Assembly: GCA_964270895.1 (NCBI GenBank) | Contig: OZ185439.1 | DNA: 64,000 nt | Source of the DNA: Podarcis filfolensis | Taxonomy: Eukaryota | Strand: one strand, 5' to 3' | Part shown: one piece after another, positions 1 to 64,000 of the stretch | Layout: every line of letters begins with the position of its first letter | How positions within the stretch are numbered: position 1 is the first letter of the stretch | The notes under the pieces: generated by a model | Told to the model about the DNA's origin: nothing | Database searches by the model: none | The model's input: only the letters and a program-made list of their open reading frames with translations | Translations under genes and position numbers: made by a program

Positions 1-176
1 AATCCACAACCTGATTGGCTTACAGTAGAATTCCGGAATTAGCCAATCATGTGCAGCCCATTGTGTAAATAATGTATATAAAGCAGATACCTTGAGGGGA
101 CTTCCATTCATTCCTCCTCACCACTATGAGCTGAATAAAGAGCATGAAATCACTTTGCGACTCTGAGTATATTTCA
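1..176 (+). mobile_element. 3' part of an LTR (same family as 3247-3555), cut by the window edge
   Basis: 176 nt match to 3380-3555 with 3 substitutions; CCAAT, TATATAAA, AATAAA, ends ...TTTCA. Confidence 0.8.
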
Positions 177-456
177 GAAGAGTTGCATAGAAAGCGCCAT
201 CCAGTCGTCTTACGGACTCCACTCTGGATTTGTGTAGAGTTTACTCCTTAACCTTTTCTTCTCCCAAAGATATCCCACAAGGCAGCAGAGATTTGGGATC
301 AGAGTTTACCTTCTCCTAGATAGGCTACCTTCCCATCTGGGTAGGCTTGTGGAAACAATAATTCTTCAGCTAGCAGCAATCATCCTTAGCTAGCAAGATC
401 GATGGTCAGGGATGATGGGAATTGTAAGCAGCTGGAGACCCAAGTTTGGTCTGGGT

Positions 457-496
<40 letters not shown>

Positions 497-499
<3 letters not shown>

Positions 500-990
500 T
501 TTATTATTTATACCCCACCCATCTGGCTGGTTTTCCCCAGCCACTCTGGGCGGCTTCCAACAGAATATTAAAATACAATAATCTATTAAACGTTAAAAGC
601 TTCCCTAAACAGGGCTGCCTTCAGATGTCTTCTAAAAGTCTGGAGTACAGTGGTACCTCGGGTTACAGTTGCTTCAGGTTACATACGCTTCAGGTTACAG
701 ACTCCGCTAACCCAGAAATAGTACCTCGGGTTAAGAACTTTGCTTCAGGATGAGAACAGAAATCGTGCTCCGGCAGCGCGGCAGCAGCAGGAGGCCCCAT
801 TAGCTAAAGTGGTGCTTCAGGTTAAGAACAGTTTCAGGTTAAGAACAGACCTCCAGAACGAATTACATACTTAACCCGAGGTGCCACTGTAGTTGTTGTT
901 CTCTTTGACATCTGGTGGGAGGGCGTTCCACAGGGCAGGTGCCACTACCGAGAAGGCCCTCTGCCTGGTTCCCTGTAACTTGGCTTCTTG
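497..990 (-). mobile_element. L2-type LINE 3' end with (TTA)n tail, interrupted by a MITE
   Basis: Same tail family as 20641, 23150 and 39270 (ccagatgg..gg.ataaa; agggccttctc, RAFS motif); (TAA)n at 458-494. Confidence 0.75.
648..889. mobile_element. Tc1/mariner-type MITE
   Basis: TIRs CAGTGGTACCTCGGGTT / AACCCGAGGTGCCACTG with TA duplication (646-647, 890-891). Confidence 0.9.
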
Positions 991-2341
991 TACTACAAAG
1001 CACAGCGTGGACAAAGCCCCCAACCACTTTTAATTGGCCCAGCGGCAACGTTGTATCTTGGGCCTGTTGCCTCAAGTCTCCTGGGTGCCTAGAAATGCGC
1101 CTGCCTCCAGGGAACATCTTAAGCAAACAGGCTGGTTGAGATGGGCAAAAGCGGTCCTTCAGATACTGGAGTATGATGGAACACCCAAACCTCTGGGAAA
1201 CGCTGGTGATGATGGAGTTGTTTGAGCCATGCTAGTTTGACAAGGCAGACAGGGCTACATGAAAGCTGTATGTGTAAGTGTGCGCAAGTCCTATCCTTAT
1301 ACATAACAGTAAACGGTATTAAAATTGATTCATATATTCAGCCAGTCTGTTGTGACCACACAGAGCGCAGGAGGGAATCCACGCTCCACCAGGTTGATGT
1401 CAGAGTGATATATTAATTTTACCTTTTTTAAAAAGAAAAGGAGCCGAACAATGGGCTTTGCAGTAGGAATTCTGTGCCCGTGCATCTCAGAAATGAGGCG
1501 ATGGGGTAGCTTGGCGTACAATTAATAGCAGACTCCAAGCTATCTTCTGCTCACTCTATTGGGCGATTTGCATTTCTGAGAAAGTGGAGCTGCCTATGAA
1601 TAAACATGAATGACGACGATTTGCAACTATGTGAGTGTGAGTGTGTATGTGTGGCATTCATATAAGACACCTGGTTGAAGTCCACATCTGTGTATATAGA
1701 GATGCTCTTTTAAATTGTTTTAAAAGCTGTTCATGATGCATGAGGGTACGGGGAAGGATACGCATTTCAACATGCCACTTATTAATATAATTATTGGTTT
1801 GATCTCGATGAAGATGTATGGCGTCTGCAAAAATTATCATTTCGTGTCCTTCTTTTCCTATTTTTTCCTTTTCCTTTTTCTTAAACCGAACCCTCTGGTG
1901 AATGATATATCTCAGGAAAATGTATTTATTCAGAACTTCATTCTGATTTAATAGAAAAATGGTTCTTGCCATGGCAATGTGGAATGCACATTTTTCTCCC
2001 CGCGCTGACTTTCAGCCGGAAGCGCTGGCTTCTTTTCTGTCGGCATTCTCTTTCTTATCAGGAAAACTTGCTCAAGATTAATTTTCCCAGCTTGCCTTCC
2101 TTTTAAACTGGCTGTTTTTCAATGCCAGTTAAAAGACAGCGTTTTGATAAATTCCCCATTGCTATGGCGCACAAGCTGAATGAAGGCGCCTGCATCAGTC
2201 TATCCCACATGAGGAAAACAACAGAAGGCGCATAAAGGACCCCTACGTACGCCTGCATGTAAGCATTATGTGTGAACTTTGTCAGATGAGGCAGGCTATC
2301 CCAATTTTCTTAAGAAGGGAACAGAGGTGGGCAAAAGACAA

Positions 2342-2930
2342 CATTTCACACATAATGCCCCCAGTCTAAAGATATTTGTGGCATGGACCAATGGTACCAA
2401 ATAGTATGGGAAACAGCCCCACTAGAAAAAATAAACTGAAACTGACATGGGGACAAACAGAAGAAGACGCCTTTTGGCTCTTCTTTATGGCTCCCCTTTA
2501 TCACATACACAGCCCAACAAGACAATGACAATAATCCACCAACAGCATACAAATCAATATGGCTAACCTGATCCAAAACACCCACCCACCCCACTCACAC
2601 ATGAAAACAAAGATCACCACAGCCAATCACAAACAAACAACCACACCCTAGGCTAACCCCAACCTCTCTCACCACCAAAGGAACACAAGTGAACAGCACA
2701 AGCAACGCTGACACCAAACCCTGCATACATTAAGCATAATAGAAACATCACCACCCGACCCCACCCCCACCCATCTTCCCCCACTCCACCCCTTTTTTTT
2801 CTCCCCCTAATGTCTCAACAAATGAAACGGATTTGTAAAAATGTTACATGGAAAAAATACGAGAGGCATTACACATACTTCTGTAAAACAAGAAGATCTT
2901 TAATTTAAAAAAGTGAAGAAGAAAAATAAA
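2342..2930 (+). mobile_element. L1-type LINE 3' fragment
   Basis: Decayed ORF2 C-terminus-like peptide (MDQWYQIVWETAPLEK...EEDAF), then C-rich 3' UTR and A-rich tail. Confidence 0.6.
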
Positions 2931-3246
2931 GACACTTGTGGCGAGATCCTGCCTTTTAAACCATGCAAGAACTGCACGCACGAGCCAATGCAGACAGACC
3001 GCCTAGGGTTTTAAAAATAAAGTTGGGTTTATAGTAGCAGAGTTAGCAGAAGATGGAGGTACCCGGTCTCACCACCCGTTCTGTCTCCCCCCACCCATCC
3101 TGTGACATAAACTAGCACTGAAAGTTTACCTGCATTTACATGGATGGCGTTGGGATTCTAAACCTACATGGTAGAAGCTAGTTTCTCACAGATACATCAT
3201 GCAGGAGACAGAGAGCTTGAGCTTGGGAATTTTGGGGCTTGGGAAT

Positions 3247-3555
3247 TGCTATGTACTGAGTTGAATAGGATCCAAACTGCAGCAGTCTGATTGGTCCTAG
3301 AACAATAGGATTCAGAATGCAGCAGTCTGATTGGTCCTAGAACAATGCAGCAGTATGATTCATGCTCCAGATAGAAGTGAATCCACAACCTGATTGGCTT
3401 ACAGTAGAATTCCGGAATTAGCCAATCATGTGCAGCCCATTGTGTAAATAATGTATATAAAGCAGATACTTTGAGGGGACATTCATTCATTCCTCCTCAC
3501 CACTATGAGCTGAATAAAGAGCATGAAATCACTTTGCGACTCTGAGTATATTTCA
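3247..3555 (+). mobile_element. Solo LTR (309 bp)
   Basis: TG...CA ends; 5-bp TSD GGAAT (3242-3246, 3556-3560); tandem TGCAGCAGTCTGATTGGTCCTAGAACAA repeats; TATA box and AATAAA. Confidence 0.85.
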
Positions 3556-3740
3556 GGAATTTTTGGGCTCAAGCTTGGGCTTGAGCTTGGGAATTTTTCT
3601 GGAAAACACAAAATGTATATTCCCCTATCTTACCTGTTGGTCACAACCCTGCCCTCTGCTGCCTAGAGGCATGCAAGGTTGCTTACACCCAATAGTCCAA
3701 GCCAGCCCTATGTTTTTCCCCAGACCGGTGCCCTCCAGAT

Positions 3741-3742
<2 letters not shown>

Positions 3743-3788
<46 letters not shown>

Positions 3789-4885
3789 TTATACCCTGCC
3801 CTCCCCGGCCTGAGCCAGGCTCAGGGCAGCTAACACCAGTAAAATTGCAGTAAAAACATAATGGGGGGCGGGGACAATTTAAAATACAGGTTAAAATGCA
3901 ATTTAAAATGCAGCCTCATTTTAAAAGTAGCCCATAGATCAAAACCATAAGGGGAGGGAAACATAAGGGTCAGACTGAGTCCAAACCAAAGGCCAGACGG
4001 AACAGCTCTGTCTTGCAGGCCCTGCGGAAAGAAATCAAGTCCTGCAGGGCCCTAGTCTCTTGTGACAGATCGTTCCACCAAGTCAGGGCCAGTACTGAAA
4101 AGGCCCTGGCCCTAGTTGAGACCAATCTAACCACCTTGTGACTTGGGACCTTCAAAATGTTGTCATTTGTGGACCTTAAGGTCCTCTGCGGGGCATACCA
4201 GGAGAGGCGGTCCCGTAGGTACGTGGGTTCTAGGCCGCATAGGGCTTTAAAGGTCAAAAGGTAAAGGTAAAGGGACCCCTGACCATTAGGTCCAGTCATA
4301 GCCGACTCTGGCGTTGTGGTGCTCATCTCGCTTTATTGGCCGAGGGAGCCGGCATACAGCTTCCGGGTCATGTGGCCAGCATGACTAAGCCGCTCCTGGC
4401 GAACCAGAGCAGAGCACGGAAACGCCATTTATCTTCCCGCCGGAGCGGTACCTATTTATCTACTTGCACTTTGACATGCTTTCGAAATGCTAGGTTGGCA
4501 GGAACAGGGACCGAGCAACGGGAGCTCACCCCGTCACAGGGATTCGAACCGCTGACCTTCTGATCGGCAAGTCCTAGACTCTGTGGTTTAACCCACAGCG
4601 CCACCTGTGTCCCTTTTAAAGGTCAAAACCAGCACCTTAAACCTGACCCTGTACTCCACTGGGAGCCAGTACAGTTGGTAAAGCACTGGATGAATGTGAT
4701 CCCGCGGCAAGGACCCCATAAGGAGCCTCGCCGCGGCATTCTGCACCCACTGGAGTTTCTGGGTCAGCTTCAAGGGCAACCCCGCGTAGAGCGAGTTACA
4801 ATAATCAAGCCTGGAGGTGACCGTTGCATGGATAACAGTGGCCAGATCAGGGTGATCAGTTTTGGACTACAAACCAGCTGGAGCT
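3743..4885 (-). mobile_element. 5'-truncated L2 LINE (RT C-terminus + 3' UTR + (TTA)n), interrupted by a Sauria SINE
   Basis: LATVIHATVTSRLDYCNSLYAGLPLKLTQKLQWVQNAAARLL...WLPVEYRVRFKVLVLTFK | ALCGLEPTYLRDRL...RAFSV...KTELFRLAF*. Confidence 0.88.
4260..4614 (-). mobile_element. Sauria SINE, full length
   Basis: GGGACACAGGTGGCGCTGTGGGTTAAACC head, (ACCTTT)n tail, 14-bp TSD TTTAAAGGTCAAAA (4246-4259, 4615-4628). Confidence 0.9.
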
Positions 4886-5012
4886 AACATGGCCAACGGT
4901 CAGGAATAATGGGAGACATAATCCAAAACATATAAAGGGCACCATTTTAGGGAAGGTTGGTCTAAAGGCATGTCTGCTGTACAGATTTAAACTGGTTCCT
5001 AGCATGCCTGTT

Positions 5013-5250
5013 CATAGCTGTCAAGTGTCCCTTATTTGGCGGGACAGTCCCTTATCCCAGCGCCATGTTCCGCTGCTGTCCCTTATTGATGAGGCTTCGT
5101 TTGGCTGCTGGCTGGGCTTTCTGCCTTTGGCTCGGAAGGGCTCAGAAGTTGAATATACCTGTGCCTGGAAAATCCCTTATTTTGGCTGCTGATCCCTTAT
5201 TTTCGAGGCTGCTGGTCCCTTATTTTCAAATCTGTAAGTTGACAGCTATG
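5013..5250. mobile_element. hAT-type MITE
   Basis: TIR CATAGCTGTCAA / TTGACAGCTATG; 8-bp flanks TGCCTGTT / TGCATGTT (7/8 match). Confidence 0.75.
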
Positions 5251-6060
5251 TGCATGTTGCTCATGGCCTCCTACGAAAAACACTTGGGAAATGTAGTTCT
5301 GCAACAGGACTAGGGATCTTTCCCTGTGAATTCACTGTCTCCATCACACCATGGTTGCAAGTCCCAAGAATATTTGGAGAAAGCCAATACAGATTATTTC
5401 AATCTTGTTTAAATTTGTAATAAGGAAGCTGTTGAACATATTCTCTGAACAATACTTCCTATGATTTATTAAACCAGTTTCGATATAATTTTAATGTGTG
5501 TTTTAGAGGAATCTTCTGGCTTGGATTTATTTTTGGGTCTCTTGTTAAGTTATTCAGTCCAGAAAGCTAGGTCAGTATAGTTGTCCAGAGGCAATGCCAC
5601 ATCCTACAAAAATAGGAAGAAATTCACATAGCCCATCATTTCCAGCCTGGGACCCAAAGCAGTTTAGGTGAACACGACACTCCTTTTGCAGATGTGAATG
5701 CAAGGAGTTTTGTCATCTGTCTTGACACGGGGGTGCAGTCTCCAAGGACAAGTCCCACAGATAAAGTTTCCAAAGGAAAGTCGCATGTACTATTTTCTGT
5801 TGTTTGGGCTCACTCTTGTTCTTCCTATATTAGGCGCCGCAGCTCAGGCGCCACTGCCTATCTGTAAAATGGAAATAGCAGAGACCTAGCTCACAGGATG
5901 TGCGTGAAATATGCCTTTCAAGGTAGAATTTTACATCTAAATAATAACGCCATCATTTCTGAAGGGAAAGTAATCCATTTAACAAAGAAATGTTGTGTAT
6001 CTGCAAGCAGGCGGATGCCGCATTGTTTGACAGTCCATATCCTTTTATGTTTGCCTACAG

Positions 6061-6183
6061 GTTGGAATAATAGAAGACTTCTTATACCAATTAGAAGATA
6101 GTTTCTTAAAGACCAAAAAACTCAGAACAGCAAGGCGGCAGAAAATGAAAATGAAGCGGCTTCAAAGCAAACAGGCATGCTAG
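6061..6183 (+). CDS. SPATA16: SPATA16 (spermatogenesis-associated 16) terminal coding exon
   Basis: cctacag| then VGIIEDFLYQLEDSFLKTKKLRTARRQKMKMKRLQSKQAC*, matching the recalled SPATA16 C-terminus (VGQIEDFLYQLEDSFLKTKKLRTARRQK..KRLQ). Convergent orientation to ECT2 fits the known amniote gene order. No upstream exons found in the window. Confidence 0.92.
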   Translation, partial: VGIIEDFLYQLEDSFLKTKKLRTARRQKMKMKRLQSKQAC

Positions 6184-6361
6184 GCCTACTGGGGGAAGAG
6201 GCCCCCATCCTGCACCAGAGATGGCAAGAGAGGACATTAATATAGCAGGAGTCTGACAGCTGGGACAACAAAGGCCAGCCTTCAAATTAATGAGGTGTCC
6301 TCTCCGTAAGGCTCATCTTTTAGCAACAAGCTCCTGCACTTCATTAGTCTCATCTGACAGG

Positions 6362-6367
6362 AATAAA
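6362..6367 (+). terminator. SPATA16: Probable SPATA16 polyadenylation signal (AATAAA)
   Basis: First AATAAA ~180 nt after TAG 6181-6183. Confidence 0.55.
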
Positions 6368-6569
6368 AACGTTCATGGGATGCTTGACTGGATTCTTATG
6401 CAGAATGGGCTTGTTTATCCAAACCTGGTGGGGAATTTGGATCGCTGCAACATCCCCTTGCGTTAGGCATATAACGCAACCAGCCAGGTCTTGGGAGAGG
6501 TCTTTTGTAATCCAGAATTAAGCAAAGCACGGGAATGTAAGGAGGAGCTTTCCGTGTGCGAGGTTTTGG

Positions 6570-6660
6570 GGGACGGACGCAGCTCAGTGGTAGAGCAACT
6601 GCTGCCCATTCCAAAGGTCCCAGGTTTTATACCTGGCATCTTCCAGCAGGGCTGGGAGAC
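6570..6660 (+). mobile_element. Old tRNA-derived SINE head fragment
   Basis: agctcagtggtagagc A-box and B-box-like segment; related to 28893 and 56243. Confidence 0.55.
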
Positions 6661-9600
6661 AGCGGCGGAGCCTATGCCCACGCTGCCCAGGACGGGAACA
6701 CTCCCGAGGGAGGGGCAAGGAGGGTGCCCTTCCAGGTGCAGGATAGCCACTCGGGTGCAAGGAGTGGCACACATGCCCTGCAGCCGGGGGCAGAGCAAGC
6801 CGCCCATGGGAGACATTTGGCACGCCGCACGCCTGTGACTCCCAAGCCTCCCCCCAGCTGTCAAAGCGAAGGGCAAAGGGTGTGCTGGTCCCACGGGTTA
6901 CCCGAGAGGCGAGGTCCAAGTCCGGTCCATGGTCAAAGGTGCAATGAGGAGGCAGTCCGTAGTAGCTGAAGCTGGGTGCAGGGCAGGGAGTCGGGTGAGG
7001 TCAGGAACAGGTTTGCAAAGAGAACTCTCTCCCAAAAGAGAGCCTCAGTTTCCTTTATTTTTTAGGTAAAACTTGAAATTTAGTTGTTGCTGTTTTAAAA
7101 GAATATATTTAGAGACCCGCCATAACCCAAAGTGCTATCATTTACATAACTTGTGTGTGAACCCAGCACTTCTTTCAGACTATTCACATGTGTGGCTTCT
7201 TTCTTTTGCCATCGACTGCATCCCGATCAAGCTTTGGCTAGCATGGTTGGCTTCCTCCGCCAGATACCTGTGGTTTTCTCACCACCCACCCATGGAATAT
7301 ATTGCCTCCTAAAACCCAGCAAGGTTTTCGTAAGTTCCTAAATCAAAATGCATGCAGAAAAATAAAATAAAAGCCACACGAACCCACCAGCACGATAACA
7401 GCTTGAATTATGCAACTGCGACTCAAAGAGATTGTGTGATGGAATCAAAAATTGATCAAATGTTTTCTGCATAATCCAAGGTGGTGTGGACTCTGAGATG
7501 GGGCACAATGGCGGAACAGGTAATTGTGTGGGTTTTTTTGGGGGGGTGTTCCTAACAGGCTGACACACGTTCCTTTCTGATGAAGGCATGCGAGGTAAAT
7601 AGGAAGGTGGATGCCACAAGCGTCATTAAATAGTGCCTTCTAAATTTTTCTAGCTTTCTTAAAGCAGCAGGTTCAGAAAAGAAAACTCTCTGGTGCTGGA
7701 CCTCAAGGGTCTCATGGCACCTCCCATGTCATGCAGCATAAGAACAAAGTTGCCCAGGGCTGGCTGGAGACCTTTGGCCACCTGGAGCAAAGGGCAAGAT
7801 GGAGCGCTCCTTCCAAATCTGTGTATAAGATCCAACCAGTATTAGAGTCTCACTTCAACAATGGTGATAGGATGGCTTTCTCCACTGCATCCAAGGACAA
7901 CAGGCTAAATCATACCTTATCCTCTAATGCAGGGAAAGCCAACATGGTGCCCTCCATAGGTTCTCCCATTATCCCCCAATGTTCGCCTTCCAAGTTGGAC
8001 CTGACAGGAGCTGGAGAGCTACCCTTGCCCTAATGCCTTGCTGTTGCTCTCTGGTCCCCAGAATATGCTGCCCAATGCAGCCAACGCCTCACTCTGTCCA
8101 ATGGCAGAGCTGGCCCTGAACATCTCTTCAAAGGGATCCATACCCTCCAACATTCCTCTGATGAAAAGAGGGACATCCTATTCCATACCCTCCAACATTT
8201 AGCCAATGAAAATAGAGACGTCCTAAAGAAAAGTGGGACATTCTGGGATCAAATCAGAAACTGGGGCAGCTTCTATAAAACTGGGGACTGTCCCTGGAAA
8301 ATAGGGACATTTGGAGGGTCTGGAGATCTGTGTGAAATTGCCCCAGTGCTCCCTTCAGGGTTGGCAAAAACTTTTTACCAGTCCCTTTAGCTGAACCAGC
8401 TGAAACATCCCAGTTTTGATACGCGGGATATTGGCGGGTATGCTATACACTTAACCTGAAAGTAAACCCTATTGCACTCCAGTAGGGTTTTTTCTGAGTA
8501 TGCCTGCAGAGGATTGTGCTGTTGGCTGATTTATTTGATGTCGCCAGTGGGACCCTTTACAAGACTTGCCTTATATGTATATTGACAACATGCCCAATAA
8601 ATAGATGGGTGCGTGTGACCTCTTAAATACTTTGGACTGGTGCTCACTGGAACGTTTGCTTTTTCAAAATAAATAGACCGCACTCCAAAATAGTCCAGTA
8701 AGCAAAGGACCCGGCCTGTGCTCCATTCTACAAGGTTTGCCAAGATTTCAAGTACTCAGGTCCCGTAAAATGTAGTGATTTCTAATATGGCTACTGCGGT
8801 AAGTGGTTTCTCTGCAGGGAAGCACCAACACAATTCCTTGCCAAGGGTGTAAGGGGCCTTCGATATTGCCTCTCCTGAGGTGGAAGCTGACAGCCAGAGC
8901 CAATGGGAGCTGGCTGAGGTTGGGGGGCAGAGTCCCATTCACCCTATTGAACCAGCCCCCACTGAGGCCTCCCCGAAGCATGGAACCCGCATTGGGGCCT
9001 ACTTTGCAACAAGTCCTCACACAAACACTCCGAAGCAAAGTAGTGAGGGACCATATCTGGCAAAGATCCCTCTCCAGATACTTTTGTAGAGCGCCAAAAA
9101 TAAACCAGAGGACAAAAAAAAAATTTCAAGACAACGGAAACAACTTTTTGAGGGCTTCCTATGGAAAATGCCTGGCCTCCTCGAATGTTGAAGAAACCAA
9201 GTGTGCGGCAAGATTAAATTATATAAAGGCGGTGGTGGGAAAGTGGTACCCACTGAGAAGTTAAATGATTTGCCTAAGGGCAACAGCACGAGGCAAAGAA
9301 GGAAAAGAAACCCAGAGGATGAAAATACCACCATGCAGTAATTACAATCAAAGGACAAATTCAGAAATGCGCAGATCTGCCCTTGCTGTTCTTCAAGAAT
9401 AGCACCTGGCAATCTCCTCTAGGCCACGGCCTTCTTTTAATCTTCTGACCAACCGAGAATGGTGGGTCTGCATTCTTCCAGGTGCCCCTTTTCTTTTTTT
9501 TAACATTTCTTTCTCTCTCTCTCTCTCTTTTTGCAACAATTATTGTCACAAAGAGCAGATTTAACAGCGAGCCTTTTTCTTGTTACAATCCTTCACGAGG

Positions 9601-10957
9601 CAATGCCAAATCTGGGACGCCTTTGTGCCGCCTATGAGAGATGATAATAGAATGTATTACCCTGACCTTTTCCGTTTGCTTGGCAATGCTATCGGGGAGC
9701 CTTCCCTCTCTCTCTCTCTCCTCCCTTCTTAACCACCTCATTAACCTGGGAGGGGGAGAAAGGAGGAATGGACAGACAATTAGCCTACAGAATATTAAAA
9801 AGGTTAACACTGAATGGCAAACCCCCCCCCCCCCGACTGCAAGTGTTGGAAATCTGGTATCATGTTCTGCTTTCATAAGCCTCACACACCTAACTGAATA
9901 AACCTGGCGGGGAGGGAGGGCTTTGCTTTTGCACATGGCCAAAGATAGAGAGATTGATAAAAATAAAAAATAAGAAGAGCAGGTGGCTATTTCCATTCTA
10001 AAAGGTGAACGTTTCTCCCCAAGTCGTGGAGGGGCATGAGAAAGAAAAACGAGGGTGCCTGGATAAATAGTCTTTGATTCCTGGTGACTAAGCGAAGTGT
10101 CTCACAGTTATGATCTACCTGGGCCTGAAATTAGATGTTTCGCATGTGGGAGGAAAAGATGAAAGAAAAAAACTGTCTGGCACCCAAAGCTAGAAAAGGC
10201 TTGTCCTGCTTACGCCTCATTAAAATGAACAGGATCCAAGTTTGGTCATGACTCACTCACTTTCAACGGGACAAGAGACGCAACTGGCTTTCTGAGTTTG
10301 GGGCATAATTCGTGAGTCTTGAGACAGCAGAGAAGGAGGGGAGGGTTTTCCCATGGCCCTCCAGATGTTGTTGGACTCTGACTCCCATCAGCCCATCGGC
10401 ATGGCCAATGGTTGGAGATGATGGGATCCGTAGTCCTTTCCCTTCCGAACTCCTGAATTATAAGACCTGGAACTTGTTGAAACGCCCAGGCCCGTCCCTC
10501 CCATGCCTCCTCTGCTGATGCTGCAATATTGGTTCTCTCTTTTATTCATCACTGTGATACCAGCTCTCATTGATCTATTTACTGGCACATTCCCTGCATT
10601 AGTCTCGACACCTGCAGTTCTGGACGCTCACTTGTTCGGTTTGGCCAATCTCAGCGGCAGGCCGAGAGCATGCGGTGACTGGAAATCATTACAAACCTGA
10701 TGCGGATTCAATCTCTTGACCTACGAGTCAAGTTCTGAATTTCATTACCCAGTTAATTCTCTCGAGATCCATTTCCTAATTCAATTAGCCATCTCAACAG
10801 CACTCCTCCTCCCCCTCCTCCCCCTGTTATTCCTACTGGCCACCCACGTCTAGTACATGGCAAAACTCATGGACCTAGAACCAGCTTGGAAAGTGCGTGA
10901 ATGGCTGGCTAATGTGTTAGACTTAAGTTGGAAGTCATTATTATTTTATTTATATAC

Positions 10958-11215
10958 TGCAGTGGCTCCCTGTTTGTGGAATGCTCTCCCCCAGGAAGTT
11001 CGCCAGGCGCCTTCATTATACACCTTTAGGCGCCAGGCAGAAACATTCCTCTTTAACTGACCTTTGGCTGATTGACATCCAATGCCCTTTTAAAGTGTGT
11101 TGTGGAGGGGGGGTCATTGGGTTGTCTTTGTTTTTATTATGTATTTTGTGTTTTTTATATTGTGATTTTATGATGTGAACCACCCTGAGATCTATGGGTA
11201 CAGGACAGTATACTA
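10958..11215 (+). mobile_element. L2 LINE 3' end
   Basis: AVAPCLWNALPQEVRQAPSLYTFRRQAETFLFN* followed by L2-like 3' UTR. Confidence 0.8.
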
Positions 11216-11221
11216 CTACTA

Positions 11222-11441
11222 CAGTGGTACCTCGGGATACAGACGCTTCAGGTTACAGACTCCGCTAACCCAGAAATATTAACTCAGGTTAAGAACTTTG
11301 CTTCAGGATGAGAACAGAAATTGTGCTCCAGTAGCGCGGCGGCAGCAGGAGGCCCCATTAGCTAAAGTGGTGCTTCAGGTTAAGAACAGTTCCAGGTTAA
11401 AAATGGACCTCCGGAACGAATTAAGTACTTAACCCGAGGTA
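11222..11441. mobile_element. Tc1/mariner-type MITE (family of 648-889), right TIR truncated
   Basis: TA|CAGTGGTACCTCGGG start; internal sequence near-identical to 648-889; ends AACCCGAGGTA. Confidence 0.85.
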
Positions 11442-11798
11442 TTAGTATTACTACTAATAATAATAACAAATGTGAAAACATAAAAGCAATTCACCATTAA
11501 AACACACAGTGGCATTAAAACATCCCTAATTAAGGCAATGAAACAAAGAATCAAAAAGCATAACAATTAAAACCGCTTTCAAAGGTTAAAAGAACAAAAC
11601 CAAAAGTCCAGTTTAGGGGAATGGTTGCCTAAACAGGTGTGTCTTCAGGACCCGGCAGCATGCCAATACTGATGGGGCTTCTCATATTTTGGCAGGGAGA
11701 GCCTTTCACAACACTGGCGCCACAGTGAGAAAGCCTGCCTCTGAGTTACCATAAGCCGATAATCATCAGGCTGTGGCTGATGTTCATACTGTACTGCC

Positions 11799-12270
11799 TG
11801 TTGATATCAAGCCTTGTCATTCAGAGGCATTTGGCACTCTCCAGGTGCCCGGCTTGATTCCTTGTTGGCCTCCCCCGTCAGCGACTCCCGGCAAGACAAG
11901 GCGAGGTCTTTATCGGCCGATCCTTCTTCAAACGTGAGAAGAACACAGCCACTCCTCCTCCCTCACTCCCTGCCATCCCCAGGGAGGGGAAAGAGACAGA
12001 CAGAAATGTATTTACATGCCTTTATTTCTGTCTTTCCTCAGTGCAGAGAACAACATGTCTGCACTCTCTGATACCCAGCTGCAGAGTGAGAAATAACTCC
12101 ACCCATGTACTTCCAGTACAGGGTCATGTGACACTCTGAGCTAACATCCGGTGCTCAGTGCACATAATAGACTGTTCCTTGTTCCCACGGTACAGTCCCA
12201 AAACATCAACATCCTGTTTGGCTTTCCAGCCATCTGGAGCACTCAGCAGCATTGCTCCTTTTTCGTAACA
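11799..12270 (-). repeat. 3' LTR of Copia-type element (472 bp)
   Basis: Direct repeat of 14831-15302, preceded on minus by the PPT; AATAAA on minus at 12021-12026. Confidence 0.95.
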
Positions 12271-14130
12271 ACCTCCCCCAAAAGAATCAATGCGTGTTGC
12301 GGCAAGCAAAGCGTGATCCAGAGAAGAAAACAAACAGTTGTTATACACATAACACTCCCCTGTTGTTTCAGTTCCACCCTTGGAACTACCCGCCACTGGT
12401 TTCCCCAGTGTACCTCTCTGGTTGTCTGGCTTCCAAGGAATGAGTGCATCTGCATTACCTTGGCTAGCAACTCTCTGTTGTGTCTTTGTCTCTGACTTAG
12501 ACACAGCTCCAACCTGTCCTCGGTTGTGTACAACAGCAACACATGCAACAGCTAAGTTAGCATACTCTTCTGAGTACCTTTTGGGTGGTTCACCCTTTGT
12601 GACTCTCACAGACCTGCGTATGAGGTGCTGATCCTCTCTGCTCACTGGTTCTGTCTCAGGACTCCTAGGAGAACCAGTTCCAACAGTAAACAGTGGTTCA
12701 ACCTTCACCTGTGAAGGTCTATCCATTGTGTGAGATTTCCTCTCAATGACTGTGACAACAGAGCTCTCTGAGCTATCACTGTCGCTCTCAGTACCACTGT
12801 ACTCTGTGAAATCATCATCATCATCTGAATCGTCCTCTGTGGGAAATGTGTGTGCTATCACTCTCTCCTTTTCAGGAGCATTCTCTAGAAATTTTGTGAG
12901 AATCACCTGACCAGATTCAGACAAAATTACTCTGTAGAGACCCTTTTCATATCCCACAAAAATGCCTCTGGCATTCTTTACTCCACCTGGAGCTTCTGTC
13001 CTCACATGAGACCCAAAAACCTTGAAATGGGCAACAGAAGGTTTTCTCTGGAACAGTTTCTCAAAAGGAGAACTTCCCAACTCTTTCGAAACCTTTCTTA
13101 CCCACGCATAACTAAACGACATGAGTGACTCCGCCCAGAACTCATGTGGCAGATGTGAACTAAGCAATTGCGCATTCATTCCCTTTTGCAATTCTTTGTT
13201 CACTTTTACACAAACACCCCTGTTCCACGCTTCCGCTGAAACAGCAATCTTGTGTCTGATCCCCTTCTTCTGCAGGAACCTCTGGAAATCCTGTAAAAGA
13301 AAAATCTGCTTCTCATCTGTCAAAAGACAATCAATGTTAGCATCATGCATGTCTTTAACCTTGTCACAAAACTCTTGAAACCTTTCCAAGGCTTCCTGTG
13401 GTTTCTTTAACACATAAACCCAGACAAAGTTAGAGAAATGATCCACACACACAAGATAAAATCTTGCATTGCCTCTAGATGGTTCTAGAGGACCAATCAC
13501 ATCAGCATACACCCGCTGAAACGCTCTGTCGACCCTGGCCACCTTCTTGGCGCTCGTTTTGGTCACACCTGCAAGAGAAATCATGTTAGACTCAGAATTA
13601 CATTCCATGTAATCACTTTGGTCAAAAGTCAACAAATACAGTCCATCTTTCTGTCTGGCAGAAAGATATAACTCTCCATCTTTGAAGATCTCGCAGCTCT
13701 TATCATCATAGGACAGTCTCAGTCCTTTCTTTGCAATCTGCGAAACACTCAGCAGATTGAACTTCAGTTCAGGAACCAAGTAAACATTGTGTATTGTCAA
13801 GTTCAGACTCTTAAGATAGACAGTGCCAACCCTGGTCGCTTCCAGCTTCTGACCGTTGGCTTGTTCCACAGCGAAGCTTTGCTTCTTAAACGTCGAAAAG
13901 AGTCCTCTGTGCGGGGACATATGAAAATTACAGCCCGTATCGATTACAAAAGAGTGTCCAACATCTGGCGTGGTTCCTTTCGCCATCAGGGCCTTTGCAG
14001 GTTTCACCGAAGACTTGGTATGACCTTTGCCTGCTGCCTCAGGCTTTGCTGAGCGGCCCTTCGCTCCTTTCGGCTGGCGTGGCTTCTTGCAGTTCCGCTG
14101 AAGATGCCCAGTCTGTCCGCAATTGTAGCA
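12124..14130 (-). CDS. Copia-type polyprotein ORF: CCHC knuckle, aspartic protease, degenerate integrase + SH3-like domain, acidic tail; no RT/RNase H (first ATG at 13986)
   Basis: CYNCGQTGHLQRNC (14089-14130, in frame upstream of the tracked ORF); FVIDTGCNFHM; NVYLVPELKFNLLSV; VYADVIGP; LLTDEK; FKVFGSH...GIFVGYE..YRV; IRRSVRVTKGEPPKRY. No YxDD motif. Confidence 0.88.
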   Translation of the reverse strand, partial: CYNCGQTGHLQRNCKKPRQPKGAKGRSAKPEAAGKGHTKSSVKPAKALMAKGTTPDVGHSFVIDTGCNFHMSPHRGLFSTFKKQSFAVEQANGQKLEATRVGTVYLKSLNLTIHNVYLVPELKFNLLSVSQIAKKGLRLSYDDKSCEIFKDGELYLSARQKDGLYLLTFDQSDYMECNSESNMISLAGVTKTSAKKVARVDRAFQRVYADVIGPLEPSRGNARFYLVCVDHFSNFVWVYVLKKPQEALERFQEFCDKVKDMHDANIDCLLTDEKQIFLLQDFQRFLQKKGIRHKIAVSAEAWNRGVCVKVNKELQKGMNAQLLSSHLPHEFWAESLMSFSYAWVRKVSKELGSSPFEKLFQRKPSVAHFKVFGSHVRTEAPGGVKNARGIFVGYEKGLYRVILSESGQVILTKFLENAPEKERVIAHTFPTEDDSDDDDDFTEYSGTESDSDSSESSVVTVIERKSHTMDRPSQVKVEPLFTVGTGSPRSPETEPVSREDQHLIRRSVRVTKGEPPKRYSEEYANLAVACVAVVHNRGQVGAVSKSETKTQQRVASQGNADALIPWKPDNQRGTLGKPVAGSSKGGTETTGECYVYNNCLFSSLDHALLAATRIDSFGGGCYEKGAMLLSAPDGWKAKQDVDVLGLYRGNKEQSIMCTEHRMLAQSVT
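12271..12279 (-). promoter_or_regulatory. Polypurine tract
   Basis: GGGGGAGGT directly abutting the TG of the 3' LTR. Confidence 0.85.
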
Positions 14131-14818
14131 TCAGACAACGTTCAAAGCTACAGCATCCTCTCCAGTAGCAACATCAGTGGGGGAATTAGAACTCCGTTCT
14201 TTCCCTCCCCCTGTCCTTCACTTCCAGTGCAGCATGCCGGCTGTGTTCATCCTGAACCACGGCACTCAGGGGCACTCCCCCCTTCTTGGCATCCATGCTG
14301 AATCCAAGCCTCAGCTCTCCACTCTCGAGCTAGTTAAAATCCAAAAGCTCCTTTTGAGCTGTCTTTCTGCCTGTCTCTCAGGCAGGCAATCTCCAAGCTG
14401 TCTCAAAGTCAAAACAACTTTCGCTTTCCCGGCTCTGACTGAGCCAGCCCCAGGTGTCAGTAGTTTTCCACTGGCCTGACTGTCGTTGCTTAGCAACTGT
14501 GCATACCTCTCATCCTTATCTCGCCGCAAGAATTTCTGGTATGCAAGCCTTTACTCTCAGAGCTGTTTTTTTTTTTCAAACGCAGCTCTCGTGAACCAGA
14601 GAATAAATCAATCTGCATTCACACTTTTAGCCCGATATTCAGCATACCTTTTTGGGGCTCCGTTGCTTGGAAAACACCCCCTCTTGGGGCCAGCCGTCTG
14701 TTCAGCTTCTGGCTGCAATTGCAGACGTTATCTTCTTTCCTTGGTGCAGAGGATGGCACACGATTCATCAACCTCTCACCTCTCATGCTGATTCCCATGG
14801 ATCAGATAACCAGCAGCG

Positions 14819-14828
14819 TCTGCTACCA
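14819..14828 (-). promoter_or_regulatory. Primer-binding site complementary to initiator tRNA-Met 3' end
   Basis: TGGTAGCAGA 2 nt after the 5' LTR; complements ...UCUGCUACCA of vertebrate tRNA-iMet (recalled sequence), the usual Copia primer. Confidence 0.85.
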
Positions 14829-14830
14829 TA

Positions 14831-15302
14831 TGTTGATATCAAGCCTTGTCATTCAGAGGCATTTGGCACTCTCCAGGTGCCCGGCTTGATTCCTTGTTGG
14901 CCTCCCCCGTCAGCGACTCCCGGCAAGACAAGGCGAGGTCTTTATCGGCCGATCCTTCTTCAAACGTGAGAAGAACACAGCCACTCCTCCTCCCTCACTC
15001 CCTGCCATCCCCAGGGAGGGGAAAGAGACAGACAGAAATGTATTTACATGCCTTTATTTCTGTCTTTCCTCAGTGCAGAGAACAACATGTCTGCACTCTC
15101 TGATACCCAGCTGCAGAGTGAGAAATAACTCCACCCATGTACTTCCAGTACAGGGTCATGTGACACTCTGAGCTAACATCCGGTGCTCAGTGCACATAAT
15201 AGACTGTTCCTTGTTCCCACGGTACAGTCCCAAAACATCAACATCCTGTTTGGCTTTCCAGCCATCTGGAGCACTCAGCAGCATTGCTCCTTTTTCGTAA
15301 CA
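14831..15302 (-). repeat. 5' LTR of Copia-type element (472 bp)
   Basis: TGTTAC...TCAACA on minus; no difference from 11799-12270 found by eye; ORF-track peptides at 11814 and 14846 are identical. Confidence 0.95.
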
Positions 15303-16814
15303 CTGCCCTTAGTGACCAGTGAAATTGGTTGAATATGGGGCTTATCTGCACTTACCTTCCATCCGCTCTTTCTAGGCACGGTCCCCAATTTAAACCTCCT
15401 TCCATTTTTGCTCTGGAGCTTTCTTCAAGAAAACCCACTCTTTTGAGCTCCTTCAAAGCAAACAGCAATCCATGGAACCCCAAATTGGTGTTGGCTCCGA
15501 CTGAGCACTAAAGTGCAGGGTTTTGTGAGGAAATCTCTAAGGCAAGGTGCGGGGCGGGATGCTCCGACATTGAGTTTTCTTTTTTTTACTATTTTTACCA
15601 TCACAGGGTATAAGGTGAAATATACAGTAGATTTCCAGGCCTTGGCAACTGCTTACAGGCTTCATCAATGCTTCCACAGGCACTTAGGAGGAGAAGCATT
15701 ATGAAGACCATCTGACGTCTCAGTTTTTCCTCCTAAACACTCACGTATCTGGATCTATCTTGTAGACACTATGCCTTCTGGACATTCCCAAAGACGATTT
15801 GTGTCCTGTTCTCCAGGCGTTCCCAATTAAATTTCCACAGATCAGGCCGGCTCCATATTCTTTTGGAAAATTAAGAGTTTTCACTTAGAGCACAAGGTAG
15901 TCCTAATCAAACCTGAGGCTGCCTTGGGCTTGCCTCCCAAGCATAATGCCCCCTTTTTAATGAGCTCTGGATTTCGTCTGAGCAATGTTTTGAATATCAT
16001 CACCAGCCATTTCTGTGAAGCGTTCTATCAAACATGGCTTCCCAACTCTTCGCAGGTCCCTGCACAGAGGGTGGGTGCTGACCGCCTCATAAAGAACTCC
16101 TACGCTTTCCTTAACAATGGAAAGCTGGAAAAAGTTAAAGTTAAAATATGCCGTTCTTGTTAAGGACCATTCTAGCGCTGGGAATGAATTAAATTGCGGA
16201 AACGGCCTCAAATCCTGGCGGGTGAACTGTCCCATTCTGTAGATGAAAGTTCAAGGCTTCATTGTCCTTCATGGGGATGCGGCTGAGATCCATGAGGGGA
16301 AATGGCACATGAGGGAACATGCCGAGCCATTGAGGCACCATTAGATACCTTTCTCTATTCTCGCCCACAGCGCTATCATTTCACTTAAAAAAAAAAAGTA
16401 TGAAAAACCCCAATGCAGAATTTCATATTAGCCACCTAAGCTAAAATGGCCTACAGACATTTTACTTCATGGAGGGATCAGAACATTAGCTTTTCCATCA
16501 TCAAAGAGAAGGGACACATTTTCAATTATACTAAAACATACAAAGTGATATTTCAAGGAAGGATGAGGAAAACAGGGCTCGATGTCATCCTCACTCAAAC
16601 AAAGACATGGTGACAAGCCTGCTTGCTGTTTTCTTATGCTTTTCATACTTTTCGTTTCTAAAGTTGTAAACTTCCTCGGACACCTTCAAACAGGCTTCGC
16701 CAACAGAGTGCCCTCTGCCCCAGCCAGCATGGCCCAAGGGTCAGGGATGGCTGGAGACATGGTTCGGAATATACGAAGGGCACCATATTAGCGAAGGTAG
16801 CTTTAACAAGGGGC

Positions 16815-17150
16815 ATAGGTAAAGGTAGAGGGACCCCTGACCGTTAGGTCCAGTCACAGACGACTCTGGGGTTGCGGCACTCATCTCGCTTTACTAGCCG
16901 AGGGAGCCAGCGTACAGCTTCCAGGTCATGTGGCCAGCATGACTAAGCCGCTTCTGGCGAACCAGAGCAGCGCACGGAAACGCCGTTTACCTTCCCGCTG
17001 GAGTGGTACCTATTTATCTACTTGCACTTTGATGTGCTTTCAAACTGCTAGGTTGGCAGAAGAGGAACCAAGCAACCCGTTGCGGGGATTCGAACTGCTG
17101 ACCTTCTGATCGGCAAGCCCTAGGCTCAGTGGTTTAACCCACAGCGCCAT
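16815..17150 (-). mobile_element. Sauria SINE
   Basis: High similarity to 4260-4614. Confidence 0.88.
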
Positions 17151-19762
17151 AGAAATGCAATAAACAGAATGTGGCATGGGCTGATTAATTCTCAAAAAAA
17201 ACACCAGATAAAATATTAACGATTAAGCTTCTCATCAGTTTGATGGGCAGGATGAGAACAAGATATTTGTTCCCCAAACCCTCGAACCCTATCTATCCTC
17301 TGCATTTTCAGCAAACTTGACACCAGATGCAAGGACAGAGCTCCAGCCGGAACGTTTGGAACAAAGATGCTCCCTGTCCCCTTATTATCTCTAAGCAACC
17401 AGCTTAGATGGCTTTAAAAGGGGGATTAGGACAAATCCATCACTCGTCAGGATGCCTATATGCAACCTCCAGGTGCAGTCAGCAGCATCCTGGGTACCAG
17501 TTTCTTGGGAACAGCAGCAGGATAGGACTATTGCCTTTACGTCCTGCTTGGGGGCTTCCTAGAAGCGTCTGAATGGCCACCCAACAGGATCCCAGACTAG
17601 ATCAGCTTTTGTTCTGCTCTGGCTGGGCTTGTCTTATGTCCTTAATAGGCTGCCAGCCATTGCTCCCATAGCTGTGAACTGTTTTAAGTCCACAGCAGCA
17701 CCAACAAAAAAAATCAAATAATTAGACTGTTACCCATAGAGCTTTGCTAGTGTTCACAGCCTAGCAGAAACTTCTGATCTGAGAAGGTGTGAGCCTCCAC
17801 TACTTTTTTAATTGGGAGCCTGATTCGTTCGCTGTTCCACTTGTGACACGCACACACCAGTGCACTGCAGAGGAGAGAGAAAAGTGGGGGACCCAGGACT
17901 CTTTTGGAAATCAATTGGGCTCATGTTTACTTTCACCCCAGGCTGAGACGCTGCAGAAGTAACCGAAATATTATCTTTGCCATCGCAGAGCAGCAGAAAG
18001 CAATGGAGGCGCCTCCCATCCAATATAGTCAATAAATCACTTCCTCTTTAGGCAAAGAAAGGGAGAGTTTGCATATTTATAAGGACACTGATGCTGAGAG
18101 GTAGTTAGTATCTTCTCTTTCTCTCCCCCCCCCTCCCCGCCACTCCGAACAGCAACCAGCAGCAAGCAGGCTCCGTCATTTTGAAAACTCCCCAGCTGTA
18201 TGATTTATATTCCACTCCACTCCAGTCTAGAAGACTCTATAACTAGGTTAATGCTGAGCATGCTATGCTTTCCGGATGAGGAAAAGGACAAGACAAGTGC
18301 ACACAGCAGCTCGCCAGGACTTACAAGAGAACAAAAAAACCACCCCACAATATTCTGAAAAAGTAAGCTTTCCTTGGTTCTTCCGACTCAGCTCTGTACT
18401 AAGCAGAATAGGGCAATGATGGAGGGGCCTTTTAGCCTTCAATTCCTCAGGTTACGCAGGGAGAGAAATAGGGGCAGAGAGGACTGGATTATATTATGGA
18501 ATTTAGAGTCTTATCCACACCACAAAATTAAAACTTGAACAGGAAGGGAAATAAATTAGTAAAACACCTATACACATCTGTAGCATAGTGTATGCCCTGT
18601 TTGGATCAAGTATAGCCCTGGTGATTTAAATTAAGCTGCTTGGCTTTGTGTAGCTGGAGTAGCATTTACAATATTTCATACTTGCAGCTCCGTATTTCCC
18701 TTGGTCTGTTCTCAAGGACAAACATCCTTTAGCTAAAGGGATCTAAGTGAAAGCCACTTCACGTATGATTGGAAGGCGTCAGCGAGGAATATGCAAACAG
18801 CTCTGGCGCTTTCTTTTCATGCTTGTGGAGTCTTCATTCTACAACCAAAATAAATTATGGGTGATATCCAATGTTTGTCATTCTCAGCGTACAGCCACTG
18901 AAGTCAAGAACCTTCTTTCGTCCACTTACTTAAGTGGGTCCATACCGAGTAAGACTTAGTTGGGTACCACTGTGTGTTGATTGTGCAAAATGAATGATTA
19001 TGCAGGTTGCCCAATCTAAACAAATACTTGTTTGGCATCCTTTAGTTTTGCTAGTTAGGAGTGGGAGGACAATGAAATCTTAAGTGAGTCATCTTGCTGG
19101 CTTCCACGATTCCACTAGGCATCGCCCATACCCTTTCAACCACACAAGCTAGAAACTTGCCTTTTTAAAACATTGAAGTCAAGATTCTCAGAAAGCTGGA
19201 TTCTGTACCAAATGCTGCTTTTAGTGCTTTCCCCATGCATGTGATCCTGACCCCCAAATTAGTGCCACATGCTTTGTACGCTGGGAGGCTTAAGCAGGAG
19301 TGAACAGACGAGCAAACTCTGACATTGATGGGAGACCAAAGCACAACAGATCATGCTTTTAGCCATTTTCCATTTCTGCTGGAATAGCGCTTCTAACTCA
19401 AGAGCGTCTCTTCCATCACAAGAGGACTCTCATTCATCAGCTTGTCATCGAGGTTCATATACCACTAAGTGTGCCATGTCACAAGAGCACACATCCATTG
19501 CTTAGCACTTACCCCTTTAAAGCACCATGGAAGCAAACAAATATTCAATTTCCATATATTTCTTCAGCATAAACAGCCCTTGCAATGTGTGTTGTGCATG
19601 CTAAATTTAAATGAAGTGGTATTAAAGAAGCACATTTTGTTTATAACCACTGATCTCACATTCTCAACAGAGTAGCTCAAGCTTGGAGGTCTGCCACCTC
19701 CTGTTTTGCAAATTAAGCTTCACCAACTCTGGAAGATTCCTAATACCAGGATGGATCTACAG

Positions 19763-19764
<2 letters not shown>

Positions 19765-19817
<53 letters not shown>

Positions 19818-19830
19818 ACACACACACACA
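19765..19830. repeat. (CT)n(CA)n compound microsatellite
   Basis: Directly visible. Confidence 0.95.
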
Positions 19831-20640
19831 ACACAGAGAGCAGAATATCAAGAGCTGGTTTTTTTCCTCTGCATGCAGCACTCTCCAGCAGGGAAAGCAT
19901 GTGATAATTTGCAACAAATAACCTTTGTGCAAAAATAAAAAATAAAAATAAAAAACAGGTCACCCCAAATCACATGCATGTAATAGTCATGCTCAAACAC
20001 AGTGGTGCAGTTCTCTTTGAAATACTACCTAAACCTTCACATAAGGAAATACCTTCAATGAAAACTGTATGTTGTATCAGAACTATCTTTCATCGATCAA
20101 ATGCATCCCTCATGGAAGTAAAAAAACCCAGCCAAGAGAAGGCTAACAACCCCCTGCTTTTATAGGGGGAAGAGTTAACAAGAAGTTTTAATTTGTTTTA
20201 GTCTGTTCTATTGTGGTTGCCATTTTCTGTACGTTTTAAATTATGGCTGTAAAATTATTTTAGTGATAATTCTATGGTGTTATTTTTTTGGGCAAGCCGC
20301 TTTGTTTTCCCTACAATCAAGCGGAATATACATTTTATGAAACAAACAATCCCAGCCTTTTCCTCGTGAGACCAGAGTGCTCCATATAAGCGCTGCACTT
20401 CTCAGTCGCAAGAGATTGTTGATTTTGGATTGAAGGAATGAGACCAAAGGTTGTTCCAGTCTTACATTTTGTAAAAACTCTGTTTTGAGAGCCAGTGTAG
20501 AATAAATGTCTGTGATTCCCAGTTACATTTGTGCCTTTGTGAGAGGGAGGGGTAAGGAAAGGAAAGCCAGCTAGCCAAGTAGGGCCAAACTGAATCATTT
20601 CGAGCTTTGGAGAGATTGTTGGTTATAATTACTATGATAA

Positions 20641-20710
20641 TTATTATTATTATTTATACCCCACTCATCTGACTGGGTTTTCACAGCCACTCTGGGTGGC
20701 TCTCAACATC

Positions 20711-20752
<42 letters not shown>

Positions 20753-20895
20753 CGATAAAACATCAAACATTAAAAACTTCCCTAAATAGGGCTGCCTTCA
20801 GATGTCTTTTAAAAGTCAGATAGTTGTTTATTTCCTTGACATCTGGTGAAAGGGCGTTCCACAGGGAGGGTGCCACTACCAAGAAGGCCCTATGC
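20641..20895 (-). mobile_element. L2 3' end with internal (TAA)n microsatellite (20709-20751)
   Basis: Same family as 497-990. Confidence 0.75.
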
Positions 20896-21589
20896 ATAAG
20901 GGGTGTGCAAGCCAGTTGTTTCCAGCTAGTTCAGTTTTCTGCTTCTGTCTTTAGATGCTGAAATGCTTAATAAACAAGAAAAAGGAAAAAGAAATTGCAG
21001 TGTAAGAGCCCTTTTAGCACATAGCAAAGGGCAGCTCTCTTAACTCCTGGGGATAGCTTATAAGCAACAGGTACTCTCACAATTGTTCCACCACCTCTGT
21101 TCAGAAAAGAACACAGATTAATCATCATAGTCCATAAATGCTTTAATAGCTTGCAGTGAGAATATATGCCTCTTCAAACAGCACTAGGAACTTTAAATAG
21201 AACCGAGTGACTGGAACAGTAGAGTACAGTGCTGACATAGGGAGAAAGATGTTTGCCTTTAAGGTCGTAACTAATTCCACCCTTCAACAAATCTCACCCA
21301 TTTCATCAGGAGGGATCCTAACCCTAAAAAGGCGACAATTTTAATAGCAGAATTTGTTACACTGCCAGACTGTGGGTAGGCAAACTATTTCAGCATTAAG
21401 AAGACTGCTCATTGTGGGACAAGCCACAGTTTGCACATCATTAGCAGGTTTCTTTTTTTAAAACCCCCACAAAAAACTACTGCTATATAAGACTTCGTTT
21501 CTTGTCTCCCAGCACCGCACAACCTATTGTTAGAATGTAAAGCTTGAAGTTAAAACTTTTGTGCCACTTTGTGGAGCCAAGAAAAAAAT

Positions 21590-21945
21590 AAAGGTAAAGG
21601 TACCCCTGCCCGACAGGGCCAGGCGTGACCGACTCTAGGGTTGCGCGCTCATCTCGCTCAAGAGGCCGGGAGCCGGTGCTGTCCGAAGACACTTCCGGGT
21701 CACGTGGCCAGCGTGACGAAGCTGCATCTGGCGAGCCAGCACCAGCGCCGCACACGGAAACAACAATTACCTTCCCGCTATAAAGCGGTCCCTATTTATC
21801 TACTTGCACTTAGGGGTGCTTTCGAACTGCTAGGTTGGCAGGAGCTGGGACCGAATGACGGGAGCTCACCCCGCCGCGGGGATTCGAACCGCCGACCTTA
21901 CGATCAGCAAGTCCTAGGCACTGAGGTTTTACCCACAGCGCCACC
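21590..21945 (-). mobile_element. Sauria SINE (divergent subfamily)
   Basis: Same architecture as 4260-4614 with different tail-proximal sequence (ggtacccctgcccgacagggccagg). Confidence 0.85.
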
Positions 21946-22784
21946 CTAAGAAACAAATGGTCCTCTTCTTTTTGGCAGCTCCTGCCTTTAGAAAGCTGCC
22001 AGTCTATCCAACCTATCGTTGCCTTGCGTACTATTCTTTCACCAGAGCCATGCTGTTTTTAAATAGGATATTTTAGAATTGCACAAGAACCACAAACCAA
22101 GTCCATGGGAGCTGAAAAGAAGATAAGAAATAGTTGGTGCAAAATACAATATATTGCAACAACAGTACCTAATAATATTACTATGCAGGCTTATTTCATG
22201 TGTTTTAACGCACAGTTGTTGCAATAGCTTTTATTTTTGTTAGCATTATTTTTAATATTGGCTTTCGGCTTGTGAAGGACTTGGACTCCATTTTCCTGGT
22301 CTGCTTGTTTGGACTGTTGCTTATTATATGTGGATGTGCTTGCTTTTCCTGTTTGTTGCAGATCTTGCTGGTTTGTCCGTTGGAGATTACAAGGCTAACT
22401 AGCTTTGGACCAGCTCAAAAATTACAGCAGTGAAACTCTGTAGTGGATATAAGAAATGGAACATCTCTTGTCTAAGAGTGGGGAAATCAAAAGCTCCATA
22501 CCTGAGACTGTTACCTGAGGGGGGTGCCTGCGACTGACAAAGGGAATCTTTAACAAGTAGCCATGCTAGAATTTTTTTTTAGATCAAGGAGGATCTTTGT
22601 GATGGGGCTGTTACTTGACAGCAAGATTCCTCCAAGAATCTGGTGAGATGAGGGTCTGTTTAAAACACCACATACTTTCCCTGGATTTAACCTATTTTAT
22701 CTTGCTCAAAAGGGATGTACTTGTTTTCTGTAATTTTTGCATCTCTTTCTCTTAACTCCATTTCTTCCTTTCATAAAATCAGAT

Positions 22785-23060
22785 TCCACAAGGGTCTTGT
22801 AGCTCAACTCCCTGCAATGCAGGGATCTCAACTAAAGTATCCATGACAGATGGCCACCCAATCTCTGCTTAAAAACCTCCAAGGAGAGTCCACCACCTTT
22901 TGAGGGAGTTTGCTTCACTGTTGAACAGTTCTTAAGTCTTTCTTAAGTTTAGTCAGAATATTCTTATAACTTGAAGCCATTGGGTTTAGGCTTATGCATT
23001 GCATGTCTTTTCCATCGTAGTAAACTCTTCCCAAGTTTCATCATCTTGGTGTGTCCTCAT
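22785..23060 (-). mobile_element. Old CR1 LINE 3' fragment
   Basis: CR1-type tail motifs (ccatccaatctctgcttaaaaacctcca...ccaccacc...cactgttgaacag). Confidence 0.6.
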
Positions 23061-23149
23061 ATTTTAACACCCTGGAAGCTGCTGAGATCACATAACACCG
23101 GTCCTGAAAGACCTACATTGGCTCCCAGTAAGTTTCTGAGCACAGTTCA

Positions 23150-23463
23150 AAGTGTTGGTGCTGACCTTTAAAGCCCTAAACGGCCACGGCCCAGCTCTGA
23201 GGGCCTTCTGGCAGTTCTCTCACAGCAAGAAGTGAGGTTACAGGGAACCAGGCAGAGGGCCTTCTCCACAGTGGCGCCCGCCCTGTGGAACACCCTCCCA
23301 TCAGATGTCAAGGAAATAAACAACTATCTGAGTTTTAGAAGACATCTGAAGGCAGCCCTGTTTTTAATGACTGATGTCTTAATGTATTTTTAATCTTTTG
23401 TTGGAAGCTGCCAAGAGTGGCTGGGGAAACCCAGCCAAATGGGTGGGATATAAATTAAATTAA

Positions 23464-23505
<42 letters not shown>
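23150..23505 (+). mobile_element. L2 3' end with (TTA)n tail
   Basis: LTFKAL...RAFSTVAPALWNTLP; tail ccagccaaatgggtgggatataaa(tta)n. Confidence 0.8.
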
Positions 23506-23599
23506 GCCCTATGCTACATTATGAGGCTTCAGAGAGACCCCAGGGGAAATTGGGAGGCTGACTGATAATGGGAAATAATTAACCCCTTGTCTGGTGGTA

Positions 23600-23843
23600 A
23601 GTAAAGGTAAAGGGACCCCTGACCATTAGGTCCAGTCGTGGCCAACTCTGGGGTTGTGGCACTCATCTCGCTTTATTAGCCGAGGGAGCCGGCGTACAGC
23701 TTCCAGGTCATGTGGCCAGCATGACTAAGCCACTTCTGGCGAACCAGAGCAGTGCATGGAAACGCCGTTTACCTTCCCATCGGAGCGGTACCTATTTATC
23801 TACTTGCACTTTGACGTGCTTTCGAACTGCTAGGTTGGCAGGA
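23600..23843 (-). mobile_element. 5'-truncated Sauria SINE
   Basis: SINE body without the tRNA head; 12-bp TSD TGTCTGGTGGTA (23588-23599, 23844-23855). Confidence 0.88.
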
Positions 23844-24425
23844 TGTCTGGTGGTAGCAAGTACTTAAAGGATAGAATGGTTGGCTAGTAGAGGGGTACAC
23901 TCTACTAACCAGGAATTGCTGTTCCTCAAACAGCACACGGTCCAAGTGGGCTGGGTGATGGCAATCACAAGATCTCATGGACTTTGTTGGTTTCTGTGCA
24001 CTTTGAAGGCCCTACCCCTTCACATTTGGGCATTTTAGAATTGTGACATAGAAAAGCTTTGGCACTCACAATTACTGGGCAAGCACCCATAATGCCACAA
24101 AAGCTTTTCCATTCCCACCCAGTAGATTGTGTATTGTCATCTCTACAGTGCTGTTGTCTCCAGACCCTCATTCTTCTCTCTCTTTGAAGAAGGAATGAAG
24201 TTTAAGGAGCAATTCAACAGGGAGAGGATTTCATTGTTCAAAGTAAGTAGTAATAGACATGTCCTTGGTGAATTTTCCACTCTAAGAAATGCTCAAAAGC
24301 AGCTGAATAGGATGCACGTTGTTTGTGTTGCTAGGATATCGCAAAAATTATTCAATGAACTTGGGAGGCTAGGATCTGCAGAGGTAAACATGAAAAATTA
24401 GAGATAAGCGACACAAACCACTCTA

Positions 24426-24431
24426 TTTATT
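24426..24431 (-). terminator. ECT2: Probable ECT2 polyadenylation signal (AATAAA), giving a ~1.15 kb AU-rich 3' UTR
   Basis: tttatt on + strand about 1150 nt past the stop codon, at the end of a repeat-free AT-rich stretch. Confidence 0.6.
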
Positions 24432-25582
24432 TACACAAGCTTCTGCCAGTATATAATTTTTAAAAATACAAGTAGTAAAAAAAAAGTGGCACAGGTTACA
24501 CTTATTAGTAGCAGTCAGTGGTTAAGAGAAAATGGGATATTGGAAATCCCACCCACTCCAACACCCATATATGGACAGCAACAAACCAAGTTTATCGTAT
24601 GCAGAAACTTAATTTTCAGAGAGAGTTTAGAAGTATAGTTTGAAAACCTGATATTTAAAAAGTTTAAGATGTGAGAAAATACTGTATAAAAAAACCCTAA
24701 AGAAAACAAGGTGAACATTTTTATATGAAAGCCTTTGAATAATAAAAAAATAGCAGCTGTAGATATTGAAATCGGATCTACATTTTCATCTCCATACGAA
24801 ATCTGTGCACAAAAAACTAAGTATATTAAGAAATTGAAGTGTTACACTTGAGTTTTAGATATAGCTTTTTTATATTAAAAAAAATGGTCCCCATTCAAAA
24901 ATTATAAATACAATTTAGTACAGTGATTTTTCTAGGGGCTTCCACTTCAGGTGATTTTGCATTTTGTTGGGCAACAGTAAAACCTAGCAGCTAAAGAGCA
25001 TCAGACCAACAGACATGTGGGCCAACCATTTGCATATTTCCACTAAACCACCGCCACCGATGCACTTTCATCATGCTTGAAGTATAATTTAGGCTTTAAA
25101 AAAACAGATTTATACTTTAAACAGTAAGCAAGTGTTTCACTTTGGATATTGGTCTATGCAATGGTTAATTCGAACCGTCAGCCTCTAAACGTACAAACAC
25201 TATTTTTAAAGCAAAATCCGCCATCCTCAGCCAGTGCGGGCATCAGTGAGCAACGTCTAAATATCCGCAGGCAGGTCCAACACTGGTTTATTCATAAAGT
25301 CACTGCGCAATGTTTACACTAAGCAGAATATTTCCATTATGCCAATAGGATGATTTGTGCAAAGGAATATGTTCTCTCCAAGCCAAGGTTGAGTTCTTCA
25401 GTTGTTTAGTAGGCACATCAGACAACTCTTGGTGATTAATTTAGTGTTATCTAAAACGCTTACTAATTCCCACTAAGTGCTAACTAAGTACCACCGTTCA
25501 TGTCAGTAAATGGTCACTTCAAAAAGCTAGACCACTTTCCGTCAGTCAAAATTGTAAGTTGCAACTCCATTTCCTGTCCATG

Positions 25583-25672
25583 TCATATTAAGTGAGTAGT
25601 TGACCGACTTAAAGTATGACTCCTCTTTTCAAACACTGATGGCAGGTTGATCAAGGACGGAGAGTGGATGCC
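25583..25672 (-). CDS. ECT2: ECT2 coding exon 24 (last, 90 nt incl. TGA)
   Basis: GIHSPSLINLPSVFEKRSHTLSRSTTHLI*; gaacag| acceptor. Confidence 0.95.
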   Translation of the reverse strand, partial: GIHSPSLINLPSVFEKRSHTLSRSTTHLI

Positions 25673-28600
25673 CTGTTCAAAGAAAAGAAGAAATATTAAG
25701 TGTATACATCTCCCGTGGAAGAAATACTTCTAATGTGTGCCTGGAAAAGGAGGGGGGGATTCAAGGGGATCACAAGGAAGGAGAGATCTTCCCCGCTTTA
25801 AAATCCAGGTTTTCAAAGTGTCAGCAAGTTAGGCGGACATACGTCTTCAGAAACACTATTGAGAGGTTGTGTGTGTGTTGCATTTCTATTAAGCAGCAGC
25901 TTCTCCAACTCAGCCTTTCGACATGTAAGGTTTTCTAATGTAGCCAAGCCTCAAGAGAAATAAAGATGAGGCATTGCTTTCTACTTAAACGTATGCAAGA
26001 GCAGTTCTGCCCTCACTGCATTTTCGTGCCTTCAAAGTGGCGTCTAAAAGAAGGGCAAGAAAGATAGAAAAAACCTCTCAGACTATTATAAGATCGCTAT
26101 ACATTTTACAACTATATCACAATCACAATTATCCATAATCGCTATAACAACTGAAAGGTTTTGTTTTTGTATAGGGCAAGCTTCAAAGTCATTTAAAAAT
26201 ACTGACAGCTTGCAGCAGGCAAAGGGTATTGTAACTGGTGCAAGAATATATTTTATAGGAGCTCCTAACCCCCCAAAAATAGTGCCCTGCAGGTCACTTT
26301 AGCCAAATGACTTCTTTTAGGATATCCGGTTATCTTAGTAATTCTGCTACACACCCACTGCAAGAGATTGAAGGAATGGACAGAACTTCCAAATGTCAAA
26401 GCTACCTTTTTCTCAAGTAAATAGCCACATAGTTTTGTTTTCTAAAAAAGCATATGTACCTTAAAATGCCAGAAAACATGGAAAGAAACCCAGAGCAAGA
26501 TCAGTATCAGTGGTGACCATGCAAACACCATTAATTCAAATGAAGGAATTTTGGGACAGAAGTGAAAGAGTGCTTAAGAGAGGCCCAGAACCTGAAAAAT
26601 GTTAGACAGACTGTATTTAAGGCCAGTCTCTTTGCCTCCAAGAAGTGCCCAACAAGGAGGTAGCAGAGCTCACTTTAGGCGGCCCTCTGGTCATCAGTCA
26701 CTTCCTCTCTGGTGGTGCTGATGACTGGGCAAGGACCGGGCAGGGAACAGGTGTTTAGGCTGTCAGAGCTGGAAGCAACTCTCCCTTCTACACCATGGGA
26801 AGCAGCTATCAGAGGCCGAGGCCTAGAGCTCGGGGAGTTCCCATCAACGGAGTTGGAACGCTGCACACTAACAATGTGCTTAACTGGTTCACATAAACTG
26901 TACGTAGAAGCGCAGCGAGTAATCTAAAAACATTGTGGGAAGAGGGGAACGGAGAGTTAATCCACACATCGCATTCAGTCCAGATCTATCACGATCTCCC
27001 ATTGTGCTTCTCCCCGTACCATTTTATTTTAGATTAAGGAAGAGCCTGGCTAGGCTGACAAGCCAAGGACAACGTGCTAAATGCTTCCTTTGAGCCCTTC
27101 AGTCCAAGATGTGCTTGAACTAGATTTACCTTTCAGAGATTACGATGCTCCACCTGTATGACTAATTCCTCTGTTCTGTATTTCAGTAATTTATACCTTC
27201 CAAAACAAAAGTCTCTTTCAACCCAAGGACATTCTACTGCTGGGAGATGCCTGTTGTGTTGTAGAGTGGGAGAAAAGGGGGGAGGCACTAAAGCAGTTCT
27301 GGCTCTAAGAAGAGATCCGCAGGTGTATGACACCACCTAGACCTAGGCCTTCAGACCTAGTTTATATATCAAAGTACATCCAAATTATAAAGCGCTCACT
27401 GTGCTTAAATTGCAAGAGTAGTTGTTTTTTTAATGGTACGATATGGCCTAGATTTCATCTTCAGTGGCTATCTCCATGTTTGCTCATTCATCTTCCATGA
27501 AAATACTTAGCAGTACGTGGAATAAGTTGCATACTTCATTACAGTCATCATAAATAAATGCCAATATTACAAGTGAAGTGTCTATGAGTGGACCTAAAGC
27601 CAATAAAATTGACCAGTTTGGCAAAGGTCATTGGGTGAGCACATTGCAGAGACAAGGACTGAACTGGAGATTACTGGGCTTAAAGGTCAGTCTTAATCGG
27701 TCTCTATGCTACCCCTGCGATAGGAGTCATTAAATGATTTGGTCAACATTGGCATTTCAGGGATGACACAGGAAGATGTTCAAAACCACCCAGCATATCC
27801 ATCATGGCTGTATTGAGCCTTATCTCCCAGTTCAGAGACAGGTTCAGCCCAACAAATCGCCTGCACTTTTAGGAAAGAACTAGTTACTCATCTAACAATA
27901 GCCCCCTTTTCTTAACATCTACAGAGCTAGTTCTTGGTATGAGCTTTCGTGTGCATGCACACTTCTTCAGATACACAGTGTGCATGCACACGAAAGCTCA
28001 TACCAAGAACTAACTTAGTTGGTCTTTAAGGTGCTACTGGAAGGAAAAAAAAAATTTTTGTTTTGACTATGGCAGACCAACACGGCTACCTATCTGTATC
28101 TACAGAGCTAACATCCACACCCTTTCCTCCACTGGGCAAAAAAAATCTTTTGGAGTAGAGTCTGCAAAAATTCTATTCAAAGGCTTGCAGCACCCTCTGC
28201 TCCAAGAGGCTCACCCAGGTACCAACACCACATGCAGCTGCTTTCATAATATCAGTAAAAGTGGGTTGGGATCAGGGAAACTAAGTAGAGAACTGTGACA
28301 TTTTATGGGTTTTGATGCAATGGAGCAGAGAAAAGAAATTTCCCGCTCACAACAGCTGGAGAACTATGTATGTTCTGGGAATGAGGTCCATCTATCCAGT
28401 TTAGAATGGCAGACACTGCCTGGCAGGATGGCAGCACCAAATTGTGTTTTCAAGAGATATTGAGCATTCCCATTTCAAGTGCTGTTACAGTGCAAGGACA
28501 CCCTCTTAAGGTTATTTCCCTTACGGCCTGATGTAGAAAAGGAAAACTTGGCCGTGCTTGTTGTGGTTAGTGGAACAGTTCATCAGAGGAGCAAGCAGCC

Positions 28601-31600
28601 CTGCTGTGGAGACAAGGCCAGCCACCCTTCGTTGGCTTCATTCACCTAGGACCGCTAGACGCCATCACAAAACATTGAACGCAACTCCTCCAAAGGGACT
28701 AACAGTCCAAATGTACATTTATCTATATGATTCAAGAGGGTCATTCCATCCCATGCTTTTGATTAATCTTTATAGCTGTAATATTTTTAACTTCTCCTTG
28801 TCACTTTTTTTTTCTTTCTTCTTTTCTGGGAAGCCCTTTTTTGCCAGAACACACAACCACAAGACATTTAATAAGATCCAAATTCCCCAAAAGGAAAGCC
28901 ATAGCTCAGTGTTTGAGAATCTGCTCAGGGTGCAGAAGGCTCTACGTTCAAACCCTGGCATCTCCAGATAGGGCTGGGACAGACCACACTTGAAACCCTG
29001 AAGAGCTGCTGCCAGTCAGTGTAGGCTATACTGAGCTAGATGGGCTCAATCGCCTGACTCAGCATAAGGCAGCTTCCTATGCACCCTAGCCCACAACCCA
29101 ACTTTTATCTACCAAAAAGGAATTTCCTGCACTCAGACTGTTCTCTCTTTCATGGCTGCAGAACCTCTGAGCACCTTCGTAGCTCAGTTTCTGAAACGTT
29201 TTGTTTTCTCAAATGTCTTTAATTGGTCACAAGAGAGCAGATTTTCTTCTGTAAGATACATTCCTCACTATCTCCTCCAGGCATGCTCACTTCTGCCTGA
29301 CATTTAGAGTGGATTTCTCTACTACAATTGAGATCTTTTAATTACATTGACCACACAGGTGTTATGACTTCCGGAGAGAGATTAACAGACATGATTACAA
29401 TAAGCTTCATTATTGAAATAAGAACAGTGCAGGAGCCGGCCTCCCCACTCGGGGCTTTTATATTAGTCAAGACTTCTCTGGGAAAAGTCACTTACAGCTA
29501 GCGATGAAGTACTGGCAACGCGTCCTCCTAAGTAATTCTCACTAGCTGGGAAGAAAGTCCTTCCTTCGACGCTGCTGTGTGCCATCAATGCTCTCCGGAG
29601 CGCTCTCTTTGGTGTCTTGGAGAATGAGAATGCTCGTGTCACCTGCAGAGTTTTAAGAACCACGTTAAGTAAACTGTAGGAAAGACTACAGTGTTACCCT
29701 TATTTAAAATACGGGGAAATCGATTCCACATTTTTCAGTAAGGTTTCTTCTGCTGTTCTATGCTGATACATTTGTTGCATTTTGCTTACCACTAGCCAAA
29801 GCAGCAAGGATTAAATATATTTGATAAGAACATAACATCCCTGGTGGATCAGGCCAGATTCCCATCTAGTCTAGCATCCTCTCCTCACAGTGGCCAGCCA
29901 GATGTGTCCAACACATCTGCAGTCCAACAGCGCTCACCCCACTTGTGATTCCCGGGAACTGGTACTCAGAGACATACTGCCTCTGGCAATATAGCCATGG
30001 AGGCTAATAATGCAGCCTTACCCTCCATGAATTTGCCTAATGTTCCTTTAAAGTCACCCAACCATCTTGTTCCCATTCATGCCTATTCCAGCCTCACACT
30101 TCATATCGCTATAGATTTGCTAGTCAAACAACATTATATTACTTTTTTTCCCCCAACACAAACCAACCAAGATTCTTAAAGCACCTAAAAGACTAACACA
30201 TTTATTATGGTGTAAGCTTCTGTGGACTAGAGCTCGCTTCCTCAGATGCAGGATCAACATCTATATTGAGAGGAATGGGGGGGGGGGAATCATACATAGA
30301 GAAACAGTCACACCCTGGATATAGAAAGGGGGGGGGACTGTAAATAGTGGAATCAAATGCCAATGGAAGTGACATAAAAGGCCACTGTTTTCAAAAACCC
30401 AAACCCAAAACTAACATGGCCCTACCCCCCTCAAATTTGTCACAATTTGTTTCAACATGAAAAAGTTATGATCTTTTTACTGGTGCCAAACTCTCAAACT
30501 CTGTGCTGGAATAGTAACACGTAAAAGATTGAGAGAAGACAACATACATCAGCTAAAAGCTCCTTACACAATTGAGGGCTACTGCACAATATACCTCTGG
30601 AAACATCTGTCAGTGGTTTACATTCATTCTCTCCTGATGTGCGGAGCATGTGCAAGTGTTACCTTTAGGCGCAAGTATTCCAGTGCAATAAAACTTGTCA
30701 CCGGGAAGGGAACTGAATGGGTTTTGCCCCCCAAATGAAAAAGCTTGATGCGAGAAGATAGCTTCAGAATAGCATTTCTTTATTAGTTAAACCTCGTACC
30801 TTTTTGGATGTTTTTTTAATGGCCCGGGATGCCCTGCTCAGTGTGCTGTCCACATCCTTCGTGCTTACTTCAATGGAATCTGGATCAGTAGCGTAAATGA
30901 GATCTTCCTGCAAAGGGAAGAAGGCTTGAGAACTTACTCAAAGGCGAAGCCACTGTGAGAGTAAGAGATTCACGTTTCAAAAATCAACACAAGACTTCAA
31001 ATTCTCAGACACCGTCCTCAGATTCTCACTACCAAAGACAAAACTTTCCAGATAGGAGTTGCAAACCTTCAGAACTCTACTGCTTAGCCAGCAGGTAGGA
31101 AAAACAAAGAGCAAAATTAAAGGCTTTACTGCCACCATGTGGGGCATGGAAGTCAGTGTACACATCGCTATGAAAAAGCAAAGTCCCTTTAGTCTGGAAA
31201 AGGGAAAGTTTGTGACTTCAACTGACAAGGTGGCAACAATTCCTAAGTCCAGTCTTACCTAGTGATGGGGATCCCTCAACATTCAGAGTTTATTACAGCA
31301 GCTAAAATACACACCACTTCCTTTTTCAACAGCAGCACACTTTCAACCATGAAATGTTCCATGTTTTTAAGAGGTCTTAAAAGATATAGTGGTACCTTGG
31401 TAGTCAAACAGCTTGGCTCCCAAACAAATTAGCTCCCAAACGCCGTAAACCCGGAAGTGAGTGTTTGGGTTTGCAAATGTTTTTTGGAAGCCGAACATCT
31501 GACGCGGCTTCCGATTGAGTGCAGGAAGCTCCTGCAGCCAATCGGAAGCCGTGCCTTGGTTTTCGAACAGTTTCGGGAGTCAAATGGACTCCCTGAACAG

Positions 31601-34600
31601 ATTCAGTTTGAGAACCAAGGTACCACTGTATTTAGCTCTGCCAGGAAAAAGCCTATTCAAAGACAGCTCTTTTGTACATTTAGGAGTCGAATCCTAAGTA
31701 CAGTCAGAAGAATCCGATATAATGGACTTGTACATGGTTTCAGCTTGACAACAACTGTGTGTTTTTCATACGTAGGGCAATGCTGTGCTTTTAGCCCCAT
31801 CCCCAATATCACACCAGGACAGCTGGGTGTCCTGACCACAGAGAACTCTTACACACGAGCAAGAACTTGTGCATTGCTCCTTTTCAGACAACTGCAAAAA
31901 ATGCAGTTGTTAAAGGAATCGGGCAAGGCTAAAAACACAAACCGGGGAATAAGACATTGCCCTACACCAAAGCAGTAGACACATAGAATACTATATAAAA
32001 CAATGTCTTTCGTTGAATAAATTCCCTTGGAGCACTTGCAACCCTAAATCAACTCCACTGAAATACAGAATGTTTAGAATTGGGGTGTGTTGTGAGTAAT
32101 ATGCAAACCAAACGGCACCTTATGATAGGTTTATTCTCTGGAACCACTGAGTGACAGAGTCCCAGTACCACATTCTTTTACTTTTGTAAGCATAGACATG
32201 CACAACTGACATTAGGCAATCGTCTTTCCCTAGAAGAATGAATCAATCAAGTGATCACCTAAAGCCTAATGGTGAACATGCAGGATCTGCTGGAAATAAA
32301 ATAATTGTTTAGCACACACACATTCTGCCTTCTCCCAACAGACATCAAGGCAGCCATCAACAACAAATTAAAAGAATGACTGCTTTGCTCAAAGCTATTT
32401 GATTAAATTATTTTAATGGTACTTTTTATTTTGCTGTTTTAGAGTTTTTATAAAACAAGAGAGATAGTTAACGTTCACGGCCCAACAGGCTTCCTGGAAA
32501 AGATGACTTACTATGCCATTTAATGTATGCTACCTCATACTAAACAGGTGGGCAGGCAAAGCAGATCTCTATATAACACTATTTATTAGGGGTGATTAAT
32601 GGCAACAAAATTCACCTTGTATTGGCAGCGTCTGCAAGCAACCCAATCTGCTCTGAATCCACAATGAATAATTGGATTCATTATTTCAGGTTTTCAAATC
32701 TGATCTGTTAGATCCCAAGTTCTGTTTCACACCCACTGACTATATGGGGAATCTAAAAACTGTTGTAGCCTTCCAAAAAAAAAAAAAAAACCTTCACATA
32801 AGTGGGTGAAATTTGTAGGCAAGGGAGCCCCTTCAGAGTGCATTAAGCCTGCCAAATTTCAGGCAGAGCCATCCAGCGGTTTTTTGCAGGGACCCCTTAC
32901 ATAAAAAAAAGACCTCTTAAGCTTTATTTTCTGCCAGAATTAGCTGCAAATTGCAGGCATGAATGCCCCTTCTGAGAGCATTAAGCCTGCCAAATCTCAG
33001 GAAAAATAGGTGCACAGGAGCAGACTTTCCCATTTTGGAGTGGGAAAATACAAATCGTTTTTCTATTTTATTTTTTATTTTATTTTTTGTGGGAAATCAA
33101 GTTTGAAAGCTGGGAGGCATGATGAAACTGCCCCTGGGTGGGAAACCAGCAGAAGTGCAGACAAGCAGGTTACTTGTTATGAAAAAAACTGGGAAAGAAG
33201 CAGGCTGACACAATAACCTAACTCCGTATGTCCTGCTATCACAGCCAAAGCTCAGAGAAAGATGACCCACATGGAGAGGTTTATTTACTTCAACATCATT
33301 CCCCCCCTCCCAATCACCCACTGGAGTGATTCAGAAAAATAATTCACTTTGATTAAAAGCTTGGCCTGTCTAGCAAAACAAGATATCCCTGCACCCTACC
33401 CCACCCTTCCAAAGCTCTGGGCAGCTTGGTTTCATTTCTCATAAAAGAAAAAAGGACCCTGTGCACCTATTTTTCTGACAGGCTTCATCTTGGGGGGCAG
33501 GGGAGAGAAGGCCTAAAGTGAATCAGCTTAGGAGGTCTCTGACCCCCCACAATATAGCTTGTTAACAGCACGACCCAACTTGGAAACATGAAATCATGGG
33601 CCACATCACTCCAATTCACCTCCTTATTTGGAGTATGCACAGAGCTGCTACATACCCCTATTTAAGTGCAACAGTGCACTCCAAACACAGATGTGCTGCA
33701 CCTGTTACAGCAATAACTCCAGGCAAGCATACCATGCAAACAAGAGCATTGCTCTTGTTCGTATGGCTTTGATTCTTACCTGGAAGTTAAGTGCCATTTA
33801 ACTCAAAGGGGTCTTTTCTGAATCCAAACATGCTGAGTTGTGGCTCTGTGGACAGCTCCATCAGGCACCTCCTGCCCCTGAACTGTGCCAGGGGGATGTT
33901 CTAGGAACAACTGTTTAATAACTGGTGCCCGAGTTTTGATTTTGATTTTCCTCTTCCCTCCCTGCCCCTTTCCCCTATTGTGCTGCATATTTTTAGATTG
34001 TAAGCCTGCAGGTAAGGACTGCTTTGTTCTGATTGTATGTAACCCACTTTGAGAGACTTTCTTGGCTGAAGAGTAGGGTGAAAATGCTGTAAGCCAGTGT
34101 GGTGCAGTGGTTAAGAGCGATAGTCTCGTAATCTGGGGAACTGGGTTCGCGTCTCCGCTCCTCCACCTGCAGCTGCTGGGTGACCTTGGGCCAGTCACAC
34201 TTCTCTGAAGTCTCTCAGCCCCACTCACCTCACAGAGTGTTTGTTGTGGGGGAGGAAGGGAAAGGAGAATGTTAGCCGCTTTGAGACTACTGAAGGGGAG
34301 TGAAAGGCGGGATATCAAATCCAAACTCTTCTTCTTCTTCTAAATAAATTATAAATGCAGGCGACTCCCCATTTACGCAGGAGTTATGTTCCGAGGCTCT
34401 GCACATTTAAGCAAAGCCACATTGATTTGAAACATCACTGAAAAAGCCCGCAAACACCCCGTTCATCTACATCTGGTTTCACACCCTCACTTGGCTCGGT
34501 GATTGACTTGCTTATACTGCTGTGCTCACTGATGCTGCTGACACCATTGCTTTGCCAACCACGAGAACAGGATGCGCTTTAAGCTCACTGAGTACAGATA

Positions 34601-37600
34601 CAGTCTCCAAGAGATTACAGCCTTAATGAACTGGCAGCAAGCTCTTCTGAGAAGTTGTCCCATCTTGCAGACCTTTGCCACAAGACATGCTACCAGTGGG
34701 CCTGTTAGTTCTGGCATAGCCACCTTACATAGATCTCTTAAACCTCTACACATTTTAAGCAGATTCAAGGTACAACCCCCTCGGCAGCTCTGATATCAAG
34801 AACTTACAGCATCTGCTTTGCATATCGTGTTGGCTACGTGCCGGCACAGCATCTTCAGCCAGTTCTCCTTGAGAGGTTCCTCAGTCGTTATCTGGAAGCT
34901 GAACAACAAGTTGCTCTGCTCGGTCGGTGGTCGCACAACTAACGCAAATGCTTTGTGGCACTCTGCAAACAACAGCAACAGATCAGTCAACAATCTGAGC
35001 AACTCACTATTAGAGGAAGAAGGGAGCATGGACGACTGAATGTTGTCCTAGGGTCAGCACAAGAACCAAAGTTTAGAAGCCTGAATATCAAAGAAGCGGG
35101 CAGGCCATCTCCGCACAGAACTGACTCTTCATATATTCATCTCAGCAGCGTCTCCCCATTTCAGCTGCCATGTGTGTGGGCTACAGAAGGAAGTCTAAAA
35201 ACACATCCTGCACATTGCGATGGAGAACCAGTGCACAGGACTTCTAATACTTGAGGAAACACCGCATGTTGGACATAAGGTGGGTCAGATTTCCCACCCA
35301 TAGAAAACAAGGGGATGAGGTTCAACAAAGGTCTTTAAGCAGTAGTGAAGCTGCAAGATGCTTTATGTAACCATCACAGGTCTGCCGTCACCAAAACAAG
35401 GTACAGCATCTCGGGGGACAGTGAAGTCTACAAAGCCGTGTGAGCAGAATAAAGATTCAGAAGATAAATATCCACATTCAGCCACAACAAAGAAGACGCT
35501 GCACAAAATTCGGAAGCAAGAGGCGAATGGCATTGTCACACCTTCAGTGACAAAGGTCCAAACCTTTCAACCTCACTATATAACCGCAGTAGTGTATGAT
35601 GCTTTTAAAAGACCCTGTGTTTTGCAGTTATGTCCTGGCTTTTAAGCACTGCTACTGCTCAGGCATGGGAGAATACCTAGTGAAATTATCCGGCCTGGTA
35701 TTGCTTGTATTCAGGGATTATTTCTTTCGACAACTCACATAACATTTTAAATACAAATTGTTCTAATCTGCCTTAGAGTGAAGGGAAGGTAAATCAAGGT
35801 ATTTGAATGGTGTGGTAAACGTAGAACAAAATGAAATTTAGGGATCAGGAAAGAGCCAGAGCCTATTAGAACAACAATCAGCAGAAAAAGGAGGGGTCAT
35901 CGAGGAGGACTGTGCTTCAAAATATTAAGACTGACAACAATGTTGAAAAAGCCCCCTGTGTGATTACAGAAATAAGGAATGGTCAAATAAAACAAGATAG
36001 AGTTATACCAGTGACTGACTGATCGAGAGAGGAGATTGTCAGTATTAGGATTGGAAAATTGTGAAGTAATTTGTGAAGATAACAGAAAAGATGGCCATTT
36101 AGCTCTTGAAATCCAAAACACGGGAAGTCCCATTGTAATTAACTAATTGGGATTATATAATTGGCTATATTGTTTTTTTGTTTTTGAATGTGGAAATATT
36201 TGGTTTGATTTGTTATTAATGTGAATGGTGTTTTTTTTAAAATTGGAAAAGGAATAAAAATTATTTACAAAACAAAAAAAGGAAAGAGCCATAGGATTTT
36301 GTGCATAACTTTCCACCGCCTATGAACTAAAGTCTCCTCCCCACCTTATTTCCCTCTCCTTCAATCACAGCCAGGTCACGAAGGTTTGGCTTGGAGTGCA
36401 AGAGCGAGTGCCTGGCCCAAGGTCACCCACCAGCCTTCATGGCCTAACAGGGACTTGAACCAAGTTCTTCCTCTCGCTAGGCCAAAACTCTCTACCAGGT
36501 GTGGGGAACTTTTGGCCCGCCAAATGTTAAAAGACAACAGCTCCCATGAGTCTCAGCAAGCAATATCAATCGGTGGGGATGACGGGAGCAGAAGTTCAGG
36601 AGAAAGGAGAGCCAGTGATTTCCCATACCTGCTCTATACCATGCTGGCTTTTTTATGTGCAATCACCAAGCTAAGTTAAAATGAACCTGGGAATGCTCTT
36701 AAACCCACTTTGAAACCCTGATTTAAAACAGCATTGTTGAGATGATGACGACAACAAGGCTCATTCTTATCCAGGATGGCAACCGTTAAGGTTTCATGTC
36801 AAACCCAGGCACAGTGGGCATTTGCAGATAGGGAAAGTGTACATAACCCTTAGCTTCCTCCTTAATTTTAGGTAGCTTTAACTTTGTACCAAACAGGTCT
36901 GACCTTGATGCAGAACACTATTTCTGAAGTTACAGGAAGAGACTCTTTCCAGCACCCTAGAATGATGCTCTGCCACACATCATTGCAGAGTCTGCACATG
37001 CAGGAAATTAAGAAGATTACAATGCTCTCTGCAGAAGGAAGCCACACTTATTTCAGTGAAACATGCAGGCATATAAATGATAGTCTAGAGAAAGTTACAC
37101 AAGCCTGCTGAAGGATCTTAAGACAGAACTGTGGGTTTAACTCCTGTTTAAGTTTCAAGTGCCAGTCATATCAATCTTTGTTCTTAAAAGGTTAATACGC
37201 CCACATGCAAAGCTTTATTTTTAGATAAAGCTTTCTGCCAAGGCACATGGAAACACTCGTTGAAGGGCTGTGAGCTCTGAAAGCCTTGAGTGATTTTCTC
37301 CAACTCCTGACATTTGACCATCTTCTCTCACTGCTCCTTTTAATGGTTACTTCCAGCTCCCTGGCCCCCAGGTGAAACCTCTTTGGAAGGTATCTTGTTA
37401 TTCAGCTGTGCCAAAACATATCAGCGTTTGAAGTCCATCACTCTGCATTATTAGTCCTCAAAAATCCACATTCCACTGCCAATGTTCATACCTTCTGTCT
37501 CTCGGATGTCTAGTACTTTTTTGATCTGAGACAGGGGCATGAGGATGATGTGCTTGAGACAGGCTGGTGGCCTGGTATGGCCATGAGGACTCTTGAAGCC

Positions 37601-39627
37601 ACCAATGACTTTGTGCCGCTTCCTTGCAATCTGTTGGGGAAAAAAGAAAAGAAAAGAAGCATGAAAAGAACCAGCTTCTATATCCCCAGAAACATTTAAA
37701 CTGAAAGTTGGGTGACAGCTTCTGAAAATCCAAAGCAATTCCAACATACAGATTCATGTTTCTATTGCAAAATGTTCACTATTTTTCCCTGAGAGACAGT
37801 TTTTATATTCACTTGAAAAACCACATGCTGAGTTCTGCATTCTTCTTTTGTCTTGTACTTGTAAAATGATCCAGAATTGCATATGGATAGTAAAGGTGTG
37901 TTGTACCAGGCACTTGTAAATAAAGGGTACTCGCTTCCACCCACAGGTAGATACATTTTGAATTAAGTCTCCTTAATTGTGAAAGGACCTTGCAAGCAAG
38001 CATATATGCTGCTGTGAAGCTATGAGTCCAGTTCATGCACTGCACTATTGCACTCTATGCTGTAAGCCACCCAGAGTGGCTGGGGAAACCCAGCCAGATG
38101 GGTGGAGTATAAATAAATAATAGTAATAATAATAAAGCAACTAGGGTTTAATGTGAACAAGTTTATAGACAACAAATAAGGAGAGAGCCCAACTGAAACA
38201 ACTTTTTTGCAGCAATTCCTTCATCCAGGGAGGGAGACTTAATAAGAACAGATCATCAGCCTAAAATACAAAGGAACTGGGAGCAAGCAAAAGGCAACAA
38301 TGAAGCCAAAAGTAAATGGAACACATGCAAGCCAGGCAGCTCAAAGAACGTAGACCAGCTTCCAAATTAAGAGCAGCATCATTACATTATCACATCTAGG
38401 CATTCCAAATATAGATCCAAAACCTTGAGAACTTTAAGGACTGCCTCCGTATGTCATATGTCTTCCTGGGAGGCCCCAGTATTGCATCTCACACGGCTGG
38501 AGAAGTTCCTGATATAGGCAGCCTGGCTGCAAAACGTCCTATCCTGAGACTATGTCTTGCTCTTTCACTTTTGAGTCCTCCAAGCTCATACTGTCTAGAT
38601 GTTGGGTGTCTAAAGCCCAGCTTTGGGTCCACCAATTTTGGCAGTGGGGGGTGGGGAGTAGACATAGCACTGAGGTGGGTAGAGAGATTTAAAGCTCTCC
38701 ATCAGAGTACTGGGTTGGGATGCAAAACACCCACAACTCAATCAACAGAGCAACCATTTCATGAGTGAGGCAAGGGTGACAGCTCCCAGCTGCTCTGCAC
38801 AGCTGTGTGCTGTGTGTGCATACACAGGAGTATGGGGTAGTTACACCCACTAGAGCCATGAAGCCCCCAGAAAGCTGGCCAAAGGTGAATGTGGCTCTCC
38901 AGCACCCCCCAAAAAGGTTAATCATCCCCAATATAGACACATACATCTCAGCTGGACACTATCTGTACCTGGCATCTGCTTTCTGATTTGCTAAACTTGT
39001 TGCTGCTTTATGTTTTTGAGATTTCATTGATATTGCCTTTTACTATAGTTAGCCTCCGTGAAGCTCTTTCTTAAAAAGCAGAAAAGGGCAAGACAAAAAT
39101 ATTTTTACATGATAGCATACGGGCTAGACAGGGATTGACAAGACCGATTTTGTTTGACACAAAGTAAAAGCAGATTTAGAAAACTGGATTCTGCAACCAA
39201 ACAACACATTATACACAGCCCAGCTACAATCTTGACAACTGTAGCTCCATGGGCCACGGTTGAAGTCTTTAAAGCCCTAAGTAGCCTCGGCCCAGTATAC
39301 CTGAAGGAGCGTCTCCACCCCCATCATTCAGTCCGAACACTGAGGTACGGCGCCAAGGACCTTCTGGCAGTTCCCTCACTGCAAGGTTGCAGGAAACCAG
39401 GCAGAGGGCCTTCTCTGTAGTAGCTCCCACCCTGTGGAACGCCCCCCCCCCCCATCAGATGTCAAACGAATAAAATCTGATGTTTAGAAGACATCTGAAG
39501 GCAGCCCTGTTTAGGGAAGTTTTTTAATGACTGATGTTTTAATGTATTTTTAATCTTTTGTTGGAAGCCACCCAGGGTGGCTGGGGAAACCCAGCCAGAT
39601 GGGCAGGGTATATGTAATTTTTATTAC

Positions 39628-39660
<33 letters not shown>

Positions 39661-42600
39661 TACCCACTGGTCAAGGGCAAGGTTCAAGCTAACTTGTGGC
39701 TATTGAAGACAGATTTTTAAGCAGAGTTCCACATCCCTGGTGTTGCAAATTGTACAGACTACAATGAACTGTGTGCTTTATGGCCTCCCCCATGCTAGAC
39801 TCAAGCCTCTGAAACTTGATTAGTTTCTTTTCCCCTAGCTCAGTATCTTTCCAACAGCAATTACAGGTTATACTGCTTGTGTGGACACTTTACGCACACA
39901 TTTTGTATAGCTTAAGCAGAAGCAAAACAGACTTACCTGGCACAGCCATGTTATTTATTCACATTAAATATAAATAAGCCCCACGAGAACTTTGTGCGCC
40001 GCTGAGCCACTGTCTTGAGAACTTGAAACAAATGCCAGGATTCTAAGCGGCGCCAAGAGACCAACCGATTTTGATGAGCTACCACTAGAGTAACCAAGAT
40101 GCATCAATCCCAAAGATGTGAAAAGCAATCTTCTTTTGCTTGCATCGCATCAAGTGGACATTAGGGATGGGAAGACAGCAGAGAAGGACGGCAAAAAGAA
40201 GGCTGCGGGGGAGATTTAAAGCAGCTCTCTTTTTCAGGTTAACAAGTACTCAGCTACAGAAATGAGACACTGGTTTAATCCAAATACGGAGGTGCAAGAA
40301 GCCAACACTTGACAAAAGCATCGGCCAACTAGACTGGAGGAAACAATGAACCCAGCAATAGTTTCCTCAGTTGACACAGATTGTAACCTTACGCATGCTT
40401 ACCTGGGAGTAAAGCCCCATTGAACACAGTGGGTTGTATTTCTATGTAAATATGCAAGGGATCATGCTGAGTTTTGTAAGTAAGATGTAGGAGGTGCTGC
40501 TCCTACATGCAACAGACCAATAAAACTGCCTTGGTTGTAATACTGCAATTTTAAAGAGCTTTGGATTAACTATGAGGGGAGATCCAATCAGATGAGGTTG
40601 TAGTTCGAATCAAAGAATGGTAGAGTTAGAAGGGACCACACAGGTCATGTAGTCCAACCCTCTGCAATGCAGGAATTTTTTCCCTAAGGTGGTGTTTGGA
40701 CCCATGACCCTGAGATTAAGAGTCTCATGCTCTACCAAGGTGTTCCAGAGCTGCTACTACCACCACAAGTAAATGTGGCAACCAACTGATCAGCAACCTC
40801 CCCCTGCCCAAATCTTTGATCTAAAAACTGGGGGAGGCTTGTTAACAACTTTCCACCTCCAGCATCTGCCAGAAGAACCCAAAATTGCAAGATGTCAGCA
40901 TTCCCAGGCCAGCAGATGCTCCTTAAAAAAGAAAGGGGTGACCAAGTATAGATTCAGGAGCAGAGCTTCAATGTCATGACTCGAGATGCAAGTTTATTCA
41001 ACTTGTCTAATTTATACAGGTTACAGATTTTCAGCCTCTTGCGGAAGAATTTTCTAGGGCCCAGCTCTGGTCGTAAGTCAATAACCCATACGATGCCTGT
41101 GTACTACATTTCTGCAAGAATTCATGTTGGGGGAGGAATTACTCAAAGGCCTCTCTGCTTGCTTCTCAGTGGCAGCATCTCTCCTGCAGCAAATATTTCA
41201 CTACTAATAGTAAGACATGGCAGCAGAAAGTTGCTCTGTCTTCTCCACTAATCCCCGTATCGAGCTACCAACCATTAAGTCCGCAGAAATAAAGTGTTCT
41301 TTGTTGACAGTTTGTGCAGTGGTTCTTACCAACTGACTGAGTGGCACATATAGCGTAAAGCTTTCTGTCAAGACAAAAAAAAAAAGTGTTCCAGTCGTCC
41401 TTCGTGGGTTGCAAGTATTTGGATTACTATTTATTCCTCTGGGTTGCAAGTCATTCCAGAATGTCACAGCCAAATGAATATCTATAGACTTACCTCCAGG
41501 CAGTCGTTAAAAAGGAACAGGGTGACCTGCTCCCCTCTGTCACAGAGGTCGTCACCAAGCGCAACTGTTTCCAGCCGCTGAATTAGACTTCGGTGAGATG
41601 ACAAGAGATTGGCCTGTGGGGTATAGGAGAAGCTCATTTAAAAAACAGAACAGAATAGTTCAGGAAGGTGCTTTGTCACCAAGAAATAAAATTAAACAGA
41701 GCAGACTTTTAACCTGAAAGATCTGAATAACATTCAAAAACCTGCTGGACAGTAATATTTATGCTATTCTGCAGATTAGATTTCACAGCAGGTAACATTG
41801 CGGGTGGCGCTGTGGTCTAAACCACAGAGCCTAGGTAGGGCTTGCTGATCAGAAGGTTGGCGGTTTGAATTCCCGTGACGAGGTGAGCTCCAGTTGCTCG
41901 GTCCCAATTCCTGCCAACCTAGCAGTTCGAAAGCACCCCAAAAAGTGCAAGTAGATAAATAGGTACCGCTCCGGTGGGAAAGTAAATGGCGTTTCCGTGC
42001 GCAGCTCTGGTTTCGCCAGAAGCAGCTTAGTCATGCTGGCCACACGACTCAGAAAAACTGTCTGCAGACAAACGTCGGCTCCCTCGGCCAGTAAAGCGAG
42101 ATGAGCACCGCAACCCCCGTCGTTTGCAACTGGACTTAACTGTCAGGGGTCCTTTACCTTTTTAAACATTGCCTTACTGAACCCTTTCAAAAGCTCACAT
42201 AAAGGAGTCCTCTCATTGCCCAACAACAGAATACTTCTCCAGTACATCAGCTTATTGTTACTGTAACCCCACACATTTTTTCTACAGCATTATTAGGGTC
42301 AATAAACACTTTCAAAAACTCTATCTGGAAATACAGCTAATGATCAATTTCAAAATTACTCCAGTTCAGCATAAAAAATTAGTTGTTAATGGTACCACAT
42401 TCCAAAAACATAGAACACACTCCTAACCTATTGGGGTATGTTAGGTTTCACAGTGTTAACTCACTGGGAGATGTGGAAGCCTTGGAAGAAGGAAACAAGA
42501 AAGCAAAACAAAATGCATATGAGATGTACTGAACTCATAATGGAAGGAATCCAGAGTACCCTGATAACCTAACGGGGTTGGGGAGCTCAACAGAATATTG

Positions 42601-43519
42601 CAAGCAAGAAATCAGTGTTAAAAGTTTGCACTATGAAAACTATAGTTCCTGTACCAATATAAAGCCAGCCTGAAGCAGAATTAACCTCATAGGGTAAAAC
42701 TTACACCTAGGGTTCAATAAAGCCTTGCAGTGGTTTTTGATTACATACAGGAATCTGCTGCAAGTTACAAAAACAGGAAAAATATTCTAGCACTCTTGAA
42801 GTGGCAGAACCAAAAAGGGTGGAATTTATGGTACAACCAAAATTCTAAATTAATTTTCTCTACCCTATTTTAAGAACTTGTCGAGCATATAATCCAGTTC
42901 AATTAGGGGTTGGGCAGCTTCATTCTCCCATTCATCTCAATAAAAACCCTGAACATGTAGCAAGTTAAACATACTTTTTCTGAAAAACTGAAGCGGAGAG
43001 AGATGAAACAGCACAGGACAGCTGACCTCACAATTGTTGAGAAGCATGTAGAGCATGAAGCAGCTCAGGTTTGCTAGAGAAAAGCTGGACCAATATTTCA
43101 AACAGGCACTGGGCCCACAGCAACCCCACTGGCCCGGGAGTGTTACGTGAGAAGACTCTCCAATTAACATTTATTCTTCTCCTCCTTCCCCTACCAAGAG
43201 GTCGTATCTGTCTAACAAAAGGACTCCACCCCACACATCAGGCTCAGCTGCACTATTACTTACCGGGCAGCCATCTACTTCATAGACAACATCAAAAATC
43301 TGCCTTTGGGCTTCCGTTTTCCTTTTATCTTCATTAATATGCCTGGGGAAAAGAGCAAAAAAAGACTTTTCAGTTGTTAGGGTTTAAGGTCCAATACAGA
43401 CAGGGCATCCAGGTATCTGCTTCATTGCACATGAAGGTCAGATCCACCACTTTAAGTTATTGACATAAGCTTTTGCTCAGAGACTATTATGGGTGGGGAG
43501 TGTGAGTGTGTGTGTGTGT

Positions 43520-43554
<35 letters not shown>

Positions 43555-46500
43555 AAACATGTGTCTATACACACATCTACAGCTGAACAGCCTCTTCATC
43601 TGCACAACGGCCACTTCGTTAAGTCGGCTACCCAGAAACCAAGACTACCACAGGAGAATTATGCTATATGCATACCAACACCATGCAAAAAATACAAAGC
43701 TACACACAAACAGAAACACCACCTTTTATGATAGTTTTTTAAATTCTGCCCGCATTAATTTCTTGCACAGACTTGGGAAATGTGAAAAGACTGCGACGAG
43801 CAGCCGTGTCAGCAGTTGAAGACTAAGGAGAAGTGTTTTCCACTTGAGGAAGGCCCAAAGGGGCAGGGGTTCATCGAAACAGATTTGCTGAATTTTCCTC
43901 CCTTAAAGCGCTGCAAAGCTACCAGGCAGCTGCTACAGTGCTGACCCTTCACACTGACAGCAGTCATGGGAGTCTCCTGCAGTACAAGTAATTCCTACAG
44001 AATTCCTTTCGTTGTCATTTGAATTTCACTGGCTTCAGGAGTAAGGGAAAGGATTCACAATATATCCCCATCACCCTAAGGAAAAGTTATTGTAACAAGA
44101 AAAAGCACCAATTCCTTTCCACAAAAAGGTTCTGAAAAGCAACAGTTAACTTATCTTTGAAGTAAGACACCTCTCATTACAAAGGTAGTAAAGTTAAGTC
44201 CAGTCGCAGACGACTCTGGGGTTGAGGCGCTCATCTTGCTTTACAGGCCGAGGGAGCCGGCGTTTGTCCGCAGACAGTTTTTCCGGGTCATGTGGCCAGC
44301 ATGACTAAGCCGCTTCTGGCGCAGCAGAACACCGAAACCAGAGAAGCGCACAGAAACAGCATTTACCTTCCTGCTGGAGCAGTACCTATTTATCTACTTG
44401 CATTTTTGGCGTGCTTTCGAAGTGTTAGGTTGGCAGGAGCTGGGATCGAGCAACGGGAGCTCACCCCGTCACGGGGATTTGAACCGCCGACCTTCTGATC
44501 AGCAAGCCCAAGAGGCTCAGTGGTTTAGACCACAGCGCCACCCGTGTCCCTTTCTCATTACAAAACGATGTATCAAATGGATAGCAGTGCCAAAGCAGGG
44601 CCTCCCAGTTTTGAGGAGAATTAAACGCTCATAACTTTTTTCTAATGAGTACTATTCAATGTGTGGCTTTTGAGATGGAACCCACAGTTCAGCTGGGAAC
44701 CTAGCTACCTCACACAACAGCAGCATTCCTACAGCTTTCTGTTTTCTCTTTTCTTTTTTTGGCAACTGGAAAATACAGGCCGGCAATATACCACAGGATA
44801 AACCATACCATTGTTATATATATTTCAGAGCATCATAGAATAGTAGAATTGGAAGGTCCAACCCCCTGGAATGCAGTTATTTCATTTGCTGATAGCCTCC
44901 CATGAGGCATGCCAAACGAATTTACATTATAAGAGCATAGAACAGTTACATATACAGTGGTACCTTGGTTTCTGAGCATCTCAAAAACCTAACGTTTCGG
45001 CTTTCAAACGCCAAAAACCCGAAGTAAATGCTTCCGTTTTCGAATGTGCCTCAGAAGTTGAACAGCTTGCACTGCGTTTTTTTCCATTTTCTCCATTGAA
45101 ATTGCAGGCCGCCTCTGTAAGACCCTTTGCGCCTCAGTTTTCGAACCCGAACAGTCTTCCGGAACAGATTACGTTCGAAAACCATGGTACCACTCTTATA
45201 AATACAACTTTTAAAAACTATATATAATGCATGCTGCCTATTGAGCAGACAAGTATGGTAGGGAGAGAGAGATATGTAGAATACTTGTCTGCTCAATAGG
45301 CAGTATGCCTTACTGCCATGCTAGTCTACCATACTAATATCAGAACCAGAGAATATCTCCTAGTAATGAGTATCACCACTTACGTCATCACTTCCTTTAG
45401 CGACTCAATGGCTCTCTCTAGAGTTGCCTTGTCAGGATTGTCTTCTGCCGTATGTTTCTTAATGTCTACAACAGGGAAGTGCGAAAAGTGCAACTTTTTA
45501 AAATCATGCCAAGATAATGTTGACTAAGTTTGAGAATGCGGGGGGGGGGGGGAGAGACTGGTTTTCAATCACCTTTTCACCCCATACAGCTGGAAGTTCT
45601 TTTCTGTGGTTGCCAAAACTCTTATTTACAAAACATGGATTTCTCATCGTTACTCACCTAGAAAGACTCTCAAACAGCTGATCCACACCTATTTCAAGGC
45701 CTAATGTAAATTATGCAGGTTAGGCCTGTATGACTATACTTAACAGTAGGTGGCAAACAGATTTAAGAACTGCATATGTTTTAGTGACATAAATAACCTA
45801 CAGAGTGTTTTTGGGGGATGGGAATTGTCAGTCACTGCCCAATTGCATTCCATTATTCCTCTTAATTGAAAGCATGTTTAAAGATCTCCGTAGTGTTAGA
45901 GCCTTAAACAAATCTATTGGAAAGTTTAAAACACAATAATGCTTAAGTATCCACCATCCCTAGAGCAGCTTTGTCATGCATATTTGCAGAAAAGGGCATG
46001 GAGTCAGATGAAGCCCGTTTCAGTTAGAGCGTTTAGCTCTCCCAATTCGAAGCAACTAAAATAAGGCACCAGCTCACTTGCTCTACAAAAACAAGCGATG
46101 CAAAACCAGCCCTTACTTACCATTTAGAAGAAGGGCAACACTAGGCAGCCTCTGAACAGGTCGGATGAGGAGTTCTGCCAAACTCTGTCGACCACACTCT
46201 GGTTTAGCTTGATTTATCTATTAAGAGCAAAGTACCGACTCAATCCTTGCCATTGCTAAGTGTGAAATTCTTATTTTCTTTGCGTGAGGGGTCGATGCCT
46301 GCTGTCTTTAAAGAGGTAGTAGTGCAACCGTTCCTCAGTAAACCTGCGCCAGACTCAGAGGTTTGTAACAACTACCACCCAGTCACAAACATCCCCTTTC
46401 TAAGGAAGGTGTAGTGGCCAGAAGCTCTTGGACAAAATGCATTATCTGCAGAGGTTTTCAGCCTTTATGAGTCCACAACTCCCCTGACCAACTACATTCT

Positions 46501-47877
46501 TTCTGCGGCTCCCCTGTGGGGAAATGCTCTGAGTCTCAAAAGCCCAGCTATGTTACCCCTTGCCTGAAGAGCCAGCAGCCCCTCACCCCTTGTTGAACAC
46601 CTTCCCTTGTGGACTATTCTTTGTCCTCTCTTGATTCCTTGGGAGTCCTCCAAGCAGCCACCGTCGCCATCCCTGGTCTCTGAGCTGCCCCCCCCACACC
46701 CCAAAGAGAGGTGCCTCCTCACGCTGCCCCACAGCAGCCTGGAAAGAAGATGCCCCCACTGCATTATCTGGATCCATTCCCAACAAAGATTCAGGCCTAG
46801 CTTCATAAATGAGTCAGCCTTGGTTACCCTGACCAATGACCTTTATCAGGACAGGGATAGAGGGAATGTGATCCTGTTCCTTCTCTTTGATCTCTCAGCA
46901 GCACTCAGTACCATCGACCATATTGGCTGGATTGGCAGTAGGAAATACGGCGATTCTACAGGGGTGTTTTCAGAAAATGACACTAAGAAAGTCAGCCTTA
47001 TAGCAATTATTCTGTGGTGGTCTGCAGGTTTCCATCTTGCTCCCAAGACTACTGAATAACTCTATGAATCCATTGGGAACTGTATGGAGTGTTATAGACT
47101 GACATGCCCTCAATATGCTGATGACCCCCAACTCTACATTCTCTGTATATCCAAGTCAGAAAGAAGGTGCAAACCCTGGTTCTTAGACAAGTGGTGGGCG
47201 AGATGAGGGCCAAGTTGAAGCTCCGTCTTAACAAGATGGAGATCCTGTGGATAGTCAGGCCAAAGAATTGGGCAGGTTTTCTACTCTGGATGGATGCCCT
47301 CCCTCCAAAACAGACAGATGTGCAATCTGGTGGTGCTCTTAGATCTATCACTGGCTGGAGGCACCAGTCAGATGGGCGGGGTACAAATCATAAATAAATA
47401 AGGGGAGGCCCGGCTCACTGTGATGCATTTGGACCAAGATCACTATGTGGCAGTGCCAAGAAGGGCTCTCAATATGGAATTCCCTGCCTCCCTGCCCAGG
47501 CCAGGATACAGCTGGTGCCAACTCTGAGTTCATTCATCTAGGCTATAGCTTGATAGGAAACTGGAATCTGTTTGATCTTGTGGACTGTTTGTTAGTGCTA
47601 CTATTACTCGCTTACTTTGTCTTATAAAATGTAGTAGCACATATGTGACTTTTTAGGCAACCTGCTATGGGTTTACCTTGGCAATGAAGAGCAGGTAAGC
47701 AATATTTTAAATACTTCAGCAAGTAGGAGTGAAAAACCTCTGCCAATCTACTAGTAAGATCCTAATCCACCTTCGGTCCGCACCTGTTCTAAGGGCATTG
47801 AAGTCAGACACTGCTAACTTATTACACAGAAGTCAAAAACATACTCCAAGTCAATACACAGATGAAATCCCTTCCAT

Positions 47878-47910
<33 letters not shown>

Positions 47911-50900
47911 CACACACACAGGGGGAGCAAGGAAAAGGGGAGGGAAGGTAATTACCTTCAGGAAAGCGTGAAACCTTGGCTTCTGTTTTTCGCACTTAGT
48001 AATCATTTCCTTGCTCATTTCAAAGAAGTTCACAAAAGGAGGGTATGTTTTCAGTAAGTCTTTTGACTGAAAGAATGCAGAACTTTCATTTACAACAAGC
48101 ATAAAGCTGAAGTGGAAAAAGGTAATTTTAAAAATTGGTCCTTTACAGCTTAAATATACCATCAGGCCCTGAAGTATTTTCAGTCACCACTAAACCAGCT
48201 AAGAGGCACTCCACAGCAGCCTTCCCCAACATCTCTGAGATCTACAGGTGTAGGGCAGTATACAAATGCAACAGTACAAGTGTGCAGTGCAAAACTTTGC
48301 TCGATGTTACTAAAACAAGCCTTGAGGCTTCCCCAATTCCTCCAATTCCAGGGGGTTCCTCCCCATGTGCTATGCGAGCACTCATGGTAATGCAGCCAGT
48401 GTTGAAGACTTACATATTTGAGTATGACATCACCAATGCTTTCGCTTTCAGTCCAGTTTATCATAAGGTCTTCAAGGTCCTCCTAGAAAATAAATGACAT
48501 ATTGCCTATTAAAAAAAAATTACAATTTGTAAGATGGAAAGTTATATTAGCATCCTGAACTTATGCATTTTTTCTGCTCCCAAATAGCCTTTAATTTAAA
48601 GATACGTAATGAAGGTGCTTATATACACTGAGTGTAGATAAGCGATTTCATTACATATATTTAGGCACCAGGAAAAAAACATTTCTCTTCAAGCAGGCAT
48701 TCAGCAGATTAACATTCTATGGCTTTTTAAATGTGGGGGGGGTGCTATTGGTTTGTTTTTCTTATGTATTTTTAATTCTCATTTTGTTTCTTTCTGTTGT
48801 GAAGGTTACTATACAAATGTAATTAATGATAACAATGACAATTTGATACCACATTTGGAAGCAAGGGAAAATATAAGCACCCTTATTTTTGGTATTATGC
48901 CTGATGTGAGTCAGTTTCAGGGAATCTATTCATGAACTACAGTGGTGCCCCGCAAGACGAACGCCTCGCAAGACGAAAAACCCGCTAGACGAAAGGGTTT
49001 TCCGTTTTTCGATGCGCTTCGCAAGACGAATTTCCCTATGGGCTTCCTTCGCAAGACGAAAGCCCATAGGGAAATCTCCAGGACAGCGGGGAAGCGCAGC
49101 GCGTCTTCCCCACTGTCCTCGGACCTCTTCCGAAGGCTGGCGGTGGGGCGTAGAGACCTCCTCCCGCCGCCAGCCTTCGGAAGGCTCCTCCGAAGGCTGG
49201 CGGTGGGGCGGAGAGACCTTCTCCCCGCGCCAGCCTTCGGATGGCTGTCCTGAAGACTTGCGGTGGGAGGAGGGTTTTCCTTCCCACCGCCAACATTCAG
49301 AATGCTGTTCTGAATGTTGGCGGTGGGGAGGAAAAACCCTCCTCCCACCGCAAGCCCCGGGAACAGAGGAGAAGCGCTGCGCGCCTTCCCCTCTGGTCCC
49401 GGACCTGTCCTGAAGGCTTGCGGTGGGGAGAAAAGCCCTTCTCCGCACCGCCAGCCTGGCAAGCGGTCTCCATAGGAACGCATTAATTGATTTTCAATGC
49501 ATTCCTATGGGAAACCGTGCTTCGCAAGACGAAAAACTCGCAAGAAGAAAAAACTTGCGGAACGAATTAATTTCGTCTTGCGAGGCACCACTGTATTGAA
49601 CTGAAGAGTGTAGAACAAATGCTAAACTTGCAACTTCAAATTCCATTTTCTGTCCTAAGTTGTTCCAGACATGCATGTTTCCCCAGGGCGGCACAAGCAA
49701 GTTAAAACTCGGGAGTAAAGCAACACAGATGAAAGATCTGCATTGTACAAGTCTTGAAGACAACCTTTATTTTGGTGTGTACATCAAGGATGTCAGGGAT
49801 ACTGCCAAATATGGTTTTAATTTCCTCTGGTGCAAGAATGGGGCCCCCAAGCTGTCCTTCCTTTTCCAAGGGGACTTGAAAGACCTGGAAAAAATGAAAA
49901 CAGCAATACATTTAATACCACAGAGTCATCTTAATTGGAAGGCTGCACTCAAGGCAGATTCATGCTCTTTGCAGTAGGTAACAATTTCCCTAAAACCACC
50001 TATTGGCAATTATGGGCTGGGCCAGGTTTACCGTGCCAAGATGCTGCCGCCTAGTAGTCACTCCCCTTACCCCCTTCCCTAAACAATAAAAATGAAGGCT
50101 TTCCTAGTACCCATATGAATTGATGTTGGTTCAGCTCTGTCTGCATTACCAACACCCAAGTGACTCAGAGCAGTGGTTCTCAAAGGATGTGACGCACCAC
50201 AGAGGTGTGACAGGAGAGGATGGCAAGGGTGGCAGTAAGATTCAAGGACAATCAAAGAAACATTTAAACATTTCAGTATAGTATAGTATAGTATTTCTAA
50301 AACATTCTTATTTGCAAAATACGGATCAATATCTTTTTCTAAATGAAAGGAAGAGCATCAATGATACCAAGGACAACCTAGTTGCGATCCAGAAACGCTG
50401 TTCGAACCGAGTGCTGGAGAAGACGCATTTATAATTACCGTATTTTTTGCTCTATAAGACTCACTTTTCCCCTCCTAAAAAGTAAGGGGAGATGTGTGTG
50501 CGTCTTATGGAGCGAATGCAGGCTGCGCAGCTATCCCAGAAGCCAGAACAGCAAGAGGGATTGCTGCTTTCACTGTGCAGCAATCCCTCTTGCTGTTCTG
50601 GCTTCTGAGATTCAGAATATTTTTTTTCTTGTTTTCCTCCTCCAAAAACTAGGTGCATCTTGTGGTCTGGTGCGTCTTATAGAGCAAAAAAAATGGTATA
50701 TTTTGGAAATGATTCGTGTTCTAATGCAGCTGCATTGTTTCTGACTTTCTGGATTTCTGCATCAGCGCTAACATAACTTCTTGGCAGGTCATGTTCAGGC
50801 ACAGACCTGTCACTCTTTGGCCCCTTCTCACAATGGCACTCCAATAAAGACAGCTGCTGACTAGGCATGGTTGTCAGGTTAGTCTTTAACATATGGAAGA

Positions 50901-53900
50901 TGGGTGGGCCCAGTAAGCGGTGTAGGAGCACCTGCTGCTAAAGCACTGAAGATGAGCAAGCATGAAACCAATCACTCATCTGGATGGGAGAACTGAAGGA
51001 TCCCCATGTAAAAAAAAAGCCTATTTAAACCTCAGTCATATGTGCATGGTAGACAAGTGCCAGGAAGCACAGGCAAGCCATAACTTCCTGGCGCATGACT
51101 GCCTCCACATCACATCCTTTGCAGACACACCTCTCCTTATCTGACATGAGACACACACAACATGCAGACAACATGGTTGCCGTGTAAGGTGCCCGTCAGC
51201 CCTCAGAGGGCACTTACTGCAATACTAGTTGTAACAGAGGCCCCTTATAATGGATCTTTTTGGAAAGTGAGGTGCTACTGATTTGTAGCAAGTTTTCATC
51301 AGGTATAGGGGGGACCTATCGACTTGCCTGGATTATGGTTGTCAGGATATCAACATAGTTGCTCTCCGTCTGATACAGCTCCTTCGCAACCTGCCATCTC
51401 GCAGACTGCTTTGGCAGAAAAGGAGTCGAGTTTTTGGACGGCTTTGCACATGATTTTGGAGTTTCTGTAAAGGATGGAGACACAAGACGTAAAAATTATT
51501 TATTTGGGTGTTTATTTGTGGGGGTTTTTTGTTTTTTTACAAGCAGGAAAACTACCATGGATTCTTAACAGGTGATCTATTTAAGACAACTGTTTCCATC
51601 AGATGTGTTAATCCATTTTAAATATGAAGATTTGAGTGCTCTTCCAACTTCTTAAACTCGCACAAAATAAAAACTTGCTTGAACAGGAAAAGCCCTTACT
51701 TTCTGTGCCACCATGCAAGGTGAAGTTCTATCTACCACTTTCTCTCTGCGCTATTATAATAAAATAGCCAATGCCCATTATTTTAGCAATATTACGGAAT
51801 ATACCCAGAATATTTTGATACCAGAATTTTTTTTTGTATTCTATTGTAGAGAATTGCCAAGGATCTCGGGTGCAGAATTTATCAGGAATCTGAACAGCAC
51901 CTAGTTTACCTTATTTCCATCAGTAAGATGTCTCCACCTCTACTCTTGCTGAGACAAATTTGGTTCACCTTGGAAGTCAGGTGCCACAAACGGATCCAAT
52001 CTGTACTTTGAAATCACCTTTAGTACACAACTCATGCCCCAAATTAAGTTCTGCATTACCTAAATGGTCACTGCAATCTAAAAAATTTAAGGAAATTTGC
52101 TCATCATCACCTTGCGATGTTCTCGATACATCTCTAACTGGATGATGTTCGCATAAGACAACATCTTTCAAAATTGGAATGGAACGGAGGCTTACAGAAG
52201 TTTCCTTGCTTTCGACTGGGAAAATAATGAATTTCTGAAGATTCATTTGAGGTGCTTCATTAACTAGGCTTTCAGGTGGCTTACTGCTAGCTGCCTTGAT
52301 GGTTTGTTGCAGATTTTCTAAGGAGTTTATGCAACATTTACGAGCAACGTTATCCAGAGGAATACATCTGGAAAGCCTGCATGATTTCCTCCTCATCCGA
52401 CTAAGTCTATAGAAATGAGAGTTGCCCTTCTGTCTACCAATATCCACGTTCCTCAATTCTATCCTGCTCCCTGTATAGTATTGAGAAGGGAAAAATCAGT
52501 TACTCGTGTCAGTATTCAGAAGTGTTTTATTTTTGCCACAACTATTAAGTGACACGGAGCTGGTTTTGCTTTACCTCCATTAGTTATGCCCGATTCAGGA
52601 GTATTGGAAATATCAAGTAAGGATCCCATCGAAAGGGAATGCTCAGCTGATGGCCGCTTCCGAGGTGGGAAGGGAGACATGTCTGCCTCTCTGGTCAGCT
52701 GAGCAAGGGTCTCTCTTAAGCGACGTTTCTTCCGGTTGCTATTTGGAGTATTCAGTGAAAGTTGTGAGACAGACGTTTTCAGTTCAGGACTATCTAACTG
52801 CAATGAAATATAAACATTCAGATAGTTAACTGTACTCCTTCTCTACAGCTTAGAACCACAGGAAGCTGTAAAATCCTGCTACTGAAATGAATTATTGGTT
52901 TCGCTGTAAAGCTTACTATAGCCCTTCAGGAAGGCCTTGAAAACCCAATTATTTTTGCTGACTGATTCTTTAGTAATTATCTTCTGCCATTATTGAGTTC
53001 CTTTGAGGTGATGGTTTTTCTTGTGGGGGAAAAAGTGTTTTATTTTTGGGCTGGATGCACATTTATTACTACTCAAATTTTCACAGGAGGCTTTGTATTC
53101 TATTCTATTTTGTTGTTAGAAATTGCACTTCAGTCTCTTATTGGTCTAGATCACATGACAGATTAAACCATGGTTTAATATGCACTATGGTTTAATGGGA
53201 ACAAATAGCATGGTGGTGCACACTGCTCAAAAGTTTCTGCACTGCTGCTCCCACTAACTAAACAACCCAGAATCTGGCTCATTACGCTGTCAAAACCTGT
53301 GCTTACGGTTTTTTCTCTCCAAACAAACCATGAGTGGTAGCTAAGCTTTGTTCTTGGTTTACCTCTCGTGGTTTGTTTCGGGGAAGGAAGCCACAAGCTC
53401 TGGTTCAGATGACATGACAAGCACAACTCTGCCTTGTTTCGTCTCTGGCGCAGCACCAGGGGAGGAAGAGTGCCACAAGAGCTTCTGAGCTGCGATCTGC
53501 TGCTTGTTCACATTAAACCATTGTTTGTATTAAACTATGGTTTGAGTCAACTAGTGAACCGGGCCACTGCGTAAGCTTCCCTAATTGAGTTTTACTCATA
53601 AAAGTGTCCATACATGTTTTACATAAATACAGAAACAAAAAATGCTTTGACACAGTTAATGGAACTGAAGTGTTTAAATATCATCCCAAAATTCCATCTT
53701 CTATTTCATTAATAAGCTAATACCAAGAATTGCCCAGTTTAAAGATCCCATTCTGGTTCTATAAATTGCTTTCAATATTCTAGATTTCCTTCTGTAGTAG
53801 CTCACCTTTTCAAAAAGGTACATGGATTCTCCAGCTTTGGCATCCATCTGAATGCTTCCCCAAAACCACTAGAGGGAGAAAAAACGTTTTCTGTGATTTG

Positions 53901-56900
53901 CTCAAGCATATACAACAATCCATCATTGCCAACGTTAAAAATAGCTACTGAAAAGCAAAAGCCAAGGGGTTTAGGCTTAGGATGTATTTTAAGAATCCAG
54001 GATTTTCTATTAAAACTGACCTCCTGCTTTACAACGTAGAGGTTCTGGGATGGCTCAAATGGAAGGTCTTTTACAGTATTTTCTTCAACTATGAGATGAG
54101 TACACCTTTCATCACCAACAGGCAGGTGTTGTCCACCTGAAGACAAAAGAGAGTTGACAAGATTAATCTGTTTCTTCCTAAATTCTACACTTACAAGTTC
54201 TACATTTTCATTCCAACACACTACAGTAACACCAAGGGAGGCGGGAATCTTATTTCCCAGTGAAAAATGTGCAAAGTTATTCTCAAAATATTATGTAAGG
54301 CAGGGGAGAGGAGACTTTCCTCTGTCCCTCACATGTAATCTGTCAGGGGACAGAGCCAAACCTAGCTGGGGCACATCTCTTTTTGCCACTCGTCTTCAAC
54401 ATTTCCCCCTCCTTGCCACACACATGAAATTAGGAAGAGGACCAAAGGTGCCCCAAACCCTTATTTATTCAGAATAAGAGTTTAGAAAGGAAGATATGGA
54501 AGAAACCTGAGGCTCAATGGCAAGCAGATGCAAATTTTAGAGAATGGAGAGAATGGGGAAGAGCATCTCTAGTTGGTGCTACATACTGGCTAAGAGGATA
54601 ATCCTAAATGTCCCTACTTGAAATCTCACAACTATGAACTCACTACAAGGAACTTGCTTATTTATTCTGTCTGTACTTTGGGAATAATACTGGTCTTTTT
54701 GAAGGTTAGCGTAAGGGATATGAAGATATGGAGTGCTCCAAGAACTGTAGAGCACCTACAAACAACGCTAACCATACTTAGAATAACATATTTAAAGGAG
54801 AGAGCACTAATTTCTTTCACACAGCTTCAGATTTTTGTTATTATGCATGATGCAAAGCTGGCTCTCCACATTTTTATGTTCAGGAAGCTGTACATGAATT
54901 AAAGAAAAAGCACAAATCTGCACAAATGCAATTTGAGATACAGCTTAAGCATTTGACATCTCTTCTGTAACGAATTCTCAGCATTTAGACTTGCTTTAGA
55001 TGGCGACGTCAACCTCTTTTAAGTGCAAATCAGTAGAAAAGCATGATTCCATAGATAGGTATAATAGAGGGGTATACAGTTCATTAAGCAAGTCATCAAC
55101 TGCTGTAATACATTTACAAATATGAACACTAACATGTTCTCAGTAAAACAGAGCATCAAAATCTGTAGTATCAGTAATATAATAACATGCTGGCTATTTA
55201 ATATAAAGTATCTTTTTACAGTGATAGTAGTGTTTATGTCCGGGGCACGAGGAGGTTTAAAGCATTTTATGTACATAAGACTCTTAGTGCAATAGTTTTT
55301 TCACATTTACCTTGCATTTCTGTCATTTCTTCCATGCTCTTCTTTTCTTCGTCAGAGAATCCAAGAAAACTCAACATGCAGTCCTGAAATGGGGGAACTT
55401 TAAATTCTTTCCTGAATTCCTCAGCAGCAGCACAGAAGTCACTAAGGAGTGGGGGTGGGAATGAGATGAGGGATTTAAACCTTGTTGCACCATGTTTTCC
55501 TATGCAAAAAATGGTTTCTGCTCACTGTCCTGCACGCAAGTGCAAATACCAATGCTACTTTTAAGAATGTATACATACATGTCGTTCCTTTTCTCCCAGG
55601 CCTTATAAATCCAGTCTGCTTTCATGATGGGTGTGCCTAGACTCACAGCTGCCTGCAAATCAGCAGAGAAAGAGGTTAACAGGTACTGTTCCTCTGCAGA
55701 CTGAAAAAGAGAATGCCCTTGCAAAGGCTTACTTAGTACAGATTACAGTATTTCACAAAACACAAAAATCTATGCTTGATAAACAGAATTAACATTTGTG
55801 GGCTTTTTTAATTTTTTTAAAAAAGATCTGTACTTTAACACTGGATGTTAGTGGAAGTGTGGCAAGCTCACAAAATTGAATCCATGGACCCCTATTGAAA
55901 CACAAAGTTCAAAGAACAAAGCAGGTGAAATCTGGCCTTTGGAGTCAAACATTATAATAGTGAAACATGCACCCACATATTCATATTCCAACACCAAAAC
56001 ATGGTTTGGCAATACTCAGGCTTGCACATTCCTTCCTCCCACCTTTCTTTTGCAGGAAGGCATTAGAAATTCCTGACTACACACAGACCTCATGACCAGA
56101 GGGGGTCAGATTCTGCTCCCATGTAATAGAAAAGCTTTATTTAATGGCAAGCTTTAATTACGTAAGTTGATTAGTATACATGCTCCTTCAGGAAATATTA
56201 AAACAATTGAATTGCTTCCTTGATTCAAATAACAGGGGGAATGGAGCCAGATCATTGGTTCATCTAGCTCAGTATTGTCTACACTGATTGGCATAGCCTC
56301 CCCAGGATTCTAGACTGGGTACATACAGTCCCACCTGGAGATGCCAGGGACTGAACCTGGGACATTCTTCATGCAAAGCAGATCCTCTACCACTGAGCTA
56401 CAGTCCTTTTGCAGGAGGGGGAAGCCAATGTAAATCAGATTTTCAATCAATGATTTATGTCTATCCACCCCAACATTTTGGAAGGGAGCCATATTATCCA
56501 GCCCTCAATAAATCCATCATATATATGAATATGGACAATTCATTATTTTACTACGCCATAAACGGAGGATCAACTGTATTTAAAATGATTTAGATAAAAT
56601 AGATGTTTGCTCATGGAAGACAGCTATGGTATACTTCGCTGCATTCCTGTGGGAAACGTAGACACAAGTGAGATTTCATTTTAATATGGCCGGGTGCAAC
56701 AAAACCAGAACAAAACTGCTGTCCAGTTACAGTATTAAACATTTTCTGCCACTGGGTCGTAAGGCAGCTCCATAAGAACTACTGTACTGCATTCTTATAC
56801 CTCCAGCTGACAGCACCAGGCTGCAAGTATAGGCTTTGCAACAGAATACTTATCTACATGAATTGTATCTTCAACTGCTTTGGAGTTGACATTTAAATAA

Positions 56901-59900
56901 AAAGTTATGCAACTTCAAAATGCCACTCTAATACACCTCCAAGACAGCCTTCAAAATATTGAAATGCCTCTTAAAATAAAGACGCACAATCAAAAACTTT
57001 AAATGCAAAATCCATTTACTCCTGCCCACAGCTTAATGTACATACAATACTTATCATCCCTTTGCATCGCATGCCTGGTATATGCAAAAAAACATAGTCT
57101 GCACCCAAACTCTGAACCAGAAAGGGAAATGAACATACTCTGAATTTGCCTCCTTGCGTAGAATTAGCCACCAAATGTGTAACTTTTGAATTGAAATCCC
57201 GTCGAATAATCCCTCCCATATGATGAGCCAAAGTCACCAGCTTCACCTATGAACAAAATTGAGCTCCAGTTAGTTTTCTATTTATTTTTTAAACAAAATT
57301 GCTATTAGACCAAGGTAATATGCTGTCTGCAATTCAATGTACGAAGCAACAGTATTCCCAGCCATTCTCCTTTCAGTTTACGTTGCAAATTTGGGTTGTA
57401 AAATGGTTACTTCTCTCTTTAAAGGCATTCCTGCACAGGAGGGTCAAGAGTTCGGAACAAGGTTTGCTTAGGGGTGCTTTGCACAGGAGAGTCAAAAATT
57501 CATCCTATGAACCTGGCAATTAAGGGGAAGCAGAAGCAGATGCCTACTCTACTTCCAATTGGCTACAGTGTTGTGAGGGTAACTGAAAAAACTGTATACG
57601 AGTTGGAACGGTCCGAAGCCTAGTTACTCACCCCATAAATGCCATACTACTCTACCACATGGAAGGAATAGGTTAAAATCTAAAACTTTAAAGGAATGTT
57701 TAGTGAAGACACCCAGAGGCAGAAAGAGAAGCTAACTACTTGCTGACTGCAGTGAGTTAACTCCACTAATCACAGTATTACCCCACAAACATTTGGTACT
57801 TTTAACCAACTTGTGTCTCATAATTGTATTCCTGTCTTCCATAGGAGGACCCCATGTGGTGGTGTATATGGCATTAAGCCCATTCTGTTTATTTCAACTA
57901 TTTATATACAAAAATTTCCAAGCAGTGTGCATAAAAATCACAGAAAGCACATAACAAATAAAAATCAGCAGATAAAATCAGAAAATGCCCTTAAAATGCC
58001 TGCAGGAACAGATACACATCAAGTCTTCACGTTGGACCAGTCCCCATCCCACAGCTGAATATCCCTCAGTGCTGAGTGGAAGCTTGAAACCAGATGTCCC
58101 CATTTCATGTCCATCACACTATTCCCTTTGTGATTTTTTAAAAAAAAAACTTCTTTGCACATTCCTCAAGTGGTGCTGCTATAGCAGTCAGTTCCAAACT
58201 CCATTCGGATCTCCACTCAATATTGCAACCTCTTCAACTATTATTCAGTGTAGGTGAACTATTCTAAGGGGCATGGAAAAAAGACAATCTTACCAATTCT
58301 TCTTTCTTTCTGAATCCTGTGAAGCATAACACAAGATTCAGCATACTGGCACAGTACAATGGGCGGCATGAGAAAGGCAGAGGCTGAAATAAAAGTAAAC
58401 TGGTTAGTTGTCACAGAAGACACCCCAAGACAATTAAGTAAGCTTGTGTGAAAATCATGCACTTGAAGGATAAACCGCCACCCATTCAGGGAACTAGGGG
58501 ACTGGTTTAATCAAACCTACAGCTCTATAGAAGTCACTTCCTGGTTGTTTCTTCCTATACTGTTCTTGTTAACATCTAAATGAACAAGTCACATTTACAA
58601 GACAAAGGACGCTAAAGCTAAAGACTCCCTAGGGAGGAGGAGAGATTTGTGTGGGAAGAAGAAAACACAGTTATAGCAAAGTAAGAAAAGGACCACAGAC
58701 CTGATCAGAACCTCCTGTATTAACATGTTTTGTTTAGTGTACATTTTCATTATGGATGTATTTTTTATTATTCCCTAATAAACCTGTTAGCCTTTAAGGT
58801 ACCACAAGAATCTTTTTTTTTTTTTCAAGTATTAGATGCACAATAGAAGTGTGCTTCATTCAAATGTTGCACTAATCAGAGAGCCACATGGTAAGGTGGA
58901 AAAATGAGTGAAAACAGATCTGTCAAAGGTTATGACTGTGTTATTTAGCACAGACATGGATCAAGAATCCAACGTGTATCCCAAAGGCAAGTGAATAAAA
59001 TACATTTTTAAACAGGTCCCAGTTTCAGGAGTTACAGGGGAAGCCACGATTGTATCCAAATATATGCATGTCTAAAACAGAAGCTAGCCACCATTTCAAG
59101 ATCTCTTACAATGTATATTCTTACCTCGCCTTTTCTGGCACAGTGCAGTACTATTGGGGGCCCAAGGACTCTGCAGTCAGCTTTGTGCAAATCGTTGAAA
59201 ATGGGATCTTGAAAGTCTGCTATCACAAAAATGGTCTCAAATTCTGGCGAATCGGAATTCTTATACTCCTCCACTGAATCCGTCTTTATGTAGGGCACTT
59301 TAATTTCCTTCAATTGTTTACAAAAAAGTCAAGTATTATTTACAATAGTAAAGCTAACAAAAATGTTTTTCTGCCTATAAGTTGTATAGCAGGATTATTT
59401 CAATAAAAATAAGTATGAGTTAGAAACTGCCCATTAAATTTGAAGCTAGCTCAACAGAAACATGACTCCTTTTTTGCAGATAGAAGCAAAGAGTTTTAAT
59501 AGTTAAATCAAATTTGAGTTCTAATTCATGAGCATGAGATACATCATCGTAACAATCACAGGTGTACATCAATTCAGAACCAATGCCAACACCCCAAAGT
59601 GTCAAAGCTTCGATTCAGCTAGCTCCATTGTGCACCATTCACTACTATTGTGCTTTTATATTATCCATATACCAAGTGATGAGATTGTTGATTTTGCCCA
59701 CTTCTGTCCCAGTAGTGCAAAAGACTGCATGCAGATATGTACACGTAATTGCCCCAACATACCATATGGATAATACTTTTAATAAGTTTTTCTTCCGATT
59801 TACCAGAACTAGCTTCCTTTATCTTTATAACGGGAACTTCCATTATCTTAATGGTCTGCAGAAGAGGAGAACTTCAGTATGAGAACGAAATAATCCAAAG

Positions 59901-62153
59901 CCTCAACTACAAGTTTTCAGTAACATGAGGGATTGCATACCATTTTGGGATCATGGGCATTTAGAATTTTGAGAGCACCATTAATCTTCAAGGGCACAAG
60001 TTCAGTCATGGGCATCATGTTGGGGGCCTGATAAATCTTACCTCCAAAGCTTTCAGAAGTTCTTCACATTTTGCAGCTTCTTTCGGTAGGACTACCCTAG
60101 TTTCAATCTGCGGCATTTCTTCTTTTGGGAGAGGTGAAAAAAGAACAAACAGTATCTAAACATATGATTGCAGAATTAAAGCGACCTATCTTCTCTCTCA
60201 ACAAGGGAGAGGAAGTAGAAGAAGCTTATATTCCCAATAACATCCTTTTATACATGTAATTCAGCTATACAGGCGGCAACCGTTTAGCACCGGGGTTCTG
60301 TTTCTGGCCCCCTGGAGTGCCTTGAATGATGGTCAGGGGTGCTGTGGGCAACACTGGCCTCGGTCCTTCTTTCCTTTCCTCCCTTCCTCTGATGCCCTCT
60401 CAAGTCTCTGCCTCCCAAAGGTTTGCACAGCAGTTTGTTGCAGCAGCTCTAGCTACAAGCTCCCCAGGTGAATGGTGGCTCTGGGGCTGGCCAGGGGCTG
60501 CTGGTTGCCAGGAGCTGAGGCAGCCTTGGAGTAAGCAAGCAAGTAGATGAGGGAGCCCATCCAGCCCTTGCTGTTGGGACGGACAGACAAGTGGGAGGCC
60601 AGGCAGGCATGCAGGCACCGCTCTGGCCTTTCTTGTGCTGGCTGTGTGCAAGGCCTCCCTGGGAGCTGAGTGCCCAGAGCCGAAGGGGAGCCTTTCCACC
60701 ATGCAGGCCCGGCAGTGCCCACTGCTGTCTCCCAAGGTAAGGTGCTGACCTCACGTTCACCTTTGGCCAGTCTCTGTTGGGCCATTAAGGCAGATGGAGT
60801 CTCCTAGTGTCACTTTCTGAAAACAGCCCTGTAGAATCACCATATTTCCTACTGCTAACTCGCTTAGTCGATCCAGCCAATATGGTCAATGGTACTGAGT
60901 GATGCTGAGAGATCAAAGAGAAGCAACAGGATCACATTCCCTCTATCCCTGTCCTGATAAAGGTAATGGGTCAGGGTAACCAAGGCTGACTCAGTTCTGA
61001 AGCTAGGCCTGAATCTTGGTTGGGAATGGGTCCAGATAATGCAGTAGGGGCATCCTCTTCCGATGCCCCAGTAGAGCAATGTGAGGAGGCACTTCTCTTT
61101 GGGGCAGGGGGGCAGCTCAGAGACTGGGGAGGCACAGGGGACTCCCAAGGAGAAGGGAGAAGGCCAAGGGAACCCTCCACAAGAGAGGGTGTTTGAAAAA
61201 GGGCAAGAGGCTGCCAGCTCAGAAGGCAAGGGGTGACATAACTGAGCTCCTGAGCCCCACAGGAGTGCCGCAGAAAGAATGTAGGGAGCCATGGACTCAA
61301 AAAGGTTGAAAACCTCTGGTCTAGAGTGAGGCCAACCACAAGTCTGGGCTCACGTTTAATGCTGAGCTAAACCATTGCTTAGTGCAGGTAGTGCAAGTAG
61401 TGCATTCCAGGTAGTGCATTGCTTAGTGCAGGTAGTGCAGCAGAAGCCAGGCTTGGGGAGAAACACGTTTGTTTGTTCACGCCAAGCCACTGGTTTGGCT
61501 TAGCATTATGTGCAAAATGGGCCTTCAGAGATTATGGAACACCTTGCTATCCAATAAAAAATCCCACAAGCTTATTCTTTATATGTCATCAGACAAAAAG
61601 AATTTTTTTTGTTGGTTTGTGCACTTTTCAATAATATATTCACAATTTACATCTGTGGTTTTGATATTTACCCATTATAAAGTTGCTATTGCTGCTGCTG
61701 TTTGTGTTCTACTTGCTTTTATTATTTTAAGGAAGTTGACAGTTGCCTTGGGGTTCCATTGTGAAGCCAAAGGCAAAGCAGAAATACTTTAATTAGTAAA
61801 TAAAAACAAAATAAGCCTACAGGAAAGAGTCTGCATTGTGCTTTGTGCTTTAGCTAAGTATAACATAAATATTGCTATAAAAGCACACATGTGAATGCTC
61901 CCATCTGAAAAAACTAGAGGAATACAAAGAGAAGTATAACTAGATTCATAGCTAGATTGCAAGAGTTTCTATAGCAAGTGACTTTTATCCACATTCTGAA
62001 ATAAGAACCATTCACTCCATTACCTTCATCATCTGAAGCTGATCCCCTGAATAGGTTCTCCTTTGAAGATTCTGTAATTTTGGAGTCAAGAATGGAAGAA
62101 TCTGCCAAGAGACTCCTCCCTGTATCAGACATGAGCGTACTGTTGTCAGCCAT
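25583..62153 (-). CDS. ECT2: ECT2 (epithelial cell transforming 2; BRCT-repeat/DH-PH RhoA GEF for cytokinesis), complete CDS in 24 coding exons
   Basis: Exon translations follow vertebrate ECT2 from MADNSTL... to ...RSHTLSRSTTHLI*. Splice phases are compatible at every junction. Exon lengths sum to 2745 nt (914 aa + TGA). All introns are GT-AG except one GC-AG. In-frame upstream stops (TAG, TGA) after the acceptor at 62181-62183 support ATG 62153 as start. Confidence 0.97.
27930..28097. mobile_element. Penelope-like (PLE) terminal remnant with 5' inversion
   Basis: 13-bp TSD ATCTACAGAGCTA (27917-27929, 28098-28110); inverted pseudo-LTR pieces; PLE-type tail ...ttggtctttaaggtgctac...ggcagaccaacacggctacc. 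Confidence 0.8.
27937..27974 (-). ncRNA. Minimal type I hammerhead ribozyme motif (PLE-type)
   Basis: GUAU-CUGAAGA-A-GUGUGCAUGCACAC-GAAA-GC-UC-AUAC: intact core, stem I, stem II and palindromic short stem III. Confidence 0.75.
28893..29081 (+). mobile_element. tRNA-derived SINE with CR1-like tail
   Basis: atagctcagtg A-box, ggttcaaaccc-like B-box, tail ...ctgactcagcataaggcagcttcctatg. Confidence 0.7.
29496..29642 (-). CDS. ECT2: ECT2 coding exon 23 (147 nt)
   Basis: VTRAFSFSKTPKRALRRALMAHSSVEGRTFFPASENYLGGRVASTSSLA; ctgcag| and |gtaagt. Confidence 0.95.
29826..30120 (-). mobile_element. Old CR1-type 3' fragment
   Basis: taagaacataa...ggatcaggcc...ccatctagtc tail motif. Confidence 0.55.
30800..30907 (-). 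CDS. ECT2: ECT2 coding exon 22 (108 nt)
   Basis: EDLIYATDPDSIEVSTKDVDSTLSRASRAIKKTSKK; ttgcag| and |gtacga. Confidence 0.95.
31387..31628. mobile_element. Tc1/mariner-type MITE
   Basis: TA-flanked TIRs (T)AGTGGTACCTTGG / CCAAGGTACCACTG. Confidence 0.85.
34092..34340 (+). mobile_element. Squam3-like tRNA-derived SINE
   Basis: agccagtgtggtgcagtggttaagag head, ctgggttcg B-box, L2-like tail ending (CTT)n. Confidence 0.75.
34808..34962 (-). CDS. ECT2: ECT2 coding exon 21 (155 nt)
   Basis: ECHKAFALVVRPPTEQSNLLFSFQITTEEPLKENWLKMLCRHVANTICKADA; ttgcag| and |gtaagt. Confidence 0.95.
35900..36282 (+). mobile_element. L1-type LINE 3' end
   Basis: Decayed coding-like segment, AT-rich 3' UTR, AATAAA and A-tail. 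Confidence 0.5.
37492..37630 (-). CDS. ECT2: ECT2 coding exon 20 (139 nt)
   Basis: IARKRHKVIGGFKSPHGHTRPPACLKHIILMPLSQIKKVLDIRETE; caacag| and |gtatga. Confidence 0.95.
39270..39660 (+). mobile_element. L2 3' end with (TTA)n tail
   Basis: VFKALSSLGPVYLKERLHP...; same family as 23150. Confidence 0.8.
40612..40737 (-). mobile_element. tRNA-Lys(CTT)-derived SINE with CR1-like tail
   Basis: GGTAGAGCATGAGACTCTTAATCTCAGGGTCATGGGT followed by ...cctgcattgcag...ggttggactac...ggtcccttctaactct. Confidence 0.75.
41494..41613 (-). CDS. ECT2: ECT2 coding exon 19 (120 nt, PH domain)
   Basis: ANLLSSHRSLIQRLETVALGDDLCDRGEQVTLFLFNDCLE; ccacag| and |gtaagt. Confidence 0.95.
41800..42162 (+). mobile_element. 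Sauria SINE
   Basis: GCGGGTGGCGCTGTGG head to CCTTTACCTTT tail; AACATTGC repeated at both ends. Confidence 0.88.
43264..43342 (-). CDS. ECT2: ECT2 coding exon 18 (79 nt)
   Basis: HINEDKRKTEAQRQIFDVVYEVDGCP; ccccag| and |gtaagt. Confidence 0.95.
44184..44552 (-). mobile_element. Sauria SINE
   Basis: 12-bp TSD TCTCATTACAAA (44172-44183, 44553-44564). Confidence 0.88.
44955..45195. mobile_element. Tc1/mariner-type MITE
   Basis: TA|CAGTGGTACCTTGG ... CCATGGTACCACTC. Confidence 0.8.
45384..45465 (-). CDS. ECT2: ECT2 coding exon 17 (82 nt)
   Basis: DIKKHTAEDNPDKATLERAIESLKEVMT; ttgtag| and |gtaagt. Confidence 0.95.
46121..46217 (-). CDS. ECT2: ECT2 coding exon 16 (97 nt)
   Basis: INQAKPECGRQSLAELLIRPVQRLPSVALLLN; taatag| and |gtaagt. 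Confidence 0.95.
46449..47400 (+). mobile_element. Chimeric repeat: hAT-like end fused to a decayed L2 reverse-transcriptase fragment (copy 1)
   Basis: CAGAGGTTTTCAGCC start; QQRFRPSF..ESALV...DRG...FDLSAALSTIDH; later QYADDPQLY, MRAKLKLRLNKME and an L2 tail. Confidence 0.7.
47956..48066 (-). CDS. ECT2: ECT2 coding exon 15 (111 nt)
   Basis: SKDLLKTYPPFVNFFEMSKEMITKCEKQKPRFHAFLK; tttcag| and |gtaatt. Confidence 0.95.
48414..48482 (-). CDS. ECT2: ECT2 coding exon 14 (69 nt)
   Basis: EDLEDLMINWTESESIGDVILKY; ttctag| and |gtaagt. Confidence 0.95.
48940..49593. mobile_element. 654-bp Tc1/mariner-type MITE with internal tandem palindromic units
   Basis: TA-flanked TIRs CAGTGGTGCCCCGCAAGACG / CGTCTTGCGAGGCACCACTG. 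Confidence 0.9.
49765..49884 (-). CDS. ECT2: ECT2 coding exon 13 (120 nt)
   Basis: VFQVPLEKEGQLGGPILAPEEIKTIFGSIPDILDVHTKIK; ttccag| and |gttgtc. Confidence 0.95.
50438..50696. mobile_element. Tc1/mariner (Tigger-like) MITE
   Basis: TA-flanked TIRs CCGTATTTTTTGCTCTATAAGAC / GTCTTATAGAGCAAAAAAAATGG. Confidence 0.85.
51328..51464 (-). CDS. ECT2: ECT2 coding exon 12 (137 nt, DH domain start)
   Basis: ETPKSCAKPSKNSTPFLPKQSARWQVAKELYQTESNYVDILTTIIQ; ttacag| acceptor, GC donor CAG|gcaagt. Confidence 0.94.
52575..52797 (-). CDS. ECT2: ECT2 coding exon 11 (223 nt, linker/S-loop with NLS)
   Basis: LDSPELKTSVSQLSLNTPNSNRKKRRLRE...PRKRPSAEHSLSMGSLLDISNTPESGITNG; ttgcag| and G|gtaaag. Confidence 0.95.
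53806..53868 (-). CDS. ECT2: ECT2 coding exon 10 (63 nt)
   Basis: WFWGSIQMDAKAGESMYLFEK; ctctag| and |gtgagc. Confidence 0.95.
54021..54136 (-). CDS. ECT2: ECT2 coding exon 9 (116 nt)
   Basis: GQHLPVGDERCTHLIVEENTVKDLPFEPSQNLYVVKQE; cttcag| and |gtcagt. Confidence 0.95.
55311..55441 (-). CDS. ECT2: ECT2 coding exon 8 (131 nt)
   Basis: DFCAAAEEFRKEFKVPPFQDCMLSFLGFSDEEKKSMEEMTEMQ; ccttag| and |gtaaat. Confidence 0.95.
55579..55652 (-). CDS. ECT2: ECT2 coding exon 7 (74 nt)
   Basis: AAVSLGTPIMKADWIYKAWEKRND; ttgcag| and |gtatgt. Confidence 0.95.
56243..56406 (-). mobile_element. tRNA-derived SINE with CR1-like tail (family of 28893)
   Basis: Reverse complement resembles 28893-29081. Confidence 0.65.
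57139..57246 (-). CDS. ECT2: ECT2 coding exon 6 (108 nt)
   Basis: VKLVTLAHHMGGIIRRDFNSKVTHLVANSTQGGKFR; tag| and |gtatgt. Confidence 0.95.
58294..58383 (-). CDS. ECT2: ECT2 coding exon 5 (90 nt, BRCT1 start)
   Basis: PLPFSCRPLYCASMLNLVLCFTGFRKKEEL; tttcag| and |gtaaga. Confidence 0.95.
59125..59307 (-). CDS. ECT2: ECT2 coding exon 4 (183 nt)
   Basis: EIKVPYIKTDSVEEY...DCRVLGPPIVLHCARKGE; aag| and |gtaaga. Confidence 0.95.
59763..59855 (-). CDS. ECT2: ECT2 coding exon 3 (93 nt, symmetric)
   Basis: TIKIMEVPVIKIKEASSGKSEEKLIKSIIHM; ctgcag| and |gtatgt; matches the 31-aa exon of the long ECT2 isoform. Confidence 0.93.
60042..60121 (-). CDS. ECT2: ECT2 coding exon 2 (80 nt)
   Basis: EEMPQIETRVVLPKEAAKCEELLKALE; aag| acceptor, |gtaaga donor. 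Confidence 0.93.
60795..61318 (-). mobile_element. Chimeric repeat: hAT-like end + decayed L2 RT fragment (copy 2)
   Basis: Colinear with 46449-~46995, including the same junction and same RT lesions. Confidence 0.7.
62024..62153 (-). CDS. ECT2: ECT2 coding exon 1 (130 nt)
   Basis: accATGG start; MADNSTLMSDTGRSLLADSSILDSKITESSKENLFRGSASDDE; donor G|gtaatg. Confidence 0.95.
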
Positions 62154-62647
62154 GGTCAAAAGGGTATTTCACTTCTACGGCTGCAAGGGAATCACCCAGT
62201 AAGTTATTATTATTTTTAAGGAAACACACAGTTTAGGAAACTATTAGCAATCTATGTAAGGTTCCTAACCATACTCCAAAAGCAACTCTGCAATTTGAAT
62301 ACTCATACCGGAGCTTGTACCTACATTGTCAAAGCCTCACTTTTCCTCTTGCATTTACCAATTCCTGCTGCTACTGCTTCCTGTTCTGTTTTGCCATTAA
62401 GATCTGCAGGGTCTAAACACTACAGAGAGAAAGGGGGTTTTCTGGGTGGGTCAGTGGGTGGAAGATACCTGGGCTATAAGATCATACTTGAAGATGTTTA
62501 TGTAAAACATATTTTTCTATAACTGTATGCGCTGTCCAATGTTGCAAAATCTGCTGGAGCCAAATGAGCAACATATTATTTATTTATAGTATTCATTCGT
62601 GCTCATCTCTGTGTTCATGGAATTCTGGTATCCATGACTCTCTAGTG

Positions 62648-62872
62648 CAGTGGTACCTCGGTTTAAGAACAGTCCTGTTTACGAACTCTGCAACACCAGA
62701 AGTAGTGTCCTGGTTTGCAAACTTTACCTCGGTCTAAGAACGGAATCCAAACAGTGGAAGGGAACCGGCGGCAGGAGGCCTCATTAGGGAAAGTGCACTT
62801 CGGTTTAAGAACAGTTTCGATTTAAGAACAGACTTCTGGAAAGGATTAAGTTCATAAACCGAGGCACCACTG
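62648..62872. mobile_element. Tc1/mariner-type MITE
   Basis: TIRs CAGTGGTACCTCGGTTTA / TAAACCGAGGCACCACTG, TA on the right flank. Confidence 0.85.
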
Positions 62873-64000
62873 TAGAGAGAATGCATGCTTTTACAGATAT
62901 CTGTAGGATGGACTTGTGTGCCATGCTATGTAAAATGCTCATGCAAGTGTTACAAGTACCAGAGCAACTCCTGGCACATCAGCAGGGGAAGCTGATAGGA
63001 TACAGGACACTATCAAACCTACAGTTACGTAAATCCAACTAACAATAACGCCCACAACGTAACTGGCTGTGTTTAACTATATGAATTCTTTAAACATCAT
63101 ATAAACATACCTCTTTTTACATTATCAAATTAAGTAGAAGCAATTAAAGACCAACATTTTGAACAGGAAAAAAATCTGAGGAATAGGAAGCCTCTCATTT
63201 TCTCTAAACTGTCTAGTCTCAAGGGAGGAGACCTGTATTTCAAGCTTGTACCGAGTGTAGAGAAATTATGCTTCATTACATAAGATCTGACCTTTTATTT
63301 TGTATGATGAAGCCCAGACAACTGAAAGTCTGTCTTGTATGCCTTCCTGTCTGTCTTACTCCCGTTTAGTAACTTCAGAACAACTGCTAAAATATCTCTC
63401 CCCATTACTTAAGAAGACTCTACATAAACTTCAAGGTGTTGCATCTACAGCTTCTTCTGCAGCCACTCCATCAATGCTCATAGCCCTCTTTCTGATTTCT
63501 AAGCTTTGCTTAACTTTCACCTTTCATATGCCACCTTTTATTATGCAACTGTACGCACAACTTCACAGCTGTTATGGGGTGGGGCTGGAATGTGTGGGTT
63601 TTTTTACTACACTGTCATAAGAGAGTGAATGGCAAAACACACAGGAACACACAGCTAAGGCAAAATATGAGCAGATGAGATAAACTATGTGATAGTAGTG
63701 TGATGACAGGTGGAGCAGAAGGCATGGGCCAATTTCCAATGAACCACCTAGCTGGTTGCTGTGATTCTTGTGTAAATGCTAGATCTTGATCTGAACCAGT
63801 AGGCACTTTGAATTTGAACAAGAATGCATACTGAAAACAGCTTAACACAGATTAGAATATTAGATAGGCTTGTAGTGTTCAGAATATTTAACATCTCAAT
63901 AGACTACAATAGAAGGGGGAATCAACTATGCAAGACAAGTTAAGACCACCCCAGGTTTACAATTGTCTCTGCATATCCTTTGTTAGCTCCAGAATAATTT

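What the first reader, a model, noticed from the sequence alone, without database searches (positions are those of the whole stretch)
11794..15307. Very recent Copia-type LTR element with no RT or RNase H that still keeps a ~620-codon ORF
Seen: two 472-bp LTRs with no difference found by eye, a perfect CTGCC TSD, iMet PBS and PPT, but only 2560 bp of internal sequence. The ORF runs protease, integrase remnant, acidic tail, then straight to the PPT, with no YxDD or RNase H motif. Established: Copia elements are essentially missing from mammals and birds and are uncommon in amniotes. Non-autonomous LTR elements (TRIM/LARD types) usually lose coding capacity. Inference: this is an actively mobilised, protein-coding parasite of an autonomous lizard Copia family. 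An open ORF of this length in an RT-less element suggests the product is under selection.
Basis: partly seen in the sequence, partly recalled or inferred. Interest (0 to 1): 0.85.

Follow-up and report, generated by a model that had tools for sequence, protein, structure and literature searches.

The report
RT-less Copia element, young insertion
This is a very recent insertion of an old, high-copy lizard jumping-gene family that lost its reverse transcriptase yet keeps a protease and a catalytically dead integrase under selection; this copy's own gene is broken.

Summary
On the minus strand lies a 3,504-bp Ty1/Copia-type element with two identical 472-bp LTRs, a CTGCC duplication, a tRNA-iMet primer site, a polypurine tract and 2,560 bp of internal sequence. 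No reverse transcriptase (RT) or RNase H remains in any frame.

It is not a one-off deletion. The same RT-less layout occurs in a Podarcis lilfordi copy (81% nt), a young Zootoca vivipara element with an intact 869-aa ORF (41% aa, end to end), and a third lineage in Logan contigs. These form one clade, whose sister group includes autonomous Podarcis Copia.

dN/dS between the window ORF and the P. lilfordi copy is 0.34 (CI 0.27-0.43). It is lowest over the protease and the integrase-like fold. That fold lacks the zinc domain and the catalytic Glu in all three lacertid sequences.

Contigs of two other samples carry the empty site. Family depth is orders of magnitude above the flank depth.

This copy is a defective passenger. 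Its capsid domain is deleted, and a frameshift and a private stop cut the 668-codon frame from the gag start. The partner that supplies RT was not identified.

First readers of this scan flagged at least seven sibling copies elsewhere in this genome.

The parts
11794..11798 (.). Target-site duplication CTGCC (left copy)
   Evidence: Empty-site contigs hold a single copy.
11799..12270 (-). 3' LTR in the element's sense, 472 bp, identical to the other LTR
12272..12283 (-). Polypurine tract TTTTGGGGGAGG, lying inside the open frame
12127..14130 (-). 668-codon open frame (stop at 12124-12126): zinc knuckle, protease, integrase-like fold, acidic linker, tail. The last 49 codons lie in the LTR.
14089..14130 (-). 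Gag zinc knuckle (CX2CX4HX4C)
13723..13950 (-). Copia protease beta-barrel with the D-T-G motif kept
   Evidence: Pfam PF22936, 6e-18. Alignment.
12895..13527 (-). Integrase-like core plus SH3-like domain. The upstream HHCC zinc domain is missing, the catalytic Glu is Val, and other invariant residues are lost.
   Evidence: The model has pLDDT 91.8 and best matches retroviral two-domain integrases.
12616..12870 (-). Acidic Asp/Ser-rich linker
12271..12615 (-). RRSxR...PPKRY motif, which in autonomous Copia precedes RT, followed by a tail conserved with Zootoca. RT and RNase H are absent here.
14131..14133 (-). In-frame stop just before the zinc knuckle, private to this copy
   Evidence: All family contigs of four runs differ at 14133.
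14195..14205 (-). Frameshift between the gag start and the long frame. A 1-nt length difference here is common among family contigs.
14265..14296 (-). Gag ATG (14296) and the junction of an in-frame capsid deletion of about 500 nt (about 14265-14275)
   Evidence: A contig of run X4 spans the junction (record 29).
14819..14828 (-). Primer-binding site TGGTAGCAGA, complementary to the 3' end of tRNA-iMet
   Evidence: The tRNA sequence is from memory. It is consistent with the 18-nt Zootoca site and the 30-nt site of L010.
14831..15302 (-). 5' LTR in the element's sense, 472 bp
15303..15307 (.). Target-site duplication CTGCC (right copy)

Best explanation
The element is a very young insertion of a member of an old, high-copy Ty1/Copia-derived family of lacertid lizards. 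The family has no reverse transcriptase (RT) or RNase H.

The family is semi-autonomous. Its intact members encode one polyprotein: Gag (with or without the capsid domain), zinc knuckle, protease, a catalytically dead integrase fold, an acidic linker and a tail. This polyprotein is kept by purifying selection.

Inferred: RT/RNase H and an active integrase come in trans from autonomous Copia elements of the same genome. All of these elements are built around tRNA-iMet priming.

Inferred: the family's own protein gives its RNA an advantage inside the partner's particles. The likeliest route is its nucleic-acid-binding knuckle and protease, plus an integrase-shaped scaffold with an acidic C-terminal region that engages the partner's RT or integrase.

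Shown: the copy in this window is a passenger. It has lost the capsid domain, carries a frameshift and a private stop, and cannot make the family protein from its gag start. It was nevertheless copied and inserted recently.
For: Anatomy:
- Identical LTRs, target-site duplication, primer site and polypurine tract.

Recency:
- 0 differences in 472 bp between the LTRs.
- Empty-site contigs in runs X1 and X2, from two samples and two studies.

Family, not accident:
- A colinear RT-less P. lilfordi copy at 81% nt.
- A Zootoca element with 290-bp LTRs (1 mismatch), an 18-nt iMet primer site and an intact 869-aa ORF. It aligns end to end at 41% identity, including the tail.
- A third lineage with four intact 845-aa variants in four runs and a circular 3.7-kb unitig.
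- No RT/RNase H remnant in any of them.
- The four RT-less sequences form a clade (SH-aLRT 99). Its sister group includes autonomous Podarcis Copia.

Selection:
- dN/dS is 0.34 (bootstrap 0.27-0.43) over 612 codons. By region: protease 0.24, integrase-like core 0.25, SH3-like domain 0.16.
- dN/dS is 0.25 against a second fragment.
- 16 of the 32 variant sites that read laying displayed inside the ORF are synonymous.

Dead integrase:
- The HHCC domain is absent and the catalytic Glu is Val in all three lacertid sequences. All 37 autonomous sequences and the third lineage keep Glu.
- The fold is still integrase-like.

Abundance:
- 5,878 and 1,776 contigs at 90% identity or more.
- Summed depth is about 3e5 against a flank contig depth of 82 in X1, and about 1.8e4 against 14 in X2.

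Possible partners:
- Young full-length autonomous Copia elements in P. lilfordi.
- An active Copia insertion in corn snake (PMC4657000).

Precedent:
- Ty1 RT needs C-terminal integrase residues for activity (PMC3103432, citing Wilhelm et al. 2000).
Against: - No partner was identified. The two autonomous Podarcis families found use the internal (copia-type) iMet primer site and are only about 24-30% identical in protease-integrase.
- Translation of the family ORF was not shown. The one possible RNA run (X15) is only guessed to be RNA.
- dN/dS rests on two Podarcis-type comparisons. The Zootoca comparison is saturated at synonymous sites.
- Depth sums from contigs are not copy numbers.
- The run organisms are coded, and the empty-site flanks differ from the window by about 1%. 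The absence may therefore be between close species rather than a polymorphism.
- The structure model leans on an alignment made mostly of intact integrases.
Confidence: 0.8

Rival explanations
1. One-off internal deletion. A normal autonomous Copia copy lost RT and RNase H once, at or after this insertion, and all its siblings are full length.
For: Only one copy lies in the window. Internal deletions of LTR elements are common.
Against: The same layout is colinear in a P. lilfordi copy at 81% nt, in Zootoca at 41% aa and in a third lineage. The nearest autonomous proteins are at most about 30% identical. Thousands of family contigs cover the whole internal part, including the region spanning the RT-less junction.
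Confidence: 0.02
2. Non-coding parasite. The family is mobilised purely in trans, like LARD or TRIM elements. Its frames are open only because the copies are young, and the product has no role.
For: This copy was mobilised despite a broken gene and a missing capsid domain. The P. lilfordi copy also has gag frameshifts. The protein is therefore not needed in cis.
Against: Frames of 668 and 869 codons stay open at 59% amino-acid divergence. dN/dS is 0.34 with an upper bound of 0.43 and 0.25 on a second pair. Half of the displayed within-family variant sites in the ORF are synonymous. Constraint is concentrated on the folded domains.
Confidence: 0.1
3. Repeated regeneration. RT-less copies arise again and again from an autonomous master, for example by reverse transcription of a spliced Gag-PR-IN RNA. 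The ORF would then be conserved only because the master is.
For: Drosophila copia makes a spliced subgenomic RNA (from memory). The breakpoint sits at the same linker motif in all three lineages.
Against: An autonomous master cannot carry the shared dead integrase, with no HHCC domain and Glu replaced by Val. The RT-less sequences form their own clade with long branches. The lacertid RT-less elements have a different primer-site type from the autonomous Podarcis families.
Confidence: 0.05
4. Host-serving product. The dead-integrase polyprotein interferes with autonomous Copia elements (dominant-negative, in the manner of Ty1 p22 or Fv1). It would be kept because it restrains them.
For: Catalytic residues are lost while the fold is under constraint. 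Such proteins can poison multimeric assemblies.
Against: It is carried by a high-copy, polymorphic, mobile element with young LTRs, not by a fixed single-copy locus. Selection acting on the element itself explains the data.
Confidence: 0.03

Closest known systems
RLG_Sabrina / RLG_WHAM of Triticeae (semi-autonomous Gypsy elements mobilised by RLG_Wilma; PMC9744471)
   Same: Old, high-copy LTR families that lack RT and still encode part of the protein set. They co-exist for millions of years with autonomous elements that share almost no sequence with them.
   Different: Those are plant Gypsy elements that lack integrase coding sequence and encode GAG. This is a vertebrate Copia lineage that keeps a protease and an integrase fold without catalytic residues. 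One subfamily has also dropped the capsid domain.
BARE2 of barley (Copia; mentioned in PMC9744471)
   Same: A Copia-type element that lost one function and relies on a sibling family for it.
   Different: BARE2 lacks a working GAG and keeps RT and IN. Here RT/RNase H are gone and Gag-PR is kept.
LARD, TRIM and TR-GAG non-autonomous LTR elements (from memory)
   Same: LTRs, a primer site and a polypurine tract, with mobilisation in trans.
   Different: LARD and TRIM elements have no conserved coding sequence, and TR-GAG elements encode GAG only. This family has a 700-870-aa Gag-PR-IN-like ORF under purifying selection.
Autonomous Copia of Podarcis lilfordi (L009, 5.1 kb, 1,385-aa Gag-Pol; L010) and the Copia insertion in corn snake OCA2 (PMC4657000)
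   Same: Squamate Ty1/Copia elements with young LTRs. L009 also has a 5-bp target duplication. They use tRNA-iMet priming, belong to the sister group on the PR-IN tree and are possible RT donors.
   Different: They carry RT, RNase H, the HHCC domain and the catalytic triad. They use the internal (copia-type) iMet primer site and are only about 24% identical to the window ORF.

Membership tests
Ty1/Copia (Pseudoviridae) LTR retrotransposon | LTRs bounded by TG...CA with a 5-bp target-site duplication | tested here: met
   Sense LTR runs TGTTAC...AACA. The duplication is CTGCC. The empty site was seen in two runs.
Ty1/Copia (Pseudoviridae) LTR retrotransposon | Copia-type Gag-PR-IN domains, with integrase placed before RT | tested here: met
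   Pfam Pol_BBD, rve (weak) and SH3_retrovirus. There are 18,372 Copia-type hits. On the tree the ORF sits among Copia polyproteins.
Ty1/Copia (Pseudoviridae) LTR retrotransposon | Reverse transcriptase (RVT_2) and RNase H encoded by the element | tested here: not met
   None in any frame of the window or of the related loci. It is a derivative of the superfamily, not an autonomous member.
Ty1/Copia (Pseudoviridae) LTR retrotransposon | Primer-binding site for tRNA-iMet | tested here: met
   10 nt in the window and 18 nt in Zootoca match the 3' end of the tRNA as I recall it. No tRNA gene was available in the window for a direct check.
Semi-autonomous LTR retrotransposon (in the sense of PMC9744471) | The whole population lacks RT but keeps some coding sequence | tested here: met
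   Three diverged RT-less lineages have long open frames.
Semi-autonomous LTR retrotransposon (in the sense of PMC9744471) | The retained coding sequence is under purifying selection | tested here: met
   dN/dS is 0.34 (0.27-0.43) and 0.25. This rests on few copies.
Semi-autonomous LTR retrotransposon (in the sense of PMC9744471) | An identified autonomous partner with matching primer site, LTR termini and activity period | tested here: inconclusive
   Two young autonomous Podarcis families were found. Their primer site is the internal iMet type, and their LTR ends match only in the generic TGTT start (in L010 also the ACA end).
LARD / TRIM | No conserved protein-coding capacity in the internal region | tested here: not met
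   A long ORF with dN/dS well below 1.
TR-GAG | GAG is the only ORF | tested here: not met
   Protease and integrase-like domains are present. This copy lacks the capsid part of GAG.

The most novel reading that the evidence does not exclude
The lacertid RT-less lineage keeps a catalytically dead integrase fold and its acidic C-terminal region because that module captures or activates the partner's RT (Ty1 RT needs integrase C-terminal residues), or fills structural places in the partner's integration complex. The family would then be a parasite that brings its own adaptor, protease and nucleic-acid-binding knuckle. It would sit in a layered network with autonomous Copia elements and with a second RT-less lineage that still has an active integrase.
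Probability: 0.25. Interest if true: 0.8.

Novelty: new variant of a known kind. Interest (0 to 1): 0.6.

Why it matters
Non-autonomous LTR elements that keep part of their protein set have been worked out mainly in grasses, where they retain GAG. Here a vertebrate Copia lineage has lived without RT long enough to diverge to 41% amino-acid identity. It has kept a protease and an integrase-shaped domain that can no longer cut DNA, and it is still inserting.

This gives a natural system for two questions: what a retroelement protein is for once catalysis is gone, and how parasites of retroelements secure the enzymes they lack. It also bears on annotation. Gene builds of Podarcis and Zootoca label these ORFs as host proteins or fuse them to host genes (for example FAM168A isoform, or vomeronasal receptor-like). 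The insertion itself may be a useful presence/absence marker.

Tried and rejected
- Searching with the Zootoca protein for further members gave only itself and distant plant Copia.
I therefore had only two Podarcis-type sequences for dN/dS.
- Scan notes gave no autonomous partner.
- Rfam and ARAGORN found nothing relevant in or near the element.
- The tail after the RRSxR motif shows no similarity to RT or RNase H of autonomous Copia. I could not show what it derives from.
- I considered and rejected a domesticated host gene, because the element has LTRs, a target duplication, an empty site elsewhere and high copy number.
- I did not use complex prediction. Homologous integrase cores would probably score as binding whatever the biology.
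- Literature searches found no description of RT-less coding Copia in lizards.
Full report
**1. What is in the sequence**

The element lies on the minus strand. Its LTRs, 11799-12270 and 14831-15302, are 472 bp each and identical at every position. CTGCC flanks both ends.

In sense orientation the LTR runs TGTTAC...ATCAACA. Two bases after the 5' LTR comes TGGTAGCAGA (14819-14828). By my recollection of the vertebrate initiator tRNA, this is the complement of its 3' end. The recollection is supported by the 18-nt version in the Zootoca relative and by a 30-nt complement of the tRNA's 5' half in an autonomous Podarcis element. TTTTGGGGGAGG (12272-12283) abuts the 3' LTR. The internal part is 2,560 bp.

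**2. The open frame**

- Stop to stop it covers 668 codons, 12127-14130.
- In order it contains a gag zinc knuckle, the Copia protease barrel with D-T-G (Pfam 6e-18), an integrase-like core (rve, 22 bits, below threshold), an SH3-like integrase domain, an Asp/Ser-rich linker, and the RRSxR...PPKRY motif that in autonomous Copia leads into RT.
- After that motif come about 110 codons that read through the polypurine tract, and 49 codons inside the LTR.
- tblastn with three autonomous Copia polyproteins finds nothing beyond the integrase anywhere in the window.

**3.

The frame has no gag.

- The gag ATG is at 14296. After about nine codons an in-frame deletion of about 500 nt removes the capsid domain. 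In a P. lilfordi copy that domain is present.
- A frameshift near 14200 and an in-frame stop at 14131-14133 then separate the gag start from the long frame.
- At 14133 every family contig in four runs differs from this copy, so the stop is private to it.
- A contig of run X4 spans the capsid-deletion junction (record 29), so that deletion is a subfamily trait.

**4. Not a one-off deletion**

- The nearest proteins are Podarcis and Zootoca gene models mislabelled as host proteins.
- A P. lilfordi locus (L002) is colinear with the element from gag to the 3' LTR at 81% nt, with no RT.
- A Zootoca locus (L001) holds an element with 290-bp LTRs (one mismatch), an 18-nt iMet primer site and an intact 869-aa ORF. 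That ORF aligns with the window ORF end to end at 41% identity, tail included.
- An exhaustive HMMER search of 1.84 billion representatives finds only these and one more close relative, P0020. All other hits are ordinary Copia at about 35% identity or less and under 200 bits.
- P0020 belongs to a third RT-less lineage. Four intact 845-aa variants occur in four Logan runs. One comes from a circular 3.7-kb unitig (LTR plus internal part), with an intact integrase and no RT.
- On a protease-integrase tree of 74 sequences the four RT-less rows form one clade (SH-aLRT 99). Its sister group (98) includes autonomous Podarcis Copia.

**5. Selection**

| Comparison | Codons | dS | dN | dN/dS |
|---|---|---|---|---|
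| Window ORF vs P. lilfordi ORF (L002), Nei-Gojobori | 612 | 0.44 | 0.15 | 0.34 (bootstrap 0.27-0.43) |
| Window ORF vs second, closer L002 fragment | 125 | 0.196 | 0.049 | 0.25 |

By region in the first comparison:

| Region | dN/dS |
|---|---|
| Protease | 0.24 |
| Integrase-like core | 0.25 |
| SH3-like domain | 0.16 |
| Acidic linker | 0.43 |
| Tail | 0.58 |

- Among the 32 variant sites that read laying displayed inside the ORF, 16 are synonymous. Random change would give roughly a quarter. The displayed sites are a best-supported subset.
- Comparisons with Zootoca are saturated at synonymous sites, but both frames are open at 59% amino-acid divergence.

**6. A dead integrase under constraint**

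- All three lacertid RT-less sequences lack the HHCC zinc domain of about 65 aa.
- They have Val where 37 of 37 autonomous sequences and P0020 have the catalytic Glu.
- Several other invariant residues are replaced, and Zootoca has also lost both Asp.
- The region is nevertheless modelled with pLDDT 91.8 and best matches two-domain retroviral integrases (PFV, RSV). The model leans on an alignment of mostly intact integrases.

**7. Activity and abundance** (all)

- In runs X1 and X2 (two samples, two studies, organism A) one contig each joins 11792 to 15302. That skips 3,509 bases, which is the empty site with a single duplication copy.
- The flanks of these contigs differ from the window by about 1%, and organism names are coded. 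The absence is therefore either a polymorphism or a difference between very close taxa.
- X2 also shows the window's allele at 11740, so it may hold a second haplotype.
- 5,878 (X1) and 1,776 (X2) contigs at 90% identity or more lie on the element.
- Summed depth is about 3e5 against a flank contig depth of 82 in X1, and about 1.8e4 against 14 in X2. These are not copy numbers, but they indicate a family of hundreds to thousands of copies.
- A run guessed to be RNA (X15) covers the internal part but not the flanks. I give this little weight.

**8. The partner**

P. lilfordi has at least two young autonomous Copia families.

| Feature | L009 | L010 |
|---|---|---|
| Size | 5.1 kb | about 4.6 kb |
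| LTRs | 354 bp, one mismatch | about 265 bp, 99% identical |
| Target duplication | GAGCT | not determined |
| Coding | 1,385-aa Gag-Pol | RT and RNase H present, split by a frameshift |

- Both place a complement of the anticodon-side or 5' half of tRNA-iMet (GGTTATGG...) after the LTR, the Drosophila-copia style of priming. The third RT-less lineage does the same.
- The lacertid RT-less elements use the tRNA's 3' end instead.
- All are built around tRNA-iMet, so a shared particle is plausible. By the criteria of PMC9744471 (primer site, LTR termini, timing), however, the partner is not identified.

**9. How it most likely works**

- Shown: the family lacks RT and RNase H, its integrase lacks the catalytic Glu and the zinc domain, its ORF is under purifying selection, and copies are still inserting. 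A copy with a broken gene and no capsid domain was inserted.
- Inferred: RT/RNase H and active integrase come in trans. The family protein is not needed in cis but benefits the lineage.
- Most speculative: the integrase-like fold with its acidic C-terminal region engages the partner's RT or integrase. The precedent is that recombinant Ty1 RT needs C-terminal integrase residues (PMC3103432, citing Wilhelm et al. 2000).

**10. Comparison with known systems**

- The nearest concept is the semi-autonomous Sabrina/WHAM-Wilma system of Triticeae (PMC9744471).
- BARE2, TR-GAG, LARD and TRIM each differ in what is kept.
- Autonomous Copia elements are active in squamates (PMC4657000).
- I found no paper describing RT-less coding Copia in lizards.
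- I class this as a new variant of a known kind.

**11. Earlier scan notes**

First readers flagged at least seven sibling copies elsewhere in this genome. They include a capsid-less one said to have an intact 701-aa ORF and one said to have an apparently dead integrase. I used these as leads only.

Noticed in passing
window 14742-14828 (minus strand): The leader after the primer site carries a sense, CCA-ended piece resembling the 3' end of tRNA-iMet, and a GGTTAT...GATCC stretch resembling the internal primer site of the autonomous Podarcis Copia.
   Followed up: partly
L009:6440-11543 and L010:6578-11195 (P. lilfordi): Two young full-length autonomous Copia families whose primer site complements the 5' half or anticodon side of tRNA-iMet (30 nt in L010), as in Drosophila copia. 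The end of the L009 LTR also holds a sense copy of the tRNA's D-arm region.
   Followed up: partly
L001:6855-6900 (Zootoca): The 3' LTR of the Zootoca element is followed by a second, diverged copy of the primer site and leader. This suggests a tandem or recombinant LTR-internal-LTR-internal arrangement.
   Followed up: no
L004 and L007 (Logan contigs): Both contigs close on themselves with a 30-nt overlap, as unitigs of one LTR plus the internal part. This fits many near-identical copies in those runs. The organism of the runs holding the third RT-less lineage is unknown to me.
   Followed up: partly
proteins P0001, P0003, P0004, P0005: Public gene builds label these element ORFs as host proteins or fuse them to host genes (vomeronasal type-2 receptor 26-like, FAM168A isoform X1).
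   Followed up: no
window 11600-11730: The left flank has contig depth well above that of the unique empty-site contig in X1 and X2, so part of the flank is itself repetitive.
   Followed up: no

Follow-up and report, generated by a model that had tools for sequence, protein, structure and literature searches.

An RT-less Copia family of lacertid lizards that encodes a protease and a disarmed integrase-like domain

Non-autonomous LTR retrotransposons are usually regarded as passengers that encode no protein, or Gag at most, and LARD and TRIM elements are by definition without conserved coding capacity. Non-autonomous LTR retrotransposons of plants that encode Gag include RLG_Quinta, whose helper is RLG_Cereba, and RLG_Sabrina (PMC11302176). 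Such partner pairs are recognised by a common primer site and common LTR termini (PMC11302176). In the integrase of Ty1, a zinc domain, a core and a C-terminal domain precede a C-terminal module that is long and disordered (PMC8487063). The Copia elements of lizards are hardly described, and full-text literature searches returned no paper on them. The locus analysed here adds to this picture a vertebrate RT-less family that is still inserting, and in which a protease and an integrase-shaped domain are under purifying selection after loss of the zinc module and a stepwise loss of catalytic residues.

A recent, polymorphic insertion from a multi-copy family

The window, that is, the whole 64-kb stretch of Podarcis filfolensis DNA under analysis, holds no further copies of the family besides the one at 11799-15302, which has the following landmarks.

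11799-15302, minus strand: Ty1/Copia-type element (the window copy), 3504 bp
11794-11798: target-site duplication on the 3' LTR side, CTGCC on the plus strand, recurring at 15303-15307
11799-12270, minus strand: 3' LTR, 472 bp, with TG...CA ends, 100% identical to 14831-15302
12271-12280, minus strand: polypurine tract GGGGGAGG, adjoining the 3' LTR and lying within the open reading frame (ORF)
14819-14828, minus strand: primer binding site TGGTAGCAGA, two bases past the 5' LTR
14831-15302, minus strand: 5' LTR, 472 bp
15303-15307: target-site duplication on the 5' LTR side, 5 bp, GGCAG

The element has the hallmarks of a Ty1/Copia, Pseudoviridae-type LTR retrotransposon: two TG...CA LTRs (TGTTA...AACA in this copy) within a 5-bp target duplication, and a domain order that runs from Pol_BBD through an rve-like core and SH3_retrovirus to a remnant of RNase H. 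The core of its polypurine tract is also found in Podarcis, in Zootoca and in autonomous relatives, and its primer binding site, which we take to match the 3' end of initiator tRNA-Met, occurs in sibling elements in a longer version, TGGTAGCAGAGGATGGTTTCGAT. An allele with an empty site is present in public run X1, where a contig joins 11792 to 15302 and skips 3509 bases, the length of the element plus one duplication. The same run contains 6113 contig pieces of the element family. Sibling copies sit at unrelated loci in other species, and the LTRs of sibling elements are nearly identical (99.6% and 98%). The window copy is thus a very recent and insertionally polymorphic member of a multi-copy, RT-less Ty1/Copia family of lacertids. 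Furthermore, in three runs from related organisms that were guessed to be RNA, contigs are 85-95% alike across the whole internal region, which suggests that the family is transcribed.

A protease joined to a disarmed integrase

A single long ORF spans most of the internal region of the window copy and is made up of the following parts.

12124-14007, minus strand: 627-codon ORF, reaching 147 nt into the 3' LTR
13723-13950, minus strand: Copia-type aspartic protease (Pol_BBD), Pfam E 6e-18, residues 20-95
13528-13617, minus strand: linker in place of the HHCC zinc module, from alignments; HH half deleted, CC half degenerate
13054-13527, minus strand: integrase-like catalytic-core fold with an incomplete D,D,E triad, from alignment, Pfam rve and Foldseek
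12892-13053, minus strand: SH3-like C-terminal domain of integrase, Pfam SH3_retrovirus E 3.9e-5 and a modelled beta barrel
12556-12618, minus strand: IN-RT junction motif RRSxR...PPKRYSEEYAN, common to autonomous relatives; hhalign against P0200, probability 97.6%
12298-12375, minus strand: RNase H remnant GTETTGECYVYNNCLFSSL..., without catalytic Asp or Glu

The ORF, in which an acidic and Ser-rich linker separates the SH3-like domain from the junction motif and whose last part after the RNase H remnant is encoded by the LTR, is not a chance one, because it lies inside a 3.5-kb element with perfect LTRs and has relatives at E values down to 1e-234. A sequence-only reading had described it as an intact protease motif fused to a disarmed integrase, and this description is borne out. 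Specifically, the protease retains its DTG (IDTGC, D at 13939-13941) within the Pol_BBD match, and the first two catalytic residues of the integrase lie where they had been placed, in VYADVIGP (D1, 13501-13503) and LLTDEKQ (D2, 13315-13317). An alignment with eight canonical Copia integrases sets the Val of GVCVKVN (13207-13209) against the catalytic Glu of GVAER, in agreement with the replacement that had been proposed. The short gap between GLY and VYAD that had also been pointed out measures 41 residues, compared with about 100 in canonical integrases and in the closest autonomous relatives; missing from it is the HH half of the zinc module, which comprises WHxRxGH and some 55 residues, and the CxxC half is reduced to one Cys (YMECNSE versus HMKCVSCAE). 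No gag_pre-integrs match from Pfam was found in the window ORF, and the rve profile scores 22.3 bits, below its cut-off of 32.6.

Both the HHCC module and a complete D,D(35)E triad, as expected of an active integrase, are thus absent; an RNase H-like core fold followed by an SH3-like domain is present in the predicted structure. AlphaFold models the integrase core at a pLDDT of 85-95 and linker residues 135-158 at below 50, and Foldseek matches the modelled core to the integrases of PFV and RSV (E 1e-13, core-only TM up to 0.82). The dead core is accordingly predicted to retain the integrase fold.

Downstream of the junction motif, just a 19-residue strand of RNase H remains of the RT and RNase H that an autonomous element encodes. 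In this strand, 12 of 19 residues are identical to the RNase H of an autonomous element of P. muralis, with a local score of 72 against 26 +/- 4 in 1000 shuffles, and the strand is also conserved in Zootoca. No Pfam match to RVT or RNase H was found in the window element, even at E up to 10. A more generic RT remnant in the tail was considered and rejected: Pfam gave no match for the tails of three copies with E allowed up to 10, a comparison by hhalign with five RT-RNase H regions from distant Copia elements recovered the junction motif only (probability 0.8%), and the candidate remnant of the RT start, NADALIPWKP, was equalled by 363 of 1000 shuffles, which leaves the RNase H strand as the only significant one.

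The 5' part of the window copy carries further damage, around three more features.

14089-14130, minus strand: CCHC zinc knuckle CYNCGQTGHLQRNC, in the frame of the ORF and separated from it by a stop
14131-14133, minus strand: stop TGA directly before the zinc knuckle, in no other copy that covers the site
14186-14296, minus strand: short N-terminal ORF MDAKKGG..., in another frame than the knuckle

At position 14133, 22 of 22 other contigs from run X1 and all contigs in three other runs have a different base and a sense codon. A one-base length difference near 14200, of which both states occur in X1, parts the MDAKKGG... ORF from the frame of the knuckle; about 570 bp of the gag core are missing relative to the P. 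lilfordi copy, and the leader contains fifteen ATGs before 13986. The zinc knuckle is present in siblings P0001, P0003 and P0004, and sibling ORFs take it in, some copies also encoding full Gag. The first ATG of the ORF does lie at 13984-13986, 15 codons before the protease Asp, as the sequence-only reading had it. The product deduced from it, a protease plus a dead integrase, is nevertheless not a family trait; it is specific to the window copy, which has a private stop, a frame break and no gag core. This damage also means that the ORF of the window copy is probably poorly translated. Since the copy moved in spite of its damaged gag and ORF start, it can at least do without its own protein in cis.

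Selection on the dead domain and competing readings

Had sibling copies retained the Glu and the HHCC module, the integrase lesions would have been private as well. Instead, Val stands at the Glu position and the HH module is absent in six of six copies from P. lilfordi, Zootoca vivipara and P. filfolensis (P. lilfordi L002, P0001, P0002, P0005; Zootoca L001/P0003; and the window copy, together from at least three lacertid genomes). The five Podarcis-type copies all retain D1 and D2; in the Zootoca copy neither Asp is left, and D1, D2 and the Glu position read Gly, Asn and Val. The ORF is open over 593-869 codons in three diverged copies, and in all three it passes the polypurine tract into the LTR.

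Substitution rates (Nei-Gojobori, three nucleotide sequences, with dS to Zootoca saturated) give an overall dN/dS of 0.33 (0.25-0.43) between the window and P. lilfordi copies. For the same pair, the integrase core has a dN/dS of 0.24 (0.14-0.41; dN 0.12, dS 0.52), against an autonomous baseline of 0.14 for this core, and the values are 0.24 for the protease, 0.12 for the SH3-like domain and 1.17 for the linker that replaces HHCC; the tail has a low dS (0.17) and a dN/dS of 0.63. The dead core and the protease are under purifying selection, and the linker in the place of the zinc module evolves neutrally. Since selection keeps the dead integrase throughout the family, the integrase-like domain probably has a non-enzymatic role.

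The reading that we favour, and consider reasonably probable, is that the window holds a young copy of an RT-less, helper-dependent lacertid Copia family whose dead domain serves the family's own spread without catalysis. The family would derive from a lineage of autonomous Copia elements in which intact members persist, separated from it by an in-frame loss of RT and most of RNase H, by deletion of the HH half from the zinc module and by the change of the catalytic Glu to Val. Its polyprotein comprises Gag (in some copies), the zinc knuckle, the protease, the dead core with its SH3-like domain and the RNase H remnant, and RT and active integrase would be supplied in trans by an autonomous Copia element whose primer site, LTR ends and polypurine tract are the same as those of the family. 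The non-catalytic service of the dead domain to the parasite's spread might consist in delivering RNA or polyprotein of the element to particles, or in acting as a non-catalytic subunit beside the integrase of the helper. A stronger version, which we hold only tentatively, is that a 'pseudo-integrase' has been kept for a new non-catalytic task that is essential to parasitising the helper, such as that of a structural subunit in the helper's integration complex or a coupling of its own RNA to helper particles, and that coding parasites without RT arise recurrently in this lineage.

Several other explanations have to be weighed against this. Plain decay, in which a deletion derivative is turning non-coding, its integrase lesions are neutral and its ORF is open only through youth, is in keeping with the fresh damage to the window copy (private stop, frame break, missing gag core), with the neutral linker and with the many non-autonomous LTR elements that have no coding capacity. 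We nevertheless judge it quite unlikely, given that the same lesions recur across at least three genomes (six copies), at a dS of 0.36 and at saturated dS, that both the dead core (dN/dS 0.24) and the SH3-like domain (0.12) have confidence limits below 1, that the three diverged copies have kept reading frames of 593-869 codons open, and that the fold is predicted at high confidence. Selection of this kind might also be read as interference, in which the dead integrase, alone or together with the protease, would act as a dominant negative against autonomous Copia and either compete selfishly or serve the host by braking copy number, like Ty1 p22 or Fv1. In retroviral integrases the core and the SH3-like domain mediate oligomerisation and DNA binding, and it is these two domains that are kept under selection here after a catalytic residue and the zinc module were lost. 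However, the family would need a helper in order to move and is yet abundant; its elements in three species have nearly identical LTRs, the insertion in the window is polymorphic, and it is a dispersed mobile family without a fixed host locus. Besides a dominant negative, the sequence-only reading had put forward LTR binding without cutting and protease action in trans, all of them conjectural roles. A pure dominant negative fits poorly with such an abundant, still-inserting family, and we regard interference as unlikely.

Constraint at the level of RNA, with the ORF maintained against nonsense-mediated decay or on account of packaging or dimerisation signals, would suit an ORF that crosses the polypurine tract into the LTR in three of three copies and a tail with low dS (0.17) and a dN/dS of 0.63. 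Avoidance of stops, however, leaves dN relative to dS unlowered, dS in the core is high (0.52) against a dN of 0.12, and the constraint tracks domain borders, so that this reading has very little probability in our view. We give equally small weight to an integrase that is still catalytic in Podarcis-type copies, using its two Asp, retained in five of five, and a third acidic residue, such as a Glu that is particular to the family and conserved at position +5 from the Val, a position occupied by Thr in canonical integrases. Against this stand the missing HH zinc module, the Zootoca branch, which keeps its ORF and moves without either Asp, and general helix geometry, by which position +5 would not share the helix face of the lost Glu.

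Autonomous relatives and comparison with known systems

In an integrase tree (IQ-TREE), the family forms one clade (100/100) with the autonomous P. muralis elements and with P0200 and P0044; its integrase is nested among those of Copia, where the stem branch leading to it is long. The autonomous element of P. muralis (L007:6377-11482) is intact, with a 1366-aa ORF, identical LTRs and a target duplication. With it and with P0200, the family has in common LTR ends of the form TGTTA(G/C)...(C/T)CAACA, the polypurine core GGGGGAG, the order gag-protease-integrase, the junction PPKR(Y/F)..E(F/Y)A and the RNase H strand CYMYNxC(L/V)F; the P0200 element (L006) is also alike in its LTR end, the TA spacer and the primer site (TGGTAGCAGAG versus TGGTAGCAGAC). 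The window family differs from these relatives in lacking RT, most of RNase H and the HH module and in having Val for the catalytic Glu, and the P. muralis element differs from it in its primer site and in an unrelated LTR body. No similarity in the LTR body was detected between the family and its autonomous relatives, no RT was found in the upstream part of L002, and a word search with the Zootoca protein returned no lizard polyprotein. Neither the P. muralis nor the P0200 element is known from the P. filfolensis genome, and within the part of that genome that was read, the 64-kb window, no helper came to light.

P0044-type elements (845-aa ORF; Logan ERR14657248 and ERR14657514; L003, L004) are likewise RT-less and of similar size, with a 3736-nt assembly cycle and a single ORF that stops shortly past the IN-RT junction and encodes gag, zinc knuckle, protease and integrase. 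Unlike the window family, they keep the zinc-module residues and the full D,D,E, and their rve match lies above the Pfam cut-off. P0044 groups with autonomous P0200 (99/82), and its loss of RT was therefore a separate event. Including P0200 and the P. muralis elements in the tree ruled out the idea that P0044 shows RT loss to have preceded the integrase lesions.

If these findings hold genome-wide, the family would offer a natural separation-of-function case for non-catalytic integrase roles (assembly, RNA or DNA binding, oligomerisation), which in Ty1 and retroviruses have, to our knowledge, otherwise been studied only with engineered mutants, and lizards would offer a tractable pair of helper and parasite.

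Among described systems, a domesticated host gene would be a single fixed locus without LTRs, maintained at orthologous positions, and what is found instead are LTRs, a target duplication, an empty-site allele and thousands of contig pieces. Like LARD and TRIM elements, which are mobilised in trans, the family has LTRs, a primer site and a polypurine tract and no RT; unlike them, it has an ORF of 590-870 codons at a dN/dS of about 0.2-0.33. With Ty1 integrase it has in common the order of core, SH3-like domain and a long acidic, Ser-rich disordered stretch, but it is without the zinc-binding N-terminal domain and without a complete catalytic triad. The plant RLG elements resemble the family in being non-autonomous derivatives with an open partial-polyprotein ORF that rely on a related autonomous family (PMC11302176). 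They are, however, Gypsy elements of grasses that encode Gag and an unknown domain without an integrase (PMC11302176), whereas the window family is a vertebrate Copia with a protease and an inactivated integrase under selection, the window copy even being without Gag.

Anatomy of the window element and its siblings

The element under study is an LTR retrotransposon of Ty1/Copia type, the parts of which are listed below.

Features of the window element (ORF residues refer to the 627-codon frame)
11799-15302, minus: LTR element of 3504 bp enclosing the 627-codon ORF, flanked by a 5-bp target duplication
Element ends, minus: two LTRs of 472 bp each, 100% identical, with ends TGTTA...AACA
Two bases past the 5' LTR, minus: primer site TGGTAGCAGA
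Adjoining the 3' LTR, minus: polypurine tract GGGGGAGG
12124-14007, minus: ORF of 627 codons
14089-14130, minus: CCHC zinc knuckle, in frame with the ORF and severed from it by a stop
14131-14133, minus: stop codon separating zinc knuckle and ORF
14296, minus: start of a short MDAKKGG ORF, in a frame different from zinc knuckle and main ORF
ORF residues 20-95: Copia-type protease barrel (Pol_BBD, Pfam E 6e-18)
ORF residues 161-254: weak integrase core (rve, Pfam 22.3 bits, cut-off 32.6)
ORF residues 319-371: SH3-like integrase C-terminal domain (Pfam)

The ORF crosses the polypurine tract and extends 147 nt (49 codons) into U3 of the 3' LTR, and Pfam finds no RT or RNase H domain in the element. 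Its first ATG, confirmed at 13984-13986, is preceded by 15 others, and a gag core of about 570 bp, present in the P. lilfordi copy, is missing. The primer site presumably matches initiator tRNA. Just past it, the leader (14742-14828, minus) contains a sense-strand stretch ending in CCATCCTCTGCACCA, which resembles the primer tRNA in its 3' half and is potentially able to base-pair with the primer site; a similar stretch, GGTCGATGGATCG, lies in the LTRs of P. muralis autonomous elements.

A word search matched proteins of Podarcis lilfordi, P. muralis and Zootoca vivipara, and the sibling loci are LTR elements built like the window element. The Zootoca copy (L001) combines 98% identical LTRs with an 869-codon ORF ending inside the 3' LTR, its 869-aa protein carrying a full Gag and zinc knuckle; the P. 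lilfordi copy (L002) has 99.6% identical LTRs, a 593-codon ORF and a separate gag ORF. Both lack RT. The P. lilfordi protein P0001 likewise reads on into its LTR. At L001:8833-8900, a second primer-site-like stretch and leader follow the 3' LTR without a target duplication, a layout suggestive of a tandem or recombinant array, and at L002:7180-7600 the 3' LTR is truncated by another partial copy of the family. One annotation among the sibling proteins is TNT 1-94 polyprotein. P0001, P0003 (Zootoca), P0004 and P0201 are publicly annotated as 'vomeronasal type-2 receptor 26-like', 'FAM168A isoform X1' or uncharacterised LOC; such lizard annotations are gene-model chimeras with the transposon.

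Integrase lesions, predicted fold and selection

The sequence-only reading had proposed an intact protease fused to a disarmed integrase. Specifically, the minus strand bears out the protease DTG (Asp codon 13939-13941) and both retained integrase aspartates, in VYADVIGP (13501-13503) and LLTDEKQ (13315-13317), and the Val of GVCVKVN (13207-13209) indeed aligns on the catalytic Glu of GVAER in eight canonical Copia polyproteins. In the same alignment, about 60 residues with WHxRxGH...CxxC are absent from the ORF. A finer comparison, with the closest autonomous relatives, shows that the HH half of the zinc module is deleted and that the CC half persists as YMECNSE (HMKCVSCAE in those relatives). 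None of the siblings covering this part has the HH module, and all show CVKVN where the Glu is expected, so the lesions are not private to this copy and, across the sequences compared, are family-wide. Beyond the Val, the Zootoca protein carries Gly at the first aspartate and Asn at the second. Around 13198-13218, the RT-less family also conserves a Glu at Val+5 (VKVNKEL, VKVNTEL); this residue is Thr in the canonical and autonomous relatives. The Cys before the lost Glu is common to the family, the other RT-less relative P0044 and the autonomous P0200 (GLCER); the P. muralis element differs (GLAER).

Modelled with AlphaFold from a 10-row alignment, residues 1-380 (mean pLDDT 78.8) show the protease as a beta barrel, disorder at residues 135-158, a five-strand, multi-helix core (pLDDT 85-95) and a small barrel at residues 334-376. 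Foldseek against the PDB returned foamy-virus and Rous sarcoma virus integrases (E ~1e-13), with core-only matches at TM 0.75-0.82 and 2.5-3 Å. In this predicted structure, the dead core retains the integrase fold.

dN/dS by region, window copy versus P. lilfordi copy (Nei-Gojobori, bootstrap intervals; three nucleotide sequences only underlie the RT-less family values)
Overall (dS 0.36, dN 0.12): 0.33 (0.25-0.43)
Protease: 0.24
HHCC-replacing linker: 1.17
Integrase-like core: 0.24 (0.14-0.41)
SH3-like domain: 0.12
Acidic linker: 0.37
Tail: 0.63

Against Zootoca, dN/dS is about 0.2 with saturated dS. Since both RT-less copies compared have identical or near-identical LTRs, almost all of their divergence arose in replicating lineages, which argues that the dead core is constrained at the protein level. 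The substitution ratios thus place the protease and the dead core under purifying selection, and the linker that has taken the place of the zinc module drifts freely. By the yardstick of two nested P. muralis autonomous elements (integrase core 0.14, 0.07-0.26; protease 0.35; RT 0.07), constraint on the dead core is only slightly below that of a working integrase.

Copies in sequencing runs and a proposed role of the dead integrase

Run X1, in which the stretch is best represented, has 6113 contig pieces on the element, with summed depth about 30-fold that of the flanks, which indicates a multi-copy family. One X1 contig joins 11792 to 15302 and omits 3509 bases, the element plus one target duplication; it is the exact empty site, so in that organism the insertion must be either heterozygous or polymorphic. 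The window element is thus a young and polymorphic member of a Copia family that is abundant and RT-less. At base 14133, all other contigs of four runs carry a sense-codon base, so the stop is seen in no other copy; part of the copies show a one-base length difference near 14200. Three small runs from related organisms, guessed to be RNA, have contigs 85-95% alike over the whole internal region and none on the flanks, which hints at family transcription. In X15 and X17, presumed RNA runs of a related organism, contigs skip 156 nt in frame (13924-14081), between the zinc knuckle and a point just past DTG; the skip reflects either an assembly joint or a variant of the family that lacks the protease active site.

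Because of its stop, frame break, missing gag core and 15 upstream ATGs, the window copy is probably not a good protein source. It nevertheless inserted recently, which implies that insertion does not depend on the ORF in cis. A helper would supply RT and active integrase in trans. The earlier idea that the dead integrase acts as a dominant negative is a possible but less likely reading, being hard to reconcile with a helper-dependent family that thrives. The domain probably has a non-catalytic role that aids the parasite's spread.

Origin of the family and a candidate helper

An exhaustive profile search returned P0044 as the sole other close cluster ahead of generic Copia polyproteins. This 845-aa protein from Logan runs, whose contigs of 3.1-3.8 kb close into a 3736-nt cycle, likewise lacks RT but keeps the zinc-module residues and D,D,E. 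As a query it led to P0200, an autonomous polyprotein of 1338 aa (67% identical to P0044), and to a P. muralis gene model. The locus of that model, L007:5932-15991 (OZ076972.1), comprises a nested pair of autonomous Copia elements, of which the inner (L007:6377-11482) has 387-bp LTRs 100% identical, a CTGCT target duplication and an intact 1366-codon ORF with zinc module, D,D,E, RT and RNase H. The stop of that ORF occupies bases 4-6 of the 3' LTR (L007:11095-11101); the window LTR differs at the matching place (12265-12270), where the reading frame stays open for another 49 codons of U3.

In an IQ-TREE analysis of integrase cores, the lacertid RT-less copies, the P. muralis elements, P0200 and P0044 form one clade (100/100), the RT-less copies sitting on a long stem (100/99). 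P0044 adjoins P0200 (99/82), which indicates at least two separate origins of RT-less polyprotein-coding derivatives within the lineage. The tail of the window ORF contains a significant RNase H strand remnant, GTETTGECYVYNNCLFSSL aligning with GTSTSGVCYMYNHCLFDWL (score 72 versus 26 +/- 4 for shuffled sequences), so the internal deletion spanned from just past the integrase-RT junction into RNase H and kept the frame. Judged by sequence relationships, the lineage from which the family descends includes autonomous members that are intact.

The P. muralis primer region, ACAAGGTTTCGGGCCCAG, is unlike that of the RT-less family and seems to complement an internal stretch of initiator tRNA. The P0200 element has the LTR end AAATCAACA, then TA and TGGTAGCAGAGG, with the polypurine tract GGGGGAGTA ahead of TGTTAG; in the window element, ATATCAACA is followed by TA and TGGTAGCAGAC, and GGGGGAGGT precedes TGTTAC. 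The P. muralis and window elements share termini and polypurine core but differ in primer site, and their LTR bodies are without similarity. By the criteria for autonomous and non-autonomous partner pairs of plants (PMC11302176), an element of the P0200 kind would count as a candidate helper.

Follow-up and report, generated by a model that had tools for sequence, protein, structure and literature searches.

The host element and its relatives

The window analysed here, a 64,000-nt stretch of Podarcis filfolensis DNA (GenBank assembly GCA_964270895.1, contig OZ185439.1), carries a 3504-bp LTR element on its minus strand (11799-15302), and all features of this element described below lie on that strand. 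The two LTRs (5′ LTR, 14831-15302; 3′ LTR, 11799-12270) are each 472 bp long with TG...CA ends and are 100% identical, and the same five bases, GGCAG, stand immediately outside both as a target site duplication (TSD; upstream copy at 15303-15307, downstream copy at 11794-11798). Two bases past the end of the 5′ LTR lies a core primer binding site (PBS; 14819-14828), TGGTAGCAGA, complementary to tRNA-iMet positions 67-76, and a polypurine tract, GGGGGAGG, stands ahead of the 3′ LTR (12272-12279). The element thus has the nucleotide features of the Ty1/Copia group: paired LTRs with a TSD, a tRNA-iMet PBS by the 5′ LTR and a polypurine tract by the 3′ LTR. An ORF of 627 codons (12124-14007), which extends into the 3′ LTR, encodes a protease-like beta-barrel, an integrase core and an SH3-like domain, and a CCHC knuckle lies immediately upstream of it. 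Pol_BBD, rve and the SH3-like domain are the sole Pol domains in the element, and the order PR-IN-RT-RNase H is not found; reverse transcriptase (RT), RNase H and the N-terminal part of gag are absent from its coding region. Judged from this sequence organisation, the element is a deleted, non-autonomous Copia derivative that was inserted very recently.

The nearest proteins are Copia-type and come from Podarcis lilfordi, P. muralis and Zootoca vivipara. Close proteins are few, with only 5 among 1.84 billion representative proteins and identities of at most 31% beyond these. Protein searches that included this set found no autonomous master copy, and word searches for more relatives, with one relative protein and with a 200-aa piece, gave no useful yield; an exhaustive search added one close protein, whose 3.1-kb contig begins within the leader and has no PBS. 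The element family is high-copy in contigs of four public runs. For comparison, we used a related non-autonomous element of P. lilfordi (L001), whose LTR and leader are about 72% identical to those of the window, and a Z. vivipara locus (L002) that holds two elements in tandem with one LTR in common and a protein 43% identical.

A sense copy of the 3′ half of tRNA-iMet in the leader

A preliminary description of this DNA had reported that, about 40 nt downstream of the PBS, the leader reads as the CCA-ended 3′ half of the element's own primer tRNA. Upon inspection, the segment reads as claimed at 14776-14742 on the minus strand, 42 nt past the PBS, and the alignment to tRNA-iMet is upheld, with 29 of 36 columns identical over positions 42-76, the CCA included. 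This sense copy (14742-14776), hereafter arm B, departs from the tRNA by substitutions at positions 48 and 53, by TGTG in place of AAA at 58-60, and by loss of T72. The 24 nt at the end of tRNA-iMet are documented (PMC11485271); for the first 11 nt of the query (tRNA-iMet 42-76) we assumed a sequence, which the antisense copies of both L001 and L002 support.

Arm B obtained a Smith-Waterman score of 33. When the 824-nt leader was shuffled 2000 times with its dinucleotides preserved, scores averaged 14.8 (standard deviation 1.9) and never exceeded 25; across both strands of the 64-kb window, the next scores were 27, for the PBS itself, and then 21 or less. The segment moreover adjoins a PBS for the same tRNA and has a homologous copy at the equivalent place in L001. 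Against this, the silence of two detectors is what would be expected of a chance resemblance, ARAGORN calling no tRNA at arm B and Rfam giving no tRNA hit there at E-values up to 10, and we regard chance as a negligible explanation: the match to tRNA-iMet is real. It does not represent a tRNA gene or pseudogene, since there is no cloverleaf and only the 3′ half (positions 42-76) is present. A full but degenerate tRNA spanning 14828-14742, with CCAT as its anticodon, was also considered and discarded, because its 5′ part is an antisense T arm, as L001 and L002 make clear. Elsewhere in the element, an exact 13-nt sense match to what we take to be the tRNA-iMet D-loop lies in the integrase ORF (13238-13226, minus strand); it has no extension, is lost in L001, and is probably due to chance. 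The LTRs of the element were also examined for a 15-nt sense stretch of the tRNA, and they contain none.

In contigs of the four public runs, the sole well-supported variant within arm B, a subfamily variant, is at 14765, where the tRNA-like G dominates two runs and the A of the window dominates a third; A at this position breaks T-stem pair 53-61. In run X5, summed contig depth over the 27-nt bin 14770-14796 was 10 to 25 times that of its neighbours, and the arm's centre and start may be common to another, more abundant repeat in that organism.

Layout of the two arms in the window and in related leaders

From its position and sequence, arm B can be read as one arm of a tRNA-derived inverted repeat, the other (arm A) being an extended PBS. 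Guided by the antisense copies in L001 and Zootoca, the 42 nt that separate the PBS from arm B are readable as a worn antisense copy: the remainder of arm A (14788-14818) would correspond to antisense tRNA-iMet from about position 66 to 41, according to its alignment with the antisense tRNA and its homologous position in L001 and L002. The T-arm box TGGTT.TC.GATCCAT is still present in it. Including the core PBS, arm A is worn but matches 30 of 41 columns of the antisense tRNA; the part outside the core is only marginal against shuffles (47/2000). The centre of the repeat (14777-14787) consists of CATG, which is common to the window and L001, and the first unit of a 7-nt tandem duplication of GAGAGGT (14784-14778 and 14777-14771), the second unit of which enters the sense copy. 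Both arms terminate near tRNA position 41/42, at the foot of three G-C pairs in the initiator anticodon stem, which is a plausible RT pause site. An inverted-repeat search of the window reports none at the arms, Watson-Crick complementarity between arm A and arm B is no better than in shuffles, and the inverted repeat does not exceed what common descent from the tRNA gives. An ATG that overlaps the start of the PBS (CATATGG) opens a 17-codon uORF (14777-14830, minus strand), which stops at a TGA within the GAGAGGT duplication.

The P. lilfordi element has the same order in clearer form, namely an antisense copy, CATG, and a worn sense copy with a CCA end. Its PBS is a perfect antisense match to the tRNA over 23 nt, as far as position 54 (L001:4610-4632), and the antisense copy overall matches 34 of 39 columns and reaches about position 41. 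The perfect match runs five bases beyond the canonical m1A58 stop. Each of the two Zootoca elements has a fresh PBS, of 18 nt in one and 11 nt in the other, and a few bases past it an older antisense T-arm copy that reaches about position 45 or 41 (L002:7675-7724 and L002:10856-10905). Because fresh PBS and older extended copy stand in tandem in each, tRNA-templated sequence seems, as far as these leaders tell, to have been added repeatedly at the U5/PBS border. Neither Zootoca element has the sense copy, so that among the four leaders compared arm B occurs in two lineages, the window and L001. Homology between the Zootoca leader past the antisense arm and the Podarcis leader past the sense arm was suggested by eye and was unsupported by alignment. 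A 282-nt contig from run X15, a fifth organism, matches leader positions 14590-14755 and ends this match inside the sense arm; the contig continues for 117 nt unlike the window, so this relative differs upstream of the last 14 nt of the arm.

Conservation did not single out the sense arm. Between the window and L001, arm A was 62% identical and arm B 65%, compared with 62% for the final 100 nt of U5 and with 66% and then 74% for the two 100-nt blocks that follow the arms, which places arm B at the background rate of the leader (65% against 62-74%). The arms wear unequally and in opposite ways, with about 10 events in arm A and 3 in arm B of the window, compared with about 3 and 8 in L001, all of these being small counts; the L001 helix is also bulged. 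Such unequal and opposite wear hints, at the level of sequence comparison, that a perfect 35-bp hairpin over the PBS was a burden now being relieved, and at selection on the hairpin, at least toward weakening.

Predicted folding and access to the PBS

The preliminary description had further proposed that the 3′ end of the segment pairs with the PBS through 9 bp and one bulge. This duplex is physically possible (-13.0 kcal/mol), but it is not the favoured fold in the window copy, where forcing the helix is predicted to cost 5.5 kcal/mol. In a 95-nt context the pair probability amounts to 0.37, and in contexts of at least 160 nt it is close to zero, which argues against an anti-PBS switch or shield in this copy. 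All folds used natural sequences, among them the G variant at 14765 found in the runs. In every folded context of the window, arm B is instead predicted to form a local stem-loop (14743-14780; -13.6 kcal/mol, z -2.1) in which GGUGAGAGG pairs with CCUCU-G-CACC around the T-arm remnant. The partner strand, GGUGAGAGG, arose from the 7-nt tandem duplication. Downstream of arm B, CGTCTGC (14721-14727) has its complement, GCAGACG, in the 3′ portion of the PBS (14816-14822, minus strand) and closes a three-way junction around both arms in folds of at least 150 nt; it is absent from L001.

In L001, by comparison, arm B is predicted to cover the PBS in every context, as the minimum-energy fold with a probability of about 0.98 (z -2.2). 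On these models, the statement that arm B can hide the PBS is true of the family and not of the window copy. Arm B can compete with the tRNA for the PBS, as it does in the predicted L001 fold, while in the window, where the extended PBS is worn, the 7-nt duplication would give the arm its own partner and leave the PBS free. Predicted binding to the leader is much stronger for a free tRNA half than for arm B (-35.5 versus -22.4 kcal/mol). The modelled effect of arm B on priming would be at most a mild, lineage-dependent brake.

Origin of the sense arm

We consider it probable, at roughly 60%, that arm B is a fossil of an RT copying the mature primer tRNA, with no demonstrated function, and that a successful non-autonomous Copia family has carried it along in its leader. 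That the copy was captured from a mature tRNA had already been suggested in the preliminary description, and the details bear it out: the copy ends exactly at the non-templated CCA and has one mismatch block, at T-loop positions 58-60. RTs are known to stop or misincorporate at m1A58 (PMC8599865, PMC4787781). The L001 copy has a T right after G57, as the window does, so the scar at 58-60 predates the split of the two lineages. Counting against a relic, the arm has been kept in two lineages of a high-copy family, both of them recently active by the evidence of their identical or near-identical LTRs; such survival would also be expected of a useful element. The opposite wear of the two arms, with its hint of selection on the hairpin, counts on the same side.

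For the fossil to form, mature tRNA-iMet would have served as an RT template, and there are two candidate routes. In route (a), minus-strand synthesis on the leader would be interrupted by an RT jump onto a packaged tRNA at its 3′ end, followed by copying to the foot of the G+C-rich anticodon stem and a return beside the extended PBS. In route (b), plus-strand strong-stop synthesis would pass m1A58 to the same point and the new strand would snap back. Both routes fit and would be indistinguishable on present data. One thin hint concerns relative age: arm A of the window and the old Zootoca copy share two odd features, GCT(G)C ahead of TGGTT and a G across from position 49, and the fresh copy in L001 has neither. 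The sharing of these features with the old Zootoca copy would make arm A older than arm B and would favour route (a).

Functional readings weighed against a relic

None of the roles suggested in the preliminary description, namely a switch, a shield, a self-primer or a PBS for an antisense transcript, is supported for the window copy; for the last of these, no LTR end adjoins the segment on the plus strand. Taken across the family, a selected anti-PBS cis-regulator, which would keep the PBS masked pending its opening by Gag or a chaperone, or would shield it from 3′ tRNA fragments, nevertheless has several observations in its favour. The PBS:segment hairpin is the predicted minimum-energy fold in L001, with the probability and z given above, four of the six substitutions in its helix retain G-U pairs, the arm has persisted in two active lineages, and targeting of PBSs by 3′ tRNA fragments (3′-tRFs) is an established pressure (PMC7472051). 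However, the four-of-six count is not significant (binomial estimate about 0.07), CpG transitions account for two of the four changes that preserve G-U pairs, and a 1-nt deletion bulges the helix in both lineages. Since, in addition, pairing in the window copy is near zero in context and costly to force, the arm diverges at background rate, and the Zootoca relatives manage without a sense arm, we regard such a regulator as unlikely. A different gain could come from mimicry, whereby the T arm and acceptor 3′ strand would borrow a helper's tRNA-packaging or RT-binding contacts in aid of the non-autonomous RNA. The family has no RT yet is high-copy and was recently mobile, and, with G at 14765, the predicted fold of the arm has a 9-bp stem on which a T-stem-like helix of 4 bp, with an 8-nt loop, is stacked. 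Dependence of Ty1 packaging and initiation on the T and D arms of the tRNA (PMC4974528) and the tRNA-like element beside the HIV-1 PBS (PMC11181671) offer precedents of a kind. But the T-loop, the part likeliest to be recognised, is the least tRNA-like, being scarred at 58-60 and largely lost from L001. One variant to have spread disrupts pair 53-61, the predicted fold does not leave the CCA free, and no helper element is known for comparison, which makes mimicry a distant prospect.

A built-in primer of the Tf1 type, in which a cut after the CCA would release a 3′ OH to fold back onto the PBS, appears scarcely tenable. It is compatible with a 3′ end that is complementary to the PBS (9 bp and a bulge) and with a CCA end at 14742, but cleavage there would sever the leader from the rest of the genome, the bulge at 72/73 is present in both lineages, and the 10- to 23-nt tRNA PBS has been kept perfect, as expected if a real tRNA primes each cycle. 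The CCA, moreover, lies within the predicted local stem, with its CC buried, and there is no mark of a cleavage site, so the self-priming proposed in the preliminary description found no footing here. The broader proposition, that selection maintains the sense tRNA half as a cis element of a parasitic, RT-less Copia family, either to tune PBS access with respect to the tRNA or 3′ tRFs or to borrow helper contacts for packaging and priming in trans, we judge decidedly improbable. If true, it would make this the first primer mimic of so literal a kind in any LTR element.

Comparison with known systems

Tf1 and sushi elements resemble the present case in that the element's own RNA is partly complementary to its PBS. 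In Tf1, the transcript supplies its own primer, its 5′ end being cut off for this purpose when paired with the PBS, and there is no tRNA PBS. Here, unlike Tf1, the PBS is perfect for tRNA-iMet, and the complementary piece is not the 5′ end of the RNA and lies 42 nt downstream of the PBS.

A close likeness for arm A is Ty1, whose bipartite or extended PBS comprises complements of the T and D arms of tRNA-iMet (PMC4974528). Like Ty1, the present element belongs to the Copia group, is primed by tRNA-iMet, and has a 10-nt core PBS, which is followed downstream by what can be read as worn T-arm complementarity; an extended PBS of the Ty1 type fits arm A here and has a clear form in L001 and Zootoca. 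Unlike the Ty1 boxes, which are all antisense to the tRNA, arm B is sense and pairs with the boxes, not with the tRNA. Read-through of m1A58, by which RT extends its copy of the tRNA past the canonical 18 nt (PMC8599865), explains the extended antisense arm and is the first step to the sense arm in one origin model. In retroviruses the read-through product is described as a dead end (PMC8599865), whereas here it has been inherited and has spread to high copy together with a mirror copy.

In HIV-1, a piece of the genome beside the PBS also resembles the primer tRNA in the sense orientation (PMC11181671). The HIV-1 element, however, mimics an anticodon arm by shape and binds LysRS (PMC11181671), while arm B reproduces letter by letter a part of the tRNA that comprises only the variable loop, T arm and acceptor 3′ strand, without sign of selection. 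Targeting by 3′-tRFs involves the same tRNA 3′ end and the same target site, but it is a host defence acting in trans (PMC7472051), whereas the present element has the tRNA end within its own sequence; that arm B shields against 3′-tRFs is conjecture. In the part of the literature that we covered, no paper describing a sense primer-tRNA half beside a PBS was found.

Implications

Arm B provides a natural record of RT errors made in vivo on a primer tRNA. Lacertid Copia leaders hold tRNA-iMet-derived sequence in both orientations, fresh next to old, and so offer datable cases of m1A58 read-through, template switching or snap-back. In predicted folds, the PBS is covered in L001 and free in the window, a natural contrast for the study of tolerated PBS occlusion in Copia. 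On the practical side, tRNA-fragment reads will be drawn to the many genomic sense tRNA-iMet 3′ ends, which can cause errors in the small-RNA and tRNA annotation of these genomes. Outside the element, the window also contains a 44-nt unit in two tandem copies that are 82% alike (8137-8225).

Follow-up and report, generated by a model that had tools for sequence, protein, structure and literature searches.

A fast-evolving, variably included cassette exon in the BRCT-DH linker of Podarcis filfolensis ECT2

We identified a 360-nt segment of Podarcis filfolensis DNA (52470–52111) that is, with high confidence, a genuine coding exon of ECT2 subject to alternative inclusion. The segment is part of a stretch of 64,000 nt from contig OZ185439.1 (assembly GCA_964270895.1), which is free of any N; this stretch is referred to as the window. 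The cassette is a fast-evolving, variably included exon in the linker between the BRCT and DH domains. The coordinates of all features are given in Table 1. A slash within a motif marks the splice boundary.

Table 1. Features of the ECT2 locus around the cassette exon, in window positions.
Feature	Positions	Strand	Evidence or content
ECT2 exon 11, constitutive	52575–52797	minus	Translation, match to human ECT2, RNA contigs and reads
Intron between exon 11 and cassette (104 nt, GT..AG)	52471–52574	minus	Sequence; joint in X1 record 7 skips 104 nt, CT..AC
Alternative cassette exon	52111–52470	minus	X1 junctions, X3 contig 52111–52477, translation, homologous open frames
Basic cluster RLSRMRRKSCRLSR, best-conserved motif of the insert	52367–52410	minus	Alignments of relatives
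Donor in use, AAG/gtgatg	52105–52113	minus	Loose ends of X1 contigs; last exon base 52111
Intron between cassette and exon 12	51465–52110	minus	Zero depth on bins 51508–51871 in all four runs
Read-through tail of the open frame	51977–52110	minus	Holds the donor AAG/gtgatt after 52018 and the TGA at 51979–51977
Donor-like site AAG/gtaaac	51905–51912	minus	Contigs of two species stop matching there
ECT2 exon 12, constitutive, start of the DH domain	51328–51464	minus	Translation, match to 6L30_A, skip junctions

ECT2 occupies the minus strand of the window. Judged by their sequence, the two exons flanking the cassette belong to this gene and encode the linker, which carries nuclear localization signals (NLSs), as well as the first part of the DH domain. 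Exon 11 codes for the NLS-rich linker ...NSNRKKRRLRETLAQL...PPRKRPSAEHSLSMGSLLDISNTPESGITNG and matches residues 194–265 of the human ECT2 chain 6L30_A (E = 8.5e-33). It terminates in phase 1 at 52575 with ATGGAG/gtaaag, coding for ...NSNRKKRRLRETLAQLTREADMSPFPPRKRPSAEHSLSMGSLLDISNTPESGITNG. The peptide of exon 12, (E)TPKSCAKPSKNSTPFLPKQSARWQVAKELYQTESNYVDILTTIIQ, matches residues 268–312 of the same chain (E = 2.3e-17) and shows a weak match to the RhoGEF family of Pfam (PF00621). In the human chain the matches of exon 11 and exon 12 are contiguous. Further upstream, exon 10 ends at 53806 (GAAAAG/gtgagc) and is joined in RNA to the 5' end of exon 11 at 52797. Exon 12 terminates at 51328 with a GC donor (CAG/gcaagt); a GC-AG intron follows, and exon 12 is joined to exon 13, which begins at 49884.

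An initial annotation, made from the letters of the window alone, had pointed to a same-strand reading frame that begins at an acceptor at 52470 in a phase matching exon 11. This frame is indeed present. It is open for 172 codons (52495–51980), from a TAA that ends at 52496 to the TGA listed in Table 1, and thus opens within approximately 25 nt of the acceptor. The acceptor reads ...ttcccttctcaatactatacag/G with 52470 as the first exon base, and the phase-1 donor of exon 11 supplies the G that combines with GG to a glycine codon. The short intron in between contains the branch-like sequences ctgac and taactgat as well as a polypyrimidine tract, ttttcccttctcaatactatacag. The peptide of the frame begins GSRIELRNVDIGRQKGNSHFYRLSRMRRKSCR... 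and reads as quoted in the initial annotation. Both phase-1 donors named there, AAG/gtgatt (exon end 52018) and AAG/gtgatg, occur in the sequence, the latter with its exon end at 52111. The exon that ends at 52111 has a length that is a multiple of 3, runs from phase 1 to phase 1 without a stop codon and adds 120 residues (G-SRIELRN...VSRTSQ).

The length of the open frame was considered as evidence for an exon and rejected. A chance of 5e-4 had been estimated for it, which is a figure per frame position that ignores multiplicity. In order-2 Markov shuffles of the window, the six frames together yield a mean of 1.15 runs per 64 kb that stay open for 173 codons or more, and 68% of the shuffles contain at least one such run; the real window contains 7 runs of at least 172 codons. 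Since about one run is expected per window, the length alone is not beyond chance and other evidence is required. That the feature is real follows from RNA junctions and from the conservation of the frame across species.

Among the sequencing runs found, none from P. filfolensis itself was recorded as RNA; data were available from close relatives (organisms A, B and C), whose exons are 98–99.7% identical to the window. Four runs were compared with positions 51300–52850: X1 (organism A, contigs), X3 (organism B, contigs) and X23 and X24 (organism B, raw stranded reads). X1 and X3 are Logan contigs; their status as RNA is a guess that is proved only by the removal of introns, and the depth of such contigs is a poor gauge of inclusion.

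Both junctions of the inclusion form were observed in X1. In record 7 (1635 nt, depth 16.8), the only X1 contig that contains exon 11, position 52575 is joined to 52470 with the intron removed, and the match continues to 52131. The junction at the other end, 52111 to 51464, is present in records 2 and 6. Short contigs of the same run stop matching at 52111 and continue with TTTTGGAGTTT, in which the first letters of exon 12, AAACTCCAAAA, appear in reverse complement. Conversely, the reverse complement of the loose end at 51466 of an exon-12 contig reads ...CGAGAACATCGCA, which is the end of the cassette. The junctions 52575 to 52470 and 52111 to 51464 together define the exon as 52470–52111, 360 nt.

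The initial annotation had proposed a cassette of 453 nt and 151 amino acids with a donor after 52018, giving a long, non-mammalian ECT2. An in-frame cassette with the acceptor at 52470 is borne out, as the junction 52575 to 52470, suggested there as a check, is found in this close relative; its size has to be corrected to 360 nt and 120 residues. A junction from 52018 to 51464 is absent from X1, X3, X23 and X24, and the RNA joins 52111 to 51464 instead.

Skipping of the cassette was observed in organism B. The main contig of X3 (depth 222) joins 52575 directly to 51464, and X23 and X24 each contain 3 reads across this skip junction. All read pairs in X23 and X24 are oriented as expected for RNA of the minus strand. 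A minor contig of X3 (depth 6.5) covers exactly 52111–52477. With both inclusion junctions in X1 and the skip junction in X3, X23 and X24, the segment behaves as an alternative cassette exon. Inclusion is apparently the predominant form in X1. Skipping dominates in organism B, where inclusion amounts to approximately 3% or is undetectable: cassette depth in the raw reads of X23 and X24 is zero, with only 3 informative junction reads per run. The intron stretches 51508–51871 and 52496–52547 have zero depth in all four runs, so that the coverage is exon-like and not pre-mRNA-like. In 13 runs guessed to be RNA (three organisms, four studies), the share of sampled words found was 0.25–0.37. Because exons 11 and 12 alone would account for no more than approximately 0.20 of the words, all 13 runs probably carry part of the cassette region.

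The frame could in principle be a chance intronic one with fortuitous splice-like motifs, neither spliced nor coding. Chance alone would produce roughly one frame of this length in 64 kb, the peptide belongs to no Pfam family, and the raw reads of X23 and X24 leave the cassette uncovered. Against this stand the spliced X1 contigs with both junctions and the confinement of the X1 and X3 coverage to the exon, as well as the frame and splice sites kept in six clusters of homologues (see below), in which all indels are in frame. Chance is therefore an extremely improbable explanation.

For homologues of the cassette we carried out an exhaustive HMMER search with the 119-codon peptide among 1.84 billion representatives (50%-identity level). 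It returned exactly six proteins or clusters, all of them short frames from Logan or ENA contigs and each spanning most of the cassette. Altogether, the homologues number ten unnamed open frames, which fall into six sequence groups (38–97% identical). The identity to the cassette is 96–97% for P0001 and P0007, 62% for P0002, 61% for P0004 and P0008, 55% for P0005 and P0009, 49–55% for P0003 and P0010 and 39% for P0006. Since the homologues run past the donor, they are unspliced read-throughs and serve as genomic samples. P0010 starts with exon-11 sequence, MSPFPPRKRPSAEHSLSIGSLLDISNTPESSMANGG, and reads through the short intron into the cassette. Exon 11 is thus located directly upstream, which places the cassette at the same ECT2 locus in the species of P0010.

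The splice sites are kept among these sequences. The acceptor context (..SNYAG/K, that is gcag/G) is retained in P0003 and P0010, and the donor context (Q/GD, that is G/GTGAT) in P0002, P0003 and P0010. In P0004 and P0005 a G/GT one or two codons later would fit as a donor, judging by the codons. P0002, P0003 and P0005 lose the open frame 11–14 codons after the donor. At least 10 indels were found within the cassette, every one of whole codons; the upstream intron measures 111 nt in the species of P0010 versus 104 nt in the window, a frame-breaking difference of 7 nt. The initial annotation had held that stops or frameshifts in related lizards would speak against an exon. None were seen, the homologues being stop-free with indels in frame, in a set that was ascertained by open frames and in which species with a broken frame could hence be under-represented. 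In a neutral simulation with substitutions only, the probability that 119 codons stay free of stops was 0.11, 0.07, 0.05 and 0.024 at amino-acid identities of 62, 55, 50 and 38%, respectively.

Between X1 and the window, 2 of 360 bases differ within the cassette, one change being synonymous and the other replacing Ser by Pro. In the sequence that directly follows the donor, 12 of 203 bases differ (Fisher p = 1.6e-4). In exon 11, 5 of 226 bases differ. P0004 is 61% identical to the window within the cassette versus 39% in the read-through tail. Features that would fit coding constraint are the conserved frame, acceptor AG and donor GT and a cassette that is less diverged than the adjacent intron. 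The constraint on the amino-acid sequence appears weak, with 49–63% identity at distances where introns remain partly alignable.

This weak constraint bears on a further explanation, namely that the exon is spliced yet young and functionally neutral. Its inclusion would then reflect drift or splicing noise that a disordered linker tolerates, with the frame kept only since frame-breaking versions would harm an essential gene when included. Fast amino-acid change (38–63% identity) and predicted disorder would fit such an exon, as would the low or undetectable inclusion in organism B and the pair P0004 and P0008, which differ more within the cassette than in the tail. A neutral exon agrees less well with inclusion as the apparent main form in X1, with the basic cluster and the motifs LQK..FP.E.KE and P(V/I)LK kept in all lineages, and with fewer nucleotide differences in the cassette than in the sequence directly after the donor. 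We regard neutrality as rather unlikely.

Beyond the donor in use, the segment 51977–52110 behaves as intron in the data. It is covered only by contigs of depth 3–4: records 3 and 4 of X1 and record 9 of X3 span 51907 (X1) or 51910 (X3) to 52140 at depths of 3.4–4.1. Their loose ends, at 51907 in X1 and 51910 in X3, are located at or beside the donor-like site AAG/gtaaac, and the contigs extend 128–180 nt beyond them. The sequence of these extensions has no match in the 64-kb window (up to 3 mismatches; blastn-short), and a splice is therefore indistinguishable from an indel between species in unspliced RNA. The offset of 3 nt between the two species, together with the intron-like divergence, favours the indel.

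A poison or truncating form, in which the exon extends beyond the TGA and is spliced at a donor near 51909, had also been considered in the initial annotation. Contigs of low depth do reach 51907 and 51910, as such a form would require; their continuation is not found in the window. The TGA at 51977 is reached only by this candidate read-through form, whereas the observed 360-nt form is in frame and stop-free and is thus not a poison exon of the kind that triggers nonsense-mediated decay (NMD). A product that reads through the TGA and is spliced near 51910, or retained, would be either an NMD target or a dominant-negative protein of BRCT plus linker without DH-PH. The break of contigs from two species at or beside the same donor-like motif argues for it. 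Its X1 depth is 4–5-fold below that of the cassette, its continuing sequence is absent from the 64-kb window, and breaks 3 nt apart fit an indel in unspliced RNA equally well; in addition, the tail is diverged like an intron (12/203), and P0002, P0003 and P0005 do not keep the frame beyond the donor. We consider such a product very unlikely, and the 360-nt exon ending at 52111 remains our model.

A Pfam scan assigned the cassette peptide to no family. The AlphaFold2 model (11-sequence alignment) has a mean pLDDT of 51.6 and a pTM of 0.10 with essentially no secondary structure; the insert is thus predicted to be intrinsically disordered. Look-alikes of the insert in the ESM Atlas reached a best score of 0.84, which is below the useful range. 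Protein searches by word index, for which the peptide and two profiles served as queries (lengths 0.55–1.75 times the query) returned only short unnamed open frames. The basic cluster reads RLSRMRRKSCR in the window and RRRRKS, MRKRS, MRRKS or WRKRHRAT in relatives, and in most relatives a Ser or Thr follows directly after the basic residues. The cluster with its Ser/Thr could be a site for a basophilic kinase or an NLS-like patch. SLE.LQQT, LQK(F/Y)..FP.E.KE, P(V/I)LK and EHH are further well-kept motifs.

An exonised fragment of a transposable element might be envisaged as the source of the insert, as the window contains remains of retroelements (a pol ORF at 12127–14007) and the neighbouring introns hold palindromic repeats. 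A self-search of the window with the DNA and the protein revealed no second copy of the cassette. This and the lack of a multicopy family in the protein search leave a transposon origin unsupported: a mobile element sits poorly with only six matches in 1.84 billion representatives, of which P0003, a near relative of P0010, is at the ECT2 position, and with the empty Pfam scan. Taken by the window self-search, Pfam and the six protein matches, the cassette does not classify as a transposon-derived exon, and we regard this origin as next to negligible.

The lizard gene resembles human and mammalian ECT2 (6L30, canonical form) in gene and exon architecture, and the skip isoform of the lizard gives the same join between the two flanking exons. 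In the human 6L30 chain nothing lies between them; the inclusion isoform of the lizard carries its 120 extra residues exactly at this place. Exon 5 of human ECT2 is located elsewhere in the gene, reportedly in the N-terminal BRCT region and not in the BRCT-DH linker; it is far shorter than the 360 nt of the lizard cassette and is known from mammals. Its inclusion gives the isoform ECT2-Ex5+ (PMC7049692), likewise by an in-frame cassette that alters the N-terminal regulatory half and leaves DH-PH untouched. Among the literature on alternative exons of ECT2 we found only this human exon-5 cassette and nothing relevant for ECT2 of reptiles or lizards.

With lineage-restricted exons in disordered linkers, the cassette shares a length that is a multiple of 3, the absence of stops, fast amino-acid change with frame and splice sites kept, predicted disorder, short conserved motifs and variable inclusion between samples. 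Compared with this class it is unusually long (360 nt), belongs to an essential regulator of cytokinesis and lies beside a mitotic phosphosite. The kind of feature, a lineage-restricted and frame-preserving cassette in a disordered linker, is ordinary; its size and position are moderately interesting.

The insert is positioned 104 nt past the linker exon that holds the NLSs and the SNTPES phosphosite. When included, its 120 residues enter 8 positions beyond the TP in SNTPES and approximately 25 residues before the first helix of the DH domain, the frame being otherwise unchanged. We take this TP to be the T412 site of human ECT2. A disordered insert at this place would give a longer tether linking the catalytic DH-PH module to the autoinhibitory BRCT module, and it would supply a basic patch next to a residue that can be phosphorylated. 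Phosphorylation by Cdk1 at T341 and T412 relieves the intramolecular inhibition between BRCT and DH-PH, and binding of Plk1 requires T412 (PMC3442911). The insert would most likely alter how strongly ECT2 is autoinhibited, or its nuclear and cortical localisation, in those cells that include the exon. A role of the insert in tuning ECT2, which we infer from sequence and position, may be confined to particular tissues or stages.

A more specific version of this role would see the insert as a module of the squamate lineage, with high inclusion only in particular cells. The basic cluster and its Ser/Thr, a motif inserted 8 residues after the Plk1-docking TP, would then act as a new switch of autoinhibition or nuclear sequestration under the control of a kinase or importin. 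Germline, embryo and regenerating tissue would be candidate cells. We rate this proposal as speculative and distinctly doubtful; if it were true, it would describe an isoform of the cytokinesis GEF under distinct regulation.

The exon model, now 360 nt with the donor after 52111, is usable for annotating the genomes of P. filfolensis and related lizards, and the cassette may well be present already in automated gene models. ECT2 is the central activator of RhoA in cytokinesis, and its BRCT-DH linker is a control point for Cdk1, Plk1 and nuclear import. An isoform in which 120 additional residues separate the T412-type site from the DH domain would constitute a natural experiment on the contribution of tether length and extra motifs to autoinhibition. 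The cassette also suggests that a large, fast-evolving and lineage-restricted coding exon is possible in an essential, highly conserved gene.

The intron between ECT2 exons 12 and 13 is of the GC-AG type, with a GC donor after exon 12 and an AG acceptor (see the table for sequences and coordinates). The exon 12-exon 13 junction across this intron is present both in the RNA contigs and in the raw reads. The same intron contains a near-perfect hairpin with arms of 35 nt (97% complementary) and a loop of 9 nt. In the MITE-like element between exons 10 and 11, inverted arms of 46 nt (83%) flank 287 nt.

Coordinates of sequence features in the window
Feature	Position	Strand	Remark
Stop-free run, 668 codons (627-aa ORF)	12124-14130	minus	Pfam matches
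GC-rich array, ~60-nt units	49083-49457		units mutually palindromic as well
Acceptor of ECT2 intron after exon 12	49885-49886	minus	ttccag/G
Near-perfect hairpin	50533-50611		in ECT2 intron after exon 12
GC donor of ECT2 intron after exon 12	51326-51327	minus	CAG/gcaagt
MITE-like element	53165-53543		in ECT2 intron between exons 10 and 11

In contigs of two related species the match to the window ends at 51907-51910. The sequence beyond this point is common to the contigs of both species and carries an internal inverted repeat (CTTCAGC...GCTGAAG); a search for it in the window gave no match. The break has one of two explanations: splicing, or a species-specific indel or insertion. Ten differences between the window and a contig of one related organism are listed for 51952-52075, and six of them are plus-strand A>G differences. 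They probably reflect ordinary divergence; editing of an antisense RNA is a less likely reading.

Further downstream in the window, the 627-aa ORF was matched by the Pfam families Pol_BBD, retroviral SH3-like and integrase-core, and we therefore assign it as a retroelement pol remnant. Chance open runs of 167-192 codons occur on both strands at 48910-49504. They are due to the GC-rich palindromic array, whose palindrome arms reach up to 80 nt with a complementarity of 74-94%.
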